Below, one piece after another: positions 1 to 64,000 of a stretch of 64,000 bases of DNA. Each line of letters starts with the position of its first letter. Within the stretch, counting starts at the first letter, position 1. The notes beneath the pieces are model-generated. The model worked only from the letters and a program-made list of their open reading frames with translations, did not search any database and was not told where the DNA came from. A program made the position numbers and the translations under genes. The DNA comes from Macrostomum hystrix (taxonomy: Eukaryota > Animalia > Platyhelminthes). The stretch covers positions 5,084,001-5,148,000 of the forward strand of contig CATNEN010000024.1 in NCBI GenBank assembly GCA_950097015.1. The letters are read 5' to 3'.

Positions 1-895
1 TCGTGTGCTTGCATTGTTCCATTCGGGTGCAGCGAAAAAAATTGTCACGGGGGAAATCCCCCATGGTAGTTCTACTGTTACTGTTTCTTTAGTAGTTCTA
101 AAGTTTAGTTTAAGTAAAAACTGTTTTACCAATAGCTGATAGCTATTTCTAAAATATCTAACTTTGTAATAGTTTTAAAGAAATCTTTTAGCTAGGCCTA
201 TTCTTTATAGACTTGTAATATAGTGCAATCTAAATTTCAATTGACCTCTAAAGTAACAGTACACTGTAGCCATTTTTAGTGTTAAATTATACTTACTATA
301 TATAATGATGAAATAATTTGTTTTCATGGTTTTTTTTGTTTTCTTTAAATATTTTTTTATTTGAATATATGAATGAATATGAATGAATGAATGAATGAAT
401 GAATATGAATATATATGAATATATGAATTAAATATTAAATATTAAATATCTAAGTATCATTCTTTTTCAATGTTTTAGCAATCAAGATTGTAGGCTAAAT
501 TGATTTTTTTTGAGGAAATAGCTTTTACATCTCAAACTGGGCAAATTATATTTAATTGTTTTAAAAATGTTTTCATTTAATATTATATAAATAGTTTTAC
601 CTCACAAAATATTGATCAGTCCTTTGTCATTCTCACTATATTTCAAACAATTTAAAATGTATTTTTAAAACATTTTTAATGTTCCTCTAGAGCAAGTGTT
701 TCATATAGGCAGTTGCCAATCAATGTTACTAGCACTGCATTGTTGTCTATTGACCTAAATTTCAGAATCAATTGTCAAATTGAGCATATCTGAAAAAAGC
801 AACAAAAATCTAACAGTTGATTGTACAGTTAAAAAAATTTGTGCCGAGACAAGGATAGTCCTTGGATTAATTTCACTGCATCTCCTGAGGCTGAG

Positions 896-3800
896 ATGTC
901 AAAACGGAATAAGACGCCCCTAAAGAGATTCGGCTATGACGATGCTGTCGAGGAGACTGCGCCAGTAAAGAAGAAGCGTCCCAGTCAGCAGGGTGGGGCC
1001 AAGTCATCATCTGTTGGTGGTGGTGCTGCTGCTGCTCCTGGCGCCGCCCCTGACAAACAGGCAATTTATAGCAAAGGCGACTTTATTGCTGTCAAGTCGG
1101 ATGATGGTATGAACTTAATACAGTAGCTACATATAACAATATATCAATAAGCCTGATTCTCATTTGAAATATAGGCAGCAAATAACTGTTAGATGTCGGT
1201 GGTGTAAGTCTGTAAAACTAACTGGCCCAAGTGGATTCTTAAAGGGATAAATGTATACTTTTTGGGACTCAAATGATATTGTGCAATTAAAAGGCAGACA
1301 TACTTCGAAGCTATGGTGGAACCACTGGGCTCGTTGTAGCTTAGTGCTTAGAATGTCGAACTCACAGGGTCGTGGGTTTGATTCCCGACTCCGTTGGAAC
1401 AGTTTGTGTTCACTTATCTCTGCATTGCTTCAGTTCGCCCAACTTTTAAATGGGTACCCGTATTAGCTGGGGTAATAGATGTCGAGCGTGGCGTCACCCC
1501 AGTCCATGGACTGAACAGCCTTACGCAGTAGCCTTCAGATGCGCTGTGCAATATCTGCGGCTGTGCTGTCGCCTGCAGGCCTGCACGTCTACTATTACTA
1601 TTATTATATTGTCAAGTCGCTTTCAATACAAAAAATCTTCAAATTTTTTTAGAAGCCGAAGACTTCTTTATTGGCCTGCTGGAGCAGCCCCTCCTGTCCA
1701 ACGATCAGGATGTTAGCGTATTCTGGCTCAAAACAAAAGACGGCCTCAATTACGAGTGGGAATTTCGCGACTCCGTCAATGCTAGAGCGATTGTCACCAG
1801 GATTAAGGTTTGCTCCAGGATTATGGGCTTCATGTTTTTTGAGGAGACAAAACTAACTCAATTGTCTGTGATTATTTAGGGGTCAAAACTGACGTCTCAT
1901 TTCTGAAACTGAGGAGTCATTTCTAAAACTAAGGAGTCATTTCTAAAACTGAGGAGTCATTTCTAAAACTGAGGAGTCATTTCTAAAACTGAGGGCTCAT
2001 TTCTAAAACTAAGGAGTCATTTCTAAAACTGAGGAGTCATTTCTAAAACTGACGGCTCATTTCTAAAACTAAGGAGTCATTTCTAAAACTGAGGAGTCAT
2101 TTCTAAAACTGACGGCTCATTTCTAAAACTGAGGAGTCATTTCTAAAACTGAGGAGTCATTTCTAAAACTGAGGAGTCATTTCTAAAACTGAGGAGTCAT
2201 TTCTAAAACTGAGCTGCTCAAATTCTGTCAAATAATGTCAAATTATTTCTAAAACTGAGGGCTCATTTCTAAAACTGAGGGCACATTTCTAAAACTGACG
2301 GCTCATTTCTAAAACTGAGGAGTCATTTCTAAAACTGAGGAGTCATTTCTAAAACTGAGGAGTCATTTCTGAAACTGACGAGTCATTTCTAAAACTGAGG
2401 GCTCATTTCTAAAACTGAGGAGTCATTTCTAAAACTGACGGCTCATTTCTAAAACTGAGGAGTCATTTCTAAAACTGAGGGCTTATTTCTAAAACTGAGG
2501 AGTCATTTCTAAAACTGAGGGCTTATTTCTAAAACTGAGGAGTCATTTCTAAAACTGAGGGCTTATTTCTAAAACTGAGGAGTCATTTCTAAAACTGAGG
2601 GCTCATTTCTAAAACTGAGGGCTCATTTCTGTTTCCGAGGTTTCATTCCTATAAGTGCTGTGTTATATTTATAACAGAATTTGCAAGCACGAGGGGTGAT
2701 TCGCAAAACTCCCCCCACCCTGTACCCGCAGTTGCGCAAGCTAAGCAAGAACAAATTTCGGCTGGCTGCGAAGACCAGGTCCTTCATTCTGGACAATGTC
2801 AAACGCTGCCAGAACGGCCAGGATCCGTTTGAGTTTCAAAGCGAAGAAGAAGATGATGATGATGACGATGATGACAATGCCCATCAGCATGTAGAAATAG
2901 TAGACGAGCAAGTAGTAGAAACGGCAGCCGATTCAGACGCTACCGTTGAGGTCCCAGCGCCTGCTGATGGCAGCAAGTTGAAGGCGGAGAATTCTAAGAA
3001 GCCGAATTCCACTTCTTCCGCTGCCAAAAAGCGACGCAAATCGTCTCCGTCGCCGGCTGCAGTGTCTGTGCCGGACGCAGCCGGTAGTGCCTCCTCGTCG
3101 GGCGCTTTGCCGACGTCGCCAACATCGGCGGCGGCTTCTCCGACGGCTAAAAAGCGCGCAATGCCTACGGCTTTGAAGAAGACCGCTAGTCAGCGCGAGC
3201 GCGAGAAACAGCAGCGCGATGAGGCCAAGCAGGAGAGGCGAGTTGAAAAACAGCTCGAGAAGGAAGCAAAGAAGCTGGAACGGGAAACTCAGCGACAGAA
3301 GGAGCGTCAAGAGCGGGATGAACGACTGGGAAAATGGACTCTGCAACCTAGGCAGTCCGTAGTGGTCATGGATAAGGACCCATTCTTCTCCGCGACTAGT
3401 CTGTGAGTTTGAGTACTTCCGGTTTGAGTTATTTGTGACCCACTGGATCATCAGGTGTGTCAATTTTGGCTCACTGGATCATCAGGTGTGTCAATTTTGG
3501 CTCACTGAATCATCAGGTGTGTCAATTTTGGCTCACTGAATCATCAGGTGTGTCAATTTTGGCTCACTGAATCATCAGGTGTGTCAATTTTGGCTCACTG
3601 AATCATCAGGTGTGTCAATTTTGGCTCACTGAATCATCAGGTGTGTCAATTTTGGCTCACTGAATCATCAGGTGTGTCAATTTTGGCTCACTGAATCATC
3701 AGGTGTGTCAATTTTGGCTCACTGAATCATCAGGTGTGTCAATTTTGGCTCACTGAATCATCAGGTGTGTCAATTTTGGCTCACTGAATCATCAGGTGTG

Positions 3801-6800
3801 TCAATTTTGGCTCACTGAATCATCAGGTGTGTCAATTTTGGCTCACTGAATCATCAGGTGTGTCAATTTTGGCTCACTGAATCATCAGGTGTGTCAATTT
3901 TGGCTCACTGAATCATCAGGTGTGTCAATTTTGGCTCACTGAATCATCAGGTGTGTTAATTTGGCTCACTGAATGATTAATTATGTCAGTTGTGACTCAC
4001 TGAATCATCAGGTGTGTCAATAATGGCTCACTGCATGGTCAGGTGTCATTTGTGACTCACTGAATGATCAGGTGTGTCAGTTGTGGCTCACTTCATGATC
4101 AATTGTGTCAGTTGTGACTCACTGAATGATATACTCAGTATTATATATTCAATATATTAGAATATCTTTTTTTTATTAGTAAATCAATAATTATATTAAA
4201 AACATTTGCACTTTTACAGTGAAGATTTGCCATTTGTGTCAGCTCTAAACTACAGCAAGTTGTTTATCACGGCGGTCCTGAATAACAATATGCCAATGTT
4301 AAATGCGCTATTCGCTCAAGTGGAAAAGGCACCTGCTGTAAGTCTTTTCATTATACTAACAGCAGCATTGAACAAATTATTTTTTTCTATTTAAGAGATT
4401 TCAGTATTCCTGTGACTCGAAATGTACTTTTGTGTTCACGTGGAACACAATTTATGCTTCAGGTATTCATTCAGCGATCCGTAGCAGTCCGCCAGAACGC
4501 CCTGTTAGCGGCGCTGACGTCGAACAATGTCGACATGCTGCGTGTCATCTTTGAAGAGGCCGGCAAAAGTCAAGCTAAGCGCCTGACAGTGTTAGACAGC
4601 TTGCCCACTTGCGATCTGAGCATGGACACTGGGGTTTACAATCCGCACTCGCTTGGTCTAGCTAGGATTCGGCGCATCAATGTTAGCCGCGGCTCGCGGG
4701 AGGGTAACAATGCTCTAACAAAGGATGCCGGGCATTCTAATTCATCTCTGTGCGATCCGGCCTTGATTTGGCGTCCCGCGGTTAATCAGGCCCTGAAGTC
4801 GCCCGGACTAACCATGTCTACGGTGGAGACCGTCTTCCACCTTGGCGGCGCGGAAGGAAACGTATGTTGAGCTGCGTAATCTGATAAATTTTGTTAGCAA
4901 AAAAAGTTTTCATGGTTCGTATAGCTCAATAGCTCATCTAGAGAGGTCATTGCTCATTCACGGAAGCCATAGCTCATCTAGAGGGATCATTGCTCATTCA
5001 CGGAAGCCATAGCTCATCTAGAGGGATCATTGATCATTCACGGAAGCCATAGCTCATCTAGAGAGGTCATTGCTCATTCACGGAAGCCATAGCTCATCTA
5101 GAGGGTTCATTGATAATTCACGGAAGCCATAGCTCATCTAGAGGGTTCATTGATAATTCACGGAAGCCATAGCTCATCTAGAGAGGTCATTGCTTATTCG
5201 CAAAAGCCATAGCTCATATAGAGGGTTCATTGATAATTCACGGAAGCCATAGCTCATCTAGAGAGGTCATTGCTCATTCACAAAAGCCATAGCTCATATA
5301 GAGAGGTCATTGCTCATTCACGGAAGCCATAGCTCATCTAGAGGGATCATTTGTAATTCACGGAAGCCATAGCTCATCTAGAGAGATCATTGCTCATTCA
5401 CAAAAGCCATAGCTCATATAGAGAGGTCATTGGTCATTCACGGAAGCCGTAGGTCATCCAGAGAGGTCATTGCTCATTCACGGAAGCCATAGCTCATCTA
5501 GAGTGTTCATTGATAATTCACGGAAGCCATAGCTCATCTAGAGAGATCATTGCTCATTCACAAAAGCCATAGCTGATCCAGAGAGGTCATTGATCATTCA
5601 CGGAAGCCGTAGGTCATTCAGAGAGGTCATTGCTCATTCACGGAAGCCATAGCTCATCTAGAGGGATCATTTGTAATTCACAGAAGCCATAGCTCATCTA
5701 GAGAGATCATTGTTCACCAAGATAGGTCATAGCTCATATTGAGAGGTCATAGCTCATATTGAGAGGTCATAGCTCATATTGAGAGGTCATAGCTCATATT
5801 GAGAGGTCATAGCTCATATTGAGAGGTCATAGCTCATATTGAGAGGTCATAGCTCATATTGAGAGGTCATAGCTCATATTGAGAGGTCATAGCTCATATT
5901 GAGAGGTCATAGCTCATATTGAGAGGTCATAGCTCATATTGAGAGGTCATAGCTCATATTGAGAGGTCATACTAGAGAGGCCATACCTCATCACAAACTC
6001 TCAGAATTCATTGGAAAGTTTCATAGCTCATTAGAAAATATCTTAGTCCATTAGAATATCCGAGCTTTCATTGGGTCACTAGAAAATATCATTAGTCCTT
6101 AGAAGATGTCATTGGAAAATGTCGCAGCTACTATACGAGAATGGGTCATAACCCGTGGTGTCAGCATTGTTATTACACTAAAATTCCATGGCAACTAAAT
6201 CCGTGCCGGTAATTCCAGTTCAAGTACAACAGACTATTCGACAAGGTCTTTCTAGTTCTTCGGCGCGGCAATCGAGCCCTAGCCAGCGGCCTAGTCGACG
6301 AAATGCTGAAACAGCCGCTGCAGAATGGCGGCTTCAGCTCGCTGCACGGCAAAGCGTTGCGCGCCGTCAAACCGGAGGATTTGGGCAAATTTCGAGCCAT
6401 CTCCATATCTAAGAGCGCCTTCACTAACAAGAAGGTTGGTCTAGCTATCCATTTCTATTTTTAGTGTTTTAACTATGCTCTCCGATGCAATATGACTGTG
6501 CGCCCCCAACTCTCCCAGGTGACTCCACTGCACTGCGCCGCTATAAATCCTAATCGGGCCATTCTGGACAGCCTGCTGCAGATATTCCCAGACTTTACTG
6601 TGGCCGACGAGCACGGCTGGAAGCTCATTCACTATGCGGCAGCCAATAGCGATCCAGGCTGCCTGGCGCTGCTCCTGGACCGCGGCGTCTCAATCTACGA
6701 GGTGTCACGTGACGGCATCCTGGCCTTGCACGTGGCTGCCAAATGCGGCCGCGCGGAAGCTGTCCGCCTACTGCTAGCCGAAGCTCTCAAACAGAAGAGA

Positions 6801-9800
6801 AAACGCGAAGCCGAACTCGTTGTTGCCTCTGCCGCCGCCGCCGCCAGTCGGAAGGGCAACGCCGCGGGCGATGATAACGACGAGGACGTCGCGACCGACA
6901 AGGCCATAGATGACAGAGTCGAGTTGAGTTCACCCGACGCTGCTAATACTGCTGAAGCTCAAGATGATGACATTGTTGAGGACAGTGCTCAATTGACTGA
7001 GCAGCGCTGGGGCCTGGCCGGTGTTAATAGGCCTAACAGGCAGACGCACACACCGCTGCATTTAGCCGCGTCTGGCGGCCACGCCTCTGTGCTGCGAGTG
7101 CTTGTGGAATTCAAGGATAGCATTGGTGAGGCCGCTTGGAATACCAGCTGTTTTGGGACGGGGTTTAGAGTAACCAGACGTAGCCAGTATCCAAAATCTG
7201 TTGGGATTAATCTAAATCTGATGTGGTCATCCTGAATCTTATCTGGTTATCCTGAAGCTGATGTGGTCATCCTGAACTTTATCTGGTTATCCTGAAGCTG
7301 ATGTGGTTATCCTGAATCTTATCTGGTTATCCTGAAGCTGATGTGGTTATCCTGAATCTTATCTGGTTATCCTGAAGCTGATGTGGTTATCCTGAATCTT
7401 ATCTGGTTATCCTGAAGCTGATGTGGTTATCCTGAATCTTATTTGGTTATCCTGAAGCTGTTTTGATTATTCAGAAGCTGATGTGGTTATCCAGAAGCTG
7501 ATGTGGTTATCCTGAAGCTGTTGTGGTTATCCAAAATCTGTTGTGGTTATCCAGAAGCTGTTGTGGTTATCCAAAATCTGTTGTTTTGATGAGGGCTTGC
7601 TATCCATAAGCAGTTCGGGGTATCCATAACCAATGTTAGTTATCAGAAGGCAGTCTAGAGTTTCAATTGCAAAATGTACCATCTTCAGGCTTGTCAGTGA
7701 ATGTACCGACCTCGGCTAGTCGCAACAAGCTGACCGCTTTGCACTTGGCCAGCGGGGCTGGTCACCTGGACTGCGTTAGACTGCTGGTTGAACAGCTGGG
7801 CGCTGACACAGAGTGTCAGGACCGCTTGCGCAGGACGCCTATTACCCTCGCTGTGCTGAATGGGCACACTCAGGTAATGACCTGTGGGTTTCTTACACTT
7901 GGGATTGCAATCCAATTTGGGAGATATCGTGAATCATGTATAATAGAAGTCGTGACTCAAATACCTGACCCAAGAATCAGTCAGATCCATAACCGAGCAT
8001 CAGTCAGATCCTGACCCAAGCATTAGTCAGATCCTGACCCAAGCATCAGGCAGATCCTGACCCAAGCATTAGTCAGATCCTGACCCAAGCATTAGCCATC
8101 CTGACCCAAGCATCAGTCAGATCCTGACCCAAGCATTAGCCATCCTGACCCAAGCATCAGTCAGATCCTCACTGCCTGCACCCCAGGTCGCGGCCTATCT
8201 GCTGCTTCGCGGCGCCAACCCGAACCGACGCGACAGCTCCGGAAACAGTCTGCTGCACTATGCCGCCGCGTACGGTTGGTACCACTGCGTCCGCCTGCTA
8301 TTGGAGCACGGTGCCCGGCCCGGCTGTCTAAACGATTGGAAGCTTTCCCCGCTGTCTATTGTATTCCTGAAAGGTCACATGGGCCTTGTGCCGCTGATTG
8401 TCAAGCAGCCGGGAGTTGATATTGACGCCGTTGACGACAGCGGTCGCAGCCTGCTATTCATGGCCTGTTCCAGTCGCCTATCAGATTCGCTATTTAAACA
8501 GGTGCGGCATCTGGTTGAAGAGATGCGCGCCTCTGTTACACTGACTGACGCCGATGGCAACACTCTGCTGCATATGCTGGCCGCGAACCAGCCCCACTCT
8601 GAGGTGAGTCCATTCCACGCCATTGTAGGCTAGTCTTGACTGTTCAGTGCCATTCATCTTTGACTGCTCAGTGTCATCTTTAACTGTTCAGTGCCATTCT
8701 TGACATTCTGGTGCCATTCTTGACAGCCTGGTGCCATTCTTGACAGTCTGGTGCCATTCTTGACAGTCTGGTGCCATTCTTGACAGTCTGGTGCCATTCT
8801 TGACAGTCTGGTGTCATTCTTGACAGTCTGGTGCCATTCTTGACAGTCTGGTGCCATTCTTGACAGTCTGGTGCCATTCTTGACAGTCTGGTGCCACTCT
8901 TTTCAGTCTCGTGTCAAACTTGGCATCACCCCCCAATCCATCGAACATCAGGCCGATGATTCAGCAGAACGTGCCGCTCGGGCCCTCTGCAGCCTGCTCC
9001 TCGCCCGCGGCTGCGACCCCAACCGGGCCAACGAGGCCGGCCTGCGCCCGCTAGACGTGGCCCTTTTAAATCACAACTTTGTCATCCTTCGCCGACTCTC
9101 TGAAAGCAGCTCCAGCGGTGGCGAGAAGCTTCGCCTAGCTGACTGGTGCGAGGATGACACAGAGGAGACGACACTGCATAAGCTGGCCGAGCAGTGCGTT
9201 GAGCACGACTTTGCTGGCGTTCTGGGCGATCTGGTTAAACTGGTCAGTGGTTTTCACATTTCTATTTTTTCCTTAACTTTTAGATCTTTTTTTTGGAAAT
9301 AAAGATAAATGCAGGTGGAAAACCAGGTGGGACTCGGGGTGGGTGCTAATGGATAGACTAGGTGGTGATTGGGGTGAGTGCTGATGGATAGACTAGGTGG
9401 TGATTGGGGCGGGTGCTGATGGATAGACCAGGTGGTGATTGGGGTGGATGCTGAAGGATTGACCAGGTGGTGATTGGGGTGGGTGCTGATGGATAGACCA
9501 GGTGGTGATTGGGGTGGATGCTGAAGGATTGACCAGGTGGTGATTGGGGTGGGTGCTGATGGATAGACCAGGTGGTGATTGGGGTGGATGCTGAAGGATT
9601 GACTAGGTGGTGATTGGGGTGGGTGCTGATGGATAGACCAGGTGGTGATTGGGGTGGATGCTGAAGGATTGACTAGGTGGTGATTGGGGTGGGTGCTGAT
9701 GGATAGACCAGGTGGGAGATTGGGGTGGGTGCTGATGGATTGACCAGTGCAAGAATGATGTGAATGCGAAGGTAGATAATGGTGTCACAGTTATCCACGA

Positions 9801-12800
9801 TTGCCATTCGATTCGTTATCCCATCTGTGGCCACTCAAGCCCGAGAATCGAGAACTGCTGGAGCGCATGGCAAACCAGCGGGACGCCAAGCGTGGCTACA
9901 CCTGCCTGACCATCGCCCTGCTCAAGTACCTGAATGTGTTCATTTTGCACAGCTCCGCTGCTGAGAAGAAGGTGCCACATAAATTTCTTATTGCTTTTTT
10001 CTCTCCTTTGTTTGTGATTGGCTTTAATTATATAACTGAGTTGTTTATTTTTTACATGGAAATCCAGTCTTCAATGTCCAACAGTGGAATAAAGTTTATC
10101 AAACTGCTGCTAGATCTGGGCGCCGATCCTGGAATAGCGGTCAAGCCGCGCGACTGCAAACCGACCACCCGTGAGTTGTTTTGAATATTTGCATATTTCT
10201 AGAGAGGTTGTAGCCTTGTGGTTGGAGCGTCGGACTCACGACTTAAAGGTCGGGGGTTCGATTCCTGACTCCACTGGAACAATTTGTGTCCTTTAGCAAG
10301 ACACTTAACTCTGCATTGCTTCAGTTCACCCAGCTGTTAAATGGGTACCAGCATCAGCTGGGATATTTGAAGGTGGGTGTGGCGTCCCCCCAGTCCATGG
10401 ACTGATCAGCCGTACGCAGCCTTCAGATGCACCGCGCAATAGCTGCGGCTGTGCTGTCGGCTGGACATCTGGCCCAATGGGACAGGTGTAATAAATCATT
10501 ATTATTTAATTAAATTTTTTTTTCTAGAATGTGTATCGTAGGTTGTCCCCGTCGGAAAACACATATTTGATTATTATTCTATCATTATTTACCCGCTTGT
10601 TTAGCCAAGCGTTTTACCGCCCCGCAACGCCGCCGCTCCGTCTGCTATTCGTCGGCCTTCCTAACCGACCGACGAGCCGGCCTAGGCAAGCTGGGCCCCG
10701 GCGACAGCGCCCTGCTGGTTGGCGCCACCGTCGCCAGATACGACTCCGGCCGCTGCCTGGAGCTGCTGCTTCGCTCTAGTCGAGCCGCTGTCGCCCTCAA
10801 TGCCTACCAGAGCGCTGGTCGCACAGTTCTCCAGGAGCTAGTCCTAGCCGGTCATCTGGAGCCGGCTGTGCGCATTTTAGTCCGCGCCGGAGCCGATGTT
10901 AGCGCCACCTCGCGCAGTCCGATTGATCGAGGCGAGACCTGCCTGATGTCCGCTCTGCGCCTGCTGCACTCGGCGCCAGAGAAAGATCCGGCCGCACCAG
11001 CGGAGCATCAGCAACAGCAGCAGCCGGTGCTTGCCACTGTCAAGCTTCTATTGGAAAATGGCGCCCCGCTGAGCGCCATTGAGGATCGCCTTAGCAACAC
11101 GGCCCTGCACCTGTTGGCCTGCTCGCCTAGGCGCACCCTGGAACTGGAGGCGGTGCTAGACGAACTCCTGCGTCACGCCGGCCCAGACATGGTCAACGCT
11201 GCCAACGGGCAGGGGAGGACCGCTCTGCACCTGGCTGTGAACTATTCACACCTGTCAGGTGAGTATTTTATGTACTAAATTATTTGGTTTATAAAGAGCC
11301 ATACAATCCAATTTACAGTAGCGAAAACGCACAATGATTCTGTGTTTCACACAACTATCTCAAGTAATTATATTACTAGGCGTAAACATGAAACCACATA
11401 GTAAATACCAAATTCACATATTTTTACATGTCAATCATATAACTGGTCATACAATCATATAACTGGTCATACAATCATATAACTGGTCATGCAATCATAT
11501 AACTAGTCATTCAATCATATAACTAGTCATGCAATCATATAACTGGTCATGCAATCATATAACTGGTCATGCTATCATATAACTGGTCATGCAATCATAT
11601 AACTGGTCATGCAATCATATAACTGGTCATGCTATCATATAACTGGTCATGCTATCATATAACTGGTCATACAATCATATAACTAGTCATACAACCATAT
11701 AACTGGTCATGCAATCATATAACTGGTCATGCAATCATATAACTGGTCATGCAATCATATAACTGGTCATGCAATCATATAACTAGTCATGCAATCATAT
11801 AACTGGTCATACAATCATATAACTAGTCATGCAATCATATAACTAGTCATGCAATCATATAACTAGTCATGCAATCATATAACTAGTCATGCAATCATAT
11901 AACTGGTCATGCAATCATATAACTGGTCATGCAATCATATAACTGGTCATACAATCATATAACTGGTCATGCAATCATATAACTGGTCATGCAATCATAT
12001 AACTGGTCATGCAATCATATAACTAGTCATGCAATCATATAACGAGTCATACAATCATATAACTGGTCAAGCAATCATATAACGAGTCATGCAATCATAT
12101 AACGAGTCATACAATCATATAACTGGTCATGCAATCATATAACTGGTCATGCAATCATATAACTAGTCATACAATCATATAACTGGTCATGCAATCATAT
12201 AACTGGTCATACAATCATATAACTAGTCATGCAATCATATAACTAGTCATGCAATCATATAACTAGTCATACAATCATATCACTGGTCATGCAATCATAT
12301 AACTAGTCATACAGTCATATAACTGGTCATGCAATCATATAACTAGTCATACAATCATATAACTGGTCATGCAATCATATAACTGGTCATGCAATCATAT
12401 AACTGATCATGCAATCATATAACTGGTCATGCAATCATATAACTGGTCATGCAATCATATAACTGGTCATGCTATCATATAACTGGTCATGCTATCATAT
12501 AACTGGTCATACAATCATATAACTAGTCATACAACCATATAACTGGTCATGCAATCATATCACTGGTCATGCAATCATATAACTAGTCATACAGTCATAT
12601 AACTGGTCATGCAATCATATAACTAGTCATACAATCATATCACTGGTCATGCAATCATACAACTAGTCATACAATCATATAACTGGTCATGCAATCATAT
12701 AACTGGTCATACAATCATATAACTAGTCATGCAATCATATAACTAGTCATACAATCATATAACTGGTCATGCAATCATATAACTGGTCATGCAATCATAT

Positions 12801-15800
12801 AACTAGTCATACAATCATATAACTGGTCATGCAATCATATAACTGGTCATACAATCATATAACTAGTCATGCAATCATATAACTAGTCATACAATCATAT
12901 AACTGGTCATGCAATCATATAACTGGTCATGCAATCATATAACTAGTCATACAATCATATAACTGGTCATGCAATCATATAACTAGTCATACAATCATAT
13001 CACTGGTCATGCAAACATATAACTGGTCATGCAATCATATAACATCCTATATCAATTTTACTTTCAGGAAACTCCTCCACTGAGATTGAAGACCGACTGC
13101 TCGGCGCCGGCGCTGACCCCACCCTGCTAGACTGCCGCAATCGATCGGCTCTGCATTACGCCTTCGTAAAGATTGGTAACCATGGCTGCGACACCCACAT
13201 TGATCCCATACAGGTGGTATCCACCCTATGCGCCGATACCAATGTGGCAATGCTGGATCGGCCGGACAGGTGGGGCGCCACGCCTATGCACTATGCCGCT
13301 TCGCGCGGTGCCGCCGTGTCCATTGTTTTCATGAACGAGGTGAGAACTCTGATTCGCCTCACAACTATTTAGATAATCCCATCTAGCCTGTCATTTAAAT
13401 AATCCCATCTAGCCTCTCATTTGGATAATTCCATCTAGCCAGTTATTTGGATAATCCCATCTAGCCTGTTATTTGGATAATCCCATCTAGCCTGTTATTT
13501 GGATAATCCCATCTAGCCAGTTATTTGGATAATGCCATCTAGCCTCTCATTTGGATAATGCCATCTAGCCTCTCATTTGGATAATGCCATCTAGCCAGTT
13601 ATTTGGATAATCCTATCTAGCCTGTTATTTGGATAATCCCATCTAGCCTGTTATTTGGATAATCCCATCTAGCCTGATATTTGGATAATCTCATCTAGCC
13701 TGTTATTTGGATAATCCCATCTAGCCAGTTATTTGGATAATCCCATCTAGCCTCTCATTTGGATAATCCCATCTAGCCTCTCTTTTGGATAATCCTATCT
13801 AGCCTCTCAATCGGATAATCCCATCTAGCCTCTCATTTGGATATTTAGACGTGTCGGTTTATCTCGTTAGTATGGGTAAATATTTTTACAGTTCAGTAAT
13901 CTAATCTGCTATTATATAGAAGCTATGATGTCAAAGGCCATTTTAAAGAAAATTATAGGGCTGCATTAAATTTTTCGCCATTTCACAGCTGGGCATCAAG
14001 ACTGACACAGCCAGAGAGGATGGCAACACACCGCTGACGTTGGCAGCTCTCTCTGGCCATCAAAAGTAAGTCATAAATAAAAGCCTCTGCATAAGAATCA
14101 TAATGAATTGGCAAACCTTGTTTCCGTACCCCCGGATTCCAGCGCCATGATCAGCCTGCTGCAGCTCGGCAGCCGCCTGACTGTGCCCGTGTCGTCGAAG
14201 CCTCGTCAGCCGCCGTCCTCTGATTTCCAATGGCTGCCAGCCAAGCTGGCCTCGCAGGCTGAAGCTGCTCAACTGTCACAATGGCCACTGTTGGAATTCG
14301 CTCTGAAGAAGAACTGGGAAGGCATCGCCTACATCATTGTGGACAAGCTGCTGCAGACAGAGTCATTCTTTTCTATACTGGCTGTGAGCTTCTTTGTTTG
14401 AACTCAGAAATTACCTATTGAGACTGGAAAACCCATAAGAACACATTTTGGTAGGCAAAAAGTCATAATAGGAATTTGATAAGTTAAATCCATGCTAAGG
14501 AATCCCTATGGGAAATCTCGTCTTAAAATCTCCCAAAGGGTAAATCCTGACTTTAAAATTCTGTTCGGTAAATCCAGACTAGGGAATACCTTAAGCAAGT
14601 CCAGACAAGAAAACGCTTGTACCCTGGAAGAGAAGTTCTCCAGGCAGGGAGAACCCCTAAGATATATCCAGGTGAGAATCCATGTGAGAAAGCCAAAATA
14701 AAAAAAATCTAGAAAGGAATATCGCTGAGGGAAATCCAGTAAGGAATATCGCTGACGGATTTCCGGGAACAAATATCCTTAAGGGAAATACAATAAGGAA
14801 TATCCAGAGAGAAATCCAGTAAGGAAAATCCCTGAGGGAAATCCAGTAAGGAATATCCCTGACCCAAATCCAGTAAGGAATATCCCTGAGGGAAATCCAG
14901 AATTAAAGGAATATCCCTGACGCAAATCCAGTAAGGAATATCGCTGAGGAAAATCCAGAAAGGAATATCCCTGATGGAAATCTAGTAAGGATTATTGCTG
15001 ACGGAAATCTAGAAAGGAATATCCTGAGAGAAATCCAGTAAGGAATATCCCTGAGGGAAATCCAGTGAGGAAAATCTCTGATGGAAATCCAGTAACGAAT
15101 ATCCCTGACGCAAATCCAGTAACGAATATCCCTGACGCAAATCCAGTAACGAATATCCCTGACGCAAATCCAGTAAGGAATATCGCTGACGGAAATCCAG
15201 AAAGGAATATCCCTGACGGAAATCCAGTCAGGAATATCCCTGACGGAAATCCAGTAGGGAAAATCTCTGATGGAAATCCAGTTACGAAGATCCCTGACGC
15301 AAATCCAGTAAGGAATATCGCTGAGGGAAATCCAGAAAGGAATATCCCTGACGGAAATCCAGTAGGGAATATCCCTGAGGGATTTCCAGGAACAAATATT
15401 CCCCAAGCGAAATCCAAATTCTAAGACCAGCACACAACAGTAAAGAACAAACAAATCATCCCGCAGTGCTGCATCCGCTCCTTCAAGTACCATTTCGTAT
15501 TCGCTCTGATGCGCCGGCATCCGACTAAATCAGTGCTAGATCCGCAGCACAGCTGCAATCTAATGCACGTGCTGGCCAAATCTGGCGAGACTGACAACAG
15601 TTTTGATTTGCAGTTCAAGGTTAGCTAGCTGCCTTTGTTTATTTTATACTATGATATTCTACGTAGAAATGTACCTTTTCAATAACAAAGTTTCACCTTT
15701 GTTACTTATTCTTCCGAATCGCAGCTGCTGTCTCTGCTGTCAGAGAAAGGAGTCTCTGCCACCACAAAGGACTCACAGGGCGGCCTGCCAATCACTTACG

Positions 15801-18800
15801 CCTGCCTGAGAGGTCACTACAGTCTGGCCCAGGAGCTTCTAAGACTGAAGCTCTGCCAGTCCTCTGTCATTGACGGCATGGGTCGCAATGTGCTTTCAGC
15901 CACGTTCTGGTCCTATCCTGCCTACTCGGACAGACTCAAGTGAGATATGATGCCTGTCAGAGTACTGGATGAGATGCCTGTCAGAGTACAGGATGAGATG
16001 CCTGTCAGACTACAGGATGAGATGCCTGTCAGAGTACTGGATGAGATGCCTGTCAGAGTACTGGATGAGATGCCTGTCAGAGTACTGGATGAGATGCCTG
16101 TCAGAGTACTGGATGATTTGCCTGTCAGAGTACAGGATGAGATGCCTGTCAGAGTACAGGATGAGATGCCTGTCAGAGTACAGGATGAGATGTCTGTCAG
16201 AGTACAGGATGAGATGCCTGTCAGAGTACTGGATGAGATGCCTGTCAGAGTACAGGATGAGATGCCTGTCAGGGTACAGGATGAGATGCCTGTCAGAGTA
16301 CAGGATGAGATGCCTGTCAGAGTACAGGATGAGATGCCTGTCAGACTACAGGATGAGATGCCTGTCAGAGTACTGGATGAGATGCCTGTCAGAGTACTGG
16401 ATGAGATGCCTGTCAGATTACTGGATGAGATGCCTGTCAGACTACAGGATGAGATGCCTGTCAGAGTACTGGATGAGATGCCTGTCAGAGTACAGGATGA
16501 GATGCCTGTCAGACTACAGGATGAGATGCCTGTCAGAGTACTGGATGAGATGCCTGTCAGAGTACTGGATGAGATGCCTGTCAGAGTACTGGATGAGATG
16601 CCTGTCAGAGTACTGGATGATTTGCCTGTCAGAGTACAGGATGAGATGCCTGTCAGAGTACAGGATGAGATGTCTGTCAGAGTACAGGATGAGATGCCTG
16701 TCAGAGTACAGGATGAGATGTCTGTCAGAGTAGAGGATGAGATGCCTGTCAGAGTACTGGATGAGATGCCTGTCAGAGTACTGGATGATTTGCCTGTCAG
16801 AGTACAGGATGAGATGCCTGTCAGAGTACAGGATGAGATGCCTGTCAGAGTACAGGATGAGATGCCTGTCAGAGTACAGGATGAGATGTCTGTCAGAGTA
16901 CAGGATGAGATGTCTGTCAGAGTACAGGATGAGATGTCTGTCAGAGTACAGGATGAGATGTCTGTCAGAGTACAGGATGAGATGCCTGTCAGAGTACTGG
17001 ATGAGATGCCTGTCAGAGTACTGGATGAGATGCCTGTCAGGGTACAGGATGAGATTTCTGTCAGAGTACAGGATGAGATGTCTGTCAGAGTACTGGATGA
17101 GATGCCTGTCAGGGTACTGGATGAGATGCCTGTCAGGGTACTGGATGAGATGCCTGTCAGAGTACAGGATGAGATGCCTGTCAGAGTACAGGATGAGATG
17201 CCTGTCAGAGTACAGGATGAGATTTCTGTCAGAGTACAGGATGAGATGTCTGTCAGAGTACTGGATGAGATGCCTGTCAGGGTACTGGATGAGATGCCTG
17301 TCAGGGTACTGGATGAGATGCCTGTCAGAGTACAGGATGAGATTTCTGTCAGAGTACAGGATGAGATGTCTGTCAGAGTACTGGATGAGATGCCTGTCAG
17401 AGTACTGGATGAGATGCCTGTCAGAGTACTGGATGAGATGCCTGTCAGAGTACAGGATGAGATGCCTGTCAGAGTACAGGATGAGATGCCTGTCAGGGTA
17501 CTGGATGAGATGCCTGTCAGGGTACTGGATGAGATGCCTGTCAGAGTACAGGATGAGATGCCTGTCAGAGTACAGGATGAGATGCCTGTCAGGGTACTGG
17601 ATGAGATGCCCGTCAGTATACTGGATCTACCACTGAGCTTACACACCCATCGTCTCTCGCAGCGTGTGGCTGGCCAGCCTCAGCTCCTACAGCTGGGTGA
17701 ACCTGAACGCTCAGATCGAGCTACCAGTGTACACCGAACTCTGGCACATCGTGGCCGACCTGCCGCCCATAGACTACTTCGATCGGGGCGCCGAATCCCC
17801 CGACATCAAAGTCCGCTCGGTGACGCCGCTGTTCACGGCCATCTATCGGCACGACTTCCGCCTAGCCAAAGCTATGCTGCGACAATTCCGCGTCGACGTC
17901 AACGCTAAGACCTCGGTTGGCGGCCGGACGCCGCTGATGGAATGCGCCAGATTCAACGACGAAGATCTTGTCCGCCTGATGCTTGACCACGACTATCAGC
18001 CAAAGTCTGCGTTGTTGGACGAAGAAAAGGAGAGGCGCAAGCGTCTGCAGCGTCAGCAACTGCCATCGGCTTTCGGCCTGCCAATTCAACTGGCCGACGA
18101 TGCCGCCTCAGCTGAGATTGGCGATGACGATATGGGCGATGGCGGCGACACCGACTCTGTTGAAAGTGCTTTCAATGACGGCAGCGAATCTGGCGATCCG
18201 GAATTCCGGCCGGATGTCAGCTTCTCAGAGCAGGTGCCAGCGGGTTGTGGATTCTGGATAGCCGACCTCCCCTAGCAACCGGCCTCCCCTAGCAACCGAC
18301 ATCCCCCAGTAACCGACCTACCCCAGAAACCGACCTCCCCTAGCAACCGACATCCCCCTGTAACTGACCTCTTCATGATTCTAAGGATCGCAATCCTCCA
18401 ACCTCTCGCCCTCAGATTCGCGGTGTGCGCTCCATCTCGCCGTCGAAGAAGCCTGGCGCTTTAAGTTCAGAATCGAATAAAAAGGCCAAGCCGAAGAAGC
18501 CGCGCCTTCGTCGCCAGCGCACCACCCTGCGTGAGCAGTGCTCATTCGCGTGCGACTACACACCCCAGGCCAAGACTAGTCCGGCCAATCTGCGCCTGCC
18601 GGACGCGGCTGGTCGCGGCCTACTAGACTACGTCATCGATCCCTGGCCTGGCGTTGCTCACGACAACTGGCGCATCTTCCTCCTACTGGTGGACGCCGGC
18701 TGTACTATTCATCCAACCTTCGACGGCTTGCTCCGTTTAGCTCTAGACAAATCGGCCTCCCGAATTGCTCGATTGCTACAGTTGAAGAGGCGCATTCCAT

Positions 18801-21800
18801 TCTCTGATTGGCGCTACCCTCTGATTGGCGCCGCCCAGGCCGCGCCGTGCCGACATCCGGCTAGGCCGCTGCCGCCAGATTGGGACGCAACAGCCGACGC
18901 CGCAGCCGAGCGAGCCGTCCTAGCTAAACAGGTCGGCGACGCTGACGCTTCAACCTCTGGCGCAGCCGGCGTCAGTCAACGTCGCGAGGATCGATACAAG
19001 CCGAAGCCGGACAAGCGCTGCCGAGTGGCCAAAGTGGAGCTGCTTTGGGACGAGAGATTCGCTCCGGCCAAGCCGTTTTCAGCCCTGCTTAGCCGCATCG
19101 ATGTGGGCTGCTCTGCCTCCGGACTGTACAACTTCTACAAGCTGCAGGTGGGTCTGCGCGTCTGGCTTTGCTTTGCAGCCTACGCTAAATTGAGTTTGCT
19201 GTTTCCTAAGGAGAGTGGCCTGTGCTTTTTGACCGGCCATCACACTCTTAACTCTATTTAGTTCATTTAGTTCATTTAGTTCATTTAGTTCATTTAGTTC
19301 ATTTAGTTCTGTTTAGTTTAGCTCTCACCCTGCCCCTCTCATCCTGCCCCTCTCATCCTGCCCCTCTCACCCTGCCCTCTCACCCTGCCCTCTCACCCTG
19401 CCCCTCTCACCCTGCCCCTCTCACCCTGCCCCTCTCACCCTGCCCCTCTCACCCTGCCCCTTTCTCATCCTGCCCCTCTCACCCTGCCCCTCTCACCCTG
19501 GCCCTTTCTCAGCCTGCCCCTGTCACCCTCCCCCTCTCACCCTGCCCCTCTCACTCTACCCCTGTCTCACTCTTCTAATCTCCCACACTGCCCCTCTTTC
19601 TCTTAATTTATCACTCTCAGCTTATCACTCTCAGCTTATCACTCTCAGCTTATCACTCTCAGCTTATCGCTCTCAGCTTATCACTCTCAGCTTATCACTC
19701 TCAGCTTATCACTCTCAGCTTATCACTCTTTCTCTCGCCCTTGCCTATCTTTCGCGCCGTCTCTGCTTTTCTATTTCGTTCATGACACCCCGTGCACCTC
19801 TCACCTCCTATCTCCTTTCAACAGCTGCTTCGCCAGCGCGGACGCAATTTCTACCTGTTATTCACCTGCTGGGGCCGCATAGGCGACGCCGGGCAGTACC
19901 AGACAACACCGTTTTCCGATCGGGCCGAAGCTGTTAAAGAGTTCGAAAAGGTTTTCCGATCTAAAACTGGCAACAAGTGGACAGATCTGGACAAATTCGA
20001 AGCCAGACAGCGCAAATACAGTCTGGTACAGCTGGACAGCATGAGGCTGCAGCCGCGACTGCACAGCCTGCCTGTCAGCTTGGAGACCCGACTAACGCCG
20101 GAGATGCCCAACCAACTGGCCGACCTCATGCGCGATTTGGTGCGCTTGCTAAGCCATCTCTTCGTCATCTACCTCTGCCAGCCCCGTTGTACCCTCCCCT
20201 GTACCTCTGCCAGCCCCGTTGTACCCTCCCCTGTACCTCTGCCAGCCCCGTTGTACCCTCCCCTGTACCACTGCCAGCCCCGTTGTACCCTCCCCTGTAC
20301 CACTGCCAGCCCCGTTGTACCCTCCCCTGTACCTCTGCCAGCCCCGTTGTACTCTCCCCTGTACCTCTGCCAGCCCCGTTGTACCTCCCCTGTACCACTG
20401 CCAGCCCCGTTGTACCCTCCCCTGTACCTCTACCAGCCCCGTTGTACCCTCCCCTGTACCACTGCCAGCCCCGTTGTACTCTCCCCTGTACCTCTGCCAG
20501 CCCCGTTGTACCCTCCCCTGTACCTCTGCCTGCCCCGTTGTACCCTCCCCTGTACCACTGCCAGCCCCGTCGTACTCTCCCCTGTACCTCTGCCAGCCCC
20601 GTTGTACCCTCCCCTGTACCTCTTCGCTCTCTCCCCATCAGTTTTCTACCTAAAAAGGGCTTCCTAATGTTACACTATATGTACAAAATGAAACTTGCTG
20701 CCATCAAAGACGGCCTGGTATTATTTTAAAAATGAGACCCAGCTCACGCACAACAATTTGCCATCCCTGCAGATGAATCCCAAGATGCTAATCCGCAGCT
20801 TCGCTCTCTGTTCAGGCGAAGAGGGTCGCCTAGCGTTTGGCCGAGTACCGCAGGAGTCACTGGTCAAAGCGGCTAGCCTGTTGCAGGAGATTTAGTGAGT
20901 AAAAATAGAGAACTAATTAAACAATTCGTTGTGTTTTGTATTCCTATAGTTTAATAATTAAACATTCTATTTTAACTTTCAGCGTTCTTTCAACTGACAT
21001 AAGAAAGCAGCTGAAAAAACCTAAAGAGGTTGATGTCAACGAGTGCACCGAGAAGTCTAGAAAGGTTTGTCATTGGGTGTAATGCATGGGGGTTAAAACT
21101 GTGGTTTGGGGGAGGGTCACAGTTGTGGTGTAGGGAGGGTCACAGTTGTGGTGTAGGGAGGGTCACAGTTGTGGTGTAGGGAGGGTCACAGTTGTGGTGT
21201 AGGGAGGGTCACAGTTGTGGTGTAGGGAGGGTCACAGTTGTGGTGTAGGGAGGGTCACAGTTGTGGTGTAGGGAGGGTCACAGTTGTGGTGAAGGGAGGG
21301 TTATAATCTTGTGTAAGGAGGGTTACAAATGTGGTGCAGGGAGCCTTATAGCTGTGGTGCAGGGAGCCTTATAGCTGTGGTGCAGGGAGCCTTATAGCTG
21401 TGGTGCAGGGAGCCTTATAGCTGTGGTGCAGGGAGCCTTATAGCTGTGGTGCAGGGAGCCTTATAGCTGTGGTGTAGGGAGCCTTATAGCTGTGGTGTAG
21501 GGAGTGTTACATTTCCAATGCATAACTACGTCGACCGTCTGTCCGCAGCTGGCCGAGCTGACCAACAAATACTACCAGTTGGTGCCGCAGACCGGCTTCG
21601 AATTCGAAGCAATCGAGCCACTCCTGGCCCCTAATCAGCTTGACGCCCAGCTGGCATTTATCACTAATCTGGCTGAGCTGCAAACTGCCTGCCAGCTGCT
21701 GCTAGCTGCCGCTCACAGACGCCACTCGGTGCACCCGTTCGACTATGCCTACAGAGCTGCCGGCTGCGATATTAGCCCATTGGGAGAGGCCGACTGTATG

Positions 21801-23549
21801 GCGCAGGTTATCCTCAGGTAAGCGTTTTTCAAAACGGCCCTTTTAGGGGCTGGGCAAAACAAATCGGCATAGCAGATTTTCGGGGGTTGTTTGGCACGGC
21901 GGTCTAACGCGTTTGCCTCTCGCACCAAGGTCCCTGAGCTCGATTTCACGACAGATGTACACACCTGTGTGAGCGTGTGCCTTCGTACGGTATCTGTGTG
22001 CAGCAGAATTGCCTCCTCGCTGGCTGCGGGTCTAGTGTCACCAAATGATGTGACATTGCCCGCAGCCCTTCCGAAATTATTAGTTCTATCTATTGATCTC
22101 TCTATCGATCTACTAACTGCAGGTACATGAGCACCATGCCAGGCACTCGCGTCACCGGTATCTACGAGCTCTGCCGGCACGCCGATCTGGACGCCGCCGC
22201 CGCAGCCTCGGCCGCCGCTTCCGCCACCGCAGCGTCGACCTCCGCTATTCCGTTTGGCCAACGCAAACTGCTCTGGCACGGCACCTCTGTTGGCAATGCC
22301 CTGTCCATTCTGCATCACGGCCTTCTGCTGGCTCCGCCCTCGGTGTCCCGCGTCGGTCGCGCCTTCGGCCGCGGCGTCTACTTCGCCGATGTGTTCGCCA
22401 AGAGCGCCGCCTACTGTCGCAATGAGGCCGGCGTCGGGGCCGGAAGGCAGTGCCTTTTCGCCTTTCTGGCCGAGGTGGACCTCACTGACTGCCAGGTAAG
22501 CTGTTGCGTGCATCTCTATAAGTAACCTAAGTACTTCATTTCAGGAGTTGAAAACGGCCCTTTTTAGGGTAACAGATAAATGCTTATCAGCCTTACCCTA
22601 GGCTGTATATGCCGTAACCAGATATTACACTTCCCGGTAATACCATTGGGTTTAACAGTAGACAGAACACAGAGGGTATTTCAAATGCCCTCAAAAATGC
22701 AGAAATGCTTTTCCTTTTTTAAACCGATATGGACTCACCACAGAAGTTTATACAGAGCAATGTTACTTATTTCTGTCACCAGGGGTCTTCGGCAAGAATC
22801 GCTGAATATATCGATGTTGACTCGGACGGCTTTGAAAATTTGTAAAAAGCGGAAAATTTTGGAAAATTTTAAATACTTTAACGAAATACCAGGACGAAAT
22901 AGCTTGGTCGGTTAAGTGTTACAACACTGGCTTTTAATGCATCTGTCTCCTCATGAGTTCAACCTTCATTTAACCTAACAAATCATTACTCTGTTTCACC
23001 CTGTGCAAATCTGATAAAAATTCTCTCCCCTTTCCACAGGTGGAATGGCGCGGCACACTTCAAAAGGCCGACCAATCAGACGGAACCTTTCAAGACAGCG
23101 ACAATGACGACGAAGACGATGACGCCGAAGACAACGACAATGCCGGCCGTTCATCGGGCGCAGCCGACAATGATCCGCCGCCTGTACGTCACGTGATGGG
23201 CGCCAAAGTGCCCTCACCAACTGGCGACCTCCTGCTTCAGAGACTCGGCGGCGCTGTCGCTCCGCTGGGGGCGCTGACGCTGCCGAAGCCGCCGCCTGGC
23301 AAATTACTGCGCTACACCCACCTGCTGCTGCCCCACTCCGAGTACATTGTTAGCGATGAGTCGCGAGTTCGAATCCGCTACCTGGTCCGCTTCCGACTTG
23401 GCGGCCAACCCGACGGCGATGAAGACAATGCCGACGCCGCTGCTTCTGATGATGATGCTGATGACAGTCTGGAAGCGGGTGAACGCGATGCCGAAGACGT
23501 CGACGATGTAGCCGATCCTGATGACGGCGAGAGCGAAGACAGTGACTAA
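896..23549 (+). CDS. Poly(ADP-ribose) polymerase with long ankyrin-repeat region, WGR, PARP-regulatory and catalytic domains (PME-5 / tankyrase-like type), 26 exons, ~2714 aa
   Basis: Phase-consistent GT-AG exons: 896-1106, 1653-1807, 2678-3402, 4220-4337, 4463-4861, 6219-6434, 6519-7125, 7689-7873, 8187-8603, 8952-9242, ~9840-9971 (acceptor uncertain), 10068-10170, 10605-11258, 13068-13339, 13989-14065, 14143-14383, 15467-15619, 15725-15939, 17663-18233, 18416-19147, 19825-20139, 20773-20894, 20983-21064, 21549-21817, 22123-22495, 23040-23549; total 8145 nt, divisible by 3. Ankyrin motifs (TPLHCAAINPN, TPLHLAASGGH, SLLHYAAAYGW, ALHYAFVKIG); WGR (LFTCWGRIG...FEKVFRSKTGNKW); PARP-reg (LAELTNKYYQLVP); catalytic (LLWHGT, GRGVYFAD, HSEYIV). 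Confidence 0.92.
1327..1607 (+). mobile_element. tRNA-derived SINE, family A, copy 1 (PARP intron 1)
   Basis: tRNA-like head (gtagcttagtg...ggtttgattccc), central tgcattgcttcagttcgcccaac..aaatgggtacc, (tat)n tail; homologous to 10203-10510. Confidence 0.8.
1884..2630. repeat. 20-bp minisatellite (ctgaggagtcatttctaaaa)
   Basis: Direct tandem copies in PARP intron 2. Confidence 0.95.
3435..4130. repeat. 31-bp minisatellite (ggctcactgaatcatcaggtgtgtcaatttt)
   Basis: Homogeneous core, degenerate 3' end; intron 3. Confidence 0.95.
4930..5972. repeat. 40-bp minisatellite (4930-5712) followed by a related 20-bp array (agctcatattgagaggtcat, 5725-5972)
   Basis: Tandem copies in intron 5. Confidence 0.95.
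7222..7580. repeat. 20/40-bp minisatellite (tggttatcctgaa core)
   Basis: Tandem copies in intron 7. Confidence 0.9.
7975..8168. repeat. 23-bp minisatellite (gatcctgacccaagcattagtca)
   Basis: Tandem copies in intron 8. Confidence 0.9.
8635..8897. repeat. 20-bp minisatellite (tgacagtctggtgccattct)
   Basis: Tandem copies in intron 9. Confidence 0.93.
9345..9745. repeat. 35-bp G-rich minisatellite (gatggatagaccaggtggtgattggggtgggtgct)
   Basis: Tandem copies in intron 10. Confidence 0.93.
10203..10510 (+). mobile_element. tRNA-derived SINE, family A, copy 2 (PARP intron 12)
   Basis: A box gtagccttgtgg, B box ggttcgattcc, CORE/Meta-like ttagcaagacacttaac..cagttcacccagctgttaaatgggtacc, AT tail. 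Confidence 0.85.
11432..13043. repeat. 20-bp minisatellite (aactggtcatgcaatcatat), ~80 units
   Basis: Tandem copies in intron 13. Confidence 0.97.
13372..13845. repeat. 26-bp minisatellite (ggataatcccatctagcctgttattt)
   Basis: Tandem copies in intron 14. Confidence 0.93.
14705..15390. repeat. 27-bp minisatellite (aaatccagtaaggaatatccctgacgg)
   Basis: Tandem copies in intron 16. Confidence 0.92.
15948..17630. repeat. 24-bp minisatellite (gatgagatgcctgtcagagtacag), ~70 units
   Basis: Fills intron 18, starting just after the donor. Confidence 0.97.
18262..18372. repeat. ~17-bp short array (ccgacctcccctagcaa)
   Basis: About 6 units in intron 19. Confidence 0.8.
19255..19730. repeat. Three adjacent arrays: 9-bp (atttagttc), 14-bp (tctcaccctgcccc), 14-bp (tcactctcagctta)
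   Basis: Tandem copies in intron 20. Confidence 0.9.
20168..20622. repeat. 32-bp minisatellite (ccccgttgtaccctcccctgtacctctgccag)
   Basis: Tandem copies in intron 21. Confidence 0.93.
21108..21503. repeat. 23-bp minisatellite with two sequential variants
   Basis: gtggtgtagggagggtcacagtt followed by gtggtgcagggagccttatagct; intron 23. Confidence 0.93.
21890..22080 (+). mobile_element. tRNA-derived SINE, family B, copy 1 (PARP intron 24)
   Basis: ggcacggcggtctaacgcgtttgcctc..gagctcgatt head; shares cagatgtacacacctgtgtgagcgt and gcagaattgcctcctcgctggctgc with 35690-36035. Confidence 0.72.
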
Positions 23550-23617
23550 CTGGCTTTTTTAATCTATTCATACTCGTATCTAGACTTGGATTTACATGAA
23601 AATGCTAGCCAATAGTT

Positions 23618-23623
23618 AAATAA
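23618..23623 (+). terminator. Candidate poly(A) signal of the PARP gene
   Basis: AATAAA about 70 nt after the TAA stop. Confidence 0.5.
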
Positions 23624-24419
23624 AAATGTAGTTTTCTCTCATCCTTATCTTGTTCTATTTATAATCTGGGCGAAACTATTTCGCTGATTTATTCTGAATT
23701 TACCAACATCATATCAAATCTGTTATTATTCATTTCTAAACTGTTTGTCTTTGCCTTAACAATCTGAATTAATTGTGTAACTTGTAGTAAGAGTAACATG
23801 TTTTCTAGGAAAATGTTTTCACTACAAATAATTTTTCTATTCACGAAGATGCGGCCCCTGCTACTATCCATAGTAGTATAGCACCCAACTTAAACTACTT
23901 TTATTGTTTATTGATTTACATTTTTTACTCCAACTTTTTCCTCTATTTAATCGCGCGCTATGCTACTTGTACTCACTAATAAGTAGTAATTTATTTGACC
24001 CTCGTTTTTCATATTTTAATAGATGTTAGGAACCAATGACATTCCCTGAAGTGTCACTGCTTAAAATTGATTTCATTTTCATTATTTGGCTTTCTAAATA
24101 TATAAATTCTTTTATTTCGATCAGTGCCTCAATCGTGAATGCTGTTTGACAATACTGTTCACTTTTCTAATTAATTTATATTTAGCTTATTGCACTACAG
24201 TTTTAGCCTTGCTGCATCACAATTTTGACATTGCTTTATGCACCTGATTTCATTTTGTTTTTTTTTTGTTTTCAAAATATAGATTTTCACAGGCGTGTCG
24301 CCGTGCCCTTGACCTTTGTTTACCTTTTTATCCTTAATTGCTAGCTGCTGTTCTTTGTTGTCTGTGTTTTCTTCTCTTATCCGTTTTATAGTGACTATAT
24401 TGTTTACTCATTTTTCATT

Positions 24420-25996
24420 ATCTGACCCCTTTGCCTCTGGTCTGCTGGCTGGCATTTGACCCCTCTGCCTCTGGTCTGCTGGCTGGCATTTGACTGCCTC
24501 TGGTCTGCTGGCTGGCATTTGACCCCTCTGCCTCTGGTCTGCTGGCTGGCATTTGACCCCTCTGCCTCTGGTCTGCTGGCTGGCATTTGACTGCCTCTGG
24601 TCTGCTGGCTGGCATTTGACCCCTCTGCCTCTGGTCTGCTGGCTGGCATTTGACTGCCTCTGGTCTGCTGGCCTTTGACTCCTCTGCCTCTGGTCTGCTG
24701 GCTGGCATTTGACCCCCTCTGCCTTTGGTCTGCTGGCCTTTGACCCCTCTGCCTGTGGTCTGCTGGCTGGCATTTGACCCCTCTGCCTCTGGTCTGCTGG
24801 CCTTTGACCCCTCTGCCTTTGGTCTGCTGGCCTTTGACCCCTCTGCCTTTGGTCTGCTGGCCTTTGACCCCTCTGCCTCTGGTCTGCTGGCCTTTGACCC
24901 CTCTGCCTTTGGTCTGCTGGCCTTTGACCCCTCTGCCTTTGGTCTGCTGGCCTTTGACACCTCTCCCTCTGGTCTGCTGGCCTTTGACACCTCTCCCTCT
25001 GGTCTGCTGGCCTTTGACACCTCTCCCTCTGGTCTGTTGGCCTTTGACACCTCTCCCTCTGGTCTGTTGGCCTTTGACACCTCTCCCTCTGGTCTGTTGG
25101 CCTTTGACACCTCTCCCTCTGGTCTGTTGGCCTTTGACACCTCTCCCTCTGGTCTGCTGGCCTTTGACACCTCTCCCTCTGGTCTGTTGGCCTTTGACAC
25201 CTCTCCCTCTGGTCTGTTGGCCTTTGACACCTCTCCCTCTGGTCTGTTGGCCTTTGACACCTCTCCCTCTGGTCTGCTGGCCTTTGACACCTCTCCCTCT
25301 GGTCTGCTGGCCTTTGACACCTCTCCCTCTGGTCTGTTGGCCTTTGACACCTCTCCCTCTGGTCTGTTGGCCTTTGACACCTCTCCCTCTGGTCTGCTGG
25401 CCTTTGACACCTCTCCCTCTGGTCTGCTGGCCTTTGACACCTCTCCCTCTGGTCTGTTGGCCTTTGACACCTCTCCCTCTGGTCTGCTGGCCTTTGACAC
25501 CTCTCCCTCTGGTCTGCTGGCCTTTGACACCTCTCCCTCTGGTCTGCTGGCCTTTGACACCTCTCCCTCTGGTCTGCTGGCCTTTGACACCTCTCCCTCT
25601 GGTCTGTTGGCCTTTGACACCTCTCCCTCTGGTCTGTTGGCCTTTGACACCTCTCCCTCTGGTCTGCTGGCCTTTGACACCTCTCCCTCTGGTCTGCTGG
25701 CCTTTGACCCCCTCGGCCTCTGGTCTGCTGGCCTTTGACACCTCTCCCTCTGGTCTGTTGGCCTTTGACACCTCTCCCTCTGGTCTGCTGGCCTTTGACA
25801 CCTCTCCCTCTGGTCTGTTGGCCTTTGACACCTCTCCCTCTGGTCTGTTGGCCTTTGACACCTCTCCCTCTGGTCTGTTGGCCTTTGACACCTCTCCCTC
25901 TGGTCTGTTGGCCTTTGACACCTCTCCCTCTGGTCTGTTGGCCTTTGACACCTCTCCCTCTGGTCTGCTGGCCTTTGACACCTCTCCCTCTGGTGT
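24420..25996. repeat. 30-bp minisatellite (tggtctgctggcctttgacacctctccctc)
   Basis: About 52 units between the PARP and ANKS1-like genes. Confidence 0.96.
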
Positions 25997-26539
25997 TGTG
26001 TCTTGTCTCTAAAGTGCACTAAAAGCCTTAAAACACACTTAGTCACATGGTCTGTCGCGCTGTTTATTCGCATGCTGTTGTGTGCCATTTTGAATTTGGC
26101 CTAGTTCAAAGCGGCACCCAATAAACCCGACTAAAGTAGCACTAATGTGCGAACAATTTCAAGCATAGAAATAAATAAATAAAATATTTAAATATCTCTA
26201 TGTGTGTTCTGTCTTTTACTTTTAGCCAACCAATTGGCGCGCTCTATTGGGGCCAGGGATGGGGTTGGCCGATTGCACATATTTTATTATAGCCAGCTCA
26301 CAGACTGTGCACAATATCTGTCCATATCTGTTCAAGTAGGTAGCGATATCTGATAGTATACGAACTACCAGCAGCGTAAGTTAAAACAATTGACTATACT
26401 TATTCAACCTTGAAGCATTTCATGTGTCTGCTGCCTCTGTTAAGCTGACTTGCTGTTGGATCATGCCATTGCGATTTAGTGTCACCCACAAATTCATTAT
26501 ATCTCCTATCTCTCATATCCCTTGCTCCACTCTCACCAC

Positions 26540-28860
26540 CATCTCCCTCCTCTCCCGTGTCCCCTATCTCCCTCCTCTCCCGTGTCCCCTATCTCCCTCC
26601 TTTCCCGTGTCTCCTATCTCCCTCCTCTCCCGTGTCCCCTATCTCCCTCCTCTCCCGTGTCCCCTATCTCCCTCCTCTCCCGTGTCCCCTATCTCCCTCC
26701 TTTCCCGTGTCTCCTATCTCCCTCCTCTCCCGTGTCCCCTATCTCCCTCCTTTCCCGTGTCTCCTATCTCCCTCCTCTCCCGTGTCCCCTATCTCCCTCC
26801 TTTCCCGTGTCTCCTATCTCCCTCCTCTCCCGTATCCCCTATCTCCCTCCTCTCCCGTGTCCCCTATCTCCCTCCTTTCCCGTGTCTCCTATCTCCCTCC
26901 TCTCCCGTATCCCCTATCTCCCTCCTCTCCCGTGTCCCCTATCTCCCTCCTTTCCCGTGTCTCCTATCTCCCTCCTCTCCCGTGTCCCCTATCTCCCTCC
27001 TTTCCCGTGTCTCCTATCTCCCTCCTCTCCCGTGTCCCCTATCTCCCTCCTTTCCCGTGTCTCCTATCTCCCTCCTCTCCCGTGTCTCCTATCTCCCTCC
27101 TCTCCCGTGTCCCCTATCTCCCTCCTTTCCCGTGTCTCCTATCTCCCTCCTCTCCCGTATCTCCTATCTCCCTCCTTTCCCGTGTCTCCTATCTCCCTCC
27201 TCTCCTGTGTCCCCTATCTCCCTCCTCTCCCGTGTCTCCTATCTCCCTCCTCTCCTGTGTCCCCTATCTCCCTCCTCTCCCGTGTCCCCTATCTCCCTCC
27301 TCTCCCGTGTCCCCTATCTCCCTCCTCTCCCGTGTCCCCTATCTCCCTCCTTTCCCGTGTCTCCTATCTCCCTCCTCTCCCGTGTCCCCTATCTCCCTCC
27401 TCTCCCGTGTCCCCTATCTCCCTCCTCTCCCGTGTCCCCTATCTCCCTCCTTTCCCGTGTCCCCTATCTCCCTCCTCTCCCGTGTCCCCTATCTCCCTCC
27501 TTTCCCGTGTCTCCTATCTCCCTCCTCTCCCGTGTCCCCTATCTCCCTCCTCTCCCGTGTCCCCTATCTCCCTCCTTTCCCGTGTCTCCTATCTCCCTCC
27601 TCTCCCGTGTCCCCTATCTCCCTCCTCTCCCGTGTCCCCTATCTCCCTCCTCTCCCGTGTCCCCTATCTCCCTCCTCTCCCGTGTCTCCTATCTCCCTCC
27701 TCTCCCGTGTCCCCTATCTCCCTCCTCTCCCGTGTCCCCTATCTCCCTCCTCTCCCGTGTCCCCTATCTCCCTCCTCTCCCGTGTCTCCTATCTCCCTCC
27801 TCTCCCGTGTCCCCTATCTCCCTCCTTTCCTGTGTCCCCTATCTCCCTCCTCTCCCGTGTCCCCTATCTCCCTCCTCTCCCGTGTCTCCTATCTCCCTCC
27901 TCTCCCGTGTCCCCTATCTCCCTCCTCTCCCGTGTCCCCTATCTCCCTCCTCTCCCGTGTCTCCTATCTCCCTCCTCTCCCGTGTCTCCTATCTCCCTCC
28001 TCTCCCGTGTCCCCTATCTCCCTCCTCTCCCGTGTCCCCTATCTCCCTTCTTTCCTGTGTCCCCTATCTCCCTCCTTTCCCGTGTTCCCTATCTCCCTCC
28101 TTTCCCGTGTCTCCTATCTCCCTCCTTTCCCGTGTCCCCTATCTCCCTCCTCTCCCGTGTCTCCTATCTCCCTCCTCTCCCGTGTCTCCTATCTCCCTCC
28201 TCTCCCGTGTCCCCTATCTCCCTCCTCTCCCGTGTCTCCTATCTCCCTCCTCTCCCGTGTCTCCTATCTCCCTCCTCTCCCGTGTCCCCTATCTCCCTCC
28301 TCTCCCGTGTCTCCTATCTCCCTCCTCTCCCGTGTCCCCTATCTCCCTCCTCTCCCGTGTCTCCTATCTCCCTCCTCTCCCGTGTCTCCTATCTCCCTCC
28401 TCTCCCGTGTCCCCTATCTCCCTCCTCTCCCGTGTCCCCTATCTCCCTTCTTTCCTGTGTCCCCTATCTCCCTCCTTTCCCGTGTTCCCTATCTCCCTCC
28501 TTTCCCGTGTCTCCTATCTCCCTCCTTTCCCGTGTCCCCTATCTCCCTCCTTTCCCGTGTCTCCTATCTCCCTCCTCTCCCGTATCCCCTATCTCCCTCC
28601 TTTCCCGTGTCCCCTATCTCCCTCCTCTCCCGTGTCCCCTATCTCCCTCCTCTCCCGTGTCCCCTATCTCCCTTCTTTCCTGTGTCCCCTATCTCCCTCC
28701 TTTCCCGTGTCTCCTATCTCCCTCCTCTCCCGTATCCCCTATCTCCCTCCTTTCCCGTGTCTCCTATCTCCCTCCTTTCCCGTGTCTCCTATCTCCCTCC
28801 TTTCCCGTGTCCCCTATCTCCCATCTCCCTCCTCTTTCGTGTCCCCTATCTCCCTTCTCT
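26540..28860. repeat. 25-bp pyrimidine-rich minisatellite (atctccctcctctcccgtgtcccct), ~92 units
   Basis: Direct tandem copies. Confidence 0.97.
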
Positions 28861-29311
28861 CTCGTATACGAAGCGGAGGTCATGTGTTAGCAGAAACAGC
28901 CTAGCTACTATTTCCTGCATGTTCTTATCTTGTCTAGGGGTGTATATAGATTAGTGCAATTTGCATCACTGCTTGGAGTGCTAAGCTGCTAGCTAACGGT
29001 GGAAACTCCACCTGCATGCTGCAGTTTAAGTGGATAGCCAAGTAATTTAGTACTGATAATGAATTCGCATTTCCTTTCCTGACTGCCAACACGTCTCCTA
29101 TTAGGCTCGATGCGCAGATAAGCTAGCGCGTGCTGGACCAGGTGAACACACTCGCAAACATTCGCCACGTGAATTTCTGAAGTTGCTTAGTGGACAAATT
29201 AAGCTCTCTCTGTTGATTAATAAACTACCGTAGCAAATATTTACTTCATCTCATAAATCAAAATTGAATAAATTGATTTCAATTCAATCAATTGCACGAT
29301 CCAATGGATTG

Positions 29312-29655
29312 AATAGAATGGATTTCTAATCTATCCCATGGATGGAGGAATAGAATGGATTTCTAATCTATCCCATGGATGGAGGAATAGAATGGATTGC
29401 TAATCTATCCCATGGATGGAGGAATAGAATGGATTGCTAATCTATCCCATGGATGGAGGAATAGAATGGATTGCTAATCTATCCCATAGATGAAGGAATA
29501 GAATGGACTGCTAATCTATCCCATGGATGAAGGAATAGAATGGATTGCTAATCTATCCCATGGATGAAGGAATAGAATGGATTGCTAATCTATCTCATAG
29601 ATGAATGAATATAATGGATTGCTAATCTATCCCATGGATGAAGGAATAGAATGGC
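29312..29655. repeat. 37-bp minisatellite (atggattgctaatctatcccatggatggaggaataga)
   Basis: About 9 units. Confidence 0.93.
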
Positions 29656-30344
29656 CAGCTCGTATCCGCCAGCCAAGATCAGAATGCCAAATCAGAGGCC
29701 CACGTAGGCCTGTTGGCCCATGCGCTTTTAGTTCCGAACTTCGTTAAAGAAAACCGGCGTTTAGCTTCCCATTGCGCGTATTCGGAGAGGCCAGGCCAGA
29801 TCACTGAATGCCCTCCAAATCCCACAGCGGTTTTAAAAATCCCTCCAGCCCCAGAAAAATGGCTCGCCCATTGCTCCCCTGGATCTTTACTTTCATCTCC
29901 CGTATCAGCGCAGCCCAGGCCCATGCTGCGGACATGTTTCTACATAGGGAGGAGGGCATAGAGCAGAGGGGATTTTTCTCCCTCCCTCCACCACACTCGA
30001 ATCCTTCGTTCCATCGCTGCTGGCGCTGCATCGCCGTCGGCTGCGGGTCGCCTCCACCTCATCCAATTACCTGTAGGCTGCAGGGGTTTCGCAGCAGTCT
30101 CCTATCGGGTCTCTTTTGGAACAATGTCGGCTGGGTGTGTGTGCCGTACAGTCTGGATTCTGCCAGATATATTACTATATAAGCTATCAGCTCCATTTTG
30201 TCTGCTCTGCTGCAACAGCCACTGGACTGGCTGGCTTGTTCGGTTGCCTAGGTAACGCGAGAGTCAGTCAGTCAGTCACTTAAAAAAATATACTGCCACT
30301 GCTCCGTCTGTTCCACTGCAGGCAGTGACCAAACCGATTGCGTC

Positions 30345-33300
30345 ATGGATGGGCCGAGCGCCTGGGCCGAGGTAAGCTGGAGATAATTTTGTGAGCACAA
30401 ATGTACTCAGAATTTGTTTTGATAGGGATTGCTTTGTTCCATCGATTCGGGAACACACTTGGTGGGGGGGCAATATTTTGTTCCGCTCTGCATTGTACCC
30501 GTTTTCATTTAAATTTTGTGCAGCGATCTTTTCACTGAATTTGCACACGCGCGGTGCGTTTTGCGTGCAGATTTCCGTTCAAAAAAGAATTATTTGGATT
30601 CGATGAATCAGCCATGGGCAGCCATTGCTGTGTAGTCAGCCTCGCTCTCACGGGGGTCACAGCCGCGCGGCAGTTGTCTGCATGGCCAGACATTCTTGTG
30701 TGACGCTGCTAAGTGAAATGGCCCTTGATTCTCTAGCGGCTGGCGACAGGTAACAGAAATTCGGCTGCCAGGTTGGCCCGAATGCGAGCCAGACCTGAAA
30801 AAACGGCCATCGCAACACCAACACCACCGACCGTTGCTATCCGGTTTCTGGGGGGTAGGAAATTGTGGAAATTGAACGAGCCGGAATAGATTTTTATCTT
30901 TGTTGGATATTATTGAATGGCACGTGTTTTCAGTCTTGTCTAGTCCAAAAACGATCTAAAATAAAAACTAAACTCGAGTTCTAGATTTCCTTGTCTGGTC
31001 CTCCGAGGGAGGATTTCCAACAAGTTGTTTTAGCATCTAAAAATAGAAACTAGATTCGAGTATTAGATTTCCTTGTCTGGTCCTCCGAGGGATGATTTCC
31101 AACAAGTTGTTTCAGCATCTAAAAATAGAAACTAGATTCTGGTCTTAGATTTCCTTGTCTGGTCCTCCGAGGGAGGATTTCCAACAAGTTGTTTTAGCAT
31201 CTAAAAATAGAAACTGGATTCGAGTATTAGATTTCCTTGTCTGGTTCTCTGGGGGAGGATTTCCAACAAGTTGTTTTAGGATCTAAAAAAAGAAACTAGA
31301 TTCTAGTATTAGATTTCCTTTTCTGGTCTTCCAGAGGAGAAGTTCAAACAAGTCGTTTAAAAATCTAAAAATAGAAACTAGATTATAGTCTTAGATTTCC
31401 TTGTCTGGTCCTCCGAGGGAGGATTTCCAACAAGTTGTTTTAGCATCTAAAAATAGAAACTAGATTCTGGTCTTAGATTTCCTTGTCTGGTCCTCCGAGG
31501 GAGGATTTCCAACAAGTTGTTTTAGCATCTAAAAATAGAAACTAGATTCTGGTCTTAGATTTCCTTGTCTGGTCCTCTGGGGGAGGATGTCCAACAAGTT
31601 GTTTTAGGATCTAAAAATAGAAACTAGGTTATAGTCTTAGATTTCCTTGTCTGGTCTTCCAGAGGAGAAGTTCAAGCAAGTCTTTAAAAAAACTAAAAAT
31701 AGAAACTAGATTATAGTCTTAGATTTCTTTGTCTGGTCCTCCGGAGGAGGAGTTAAACAATTCTTTTTAAAACAATCGCGAAACCTTCATCAATGCACCC
31801 TCCGCCCAAATGACAGATCGACTCCATCCTGGCCTCCATCGATCCCAACCGGGCCTCGTGGATATCCCAGCTAGAGTCGGCGGCGACAGTGGCGGCAGCG
31901 GCGGCGGGGGGCGACTACCTGCTGGTCGGCCTGGACGACTGGGCAGCCCTGAACAGGTTGGAGGAGGATGTGCTGGCAGCGCTGCTGACTAACGGCTTCG
32001 ACTGCGCTGGATTTGTTGTGAGTGTCCGCCCACAATGCACTGGGACAGACAGCCACTCGCATCTGACACTGATTTCGTGTCTCCCATTGTAGAACGGAGT
32101 TCTCAGCGACGCCGACCTGCAGGAGCTGGGCATGAGATCGGCGACTCAGAGGCGACGAGTGCTAACAGCGGTGCAGGATCTGCCAAGCAGCCTGCCGGAG
32201 GGTGAGCTGGCGTTTGAGAATGGGAGTTGGGATTCGTAGGATACGATCTATTGGAATAGGGGAGATGAGATTTCAATGATATGGGAATAGCGGGGATAGG
32301 ATTTGATGGATATTGAAAGGGGAAGATAGGATTTGATTGATTTTCAAATAATGGAGATGGGATTTGATGGATATTGGAATTGGGGAGATGGAATTTGATG
32401 GATATTGGATTTGGGGAGATGGAATTTGATGGATATTGGAATTGGAGAGATGGAATTTGATGGATATTGGAATTGGGGAGATGGAATTTGATGGATATTG
32501 GAATTGGGGAGATGGAATTTGATGGATATTGGAATTAGGGAGATGGAATTTGATGGATATTTGAATTGGGGAGATGGGATTTGATGGATATTGAAATTGG
32601 GGAGATGGGATTTGATGGATATTGGAATTGGGGAGATGGAATTTGATGGATATTGGATTTGGGGAGATGGAATTTGGTGGATATTGGAATTGGAGAGATG
32701 GAATTTGATGGATATTGGAATTGGGGAGATGGAATTTGATGGATATTGGAATTGGGGAGATGGAATTTGATGGATATTGGAATTAGGGAGATGGAATTTG
32801 ATGGATATTTGAATTGGGGAGATGGGATTTGATGGATATTGAAATTGGGGAGATGGGATTTGATGGATATTGGAATTGGGGAGATGGAATTTGATGGATA
32901 TTGGATTTGGGGAGATGGAATTTGATGGATATTGGAATTGGAGAGATGGAATTTGATGGATATTGGAATTGGGGAGATGGGATTTGATAGATACTGGAAT
33001 CGGGGAGATGGAATTTGATGGATACTGGAATCGGGGAGATGGGATTTGACGATTAGGACGACTAGGGTATTAAGAAGGGAAACCGCAATTATTTTGTTGA
33101 AAAGGGTCAGCGGAACACCCAAGAGCCAGCAAAAGTACAGGCCGCAGTAGCAGCCAGAATGCAAAGGGTTGGTACAGTGATTGTTGGGATTTCGGAAAGA
33201 AAGATCTTGCCGCGCTATCTATGATTGACGCAATGCCTCATGTGTTTCCTTGTTGCTAAGGAAGTTGGTTAACAATGGTGCGATTGCATACAGCCGGCAA

Positions 33301-36300
33301 CTAATATCCCGGAATTCCCCCCTGATCAGGAAGCTATGGCTGGCTGGCCAATGAGACAGGTATTAGGGATCGGATCGAGCATCACAACCGAGCATTAGCG
33401 TCGCCTTGAATGCCCCTATTATAATGCAACGAACTGGATTCTAGTCCTCCGGGAAATCAATAATATGGGTCTAGCGCTGTGGTGGGTCAGGGAAGAAGAC
33501 TGCATTGGGATAATCTGTGATTATGATACTCGTAAGGTAGGAAAATCCTGGATTTAGAAATATTGTGGTTAAGAAACTGTAGGATTCAGATAATCTGTGA
33601 TTCAGGTAATCAAGGATAAGGATAATCTAGGATTAGGATAATCTCGGATAAGGATAATATAGGATTAGGATAATCTCGGATAAGGATAATCTAGGATTAG
33701 GATAATCTCGGATAAGGATAATCTAGGATTATGATTATCTCGGATTAGGATAATCTAGGATGAATATTATCTAGGATTAGGATAATCTAGGATTAGGATA
33801 ATCTAGGACTAGGATAATCTAGGATTGGGATAATCTGGGGTTAGGATAATCTGGATTTGGATAAACTAGGATTAGGGGGAATAAAATGCTCAATAGTAAA
33901 GGACTCGAGAAAGTAGGGATATGATAAGAAACCTCTAATTGAACCCACGCAACAAACCAGCCAGCTAACAGCCAATCACAAACCCTCCAGTGGCTGAGTC
34001 CATCTCAGGCTCCTCCAGCCTGGACTGGCTGCTGCAGCGGCTCTGCCTGACCCGCCAGCTGGGAAAGGAGTTCGCCGCGGCCGCCGTCATCTTCGACGCC
34101 GCTACAGTTGATGATCTGGCCTCGGTGACGGACTCAGAGCTGCGGCTGGTGAGACCGACATTAACTATATTTTATCTTAATATTCCTTCATCCAACTGTT
34201 AGTAGGGATCGAAAAATTGTGCTCGTTTTTTAATCAGCGATTCGGCGTGCATAAGCTTGGACACCGACGCCGAATCGCCTGTTGCCTGGACAGGCTCCGA
34301 GCGCTGCGGCGACTCCGACGACCTCGTCTCGAGCCCGCGCCAGCGCCGCTGCTGCAGCAACCGACGTCTTCGTCATCGTCGACCGCGCTGACTGGCGTCT
34401 ACAACGGCGTCCAGCACGCGCGCCAGAACTCCAATCTGTCCACCCAGTCCGCCTCCTCCGCCACCGCGGCAGCCGCCCGAGCCTCCTCCACCTCCTCCGA
34501 CTCCGCCTCCCATATGGACGAAGATCATTCGTCGCTGGTGGCAGCAGCTTCGGCCGGAATCGCCAACCGACGAAACGTCGTCCGACCGACTGTCCTAGGC
34601 GCTGCTCCAACACAGGCGGCGGGGACAAATCTGAAGACTCAGACGGAGGTGCTGCCGCGCCGAGAGCTACCGGGAATCAGCCGCTCCTGGGTGGCCACGA
34701 CCGGTGGCCGACGATCGCAGGATGTCGGCGCCGAAGACGCAACAGACGCCGGCGCAAAGATTCCTCAGCGGAGCGACTCCTCAGCGGTGCTGCCGCGGTC
34801 ACTTTCAACCGACTGTCTTGACGATGCGGGGAAGAAACGATTGGCATTTCAGCCGCTGATCAGCGAGTCCTGGCCGCACCATCCGGATGTGCTGCTGAGG
34901 GACAGCTTCTCCTACTCAGTGTCCGTGAGTACTGCGGACTGTACATCTACTAATGCGGGAACCCAACAGTATAATAAAATTCCTGGGATTTCCAGGGACT
35001 TCTTTCGGATACATGGGATTTTCTTCGGATACCTGGGATTTTCTTCGGATACCTGGGATTTTCTTCGGATACCTGGGATTTTCTTCGGATACCTGGGATT
35101 TTCTTCGGATACCATTGATTTCCTTCGATTCCTAAGAATTCTGACCATTTTTTGGCTTTCCAATGTATTTATTCTTTTTCTTTGGGATTTTCTCATTATC
35201 CATGTAATTTGTACATGATCAACTGGAGTTTTTCATTGACTCTGAAATTCCAGTGGAACTAAAAAAGATTTTTAAAATAATTTATTAAGCTCTTCTTAAA
35301 CTCAAACCAAGCCTACAATTCTCCGACAAAACCGCCCGCCTGCAGTATCTGGGCTTCCGCCCGCTAGCCGAGCACACGGATCCCGCCGAGACCGCCCAGG
35401 TCATGCTGATGTTTCGCTGCAAGAGCGCCGACATTTTAAAGCTGCCCCGGATACGACTGACTGTCTGCTACCGCGGAGTGAAGTTTATCAATCCGGATAA
35501 CGATGTGAGTCACTGAATTGTGATGGCCTAGTTTGGCCTACTAACGATCTACTAGTAGAAGAGATTGAAGGAACGATTTAAAGCACTAGATAAATTTAGT
35601 CACTTGCTAAAAGGGCACTAATTGCTTCTCTTAGGGGCTAAGATTCGAACTTTCGACCGCTCTGCAAAGCCCTAGCCCTAAGCCCTAGGGGGGTGAGAGC
35701 AGAGCGGTTAGCGTATTTGCCTCCTGCACCAAAGTCCCTGACGAAAGCGGCGAGGCCACATTCATTTGGGGCGCAGCAGACGGAGCTTGGAGGCTTGGAG
35801 GTTTGCCGTGCAATTTACGCCCTTGAGGGCCAACCTCCAAGGCACAGTGAGTGTGTACACTGCCTGAGAATGAGAAAGTCAGGGCAGATGTACACACCTG
35901 TGTGAGCGTATGCCTGCGTACAGTATCTGTGTGCGTGTGTGCTCAGGACTCAGCGAAATGGGCAGAATTGCCTCCTCGCTGGCTGCAGGTCTAGTGTCAA
36001 AAATAATGTGCCGGTTATTGGCGGCAGCCCTATTGCAGTTATTATTTATTATTAGCCCTAATCCTAACCCTAGCCCATTCTACATACACTTTGGCATTAT
36101 CCTACTTACAGTAGCACTATTTGAGAATAGGCAGCACTCAGATTTACATCGCAGTCCGATACCCCCGCAGATGGTGATAACTGAGCACCGCATAACAGAG
36201 ATCTACTTCGCCTGCCAGGACAGCTCTAGGCGGGCGAATTTCGCCTACGTCACCAAGGACAGCGTGAACAGCGTGCACTACTGCCACTGCTTCGCCTCCC

Positions 36301-36761
36301 ACTCGCCTGTGAGTTCCGAATCCTCACCGCTGGATTATTACCAAATAACTCTCAGCCTTGAAAAAATACTAAGGCTTCTCTTTGCTGATGTTTCTGTCGC
36401 TGGGAAAGCCGCGGAAGTTCCGTAGAGGCCATCATAGACTTTCTAAAAATAGTAACAAATCTTTGTAAAACGAGTATGCCTATGTCTTACGGGAAAAATC
36501 GTATGTCCAAATTAACTCTTATTACGAGTACTTCGATAAACTATCCCTGCACTCGTCAGTTACTATTACTACAGTAAATAATATTTTAGGAATATCCCAC
36601 CATAAAAAAAACCGCAGGAGACGGCCGTGCTGATCATCCAGACATTGTCAGAGGCCTGCGGCCTGGCCAATCAGCTGATCGAATTTAACCAGCTGCGTCG
36701 GCGTCAGCTGACGGCCGGAGCGAGGCGGCGCTCAAGTCGAAAGCAGAACAGGCGACCCTGA
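30345..36761 (+). CDS. ANKS1: ANKS1/AIDA-1-like SAM-SAM-PTB adaptor protein, ~540 aa, no ankyrin repeats seen
   Basis: Exons 30345-30371 (MDGPSAWAE, tentative start), 31817-32017, 32093-32201, 33991-34148, 34238-34924, 35346-35504, 36171-36308, 36618-36761, all in phase. SAM1 LDDW...LLTNGFD...DADLQELGM...RRRVL; SAM2 ...FGVHKLGHRRRI; PTB WPHHPDVLL..YLG..VKFI..FAYVTKD..HYCHCF. Confidence 0.8.
30965..31755. repeat. 82-bp tandem repeat, ~9-10 units
   Basis: tagatttccttgtctggtcctccgagggaggatttccaacaagttgttttagcatctaaaaatagaaac unit; ANKS1-like intron. Confidence 0.92.
32262..33050. repeat. 31-bp minisatellite (gatggatattggaattggggagatggaattt)
   Basis: Tandem copies in an ANKS1-like intron. Confidence 0.95.
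33612..33875. repeat. 16-bp minisatellite (ggataatctaggatta)
   Basis: Tandem copies in the same intron as the 31-bp array. Confidence 0.9.
34980..35115. repeat. 20-bp minisatellite (ggatacctgggattttcttc)
   Basis: About 6 units. Confidence 0.88.
35690..36035 (+). mobile_element. SINE family B, copy 2, with a ~130-bp internal insertion (ANKS1-like intron)
   Basis: Near-identical blocks to 21890-22080, interrupted after gtccctga. Confidence 0.72.
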
Positions 36762-36811
36762 CGGCGACAGCCAACTTTTTGATAAGAGTCAGGGGCACGG
36801 CCAGATGAAAT

Positions 36812-36972
36812 CTGATTGGCTAGTCAAGGTTAAGCTGATGCTATTTTTAGAAACTAAATTCTGGGAATACTCAACTTTACCAGGTTAGGCACGTGACTGA
36901 CCTCAGCCAATGAAAATCCTCCGCGGTTTTTCTTTCCATTGGCAACACGTGCACATTTATAAATAGCCAATA
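36812..36972. promoter_or_regulatory. Promoter-like cluster: 4 CCAAT boxes, 2 CACGTG E-boxes, TATA-like element
   Basis: ATTGG 36815, CACGTG 36890, CCAAT 36907, ATTGG 36938, CACGTG 36946, tttataaata 36956, CCAAT 36967. Confidence 0.4.
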
Positions 36973-37414
36973 ATCGAAAAAATGTTCGCACAAATCCATT
37001 TATCCTATTACTTTAGTTGTCGCTAGTCTAGATAGATAATGCTGAAATTGCAAACAAGCACATACCTCTGTGTGAGATACAAGATTAACTTGGACACGTA
37101 GGAATCCTTTGGACACTGGAATCTTTCATCTCAGCATCCACATGCGGTTGCATTCAAAGAGAACTGCGCTTCAATTGTTTGTTTCATAAAAAAAATAAAT
37201 AATAAACAACTGAAAGCTTTTTATATTAATCGATTAGCATTTAGTTGATTGATTGTTTATTCATCGTCTTGCAAATAATTTCTTATCAAATTTTTCGATA
37301 ATAAAACCCAAAGCTTTTCTTACATTGTATTTCATCACAAATCCTAATTCTCAACTATTTTAAAAGAATTGCTGCTTAAACTTTAATATAAAATTAACCC
37401 AATCTTACCTACTT

Positions 37415-40400
37415 CATGATTCCAAATTCAGAATCTCCATCATTTCCGAATTCAGAAGCTTCATCATTACCGAATCCAGAATCTCCATCATTTCCGAATT
37501 CAGAAGCTTCATCATTTCCGAATTCAGAAGCTTCATCATTTCCGAATTCAGAAGCTTCATCATTACCGAATTCAGAATCTCCATCATTTCCGAATTCAGA
37601 AGCTTCATCATTTCCGAATTCAGAAGCTCCATCATTACTGTATTCCGAAGCTTCATCATTTCCGAATCCAGAAGCTTCATCATTACCGAATTCAGAATCT
37701 CCATCATTTCCGAATTCAGAAGCTTCATCATTTCCAAATCCAGAAGCTTCATCATTTCCAAATCCAGAAGCTTCATCATTACCGAATTCAGAATCTCCAT
37801 CATTTCCGAATTCAGAAGCTTCATCATTACCGAATTCAGAATCTCCATCATTTCCGAATTCAGAAGCTTCATCATTTCCAAATCCAGAAGCTTCATCATT
37901 TCCAAATCCAGAAGCTTCATCATTACCGAATTCAGAAGCTTCATCATTACCGAATCCAGAAGCTTCATCATTTCCAAATCCAGAAGCTTCATCATTTCCG
38001 AATTCAGAAGCTTCATCATTACCGAATTCAGAAGCTTCATCATTACCGAATTCAGAATCTCCATCATTTCCGAATTCAGAAGCTTCATCATTTCCAAATC
38101 CAGAAGCTTCATCATTACCGAATTCAGAATCTCCATCATTTCCGAATTCAGAATCTCCATCATTTCCGAATTCAGAAGCTTCATCATTACCGAATCCAGA
38201 AGCTTCATCATTTCCGAATTCAGAAGCTTCATCATTTCCGAATCCAGAAGCTTCATCACTACCGAATCCAGAAGCTTCATCATTTCCGAATCCAGAAGCT
38301 TCATCATTTCCGAATCCAGAAGCTTCATCATTTCCGAATCCAGAAGCTTCATCATTTCCGAATCCAGAAGCTTCATCATTACCGAATTCAGAAGCTTCAT
38401 CATTTCCGAATTCTGAAGCTTCATCATTTCCGAATCCAGAAGCTTCATCACTACCGAATTCAGAAGCTTCATCATTTCCGAATTCAGAAGCTTCATCATT
38501 TCCGAATCCAGAAGCTTCATCACTACCGAATTCAGAAGCTTCATCATTTCCGAATCCAGAAGCTTCATCATTTCCGAATTCAGAAGCTTCATCATTTCCG
38601 AATCCGGAAGCTTCATCATTACCGAATTCAGAATCTCCATCATTTCCGAATTCAGAATCTCCATCATTTCCGAATTCAGAAGCTTCATCATTACCGAATC
38701 CAGAAGCTTCATCATTTCCGAATTCAGAAGCTTCATCATTTCCGAATTCATAAGCTTCATCATTTCTGAATCCAGAAGCTTCATCATTTCCGAATTCAGA
38801 AGCTTCATCATTTCCGAATCCAGAAGCTTCATCATTTCCGAATCCGGAAGCTTCATCATTACCGAATTCAGAATCTCCATCATTTCCGAATTCAGAATCT
38901 CCATCATTTCCGAATTGAGAAGCTTCATCATTACCGAATCCAGAAGCTTCATCATTACCGAATTCAGAAGCTTCATCACTACCGAATTCAGAAGCTTCAT
39001 CACTACCGAATTCAGAAGCTTCATCATTTCCGAATTCAGAAGCTTCATCACTACCGAATTCAGAAGCTTCATCATTTCCGAATCCAGAAGCTTCATCACT
39101 ACCGAATTCAGAAGCTTCATCACTACCGAATTCAGAAGCTTCATCACTACCGAATCCAGAAGCTTCATCATTTCCGAATCCAGAAGCTTCATCATTTCCG
39201 AATCCAGAAGCTTCATCATTTCCGAATCCAGAAGCTTCATCATTTCCAAATCCAGAAGCTTCATCATTTCCGAATCCAGAAGCTTCATCATTTCCGAATC
39301 CAGAAGCTTCATCATTTCCGAATCCAGAAGCTTCATCATTTCCAAATCCAGAAGCTTCATCATTTCCGAATCCAGAAGCTTCATCACTACCGAATTCAGA
39401 AGCTTCATCACTACCGAATTCAGAAGCTTCATCATTACCGAATTCAGAAGCTTCATCATTTCCGAATTCAGAAGCTTCATCATTTCCGAATTCAGAAGCT
39501 TCATCATTTCCGAATTCAGAAGCTTCATCATTTCCGAATTCAGAAGCTTCATCATTTCCGAATTCAGAAGCTTCATCATTACCGAATTCAGAATCTCCAT
39601 CATTTCCGAATTCAGAATCTCCATCATTTCCGAATTCAGAAGCTTCATCATTACCGAATCCAGAAGCTTCATCATTACCGAATTCAGAAGCTTCATCATT
39701 ACCGAATTCAGAAGCTTCATCACTACCGAATTCAGAAGCTTCATCATTTCCGAATTCAGAAGCTTCATCACTACCGAATTCAGAAGCTTCATCATTTCCG
39801 AATCCAGAAGCTTCATCACTACCGAATTCAGAAGCTTCATCACTACCGAATTCAGAAGCTTCATCACTACCGAATCCAGAAGCTTCATCATTTCCGAATC
39901 CAGAAGCTTCATCATTTCCGAATCCAGAAGCTTCATCATTTCTGAATCCAGAAGCTTCATCATTTCCAAATCCAGAAGCTTCATCATTTCCGAATCCAGA
40001 AGCTTCATCATTTCCGAATCCAGAAGCTTCATCATTTCCGAATCCAGAAGCTTCATCATTTCCAAATCCAGAAGCTTCATCATTTCCGAATCCAGAAGCT
40101 TCATCACTACCGAATTCAGAAGCTTCATCACTACCGAATTCAGAAGCTTCATCATTACCGAATTCAGAAGCTTCATCATTTCCGAATTCAGAAGCTTCAT
40201 CATTTCCGAATTCAGAAGCTTCATCATTTCCGAATTCAGAAGCTTCATCATTTCCGAATTCATAAGCTTCATCATTTCCGAATTCAGAAGCTTCATCACT
40301 ACCGAATTCAGAAGCTTCATCATTTCCGAATCCAGAAGCTTCATCACTACCGAATTCAGAAGCTTCATCACTACCGAATCCAGAAGCTTCATCATTTCCG

Positions 40401-41600
40401 AATCCAGAAGCTTCATCATTTCCGAATCCAGAAGCTTCATCATTTCCGAATCCAGAAGCTTCATCACTACCGAATTCAGAAGCTTCATCACTACCGAATT
40501 CAGAAGCTTCATCATTTCCGAATCCAGAAGCTTCATCATTTCCGAATCCAGAAGCTTCATCACTACCGAATTCAGAAGCTTCATCACTACCGAATTCAGA
40601 AGCTTCATCATTACCGAATTCAGAAGCTTCATCATTTCCGAATTCAGAAGCTTCATCATTTCCGAATTCAGAAGCTTCATCATTTCCGAATTCAGAAGCT
40701 TCATCATTTCCGAATTCATAAGCTTCATCATTTCCGAATTCAGAAGCTTCATCACTACCGAATTCAGAAGCTTCATCATTACCGAATCCAGAAGCTTCAT
40801 CATTTCCGAATCCAGAAGCTTCATCATTTCCGAATCCAGAAGCTTCATCATTTCCGAATCCAGAAGCTTCATCACTACCGAATTCAGAAGCTTCATCACT
40901 ACCGAATTCAGAAGCTTCATCATTTCCGAATTCAGAAGCTTCATCATTTCCGAATTCAGAAGCTTCATCATTTCCGAATTCATAAGCTTCATCATTTCTG
41001 AATCCAGAAGCTTCATCATTTCCGAATTCAGAAGCTTCATCATTTCCGAATCCAGAAGCTTCATCATTTCCGAATCCAGAAGCTTCATCATTTCCGAATT
41101 CATAAGCTTCATCATTTCTGAATCCAGAAGCTTCATCATTTCCGAATTCAGAAGCTTCATCATTTCCGAATTCAGAAGCTTCATCATTTCTGAATCCAGA
41201 AGCTTCATCATTTCCGAATTCAGAAGCTTCATCATTTCCGAATCCAGAAGCTTCATCATTTCCGAATCCAGAAGCTTCATCATTTCCGAATTCATAAGCT
41301 TCATCATTTCCGAATCCAGAAGCTTCATCATTACCGAATCCAGAAGCTTCATCACTACCGAATCCAGAAGCTTCATCATTTCCGAATTCATAAGCTTCAT
41401 CATTTCTGAATCCAGAAGCTTCATCACTACCGAATTCATAAGCTTCATCATTTCTGAATCCAGAAGCTTCATCACTACCGAATTCAGAAGCTTCATCATT
41501 TCCGAATTCAGAAGCTTCATCATTTCCGAATTCAGAAGCTTCATCATTACCGAATTCAGAAGCTTCATCATTACTGAATTTCGAAGGTTCATGGTTACTG
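37415..41600. repeat. 24-bp satellite (gaagcttcatcatttccgaattca), ~174 units, 4.2 kb
   Basis: Largest array, between the convergent ANKS1-like and ATP6V1F genes; units carry AAGCTT and often GAATTC. Confidence 0.97.
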
Positions 41601-42074
41601 TATTCCGAAGCTTAACATTTTCGGTTAAACTATACTTGAAATAAAATCTGCAGTAGACAAAAATAGGCTCTTTAAATGTATGCGTAATTTTATTATGGCA
41701 CTAACTTTTAGTTTTTACGTGCCAAACGTTGATGATTTATTATCTTGTCAAATAGTTTTAACCTCTGTAATCATATAGCAATCATCTACAAAGAATTGCA
41801 TAATATTAAACACAGGTGCAGTCAAATTGTAGTGAACTAATTAATTAGACTGTCTATGGTACTAACTGTGGCATCTAACTAAAGAATCTCTAAGAAAAAA
41901 ATTGTTTAAGAGCAGCAAAAATACATACAGGACTGAACAGAAATTTGAACTGAAATATTAATTTATGATGGATAAATATTTATTATGCAATTTTAAAGAG
42001 CGGAATAAAATAAAACGCGAGGTTGAAAATGAAGCATTTGTGTCCAGTGCCACAGGTATTCCCTCAATGAGAGT

Positions 42075-43124
42075 CTATCTGAAGTTCTCGCCAGAGAACA
42101 CACCCTTGGCGCGACGGAACACGCTGTCCTTGGTGGCATCGTACGGGTGCTCCTTGGACGGTATCTCCAGCACGGAGGGCAGCGGGGCGGTGTGCTGGTC
42201 AATCACGTGACGAATCATCTCGGCAATGTGCTGCACAACTAGAATGATGGACACATCGTCCCGGGCGACTAGACGCTTGAAGGCCTCCTCGATGTCGTGG
42301 ACTCTGCGTTTGAGACAGATTCGTGATGCCATTGCTGCTAAGCCTTACATGAATTTGTCAAGTCTAACACCCTGCCTAACAGGTAAACTAGTCAAGCCTA
42401 ACACTCTGCCTAACAGGTAAACTAGTCAAGTCTAACACCCTGCCTAACAGGTAAACTAGTCAAGCCTAACACCCTGCCTAACAGATAGACTAGTCAAGCC
42501 TAACACCCTGCCTAAAAGATAAACTAGTCAAGCCTAACACCCTGTCTAACAGATGAACTAGTTAAGCCTAACACCCTGTCTAACAGATAAACTAGTGAAG
42601 CCTAACACCCTGCCTAAAAGATAAACTAGTCAAGCCTAACACCCTGTCTAACAGATGAACTAGTTAAGTCTAACACCCTGCCTAACAGATAAATTAGTCA
42701 AGTCTAACACCCTGTCTAACAGATAAACTAGTGAAGCCTAACACCCTGCCTAACAGATAAACTAGTCAAGCCTAACACCCTGTCTAACAGATGAACTAGT
42801 TAAGTCTAACACCCTGCCTAACAGATAAATTAGTCAAGTCTAACACCCTGCCTAACAGGTAAACTAGTTAAGTCTAACACCCTGTCTAACAGATATGGTA
42901 AATTTGTCGAGCCTAACACTCTAAAAGAAAAATTTTTCAAATTGAACACATTTCTAACATACAGTTGCGGTAGAAGCTACTCACTTAGTATTATTATCCA
43001 CCACAAAGAAGTTGTTGCCCTTTCTCTTGTCGGACTCGCCGATTCCGCCGAGCAAGAAGCCGGTGATGGTGTCCTCGTCGCCAATGATGGCAATCAGTTT
43101 GCCTCGAGCGGCCGCTAGCGACAT
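42075..43124 (-). CDS. ATP6V1F: V-type proton ATPase subunit F, 122 aa
   Basis: Exons 43124-42985 and 42303-42075: [30 protein letters not shown]...[11 protein letters not shown]...[23 protein letters not shown]; the intron holds a 34-bp array. Confidence 0.96.
42358..42920. repeat. 34-bp minisatellite (actagtcaagcctaacaccctgcctaacagataa)
   Basis: Tandem copies in the ATP6V1F intron. Confidence 0.93.
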
Positions 43125-43851
43125 AACTGTTTTAGAATTGCTTTTTATAAAAGAATCGCAAAAGCTGGAAATTTAGAAATTTAGAATAGATAAATATAAA
43201 TCTATATATATACATAATGACGACACCCAGCCCAGTTGGGACGGTGGCACAGCCGCAGCTATTGTGAGGCGCTGAAGACTATGTACAGCTCTTCAGTCCG
43301 TGGACTGTCAAAAGAAAAAGCATCTAATAGAGTATTGAGTTGTCTAAATTAATCAGAAAAATATTTAACGATTTATTACCCAATTCCTTAATCTGACTGA
43401 CAGCGCTTTCATAGAAAAAAATAAATTTACAAAATAAGAATTTCACGGGTCAAACAATGTCTCGGACAAAAAAGCGAAAGAAGAAAACGATTTTTAAAAA
43501 AGGATAAGAAACAATTCTGATTGTTAAATAAAACAAAATTAAAACAATACAATACTTAACAGATTATGAAATTTGATATAATAATAAAGACGGCATCACT
43601 AAATGGAATGCTGTTAATAAACAAGACAATGATGAAAATAATTTGAATTACTTGAATAGAACGCTTATAGCGGCTCGCAATTAAAAATCTAATAAACGAA
43701 TAATGCAGTTAGGGTGCGCTGACATGGGGCTGAAAGTGTGCCCGCTAAAGCTTTTGAAGTAAATCCAATAAAGAGGCCGATATGGATTCAAAACTATTTT
43801 AGTCCACTTTGACGAAAAATAATGCTTTGACATTGTGAGTTTGACTTTGAC

Positions 43852-44635
43852 TTACAGACATCCAGAACAGACTTACAGACATCCAGAACAGACTTACAGA
43901 CATCTAGAACAGACTAACATACATCTAGAACAGACTTACAGACACCCAGAACAGACCTACAGACACCCAGAACAGACTTACAGACATCTAGAACAGACTT
44001 ACAGACATCCAGAACAGACCTACAGACACCCAGAACAGACTCACAGACACCCAGAACAGACTTACAGACACCCAGAACAGACTCACAGACACCCAGAACA
44101 GACTCACAAACACCCAGAACAGACCTACAGACACCCAGAACAGACTTACAGACACCCAGAACAGACCTACAGACACCCAGAACAGACTTACAGACACCCA
44201 GAACAGACTTACAGACACCCAGAACAGACTCACAGACACCCAGAACAGACTCACAGACACCCAGAACAGACTCACAGACACCCAGAACAGACTCACAGAC
44301 ACCCAGAACAGACTCACAGACACCCAGAACAGACTCACAGACACCCAGAACAGACTCACAGACACCCAGAACAGACTCACAGACACCCAGAACAGACTCA
44401 CAGACACCCAGAACAGACTCACAGACACCCAGAACAGACTCACAGACACCCAGAACAGACTCACAGACACCCAGAACAGACTCACAGACACCCAGAACAG
44501 ACTTACAGACACCCAGAACAGACTCACAGACACCCAGAACAGACTCACAGACACCCAGAACAGACTCACAGACACCCAGAACAGACTCACAGACACCCAG
44601 AACAGACTCACAGACACCCAGAACAGACTCACAGA
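43852..44635. repeat. 21-bp minisatellite (cagacacccagaacagactca)
   Basis: Tandem copies between PRPSAP and ATP6V1F. Confidence 0.95.
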
Positions 44636-44841
44636 GGCATAAAGAAAAGACAGACATACATTAAAGAAAATCGTTCCGAAAATAAAAGATAAACGATGAT
44701 AAAACAGACGCAAATATGGACAGTCCAAAAACTGGTCGATTTAGACAAAGGCAGGCAGGCAGGCAGGCAGTTTAAATTAGCGCCATAAAGCAGTGACAGA
44801 AAAGTCCGGTAGAAAGAATAATCAAATGATAGTTGCATTTG

Positions 44842-47800
44842 CTAGTCATCGCAAGTCACATGCGTGAACAGGTAAGACATGCTCTCATTGTTGTGAATTC
44901 TTCGGATTCCTTCAGCCACTAGGACGGACACGTCTACAGTTTTAATCTTGTGGCATTGCATTTTCTGCAGCTCGTGTGGCACAGTGTTGGTCACCACAAC
45001 TTCGTCGATGCGACAGTCGCGGGCGGCGATTTTCGTTGCAGCGTCGGCGCTAAGCAGGCCGTGCGTGGCCATGACGATGACGCGGAATGCGCCGCGGTCG
45101 TGCAGCAGCTCGGCGGCGCGAACGAACTGATCGATGTCGTCCACCATGTCCTCGACGATGATGGCGATGCGGCCGGAGACATCGCCGACTAGCTGCATCT
45201 GAGCCTTCTCCTTGGCCACCGGCATTGGGAAGAATCTCACGCCGAGGTGGTGGAGGGGCCTGTCAGGTATTGGGATTGGTTAAGTTGGGAATTGCAAAGT
45301 AAATTGATAAACTTTGAGCCTAGCTGACTCTTGTCTGTCACAGCCTTCCTGACTCATGTCTGTCACAGCCTTGCTGACTCATGTCTGTCACAGCCTAGCT
45401 GACTCATGTCTGTCACAGCCTAGCTGACTCATGTCTGTCACAGCCTAGCTGACTCATGTCTGTCACAGCCTTGCTGACTCATGTCTGTCACAGCCTTGCT
45501 GACTCATGTCGGTCACAGCCCTGCTGACTCATGTCTGTCACAGCCTTGCTGACTCATGTCGGTCACAGCCCTGCTGACTCATGTCTGTCACAGCCTAGCT
45601 GACTCTTGTCTGTCACAGCCTTGCTGACTCATGTCGGTCACAGCCCTGCTGACTCATGTCTGTCACAGCCTAGCTGACTCTTGTCTGTCACAGCCTTGCT
45701 GACTCTTGTCTGTCACAGCCTTGCTGACTCATGTCTGTCACAGCCCTGCTGACTCTTGTCTGTCACAGCCTAGCTGACTCTTGTCTGTCACAGCCTTGCT
45801 GACTCATGTCTGTCACAGCCTAGCTGACTCTTGTCTGTCACAGCCTTGCTGACACTTGTCTGTCGCAGCCTTGCTGTCTCTTGTCTGTCACAGCCTTGCT
45901 GACTCTTGTCTGTCACAGCCTTCCTGACTCTTGTCTGTCACAGCCTAACTGACTCTTGTCTGTCACAGCCTTGCTGACTCATGTCTGTCACAGCCTTCCT
46001 GACTCTTGTCTGTCCAGCCTTGCTGACTCTGGTCTATCACAGCCTTGCTGACTCATGTCTGTCACAGCCTTGCTGACTCATGTCTGTCACAGCCTAGCTG
46101 ACTCTTGTCTGTCACAGCCTTCCTGACTCTTGTCTGTCCAGCCTTGCTGTCTCTTGTCTGTCACAGCCTTCCTGACTCTTGTCTGTCACAGCCTTGCTGA
46201 CTCATGTCTGTCACAGCCCTGCTGACTCATGTCTGTCACAGCCTTGCTGACTCTTGTCTCTCACTGCATTCTTGACTTTCCGTATCACAGCAGCATCCCA
46301 GATTTTTGTCTGTCAGAGCTTTCAGGTAAATCAAACAGAAATAATAAGAAAAGGTGCACATAATATGGAAATTTATACTCGCTGATAATGAAAAATAGTG
46401 TTAATGAAGGAAAAAGATAGTTCAAAGGCCTAAATATAATCATTGAGTAATTATAAAATTTTCTTACTCTAGGACGTCTAGGTGATGTAATTGATTTGAT
46501 GGGTACTTGAAAATGAAATGTAAAAGCAAAATTAAAGCCATAATTCACATTTTATAAGAAGCCTGAATTCATTAAACACTTCAAATGTTGAACGAATTCA
46601 GTTAAAACAAAAATTACAAATAAACTTGAAAAAATTTAAAAGCATACACAAAAACTGGCAAATAAAACAAATAACATATGACAGTTGTAATCGAATGATA
46701 ACTTTGAATTGACAAGGATTAACCGGCTATACCTTCGGTCAGGTGAACGGGTTGAGTTTTGCTTGAATTTCTTTTTTCTGAAATAATTTTTTTCAATCAA
46801 TCAATCAAAAGCAATATGCAAAAAGGTTGCATAAGAGAAGGATCTTTTGTTATAAAAGACAACAATTCTAATGTGTTTAAAAAATGATGGATCAAAATAA
46901 AGAGTGACTAGACTTCAGACTAAGAAGTAAGAGTTTTAGCCTGAGGCCATTGTGAATTAGTGTTGCTTATCCTGAGGCCATTGTGAATTAGTGTTGCTTA
47001 TCCTGAGGCCATTGTGAATTAGTGTTGCTTATCCTGAGGAAATTGTGAATTAGTGTTGCTTATCCTGAGGCCATTGTGAATTAGTGTTGCTTATCCCGAG
47101 ACCATTGTGAATTAGTGTTGCTTATCCTGAGGACATTGTGAATTAGTGTTGCTTATCCTGAGGACATTGTGAATTAGTGTTGCTTATCCCGAGACCATTG
47201 TGAATTAGTGTTGCTTATCCCGAGGCCATTGTGAATTAGTGTTGCTTATCCTGAGGACATTGTGAATTAGTGTTGCTTATCCTGAGGCCATTGTGAATTA
47301 GTGTTGCTTATCCTGAGGACATTGTGAATTAGTGTTGCTTATCCTGAGGCCATTGTGAATTAGTGTTGCTTATCCTGAGGAAATTGTGAATTAGTGTTGC
47401 TTATCCTGAGGACATTGTGAATTAGTGTTGCTTATCCTGAGGCCATTGTGAATTAGTGTTGCTTATCCTGAGGCCATTGTGAATTAGTGTTGCTTATCCT
47501 GAGGCCATTGTGAATTAGTGTTGCTTATCCCGAGACCATTGTGAATTAGTGTTGCTTATCCTGAGGACATTGTGAATTAGTGTTGCTTATCCTGAGGCCA
47601 TTGTGAATTAGTGTTGCTTATCCCGAGACCATTGTGAATTAGTGTTGCTTATCCTGAGGCCATTGTGAATTAGTGTTGCTTATCCTGAGGCCATTGTGAA
47701 TTAGTGTTGCTTATCCTGAGGACATTGTGAATTAGTGTTGCTTATCCCGAGACCATTGTGAATTAGTGTTGCTTATCCTGAGGCCATTGTGAAGCACTGA

Positions 47801-48693
47801 TTTTTAACATCAGGAAATTGTCAAGTACTATAAAGTAAAATGAAGCTACGAACAAAGTGCATTCAAGGATTATAAATCAAAAAGGGAATCTGTCAAACAA
47901 ATACAGAGCCTAATATAGTTTTACGTAAGCATGCAACTGACCTTCGATCTTCCATGGCGTTATTGCCACTGGCAGCGCCGTCAACAGCGCCGTCAACATT
48001 GGCAACAAGCATCTGCTCCATCTGGGTCGACAGCGGCGGAGAATTCCTGCCGTCGGCCCGCTCGGACTCCGAGTGCTCCTCGCCGTGAATGACAGCCAAT
48101 GGCAGGCGCAGCCGCTCTGAATAGGAAGTGGCCCGCTGCATAGCGGCGGCATTCCTGGCCACAATGACAGCGTTTCTATAATCCGACACGTTGTTCATGA
48201 CGTACTGAATTAGGAAGGACGAGGCCCGCAGATTGTCTATGGGCACACTGTAGAAGCCTTGAATCTCTTTCTTATGCAGGTCGACTGTAATCATGCGGCT
48301 TAGTCCGGTGTGACAGAATAGCGCAGCCAATAGGCGGCTAACGATAGCGCCGCGTTTTCTCATCTTACTCTGCTTACAGTAGGGCAGGTAGGGCATGACA
48401 ACATTAATAGTGCGAGCGTCGGCTGTTTTGCAGGCGTACATCATGATGATGAGTTCCATAATGTCATTATTAACATTCTTAGTGCCAGTCTGAATAATGA
48501 AGACATCGCGAGAGCGCATTGTTTCGTTAATTTCAACGCTAGTTTCTTTATTGCTTTTGTTCGATACGGACACACTGCCTAGCGGCACGGCTAGATATCT
48601 GGAAACTAGGCGAGCGAATTCCGGATGCGAATTGCCAGCTAGCAGCACCATGCCTTTGGTGGGCATGCCAAGCACTGTGGTGTGTTGGTTCAT
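44842..48693 (-). CDS. PRPSAP: Phosphoribosyl pyrophosphate synthase-associated protein (non-catalytic PAP39/41 type), ~389 aa
   Basis: Exons 48693-47942 and 45259-44842. PRPS fold with PAP-specific features: [19 protein letters not shown]...DGRNSPP insert, AKEK...[13 protein letters not shown]-terminal [12 protein letters not shown]. Confidence 0.93.
45318..46262. repeat. 25-bp minisatellite (gactcttgtctgtcacagccttgct)
   Basis: Tandem copies in the PRPSAP coding intron. Confidence 0.95.
46940..47792. repeat. 31-bp minisatellite (ctgaggccattgtgaattagtgttgcttatc)
   Basis: Tandem copies in the PRPSAP coding intron. Confidence 0.95.
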
Positions 48694-48821
48694 TGCCGGA
48701 ACTGGTAAATTCTGCTTGCCACTGAACTCTGCTGAAAGCAAATCGATTCTTTCACTTGATAAACTCTGCAAGGTTAAATATCATGGTCAGAATAATCATG
48801 GCCACTTGTCATGACATCATC

Positions 48822-49548
48822 ACTCTTGTCTGTCACAGCATTCTTGATCACTCTTGTCTGTCACAGCATTCCTGATCACCCATGTCTGTCACAGCATTCC
48901 TGATCACTCTTGTCTGTCACAGCATTCTTGATCACTCTTGTCTGTCACAGCATTCTTGATCACTCTTGTCTGTCACAGCATTCCTGATCACTCTTGTCTG
49001 TCACAGCATTCTTGATCACTCTTGTCTGTCACAGCATTCCTGATCACTCTTGTCTGTCACAGCATTCTTGATCACTCTTGTCTGTCACAGCATTCTTGAT
49101 CACTCTTGTCTGTCACAGCCTTGCTGACTCTTGTCTGTCACAGCATACCTGATCACTCTTGTCTGTCACAGCCTTGCTGACTCTTGTTTGTCACTGCACT
49201 CGCATCCGCATCCTGATCTGTCTGTCACAGCATACCTGATCACTCTTGTCTGTCACAGCCTTGCTGACTCTTGTTTGTCACTGCACTCGCATCCGCATCC
49301 TGATCTGTCTGTCACAGCATTCCTGATCACTCTTGTCTGTCACAGCATTCCTGATCACTCTTGTCTGTCACAGCCTTGCTGACTCTTGTTTGTCACTGCA
49401 CTCGCATCCGCATCCTGATCTGTCTGTCACAGCATTCCTGATCACTCTTGTCTGTCACAGCATTCCTGATCACTCTTGTCTGTCACAGCCTTGCTGACTC
49501 TTGTTTGTCACTGCACTCGCATCCGCATCCTGATCTGTCTGTCACTGC
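48822..49548. repeat. 28-bp minisatellite (atcactcttgtctgtcacagcattcctg) with composite longer units
   Basis: Tandem copies upstream of the PRPSAP coding exon. Confidence 0.93.
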
Positions 49549-50301
49549 ATGGCTAAAAATTACCTAAAAAGGAAAGAATACAAAAGCGACAGGAACGATT
49601 AGTGGTAAAAAGTTTGAGTTTATTAAAAAACTGCGTGTCTAAAAAGCATTTTAAAATCGATACTTAAAAAATCGACAATGAAGGCACGCATGGCTAATCG
49701 CGTGACACAAAGCATCACAATTGGTTTCATTTCATTTTTATCTTTCGATTCTGTGAGCAAGATAGCTCGTAAGTTTATTTGGAAATAATTATGTATCGAA
49801 AAAAGTGTTAACGAATCAATCTTTAAAAAAATGATTACACCTAGCAAATATTTGATTGCACCTGGGTTTAATAATAAATGGAATGCAGGAATCAGTTTAA
49901 AAGTTCAAAGCAATTACTCAATTCATGCAGACTGAAATTAGAAAAACTAATAATTTTATTAAAGTGATTGAAAGCGAGGACTTTTTCAATATGATTTTTA
50001 TAAAAGTGCAAAAATGCAATCAACGTGTAAATTAAAAATTGTTGCTTTAAAAATCAATTTGGTTAAGAAAAAATGAAAGATAAATCAACAAAATAGGTAC
50101 AACTCGGAATGGAAGCAAGCTTTCTTTTAATTAAAAAAGTCTATAACAGTTCATTTGAAAATAATTTATGCGAGAAAAAGGAATCAAATGGTGGGAAGAA
50201 TTGCTAAACAATTGACGGATTGATTCGTGATTTAAATTCTAGCCTTGCAAAGTCCAACCGCAGAGCAGTTTATTCGTTAATTAACCGCGTCGCCGATCAT
50301 T

Positions 50302-53273
50302 TTAGTTCATCTTGAGCGGGTCGAACTCAAAATCGGCGTCTAGAGGCCCGAAGCCCAGCCGCATCAGATCCTGCTGGGCCTGCGAAGCGGCCGTGGGCGG
50401 AGCGGCCAGCGGAGCAGCGGATGCCGCCGGCGTCGGGACAAACGGTGAGCCAAAGATTGAATCGGAGTTAAAGCCGCCAGGCTGCTGCTGCTGCTGGACG
50501 CCGCTGCCGCCGAACGGATTCGGAGCTGGTCTCGTAGGCAGAGGCGGCTGCTGCTGGTTCACTGGAGCCCAGCTCTGACCGGCGTCAAAGTCCAAGATCA
50601 TCTGCGGCTGGCTGGCAGCAGGCGCAGCGGCGGCCGCGGCTGTCTGCAGAAGCGGCTTCGCCGGCGTAGTAGAAGCTGCTGCGGCGGCTGCGGGCGGCGT
50701 TGGCGCTTTCAGCGCGGCAGACGGAGTCGAGACGTCGACGGAAGGCTGAAGATTGAAAATTTTATCTTTAGGTTTAAAGATCCTAAGATAGGTTTAAACC
50801 ATTTGAAACAGTTCTAGATGTCTGACACACACAACTCAAGCTGTCTGACACACACAACTCAAGCTGTCTGACACACACAACTCAAGCTGTCTGACGCACA
50901 CAACTCAAGCTGTCTGACACACACAACTCAAGCTGTCTGACACACACAATTCAAGCTGTCTGACACACACAACTCAAGCTGTCTGACACACACAACTCAA
51001 GCTGTCTGACACACACAACTCAAGCTGTCTGACACACACAACTCAAGCTGCCTGACACACACAACTCAAGCTGTCAGACACACACAACTCAAGCTGTCTG
51101 ACACACACAACTCAAGCTGTCAGACACACACAACTCAAGCTGTCTGACGCACACAACTCAAGCTGTCTGACACACACAACTCAAGCTGTCTGACACACAC
51201 AACTCAAGCTGTCTGACACACACAACTCAAGCTGCCTGACACACACAACTCAAGCTGTCAGACACACACAACTCAAGCTGTCTGACACACACAACTCAAG
51301 CTGTCTGACACACACAACTCAAGCTGTCTGACACACACAACTCAAGCTGCCTGACACACACAACTCAAGCTGTCTGACACACACAACTCAAGCTGCCTGA
51401 CACACACAACTCAAGCTGTCTGACACACACAACTCAAGCTGTCTGACACACACAACTCAAGCTATCTGACACACAGAACTCAAGCTGTCGGACACACAGA
51501 ACTCAAGCTGTCGGACACACACAACTCAAGCTGTCGGACACACACAACTCAAGCTGTCGGACACACACAACTCAAGCTGTCGGACACACACAACTCAAGC
51601 TGTCTGACACACACAACTCAAGCTGTCTGACGACACAACTCAAGGAAAAGCAGGTCGCTCACCTGAGTTACCATAGTGTGTGGCGCATTTCCTTTTTCAA
51701 CAGCGTCCAATCCGCGAATCTCAGTCACCTCCGTGATGTTTAGCAGACGCAGAAAGTCAGTAAGCTTGTCCGTCGGCAATAGCTCGCTCATCTGCTTCAG
51801 CCTTGACCGGTAGATGTCTACCTGTTCTTTGAGACTCTGCAATTTTAAACACAGTGAGACATTCAAACTATGATCAGTGAAAAGCAATTAAAAAGTAGAG
51901 ATTGAGCAGCTAAGAATGTAAGCCTCACCACTTTGGGAATCTTTCCCTCTTTAATGCGCATCTCGTAGGCCAAATCGAAGGCCTGATTCAGCGTTAGCAC
52001 CATGTCGCGAGTCTAAAAAGGCGAAACAACTAAATTACCTTCTATCAGCTATTTCTATTTATATAACGCCCTCTGTATATCACAATAGCTTGATTGAAAC
52101 ACGAAAGTTGAAACTTTTTTATTTGACCAGCTACATATATAGTCATTACTTGGGCTCATCATTTGGTCTCTACAGTAGCTGATAATTTGTTCAATACAAT
52201 AGGTCATGATTTGGTCATTAAAGTAGCTAATAACCTGGTCATTGCATAAGCTAATGAGTTGGTCATTAAAGTAGCTAATAACCTGGTCATACATAAGCTA
52301 ATTATTTGGTCATTAAAGTAGCTAAAAACCTGGTCATACATAAGCTAATTATTTGGTCATTAAAGTAGCTAATAACCTGGTCATACATAAGCTAATGAGT
52401 TGGTCATTAAAGTAGCTAATAACCTGGTCATTACATAAGCGAATGAGTTGGTCATTAAAGTAGCTAATAACCTGGTCATTACATAAGCTAATGATTTAGC
52501 TAATAACTTGGTCATTACATAAGCTAATGATTTGGTCATTAAAGTAGCTAATAACCTGGTCATTACATAAGCTAATGATTTAGCTAATAACTTGGTCATT
52601 ACATAAGCTAATGATTTGGTCATTAAAGTAGCCAATAACCTGGTCATCACATAAGCTAATGATTTGTTCATTAAAGTAGCCAATAACCTGGTCATTACAT
52701 AAGCTAATGATTTGGTCATTAAAGTAGCCAATAACCTGGTCATCACATAAGCTAATGATTTGTTCATTAAAGTAGCTAATAACCTAGCCATAACAAAGGC
52801 CAATGATTGGGCTATATGTTTATCCACCCCAGTGCAATGCAGTTTGCTAACCTTATTGATATCGTGCTTGAACAGGGTGCACTCAAACTCCGGTTTATCA
52901 GCTGGCTTCGGTGGCGAAGTCTCGTAGATGATGGCCAAATAGTGCCGGTCGCTAGGATCCCTGGCTATGTACGAAATCTTCTCAATTGGCACTTTCATCA
53001 TGTGGGTCTTGGTGACCACTTCTTCGCCGCTGTAGACCTCGACGCCCTGGACGGAGATGTGAACGGTCACCATGGGAGCCTGCTTAACGCCAGACTCTTT
53101 GCGCCTAGCCTTGCCTTCGCGCATCTTCTCGCAGGCCTTCTGCACAACTGGCAAGCCCTTCGGCTCGGCCACAGAATAAGTACCTTCGAATTTACATTGG
53201 AACACTACGCCATCACGGCGGCGCAGATCCTCGTCCGGGTGCAGCCTCAGGTTGGCTTGGTTGTCAGGAACGG
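50302..53273 (-). CDS. CED-6/GULP1-like PTB-domain adaptor with coiled coil and Pro/Ala-rich tail; 5' end unresolved (candidate ATG at 54475)
   Basis: Exons 53273-52852, 52012-51929, 51836-51663, 50745-50302 in phase. PTB: LHPDEDL..FQCKFEG..EPKG..RKESGVK..ISYIARDPSD..TLNQAFDLAY, followed by a heptad-like SLKEQVDIYRSRLKQM. Confidence 0.72.
50820..51642. repeat. 23-bp minisatellite (tgacacacacaactcaagctgtc)
   Basis: Tandem copies in a CED-6-like intron. Confidence 0.95.
52165..52790. repeat. 48-bp minisatellite (gtcattacataagctaatgatttggtcattaaagtagctaataacctg)
   Basis: Tandem copies in a CED-6-like intron. Confidence 0.9.
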
Positions 53274-53314
53274 CTGGGTTAATTTGTGAAAAGGTAGGGA
53301 TAATAGAGTAATTA

Positions 53315-53625
53315 TTTTTTATTACAACTGCCATAATCAGGCCAGATGTGCAGCCGATAGCACAGCCGGCTATGCCTTGACTTGCCTAAATTCGTTCCAG
53401 TGGAGTCGGGAATCGAACCCCCGACCTTTATTAAGTCATGAGTCCGACACTCTAACCAAAGGCTAAGGCTAACCAGGTAGGAGGCGATTGTGCACATTCC
53501 GCTGACTCCTGAGCACAAACTCAAACAGATGTGTGAATCTGCCGTGCATTATCGATCAGGAATCGAGCTCAGGTACTTAGGTGTAACAGAGGAAAATGCG
53601 TTAACCACTCCGCCACTCAACTAGC
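53315..53625 (-). mobile_element. Chimeric SINE: 3'-truncated family B followed by internally deleted family A
   Basis: Minus strand reads tggcggagtgg..gagctcgattcc..gctcaggagtcagcggaatg..aatcgcctcc (B), then gtcggactcatgactt..ggttcgattcccgactccactggaac..ggctgtgctatcggctgcacatctggcc (A head plus tail). Confidence 0.72.
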
Positions 53626-55014
53626 CTCTGAGCTCACACTTTCCTCTACTCTCATAGGTTCATTTCCGGTCTTAGAAATCTCATTTGTGAGGCTGTTTTA
53701 ATAGAAATTAAAAAAACGGAACTTACCCATGCTTTATCAGTTTCTACTGTCGCTGTTGCAGAACCTTGGAGTTCAAATTTTATCAGATTTACTGCAACAA
53801 AAAACAATGTTAAACGATTAGCATAGCAAATTATATGTATAACTCCTATGTTTGGGTACACTCTAGAAGAAGTTTTTTCTGTCTATTATAAACTGTCAAA
53901 GAAAAGATGAATTCAAGCAATATTATATTGATTATTATAATAGATTTTTATATAGAAAGTAGATTTTACTCAACAAAAAAACACAAAAATGGAATGTCAT
54001 GAGTGAAGAGTAACAATAAAAAAGTAATTATCCAGAAAAAGTATAGAAACTATATAACAATTACTTAAAGTAGAGATTCTAAAGCGAAGGAAGTTCTCAA
54101 TAAAGATAGGATAAATAAACTTTTGTATATCTAAAACCACACAGTTAGGAAGCATTGAAATATCGAGGTACTGGGCGGAAGCTGTCTCACATGTAAAAGA
54201 AAACTCAATAAATTATGGTAGCAAGGTGCGCCGTGTAAACATATCAACAGATAGCTTGTCTGTTTTGAGTTTAGGGCTTAAGGAGTTGTGAGTTGTTTGT
54301 CGATGTACTTTATTAAGTCACTCGAATTCAAAGAAACTGATTTAACAGTAGAACTACCGAAGGGGTGAATTTCCCAATTTTTTGTGCTGCACCTGAACGG
54401 AACAACGCAAAACGCAAGAACGCAAAACGCAAGAACACAAAACTCAAGAACACGGGCCAACTTTTTGTTACGCATCTTCTGAAACAATAATCAAGTCGTC
54501 AGCTCTTCAGATCGTCGAGATATTCAATGTTTCTGGCCGAAGGTCTGGTTTTTCCCATAAGCGCTAGTGTATTTCATACACCACTATACACGAACTAGAA
54601 CAGCGCCTCAGTGCGGCCTTGCAACGCATTCAAAATTTCTCAGCATGTCACCCGAATGTGCCTGCATCATCTCCGTCTTCGGTGGTCACCTAGACGGATC
54701 TAGACGGATTTGCTGGACCTTCAAGGGCTACAAAGAGTGGAAATAGGCCACTATGGACACCCTAACGCGAATTTTTCCAATTTCACTGATCAAGCCTAAA
54801 TATTAGGCGCAGCTGAACCACAGGACACCATTATCTAGTCCGTCAATCAGTCAGTCAGCACACAACGCTGTTAGCATTCAGGCGCTGCCAAAAAATTACC
54901 CACCCCTTGGGTATAAAAATGGGTGGCAAAATGGATTGGTAGTGCTACTGTTAAATTTTGAAAATGGCTTCACGAGGCATGGCTGTACATGATGGTTATC
55001 AGAATTAAAAATAT

Positions 55015-56492
55015 TCAATTCTGATCCACAGACACCTCGGGCGCTTCCTGTTCGTCAACGTACAGGGTTTGCACAATGCTGCCAAGCCGATGGCCGCTAG
55101 ACACTGCCCGAATGTAGCAGGCGTGATCGCCAATTGTAAAGTGCGTCTCAGAGCCATTGTCAGTGAATTCGCCCTAGAATGAAAATAAAACTAACTTGAA
55201 TTAGGAACACTTCAAGACAGAAACTCTGTCATCATATTGGCAGTGGGCTGTGGCAAATGACAAATTCTTTGGCGAAAGTAGACCATTCTAGCCATTCCCA
55301 TGACCCAATTGGCCATTCCATTGACCCAATTGGCCATTCCACTGACCCCATTGGCCATTCCACTGACCCCATTGGCCATTCCACTGACCCCATTGGCCAT
55401 TCCACTGACCCCATTGGCCATTCCACTGACCCCATTGGCCATTCCACTGACCCCATTGGCCATTCCACTGACCCCAGTGGCCATTCCACTGACCCCATTG
55501 GCCATACCACTGACCCCATTGACCATTCCGCTGACCCCATTGACCATTCCGCTGACCCCATTGGCCATACCACTGACCCCATTGACCATTCCGCTGACCC
55601 CATTGACCATTCCGCTGACCCCATTGACCATTCCGCTGACCCCATTGACCATTCCGCTGACCCCATTGGCCATACCACTGACCCCATTGACCATTCCGCT
55701 GACCCCATTGACCCACAGACCTGGGCTATACGCACACATCAAATCATACAGGTGTGTACATCTGCCCTTGACTTTCTCATCATCAGGCGGTATACAGAGG
55801 TTATTGGAAAACTTTATTAGAAAAGAAGCGAATTAAAACAAAGTCTAAGTGCCTGGATGTCACTGTCACGACTTTTGTCTCCTCTCTCTCCACTCTCGTC
55901 TGTTTATCATTTACTACCGCCTTCTCATTGGTCCGCCTCTCACCCTCTAGCCTCTGTACGAGAGTCACACGAGCGACCGCTTCTTCAGGAAAAAAATTGT
56001 TAATATTCGAACACTACTTACAGCAGTCTCAACAATACGCCCATCAACGTAGACATCCAATGAATCTTTCTCTAGCACAACGCGTGTGACTCGACCGTCA
56101 ACAACTGGAAGCCAGCATTTTAGTGTGCGACTTTGACTTTCAACGAAGCTTGTCAAAGATTTGCCGTTGACAATAATTTTATACTCGTAGTTAAAATCGT
56201 CAGTGGCACAGATTTGAATGGTGCAGGGCACGTTGCGGATCTTGAAGTGCTCGGTGCCAACTAGTTTGAACATAAAGTCCTCTCGTTTGACGCACTGCCG
56301 ATTTGAAAAAGATAATCATTTTAATTACAATCCATCTTAGAAGCGGTAAAACCACATCTATGACAAAAACTCGATTGAGCGACAACTCACCTCTCCATCA
56401 ACATAGATTGCTCTCCGACCAGATGTAGTACCGTGGTCAAACTCCACAATGTGTATTTTATCACTAAGTGGCACTTCCCATCGGGCGGTCAT
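55015..56492 (-). CDS. FAIM: Fas apoptotic inhibitory molecule 1, 177 aa
   Basis: Exons 56492-56391, 56294-56022, 55173-55015: WEVPLSDKIHIVEFDHGTTSGRR...MFKLVG...NGKSL...VVLEKD...ETAGEFTDNGSETHF. Confidence 0.95.
55292..55715. repeat. 21-bp minisatellite (ccattggccattccactgacc)
   Basis: Tandem copies in FAIM intron 2. Confidence 0.94.
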
Positions 56493-56631
56493 ATTTTCAA
56501 TTGCGGCTCGACCTCAAATACGTTCGTTAAGCCGATTAAATATCTTCCAGACACACCTGAAAAATTAGACATTTGGCTTTCTTAGTTGGCCTTTGCACCA
56601 GACACCTTGGTCTGGTTCTCCTGTGTCCTGT

Positions 56632-57360
56632 GAGACCCAAATGCTGCCTTGCTCTGTCACCCCTTTGAGACCCAAATGCTGCCTTGCTCTGTCACCCCTT
56701 TGAGACCCAAATGCTTCCTTGCTCTGTCACCCCTTTGAGACCCAAATGCTGCCTTGCTCTGTCACCCCTTTGAGACCCAAATGCTGCCTTGCTCTGTCAC
56801 CCCTTTGAGACCCAAATGCTGCCTTGCTCTGTCACCCCTTTGAGACCCAAATGCTGCCTTGCTCTGTCACCCCTTTGAGACCCAAATGCTGCCTTGCTCT
56901 GTCACCACTGTGAGACCCAAATGCTGCCTTGCTCTGTCACCCCTTTGAGACCCAAATGCTGCCTTGCTCTGGTCCACTGAGACCCAAATGCTGCCTTGCT
57001 CTGTCACCCCTTTGAGACCCAAATGCTGCCTTGCTCTGTCACCCCTTTGAGACCCAAATGCTGCCTTGCTCTGTCACCACTGTGAGACCCAAATGCTGCC
57101 TTGCTCTGGTCCACTGAGACCCAAATGCTGCCTTGCTCTGTCACCACTGTGAGACCCAAATGCTGCCTTGCTCTGTCACCCCTGTGAGACCCAAATTCTG
57201 CCTTGCTCTGTCACCCCTTTGAGACCCAAATGCTGCCTTGCTCTGGTACCCCTGTGAGACCCAAATGCTGCCTTGCTTTGGTCCACTGAGACCCAAATAC
57301 TGCCTTGCTCTGGTACCCCTGTGAGACCCGAATGCTGCCTTGCTCTGACACCCCTGTGGG
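56632..57360. repeat. 35-bp minisatellite (gagacccaaatgctgccttgctctgtcaccccttt)
   Basis: Tandem copies between SNRPD3 and FAIM. Confidence 0.94.
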
Positions 57361-57737
57361 ACCGTAATCATATTCTGGTCCCCATAAAATACAAGACATA
57401 AAAGTTTTCCGGATATTCCTATAAAACAGACCACACACACACTTAGGCAACTGTATTTTTTGTTTAACTTGACTTGATTTTTTATTGCAATGAATCAATT
57501 TACAGTACCAATGATGTGGCAAAACATGAACAAACTAGTTACATTAAGTCATCGGTTTCAGTTAGAAAATAGACATTGATCAAAGCGTAAGGTTTACTGC
57601 GATGTAAAAGCGTAACATTTTGTGTAATTAGCTAGTCATTATGCTTGACTTCTAAACAACCAACAGCTGACGGATTTTTTTCGAGCCCACTTTCCCTACT
57701 AAGAAATAAAAAACCTGTTTTTAAATAAACGCATGAA

Positions 57738-58157
57738 TTAAAATCCGCCACGACCGCCACGACCGCCTCTGCCACCGCCTGGGCCGCCGCCTGGGCCGCC
57801 GCGACCGCCACGACCGCCACCGCCGCCGCGGAAGCCGCCCCGGCCGCGGTGCATCATTGTCTTGCCGCGGCCCATGCCTAAGCCTTTAGTGCCGGTCGTT
57901 CGTTTGAACATCGGCGCATTCTTCAGCATGTCCGGCAGAATGAAAAATCTAACCTTGGAGCCGCGCAAGAAGATGTTCTCAAGGTGAGCAACTCGACCGT
58001 CGCGAAATGTCACGGTGACGTCGGACATTTGACAGTTCATGTTCTCTTCGGCTTCAATTAGAAGGCCGCGGTACATTTCGCCAGTGTCCATTTCGCAGGT
58101 GATCACGTGACCTTCCGCTTCGTGCAGCAACTTCGACGGCACTCCTAGTAGAGTCAT
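57738..58157 (-). CDS. SNRPD3: Small nuclear ribonucleoprotein Sm D3, single coding exon
   Basis: [57 protein letters not shown] plus an RG-rich tail. Confidence 0.97.
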
Positions 58158-58285
58158 GATTGCCGATTGAACGGAATGCGCTGAAAGACGAAACGGCGAT
58201 TATTTGCTGGAATTTCCTGTACACACGTTGCCTACAACTGCCAGTGCCTCCTAGCTTAATAGACAACCTCGTTTCTAAGAAATAC

Positions 58286-59172
58286 CGTGAGGTGTGGCTT
58301 CAGGACAGTCATTAAACACTCGGTGAGGTCTGGCTTCAGGACAGTCATTAAACACTCGGTGAGGTGTGGCTTCAGGACAGTCATTAAACACTCGGTGAGG
58401 TGTGGTGTCAGGACAGTCATTAAACACTCGGTGAGGTGTGGTGTCAGGACAGTCATTAAACACTCGGTGAGGTGTGGTGTCAGGACAGTCATTAAACACT
58501 CGGTGAGGTGTGGTGTCAGGACAGTCATTAAACACTCGGTGAGGTGTGGTGTCAGGACAGTCATTAAACACTCGGTGAGGTGTGGTGTCAGGACAGTCAT
58601 TAAACACTCGGTGAGGTGTGGTGTCAGGACAGTCATTAAACACTCGGTGAGGTGTGGTGTCAGGACAGTCATTAAACACTCGGTGAGGTGTGGTGTCAGG
58701 ACAGTCATTAAACACTCGGTTAGGTCTGGCTTCAGGACAGTCATTAAACACTCGGTGAGGTGTTTTGTCAGGACAGTCATTAAACACTCGGTGAGGTGTG
58801 TTTTCAGGACAGTCATTAAACACTCGGTGATGTGTGGTGTCAGGACAGTCATTAAACACTCGGTGAGGTCTGGCTTCAGGACAGTCATTAAACACTCGGT
58901 GATGTGTGGTGTCAGGACAGTCATTAAACACTCGGTGAGGTCTGGCTTCAGGACAGTCATTAAACACTCGGTGAGGTGTGGTGTCAAGACAGTCATTAAA
59001 CACTCGGTGAGTTGTGGTGTCAGGACAGTCATTAAACACTCGGTGAGTTGTGGTGTCAAGACAGTCATTAAACACTCGGTGAGGTGTGAATTCAGGACAG
59101 TCATTAAACACTCGGTGAGGTGTGAATTCAGGGCAGTCATTAAACACTCGGTGAGGTGTGAATTCAGGGCAG
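58286..59172. repeat. 36-bp minisatellite (ggacagtcattaaacactcggtgaggtgtggtgtca)
   Basis: Tandem copies upstream of SNRPD3. Confidence 0.95.
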
Positions 59173-61597
59173 TAAGTAACCACATAAGCCCTAGATTCTA
59201 CTACGAGCCTAACAACAAAACGCTATGTAAAAAAACTAGCAAAAAACTAAAAAATATATATATCAGCATATAGGCCGCCAAAGTGAAACGTGTACAAAGC
59301 ATTGCGAAACGCTTCGAAATAACTGTTATTAATCAGAATATTGTTGTTGAAGATGGCGTAACAAAGATAAAGAGGCATAAATAGCGACAGGAAGGGTGGT
59401 GTCATTGGGTGAATGATTAAACTTCTGAGTTAAATTAAAAAACAACAAGTTGGCTTTCTTCTCTTAGATTTTTACCCTTTTTGTAAGTGTTAAAAACATT
59501 AAGACTACAATACATTAACTCACAAACATCAGGAGTATAAATTGCTATGCAAAAAACTAACATATTTTGTATATATACTGTATATAATAAGTACTACAGA
59601 TACCAGATTTCTCAATTTTACTTCGTACACGTACATTAGATATCTACATCTATAGATGTACGTGTTTAATGTCTATAAATAGACGCATATAAATAAATAA
59701 ATATATCTCTTTCTTAAGCCTTCGGTCACAGGAAACAACAAACTGAGGAAATGTTTTACAGCCAGAAGAAAACAACAAATGAATCTAAACAACAAAACGA
59801 CAATCAGGACAATAGAAACTATCAAACTTTCACTAATTATCTGTTAATTCTCATTAACTGAATGAAAAAAAACTGATAAAATGTTTGAAGCACCGACCAA
59901 TACGCAAATAAGCTGCGAAAAAAGATAATTAGCAACAGTAACAAGGCGGCTACCAAGGCCCGGTACTTCTACTTGAAGAAGAAAAACAAAGAGAAAAAGT
60001 GCATTTGCTGCGTCGGAGTGCTGTTTTATTGGTAAGCTTAAGATCTAAGAGTAATTTTAGAAACTAACAATAATTTAAAACGTTATTGACGAGAGCAATG
60101 ACCAATTAGACATTTAGCTTGTGGTAGCTTCCTCACATTTGAATGAATCATTTAAAATGTACCTTTGTGATTTCTACTATGCCAACCTTACTACTTTTCA
60201 TTAGGCATGGTGGAACATTTGACTATTATGCGGAATACAAAATCTGACTGCAATTTCTCTACTTTAGAGGATGGCCAAAAAACTTCAAGGATTCTGTTAA
60301 ATTAGAGAAAACTAGCTTAACACAATTTAAGGCACAATGAGCCACTTAAATATATTAACAATAGATATAAATAAGGTGAACAAAAAACTGAAGTCTTAAA
60401 TTATCAAACAGCAACAGGCCATACGCAATTATTTTAATTATGCGGAGAAAAAAAGTTAAAAAAAATTACGTTAGGATTAAGTATGCACATGTGATAATAT
60501 AAGCAAATGAATGAGTACATAAGTAGCAAATATTTGGTAAGGCGAATTATAAGCAAATAAAAAATGATCATTTACTATACATTTATAGATATATAGAATA
60601 TACACAGACAGGCGTGCGGACAAACTACTCACAGTAGTATTATTTCATTTTATAGTGGTATGCAGGTTGTTACACATTTTATGCAGTAGTTGTGACAGCC
60701 GCCAAATCTACTCGTATATAAACAAGATTCGATTACAATGCAATCTAGTTTGCTTTGATGAAAAATGCCCGCTCGCGTTTTCTATTGAAAAGTAGGTAGA
60801 AATAATTGGTGGATTATTGGAACACAGAATTTGCTAATACAATCATATTTTATTAGTTCGCTTAAATAAATTGGCACTTTCTTACACTATTTCTACTATA
60901 ACTTGCTCATTAATTTACAAATACAAAAGAATAAAATTTTCTAATACAGATGTTAAGTTAGCCGCGGAAAATTATTTACATATTTTATTTTTTTACACGC
61001 AAATAACATTACGCAAAATTTGAACACAGAACAATTGGAATCTATTTACTAGACATTGCTAACTAAGAAATCTATTAAACTATCAGTTTTCATGCAAATA
61101 CAAGGATCAACAGTATGACAGACAGGATGAAAAGCTCACAATTTTTGGAACAAAAAAAACTATTTAGGCTATATTGTAAAATAACAATTTCCATCTATTC
61201 TAACAGTCACTTGTCATAAGCTTAAGGAAAAAGAAATTATTAAGAGCAATTTATTCCTACAAACAGAGCAAATATATTGTATTTCTAGGATAACATAATT
61301 GTGCAGTTCTATAATCTGAATTCAAAATTCGGATTCCAAGTTTTTTACTTCGAAATTTCGGAATTAACTATGAAGCAAATTTAAGTTTGTCGATCGTGCT
61401 AGACAATATTAGAAAAAAATTCTCTGTGCAAAAAATTGAAAACGAAATACACAACATACCAATAAAACTAACTTACGGAGGGCGACAAATGGCCAAGCAA
61501 AAGCATAAAAAACTAATAAATCAAACCAAACGGCCAACTACCAAGCGCTGCCTTTTGTTGTGCTGATAATGTTGATTAATTGTAAACCGCCTCATTC

Positions 61598-63799
61598 TCA
61601 GTCAGGTTGGGGAGCTGGCGGCAGAGCCGACATGCGGAAGGCGAACACGCCGATTCTAAGGCCGACATCGCCGACATTAGACGGCGCTGCTCGAAGAATT
61701 TCTTCTACGTCGCAGCTAATTGATCGCGAAGGGAAAGAGACGCGCAGACAATTCTCGCCAACTTTGGGACTATTCAACGCCGTCAGGAAGGGCGCGCCGC
61801 AGGCTGTCAGGGGTCGTTGAACTACGCCGTTGAGCTGAACGGAATCGGCATGACAGGGCCCATCGGATAGCCAGCAGTACATCGAGATGGGATCTGGGCA
61901 CGGCTGCCGGCGCAGCAACGCCGAGCAGGGTCGCTGCCGGCAGTGCAATAGGGCGACAGCGTGGCCTGTCCTGGCCGCTTCGTCTTCGGGGAGGCGGAAC
62001 CGGACCTGGCAGACCAGGCCTGGCTGGGGTCGCAGATAGCGCGGCGCAAATAGCAGAGCAGCAGGTTGGAAGCCCAGCCTAGCCAGGTGATCGGCCAGGT
62101 GGTCGTGCATAATACGGCACAGATTGCCAACATAGAGCTGAAGCACTGCGGCGCTCTGCGGACAGGCTCGCCTGGCATAGCGGAGCGGAGTTTGGCCTTC
62201 GCAAGTTTCAACTCCAAAGTCGACGCCGCCAAGGCTGCACAATGCGTCGACTAGCTGCGGTCGGCGCTGTTTAATAGCTCTCTGGAGGGCTGAATTGCCA
62301 GCCGGACATAGCAGGTTGGGATCGGCTCCGGCTTGTAAGAGGCGATGAACCAGAGCTGGAGAGTCACGCTCCACGGCCAGCATTAGCAGGGTAAGGCCGG
62401 TGTCAGACGAGCGACAGTCGATGTCTAAAGTTTCAGGCGACTCTGTTCTAACTGATACCGCAGCTGCTGCATCCAGCAAGAGATCAACTATGCAAGAGTG
62501 ACCGCGAGCTACAGCTAGGCACAAGAGGCGTTGCAAATCGGACATTGTCAGCTGGGGCTCGTGCTGACTAACAGTGCGGCTAACTGCTGGCCAATCGCCG
62601 CGTTCCACAGCCCGACAAAGTAGCGGCCAGGACAGCGGAGGCGGCCGATTTGGCGGCAGTCGAGCCGACTGGCCGGCAACGTGGGCGCGAAGCAGTTCTG
62701 CCTGGTTGGCTACGTAGCGACAGTCGGCATCGTCGGGCGGCAACGCCACGGTGGCAAGAACAGCGGCTGAGGGAGTCGGAGCTGAAGACGCAGCGGAAGC
62801 GGTTGCTGATGCCGCCTTCTCTGACCGATCCTCAGAGGTGTCTGTTGCGACGACGACGGTGGAGGCGGCGGCGACCGAGGAAGAGGTCGGCTCTCGCTTT
62901 GCGGAGCCAAGCAGATCTGCCAGCAGTGGCGACTGATGCCGCGGCTTTGCTGAAGACGATGCCGAAGACGGTGGCACGGGCTCTGGATTGGCAGGATCAA
63001 CGTTTGCAGAGGCGTTGACGGACTCGACACCGTCAGTAAGAGCCGACGATTGGACGGCTTTGGCATCAATAACTGTCGCATTAGCAACCGCTGAGCTACC
63101 AGGCGCAACAGCTGTGGAGACTGCGTTCGACTTGCCTTCAATTTCTAGCGTGCTGGAAGAGCCGACAGAATTAGCGAAACTGCTGCCACCTTCTGAATTA
63201 TTCGAATTGCCATCCTCGCCCGTGGTGTCACCCGCCGAGGCGTCTTCGCTCTCTCGGCCAGCGCCTACACCGCTGCTGCCTCCGTTGAGTCGTCGCCGGC
63301 TCTTTGGCCGATCATCGTCCAGTCCATCAAGCAGCTTGTTAGTTTTAGCTGCCGCGCCAGCTTTTGAACTTGGCGCCTGGCTTTGATCCCATTTTTTAGG
63401 CGCTGGTCTTTTTCTACTGCCGCTACTGTTGCCGCTGCTGCCACTGATGTTACCAGTAGATGCTCGATTGCCACTGCCTCCAAGTTTGTTGGCTCTAGCC
63501 GATCGAAAGGCTTCGATCATGTCAGCAACTACCGCTAAGTTGTGCTCAGGTTCCCAGGTGTCATTTGATGGCGGATAATTTTTCCAGCGCACTTTGAAAT
63601 ACGACATTCCATTCTCAGTTTTTTCAGCTAGTATTTTGCCAACTACGTACAGAGCATCAGCATCTCCATTAGGTGGCGAAGGTGTACTTTTTGAGCTAAT
63701 TCCGGTGCCTCCACCGCCAGCTTTAACCACAGACGCTGCAACGGCCACTGCGGAAGCTGCGGTACCACAACTTGTCCGCCTACTGGCTGCAGTTTCCAT
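61598..63799 (-). CDS. MPHOSPH8: MPP8-like chromodomain + ankyrin repeat + C-terminal beta-sandwich protein, 733 aa, intronless
   Basis: Chromodomain YVVGKILAEKTENGMSYFKVRWKNYPPSNDTWEPEHNL; ~300-aa low-complexity linker; ankyrin repeats (GLTLLMLAVERD..GADPN..SALQRA..TPLRYA); C-terminal GPCHADSVQLNGVVQRP..SPKVGENCLRV..LRIGVFAFRM resembles the recalled MPP8 C-terminal domain. Confidence 0.82.
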   Translation of the reverse strand: METAASRRTSCGTAASAVAVAASVVKAGGGGTGISSKSTPSPPNGDADALYVVGKILAEKTENGMSYFKVRWKNYPPSNDTWEPEHNLAVVADMIEAFRSARANKLGGSGNRASTGNISGSSGNSSGSRKRPAPKKWDQSQAPSSKAGAAAKTNKLLDGLDDDRPKSRRRLNGGSSGVGAGRESEDASAGDTTGEDGNSNNSEGGSSFANSVGSSSTLEIEGKSNAVSTAVAPGSSAVANATVIDAKAVQSSALTDGVESVNASANVDPANPEPVPPSSASSSAKPRHQSPLLADLLGSAKREPTSSSVAAASTVVVATDTSEDRSEKAASATASAASSAPTPSAAVLATVALPPDDADCRYVANQAELLRAHVAGQSARLPPNRPPPLSWPLLCRAVERGDWPAVSRTVSQHEPQLTMSDLQRLLCLAVARGHSCIVDLLLDAAAAVSVRTESPETLDIDCRSSDTGLTLLMLAVERDSPALVHRLLQAGADPNLLCPAGNSALQRAIKQRRPQLVDALCSLGGVDFGVETCEGQTPLRYARRACPQSAAVLQLYVGNLCRIMHDHLADHLARLGFQPAALLFAPRYLRPQPGLVCQVRFRLPEDEAARTGHAVALLHCRQRPCSALLRRQPCPDPISMYCWLSDGPCHADSVQLNGVVQRPLTACGAPFLTALNSPKVGENCLRVSFPSRSISCDVEEILRAAPSNVGDVGLRIGVFAFRMSALPPAPQPD

Positions 63800-64000
63800 G
63801 ATTATTCTAAAACAATTAAAAGCACAGAATTATGCGTGATATTATCCACGGTCCATACACATCTGAACAATCGGCTGTTGTCTAGTTCAGCTGCACCAAC
63901 AGTTTGAGCTGGGCAATGCTGCGAAAACCGATTTAATAATATTTAGTACAATGGCTTTTACTCAGATCTTGGAGTGCAGATGCACAACATCCAATGCTCT

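What the first reader, a model, noticed from the sequence alone, without database searches (positions are those of the whole stretch)
61598..63799. Full-architecture MPP8 (HUSH subunit) candidate in an apparent flatworm
Seen: an N-terminal chromodomain with an intact aromatic cage (Y..W..Y in YVVGKIL..KTENG..VRWKNY..DTWEP), ankyrin repeats, and a C-terminal segment GPCHADSVQLNGVVQRP..SPKVGENCLRV..LRIGVFAFRM. Known: vertebrate MPP8 has this layout (FEVEKIL..KTEGG..VRWKGY..DTWEP; GPCSVQAVVLNDKFQLP..SPVAGPNKL..LLIGAYRV, recalled from memory). MPP8 reads H3K9me3 and binds TASOR through the C-terminal domain; HUSH is mainly characterised in vertebrates and is absent from fly and worm models. Inference: a HUSH-like or proto-HUSH silencing system may operate in this repeat-rich invertebrate genome.
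Basis: partly seen in the sequence, partly recalled or inferred. Interest (0 to 1): 0.8.

Follow-up and report, generated by a model that had tools for sequence, protein, structure and literature searches.

The report
Flatworm MPP8-like chromatin reader gene
An expressed, intron-free gene of the flatworm Macrostomum hystrix encodes a highly diverged relative of vertebrate MPP8, the histone-mark reader of the HUSH transposon-silencing complex, so HUSH-type silencing could now be tested in a tractable invertebrate genus.

Summary
Window 61598-63799 (-) is one uninterrupted 733-aa ORF with an N-terminal chromodomain, a long Ser/Ala-rich linker, ankyrin repeats and a C-terminal domain.

- **Fold:** an AlphaFold2 model of residues 380-733, built from Macrostomum sequences only, matches the crystal structure of the human MPP8 C-terminal region (8QFB). 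Foldseek gives E 3e-16. VIA gives Z 25.6 over 286 of 295 residues; the next hits are ankyrin-only, at Z 13.
- **Sequence:** similarity of the last domain to MPP8 is weak, and reciprocal best hits of single domains do not single out MPP8.
- **Function:** the gene is real and in use. dN/dS against its M. lignano orthologue is 0.13. Three transcriptome-type runs hold an unspliced transcript that carries the Macrostomum spliced leader.
- **Paralogue:** a copy with at least 3 introns lies on contig C38, so the window copy may be an old retrogene.
- **Partners:** the genome (M. hystrix, 220,453,370 bp) also has three DUF3715 (TASOR-type) loci, SETDB1-type loci and MORC loci. I found no Periphilin, and binding to a TASOR-like protein is not shown.

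Verdict: a new, unannotated member of the MPP8 family. A HUSH-like role is plausible but untested. The scan noted this same stretch once more in an overlapping reading (s1-348891), not on other DNA.

The parts
61598..63799 (-). Complete coding sequence of the MPP8-like protein (733 codons plus stop), with no intron
   Evidence: ORF list. No stops in the six-frame match. Transcript contigs cross it without any joint.
63491..63664 (-). Chromodomain (residues 46-103) with Y51/W72/Y75 at the aromatic-cage positions
   Evidence: Pfam Chromo E 1.6e-11. Gapless alignment to the human MPP8 chromodomain, 43.6 bits, best PDB hit. dN/dS 0.03 against M. lignano.
62735..63490 (-). Ser/Ala/Gly-rich linker (residues 104-355), probably disordered
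   Evidence: Composition, and the lowest conservation of any region (59% identity to the orthologue, 23% to the paralogue). Human MPP8 125-535 is likewise unstructured (PMC7618375).
62630..62734 (-). Pre-ankyrin segment (residues 356-390) with the motif ELLRAHV. It aligns to the eel segment that is probably the TASOR-SPOC-binding stretch.
   Evidence: Fish MPP8 HMM alignment of the M. lignano orthologue P0001 and the motif comparison. The role of human 536-562 and F548 is from PMC7618375. Equivalence of the residues is inferred.
62078..62629 (-). Five ankyrin repeats (residues 391-574); the tenth helix (547-574) is about twice the usual length
   Evidence: AF2 model: 10 helices, the last 28 residues long. 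Pfam Ank families. Aligned to 8QFB.
61625..62071 (-). C-terminal beta-sandwich (residues 577-725), PINIT-like as in MPP8
   Evidence: AF2 strands at model residues 198-346. 8QFB is aligned through residue 859. Language-model features nearest to PINIT clusters, 0.89. hhalign to fish MPP8 gives 80% probability over the GPC...LN..Q..L...GEN block.
63800..64000 (-). 5' UTR. It runs on to about window position 64038, just past the window end, where the spliced leader is joined. It holds two short upstream ORFs.
   Evidence: Contigs of runs X4-X6 end at L001 position 3939 with 24 loose letters whose reverse complement is nt 11-34 of the Macrostomum spliced leader. Sequence read.
61166..61597 (-). 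3' UTR, at least 290-430 nt, with AATAAA at 61250-61255
   Evidence: Transcript contigs reach window positions 61304, 61286 and 61166. Sequence read.

Best explanation
The gene encodes a strongly diverged member of the MPP8 family. Its layout is that of MPP8: chromodomain, disordered linker, short pre-ankyrin segment, five ankyrin repeats with an extended last helix, and a PINIT-like beta-sandwich packed against that helix. Shown here: the architecture, the fold match to human MPP8, purifying selection, and transcription as a spliced-leader trans-spliced mRNA whose coding part is not spliced. Inferred: the chromodomain reads methylated H3K9 or H3K9-like peptides through its Y/W/Y cage; the ankyrin plus sandwich module docks onto a TASOR-like scaffold (three DUF3715 loci exist in this genome); and this brings SETDB1-type methyltransferase and MORC-type compaction to transcribed repeats, as HUSH does in vertebrates. 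The window copy is probably the derived one of two paralogues, made by retroposition before M. hystrix and M. lignano split. It has no coding intron in either species, while the C38 paralogue has at least three and keeps more MPP8-like sequence. My odds: MPP8-family homologue 0.85; acts in a HUSH-like complex with a TASOR-like protein 0.5; retrogene origin 0.6.
For: - Architecture: Pfam Chromo plus Ank.
- Chromodomain: best PDB hit is MPP8.
- Model: AF2 from 5 Macrostomum rows only, pLDDT 78, pTM 0.76.
- Fold match: Foldseek ranks 8QFB chains 1-4, E 3.3e-16, TM 0.79 by target; the next hit is 2e-6 and ankyrin only. VIA gives Z 25.6, 286/295 residues, rmsd 3.7, against 13.2 for the next. Nearest Atlas model is 'putative M-phase phosphoprotein 8'.
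- The description of 8QFB (five ankyrin repeats, helix alpha10 twice as long, PINIT-like sandwich) fits the model.
- Weak but co-linear sequence signals: eel MPP8 BLASTP chromo 3e-13 and ANK 8e-8; fish HMM on the pre-ANK segment and ANK of the window protein, and on the sandwich motif of paralogue P0132 at the same profile positions; hhalign 80%, E 1.4e-5; PINIT-like features.
- Function: dN/dS 0.13 overall, 0.03 in the chromodomain; orthologue intact and intronless in M. lignano; SL-bearing unspliced transcript contigs with 0 mismatches in three runs.
- Partners in the genome: DUF3715 over cut-off at two loci plus a weaker third, with human TASOR 6TL1 as the only significant PDB hit; SETDB1-type Tudor_4 next to Pre-SET; Morc6_S5 at three loci.
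- Paralogue with at least 3 introns.
Against: - Sequence similarity of the sandwich to MPP8 is too low for HMMER at library scale: only two M. lignano proteins were found among 1.84 billion.
- Reverse searches from eel MPP8 hit HP1 first for the chromodomain and generic ankyrin genes for the C-terminal part.
- The human residues whose combined mutation (F548G/R741A/F813A) abolishes HUSH repression are not kept in the window protein, on my reading of the alignments: F813 aligns to V, R741 probably to P, F548 probably to L.
- No Periphilin-type domain was found.
- SPOC and DomI could not be shown in the TASOR-like gene.
- No poly(A) remnant or target-site duplication marks the gene as a retrocopy.
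- The fold rests on a prediction from a very shallow alignment.
Confidence: 0.7

Rival explanations
1. It is a true MPP8-family homologue but does not work in a HUSH-like complex. It could act as a general heterochromatin reader or adaptor, for example bridging H3K9 methyltransferases through H3K9-like peptides, or it could have taken a lineage-specific role after duplication.
For: Key TASOR-contact residues of human MPP8 are not kept. No Periphilin was found. The window copy is the more diverged paralogue. The human chromodomain also binds SETDB1, ATF7IP, G9a and GLP peptides.
Against: The whole TASOR-binding module (pre-ANK segment, ankyrin repeats, sandwich) is under purifying selection. 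TASOR-type DUF3715 genes are present. Interfaces can co-evolve with their partners.
Confidence: 0.22
2. The resemblance is convergent: an independent fusion of a chromodomain, ankyrin repeats and a PINIT-type sandwich that is not descended from the MPP8 gene.
For: No significant library-scale sequence hit links the sandwich to MPP8. Reverse best hits of single domains are other families. Chromo and ankyrin domains are both promiscuous.
Against: Domain order, number of repeats, the unusual long tenth helix and the relative placement of the sandwich all superpose on 8QFB over 286 residues. No other PDB or Atlas protein shares the combination. Weak sequence signals fall at co-linear positions in four separate segments.
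Confidence: 0.05
3. It is a dead or dying retrocopy: a chance-open reading frame with no function.
For: Intronless coding region, with an intron-bearing paralogue elsewhere.
Against: The ORF is intact in two species with dS above 1 and dN/dS 0.13. Transcript contigs carry the spliced leader.
Confidence: 0.02

Closest known systems
Human and vertebrate MPP8 (MPHOSPH8), the HUSH subunit; structures 8QFB (C-terminal region) and 3QO2/3LWE/9H77 (chromodomain)
   Same: Same domain order. Chromodomain about 45% identical, aligned without gaps, with aromatic residues at the three cage positions. Disordered linker. Five ankyrin repeats with a long last helix, and a PINIT-like sandwich that superposes at Z 25.6.
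   Different: Residues at the human TASOR contacts differ. The protein is shorter (733 against 860 aa). The gene has no coding intron and its mRNA is trans-spliced. Two paralogues are present in the genus.
Macrostomum lignano PAA74812.1 / A0A267FPB5 (BOX15_Mlig014748g4), annotated 'hypothetical protein' and 'Chromo domain-containing protein'
   Same: Orthologue: 65% identity over the full length, 88% in the chromodomain and 85% in the ankyrin repeats. It is also a single-exon gene.
   Different: 21 residues longer, with a divergent linker and sandwich loops. Present in several near-identical copies in the duplicated M. lignano genome. Not named MPP8 in any source.
Paralogue on M. hystrix contig C38:33965334-33973453 (-) and its M. 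lignano counterpart A0A1I8GI69 (P0132)
   Same: Same architecture; 55% identity in the chromodomain, 52% in the ankyrin repeats and 44% in the sandwich.
   Different: At least four coding exons. It keeps more MPP8-like sequence: the fish MPP8 HMM hits its sandwich motif at 11.7 bits, and its pre-ANK motif ELFRAHL keeps the Phe. It is probably the parental copy.
PINIT domains of Siz/PIAS SUMO E3 ligases
   Same: The last domain has PINIT-like language-model features. The MPP8 sandwich is described as PINIT-like.
   Different: No SP-RING/zf-MIZ or SAP domain, so it is not an E3 ligase. The ankyrin context is MPP8-specific.
HP1/CBX chromodomain proteins
   Same: Very similar chromodomain: 39 bits to Drosophila HP1. 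The worm's own HP1 is the best hit of an eel MPP8 chromodomain.
   Different: No chromoshadow domain. Ankyrin repeats and a sandwich take its place.

Membership tests
MPP8 (MPHOSPH8) family | N-terminal chromodomain with an intact aromatic cage | tested here: met
   Pfam Chromo E 1.6e-11. Gapless alignment to human MPP8 with Y/W/Y opposite F/W/Y. The identity of the cage residues is from my own knowledge.
MPP8 (MPHOSPH8) family | Chromodomain closer to MPP8 than to other chromodomain families, in both directions | tested here: inconclusive
   Forward: MPP8 43.6 bits against HP1 39.4. Reverse: eel MPP8 chromodomain hits worm HP1 at 50.5 bits, this gene at 45.8 and the paralogue at 44.0.
MPP8 (MPHOSPH8) family | Five ankyrin repeats whose tenth helix is about twice as long and runs along the next domain | tested here: met
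   AF2 model has ten helices, the last 28 residues long. It superposes on 8QFB. Description of 8QFB.
MPP8 (MPHOSPH8) family | C-terminal PINIT-like beta-sandwich in the MPP8 arrangement | tested here: met
   Foldseek E 3.3e-16, TM 0.79 by target. VIA Z 25.6, 286/295 aligned through residue 859. Nearest Atlas model is MPP8. PINIT-like features. The model is a prediction from 5 sequences.
MPP8 (MPHOSPH8) family | Detectable sequence homology of the C-terminal domain | tested here: inconclusive
   Library-scale HMMER finds only Macrostomum proteins. Pairwise-scale signals only: hhalign 80%, E 1.4e-5; fish HMM 11.7 bits on the paralogue. No sandwich match from eel MPP8 against the genome.
MPP8 (MPHOSPH8) family | Pre-ankyrin segment that binds the TASOR SPOC domain (human 536-562, F548) | tested here: inconclusive
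   The orthologue's ELLRAHL segment aligns to the eel EDFQKHL segment, and the window protein carries ELLRAHV at the same place. Phe is Leu here and is kept in the paralogue. That the eel Phe equals human F548 is inferred from numbering (off by one).
MPP8 (MPHOSPH8) family | Binds TASOR SPOC-DomI through the C-terminal module | not testable with these tools
   No verdict could be obtained (see Tried and rejected). It needs full-length cDNA models and a bench test.
MPP8 (MPHOSPH8) family | Binds H3K9me3 and H3K9-like methyl-lysine peptides | not testable with these tools
   Only the cage residues can be read from the sequence.
HUSH-like complex (as a system in this genome) | TASOR-like scaffold: DUF3715 pseudo-PARP followed by SPOC and DomI | tested here: inconclusive
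   DUF3715 is over cut-off on C8 and C38, and weaker on C32. Human TASOR 6TL1 is the only significant PDB hit. The region after it could not be folded, pLDDT 43.
HUSH-like complex (as a system in this genome) | Periphilin-type RNA-binding subunit | tested here: inconclusive
   Pfam Lge1 gives no hit at E 0.1. Weaker hits are coiled-coil or minisatellite artefacts. Two unchecked first-stage notes claim one elsewhere; I could not locate them.
HUSH-like complex (as a system in this genome) | Effectors: SETDB1-type H3K9 methyltransferase and a MORC ATPase | tested here: met
   Tudor_4 lies next to Pre-SET on C8 and C39. Morc6_S5 is found at three loci. Orthology to MORC2 specifically was not tested.
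Siz/PIAS SUMO E3 ligases | PINIT domain together with an SP-RING (zf-MIZ) | tested here: not met
   No zf-MIZ or SAP in the Pfam scan. Only the sandwich resembles PINIT.
HP1/CBX | Chromodomain plus chromoshadow domain | tested here: not met
   No chromoshadow domain. The genome's real HP1 is on C25.

The most novel reading that the evidence does not exclude
Macrostomum carries a complete HUSH-like surveillance system with two specialised readers. One of them is itself a long, intronless retrogene, which is exactly the class of target that HUSH silences in mammals. It might escape self-silencing because spliced-leader trans-splicing gives its transcript a splicing mark. That would make trans-splicing a self/non-self signal for genome defence.
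Probability: 0.08. Interest if true: 0.85.

Novelty: new member of a known kind. Interest (0 to 1): 0.55.

Why it matters
HUSH is described as a vertebrate system, and MPP8 is stated to lack orthologues in fly and nematode (10.1101/2021.11.29.466909). Only TASOR-like proteins have been traced through invertebrates (PMC10578480).

It also places it in a genus in which M. lignano is a model amenable to transgenesis (abstract of PMC5173321, listed). Whether transcription-coupled, intron-sensitive silencing predates vertebrates could then be tested directly.

The case also shows that the family escapes sequence annotation: both M. lignano proteins are labelled only 'chromo domain-containing'. Other invertebrate members may be hidden in the same way.

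Tried and rejected
- **Complex prediction.** I paired residues 345-733 with the N-terminal 291 residues of the large ORF of the C8 TASOR-like gene. It returned no answer; the alignments were not used and the partner folded poorly. This is neither support nor evidence against binding.
- **AF2 of the TASOR-like region.** pLDDT was 43, so no fold search was made.
- **Whole-library HMMER search.** The Macrostomum C-terminal profile found only the two M. lignano proteins, so no bridge to other phyla.
- **Word-index searches.** They found only the M. lignano orthologue, ankyrin proteins and one eel MPP8. The eel-seeded search listed only fish, so the MPP8 profile I could build had little diversity.
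- **PDB sequence search with the last 180 residues.** Nothing at E 10.
- **Atlas feature search on ANK plus sandwich.** Swamped by ankyrin clusters.
- **Reverse searches from eel MPP8.** Ambiguous or swamped.
- **Periphilin through Pfam Lge1.** Artefacts only.
- **Retrocopy marks.** Read by eye downstream of the stop: no poly(A) tract and no flanking duplication.
- **Exact look-up of P0132.** Not on record.
- **Literature searches for MPP8 in flatworms or other invertebrates.** Nothing relevant.
- **Rejected readings.** Pseudogene (selection and expression speak against it), PIAS-type ligase (no RING) and HP1 (no chromoshadow domain).
Full report
**What is there.** Window 61598..63799 on the minus strand is one open reading frame of 733 codons. 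Pfam places a chromodomain at residues 51-99 (E 1.6e-11) and ankyrin families at about 459-545. Residues 104-355 are rich in Ser, Ala and Gly and are the least conserved part. The vertebrate strings it recalled from memory agree with tool output for human MPP8.

**Which organism.** The assembly has 220,453,370 bases in 42 contigs, a longest contig of 35,345,953 and a contig of 13,505,968. These are exactly the total, contig number, longest contig and N50 published for Macrostomum hystrix (PMC10468722). So the organism is that flatworm.

**Relatives by sequence.**
- The only close relative in 5.8 billion clustered proteins is a 754-aa M. lignano protein, 65% identical and labelled hypothetical or 'chromo domain-containing'.
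- The one named non-Macrostomum protein with both chromo and ankyrin domains is an eel MPP8. BLASTP against it aligns the chromodomain (3e-13) and the ankyrin region with the start of the following helix (8e-8), but not the last domain.
- A whole-library HMMER search with a profile of three Macrostomum C-terminal domains found only two M. lignano proteins. At that scale the last domain is an orphan.
- At pairwise scale the signals are weak but co-linear. A fish MPP8 HMM aligns the pre-ankyrin segment and the ankyrin repeats of the window protein, and it hits the sandwich motif of the paralogue's M. lignano counterpart (P0132) at the same profile positions.
- hhalign restricted to the last domain gives 80% probability, E 1.4e-5, over 45 columns.
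- Language-model features of residues 575-733 are nearest to PINIT-domain clusters, score 0.89, which is lead level only.

**The decisive test: fold.** A crystal structure of the human MPP8 C-terminal region exists (8QFB; found). It is described as five ankyrin repeats whose tenth helix is twice as long, followed by a PINIT-like beta-sandwich (PMC7618375).
- I folded residues 380-733 with an alignment of Macrostomum sequences only and no template. The result was pLDDT 78 and pTM 0.76: ten helices, the last 28 residues long, then a sandwich.
- Foldseek against the PDB ranks four chains of 8QFB first (E 3.3e-16, TM 0.79 by target). The next hit is at 2e-6 and covers the ankyrin part only.
- VIA-align gives Z 25.6, 286 of 295 residues, rmsd 3.7, spanning human residues 565-859. 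The best ankyrin-only hits reach 13.2.
- The nearest ESM Atlas model is a chordate 'putative M-phase phosphoprotein 8' cluster.

**Where membership is not clean.**
- The chromodomain's best PDB match is MPP8, but by only about 4 bits over HP1.
- In reverse, an eel MPP8 chromodomain hits the worm's canonical HP1 first (50.5 bits), the window gene second (45.8) and the paralogue fourth.
- The eel ankyrin plus C-terminal region finds only generic ankyrin genes, and nothing over the sandwich.
- A triple mutant of human MPP8 (F548G, R741A, F813A) loses HUSH repression. On my reading of the alignments F813 aligns to Val, R741 probably to Pro and F548 probably to Leu. The paralogue keeps the Phe of the pre-ankyrin motif.

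**It is a working gene.**
- Against the M. lignano orthologue, dN/dS is 0.13 overall, 0.03 in the chromodomain, 0.06 in the ankyrin region and 0.16 in the sandwich. dS is above 1, so the ratios are approximate.
- Three small runs of one study each hold a single contig of 2.76-2.9 kb. These contigs are identical to the genome and cross the whole coding region without a joint.
- Each ends about 240 nt upstream of the ATG in 24 letters that are not in the local genome. Their reverse complement equals nt 11-34 of the 35-nt Macrostomum spliced leader (PMC8629364). The same 24-mer occurs 32 times elsewhere in the genome, partly in tandem arrays.
- The mRNA is therefore trans-spliced in its 5' UTR and unspliced in its coding part. 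The acceptor lies just beyond the window end.

**Two paralogues.**
- Contig C38 (33965334-33973453, minus) carries a second gene of the same architecture, split into at least four coding exons. P0132 is its M. lignano counterpart.
- The window gene's orthologue in M. lignano is also a single exon of 2265 bp.
- The duplication therefore predates the split of the two species. The intronless copy is most simply a retrogene, although no poly(A) remnant or target duplication survives.
They were used exon by exon.

**HUSH context.**
- DUF3715, the TASOR/TEX15 pseudo-PARP domain, is over Pfam's cut-off on C8 and C38 and is weaker on C32.
- The C8 exon's only significant PDB hit is human TASOR 6TL1. 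It is followed by a 1123-codon ORF that has a paralogue beside the C32 locus.
- TASOR-like proteins are already reported throughout Metazoa, while TEX15 is said to be vertebrate-specific (PMC10578480).
- A SETDB1-type Tudor_4 lies next to Pre-SET on C8 and C39. Morc6_S5 occurs at three loci.
- A Periphilin-type Lge1 domain was not found, and the weak hits are artefacts. Two unchecked first-stage notes claim a Periphilin-like domain fused to an RRM elsewhere in this genome. I could not locate them, so they remain untested.

**Verdict.** This is a new, unannotated and very diverged member of the MPP8 family (odds about 0.85). It most likely serves as the methyl-H3K9 reader that docks on a TASOR-like scaffold (about 0.5). 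It is not categorically new, because the kind is known and invertebrate TASOR-like proteins are published. Its value is that it supplies the missing reader in a tractable flatworm genus, and that it shows why sequence annotation missed it.

Noticed in passing
window 1885-59160: At least 30 different minisatellite arrays, with units mostly 14-40 bp and each array 0.2-4.2 kb, fill most of the window upstream of the gene. The largest is a 24-bp unit with 175 copies at 37412-41620.
   Followed up: partly
window 63800-64000 (5' UTR, continuing to about 64038): Two short upstream ORFs (10 and 6 codons) lie between the spliced-leader acceptor and the main ATG.
   Followed up: no
G000:C38:33965334-33973453 (loci L002, L003, L004, L006, L008): Intron-bearing paralogue of the window gene with the same chromo-ankyrin-sandwich layout. 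A tandem repeat that translates as a PGSFGY-type array lies about 0.7 kb upstream of its first exon, on the opposite strand.
   Followed up: partly
L014:4637-9145 (G000:C8:4453637-4458145): TASOR-like gene: a DUF3715 exon followed by a 1123-codon ORF. The middle of that ORF is a long tandem repeat of PVPVS/TPAT-type units and its end is Arg/Ser-rich. Paralogue on C32 (L016).
   Followed up: partly
G000:C15, C17 and C42 (for example C17:2766-68389): The spliced-leader 24-mer recurs at a spacing of about 11.6 kb in tandem arrays. These are presumably SL RNA genes embedded in a larger repeat unit.
   Followed up: no
L007:1084-1836 (G000:C25, minus): Canonical HP1 gene (chromodomain plus chromoshadow domain) in a single 250-codon ORF. 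It is the best genomic match to a vertebrate MPP8 chromodomain.
   Followed up: partly
G000:C8:1066226-1068220 and C39:11669326-11671795: Two SETDB1-type loci (Tudor_4 next to Pre-SET on the same strand), which suggests this methyltransferase is duplicated as well.
   Followed up: no
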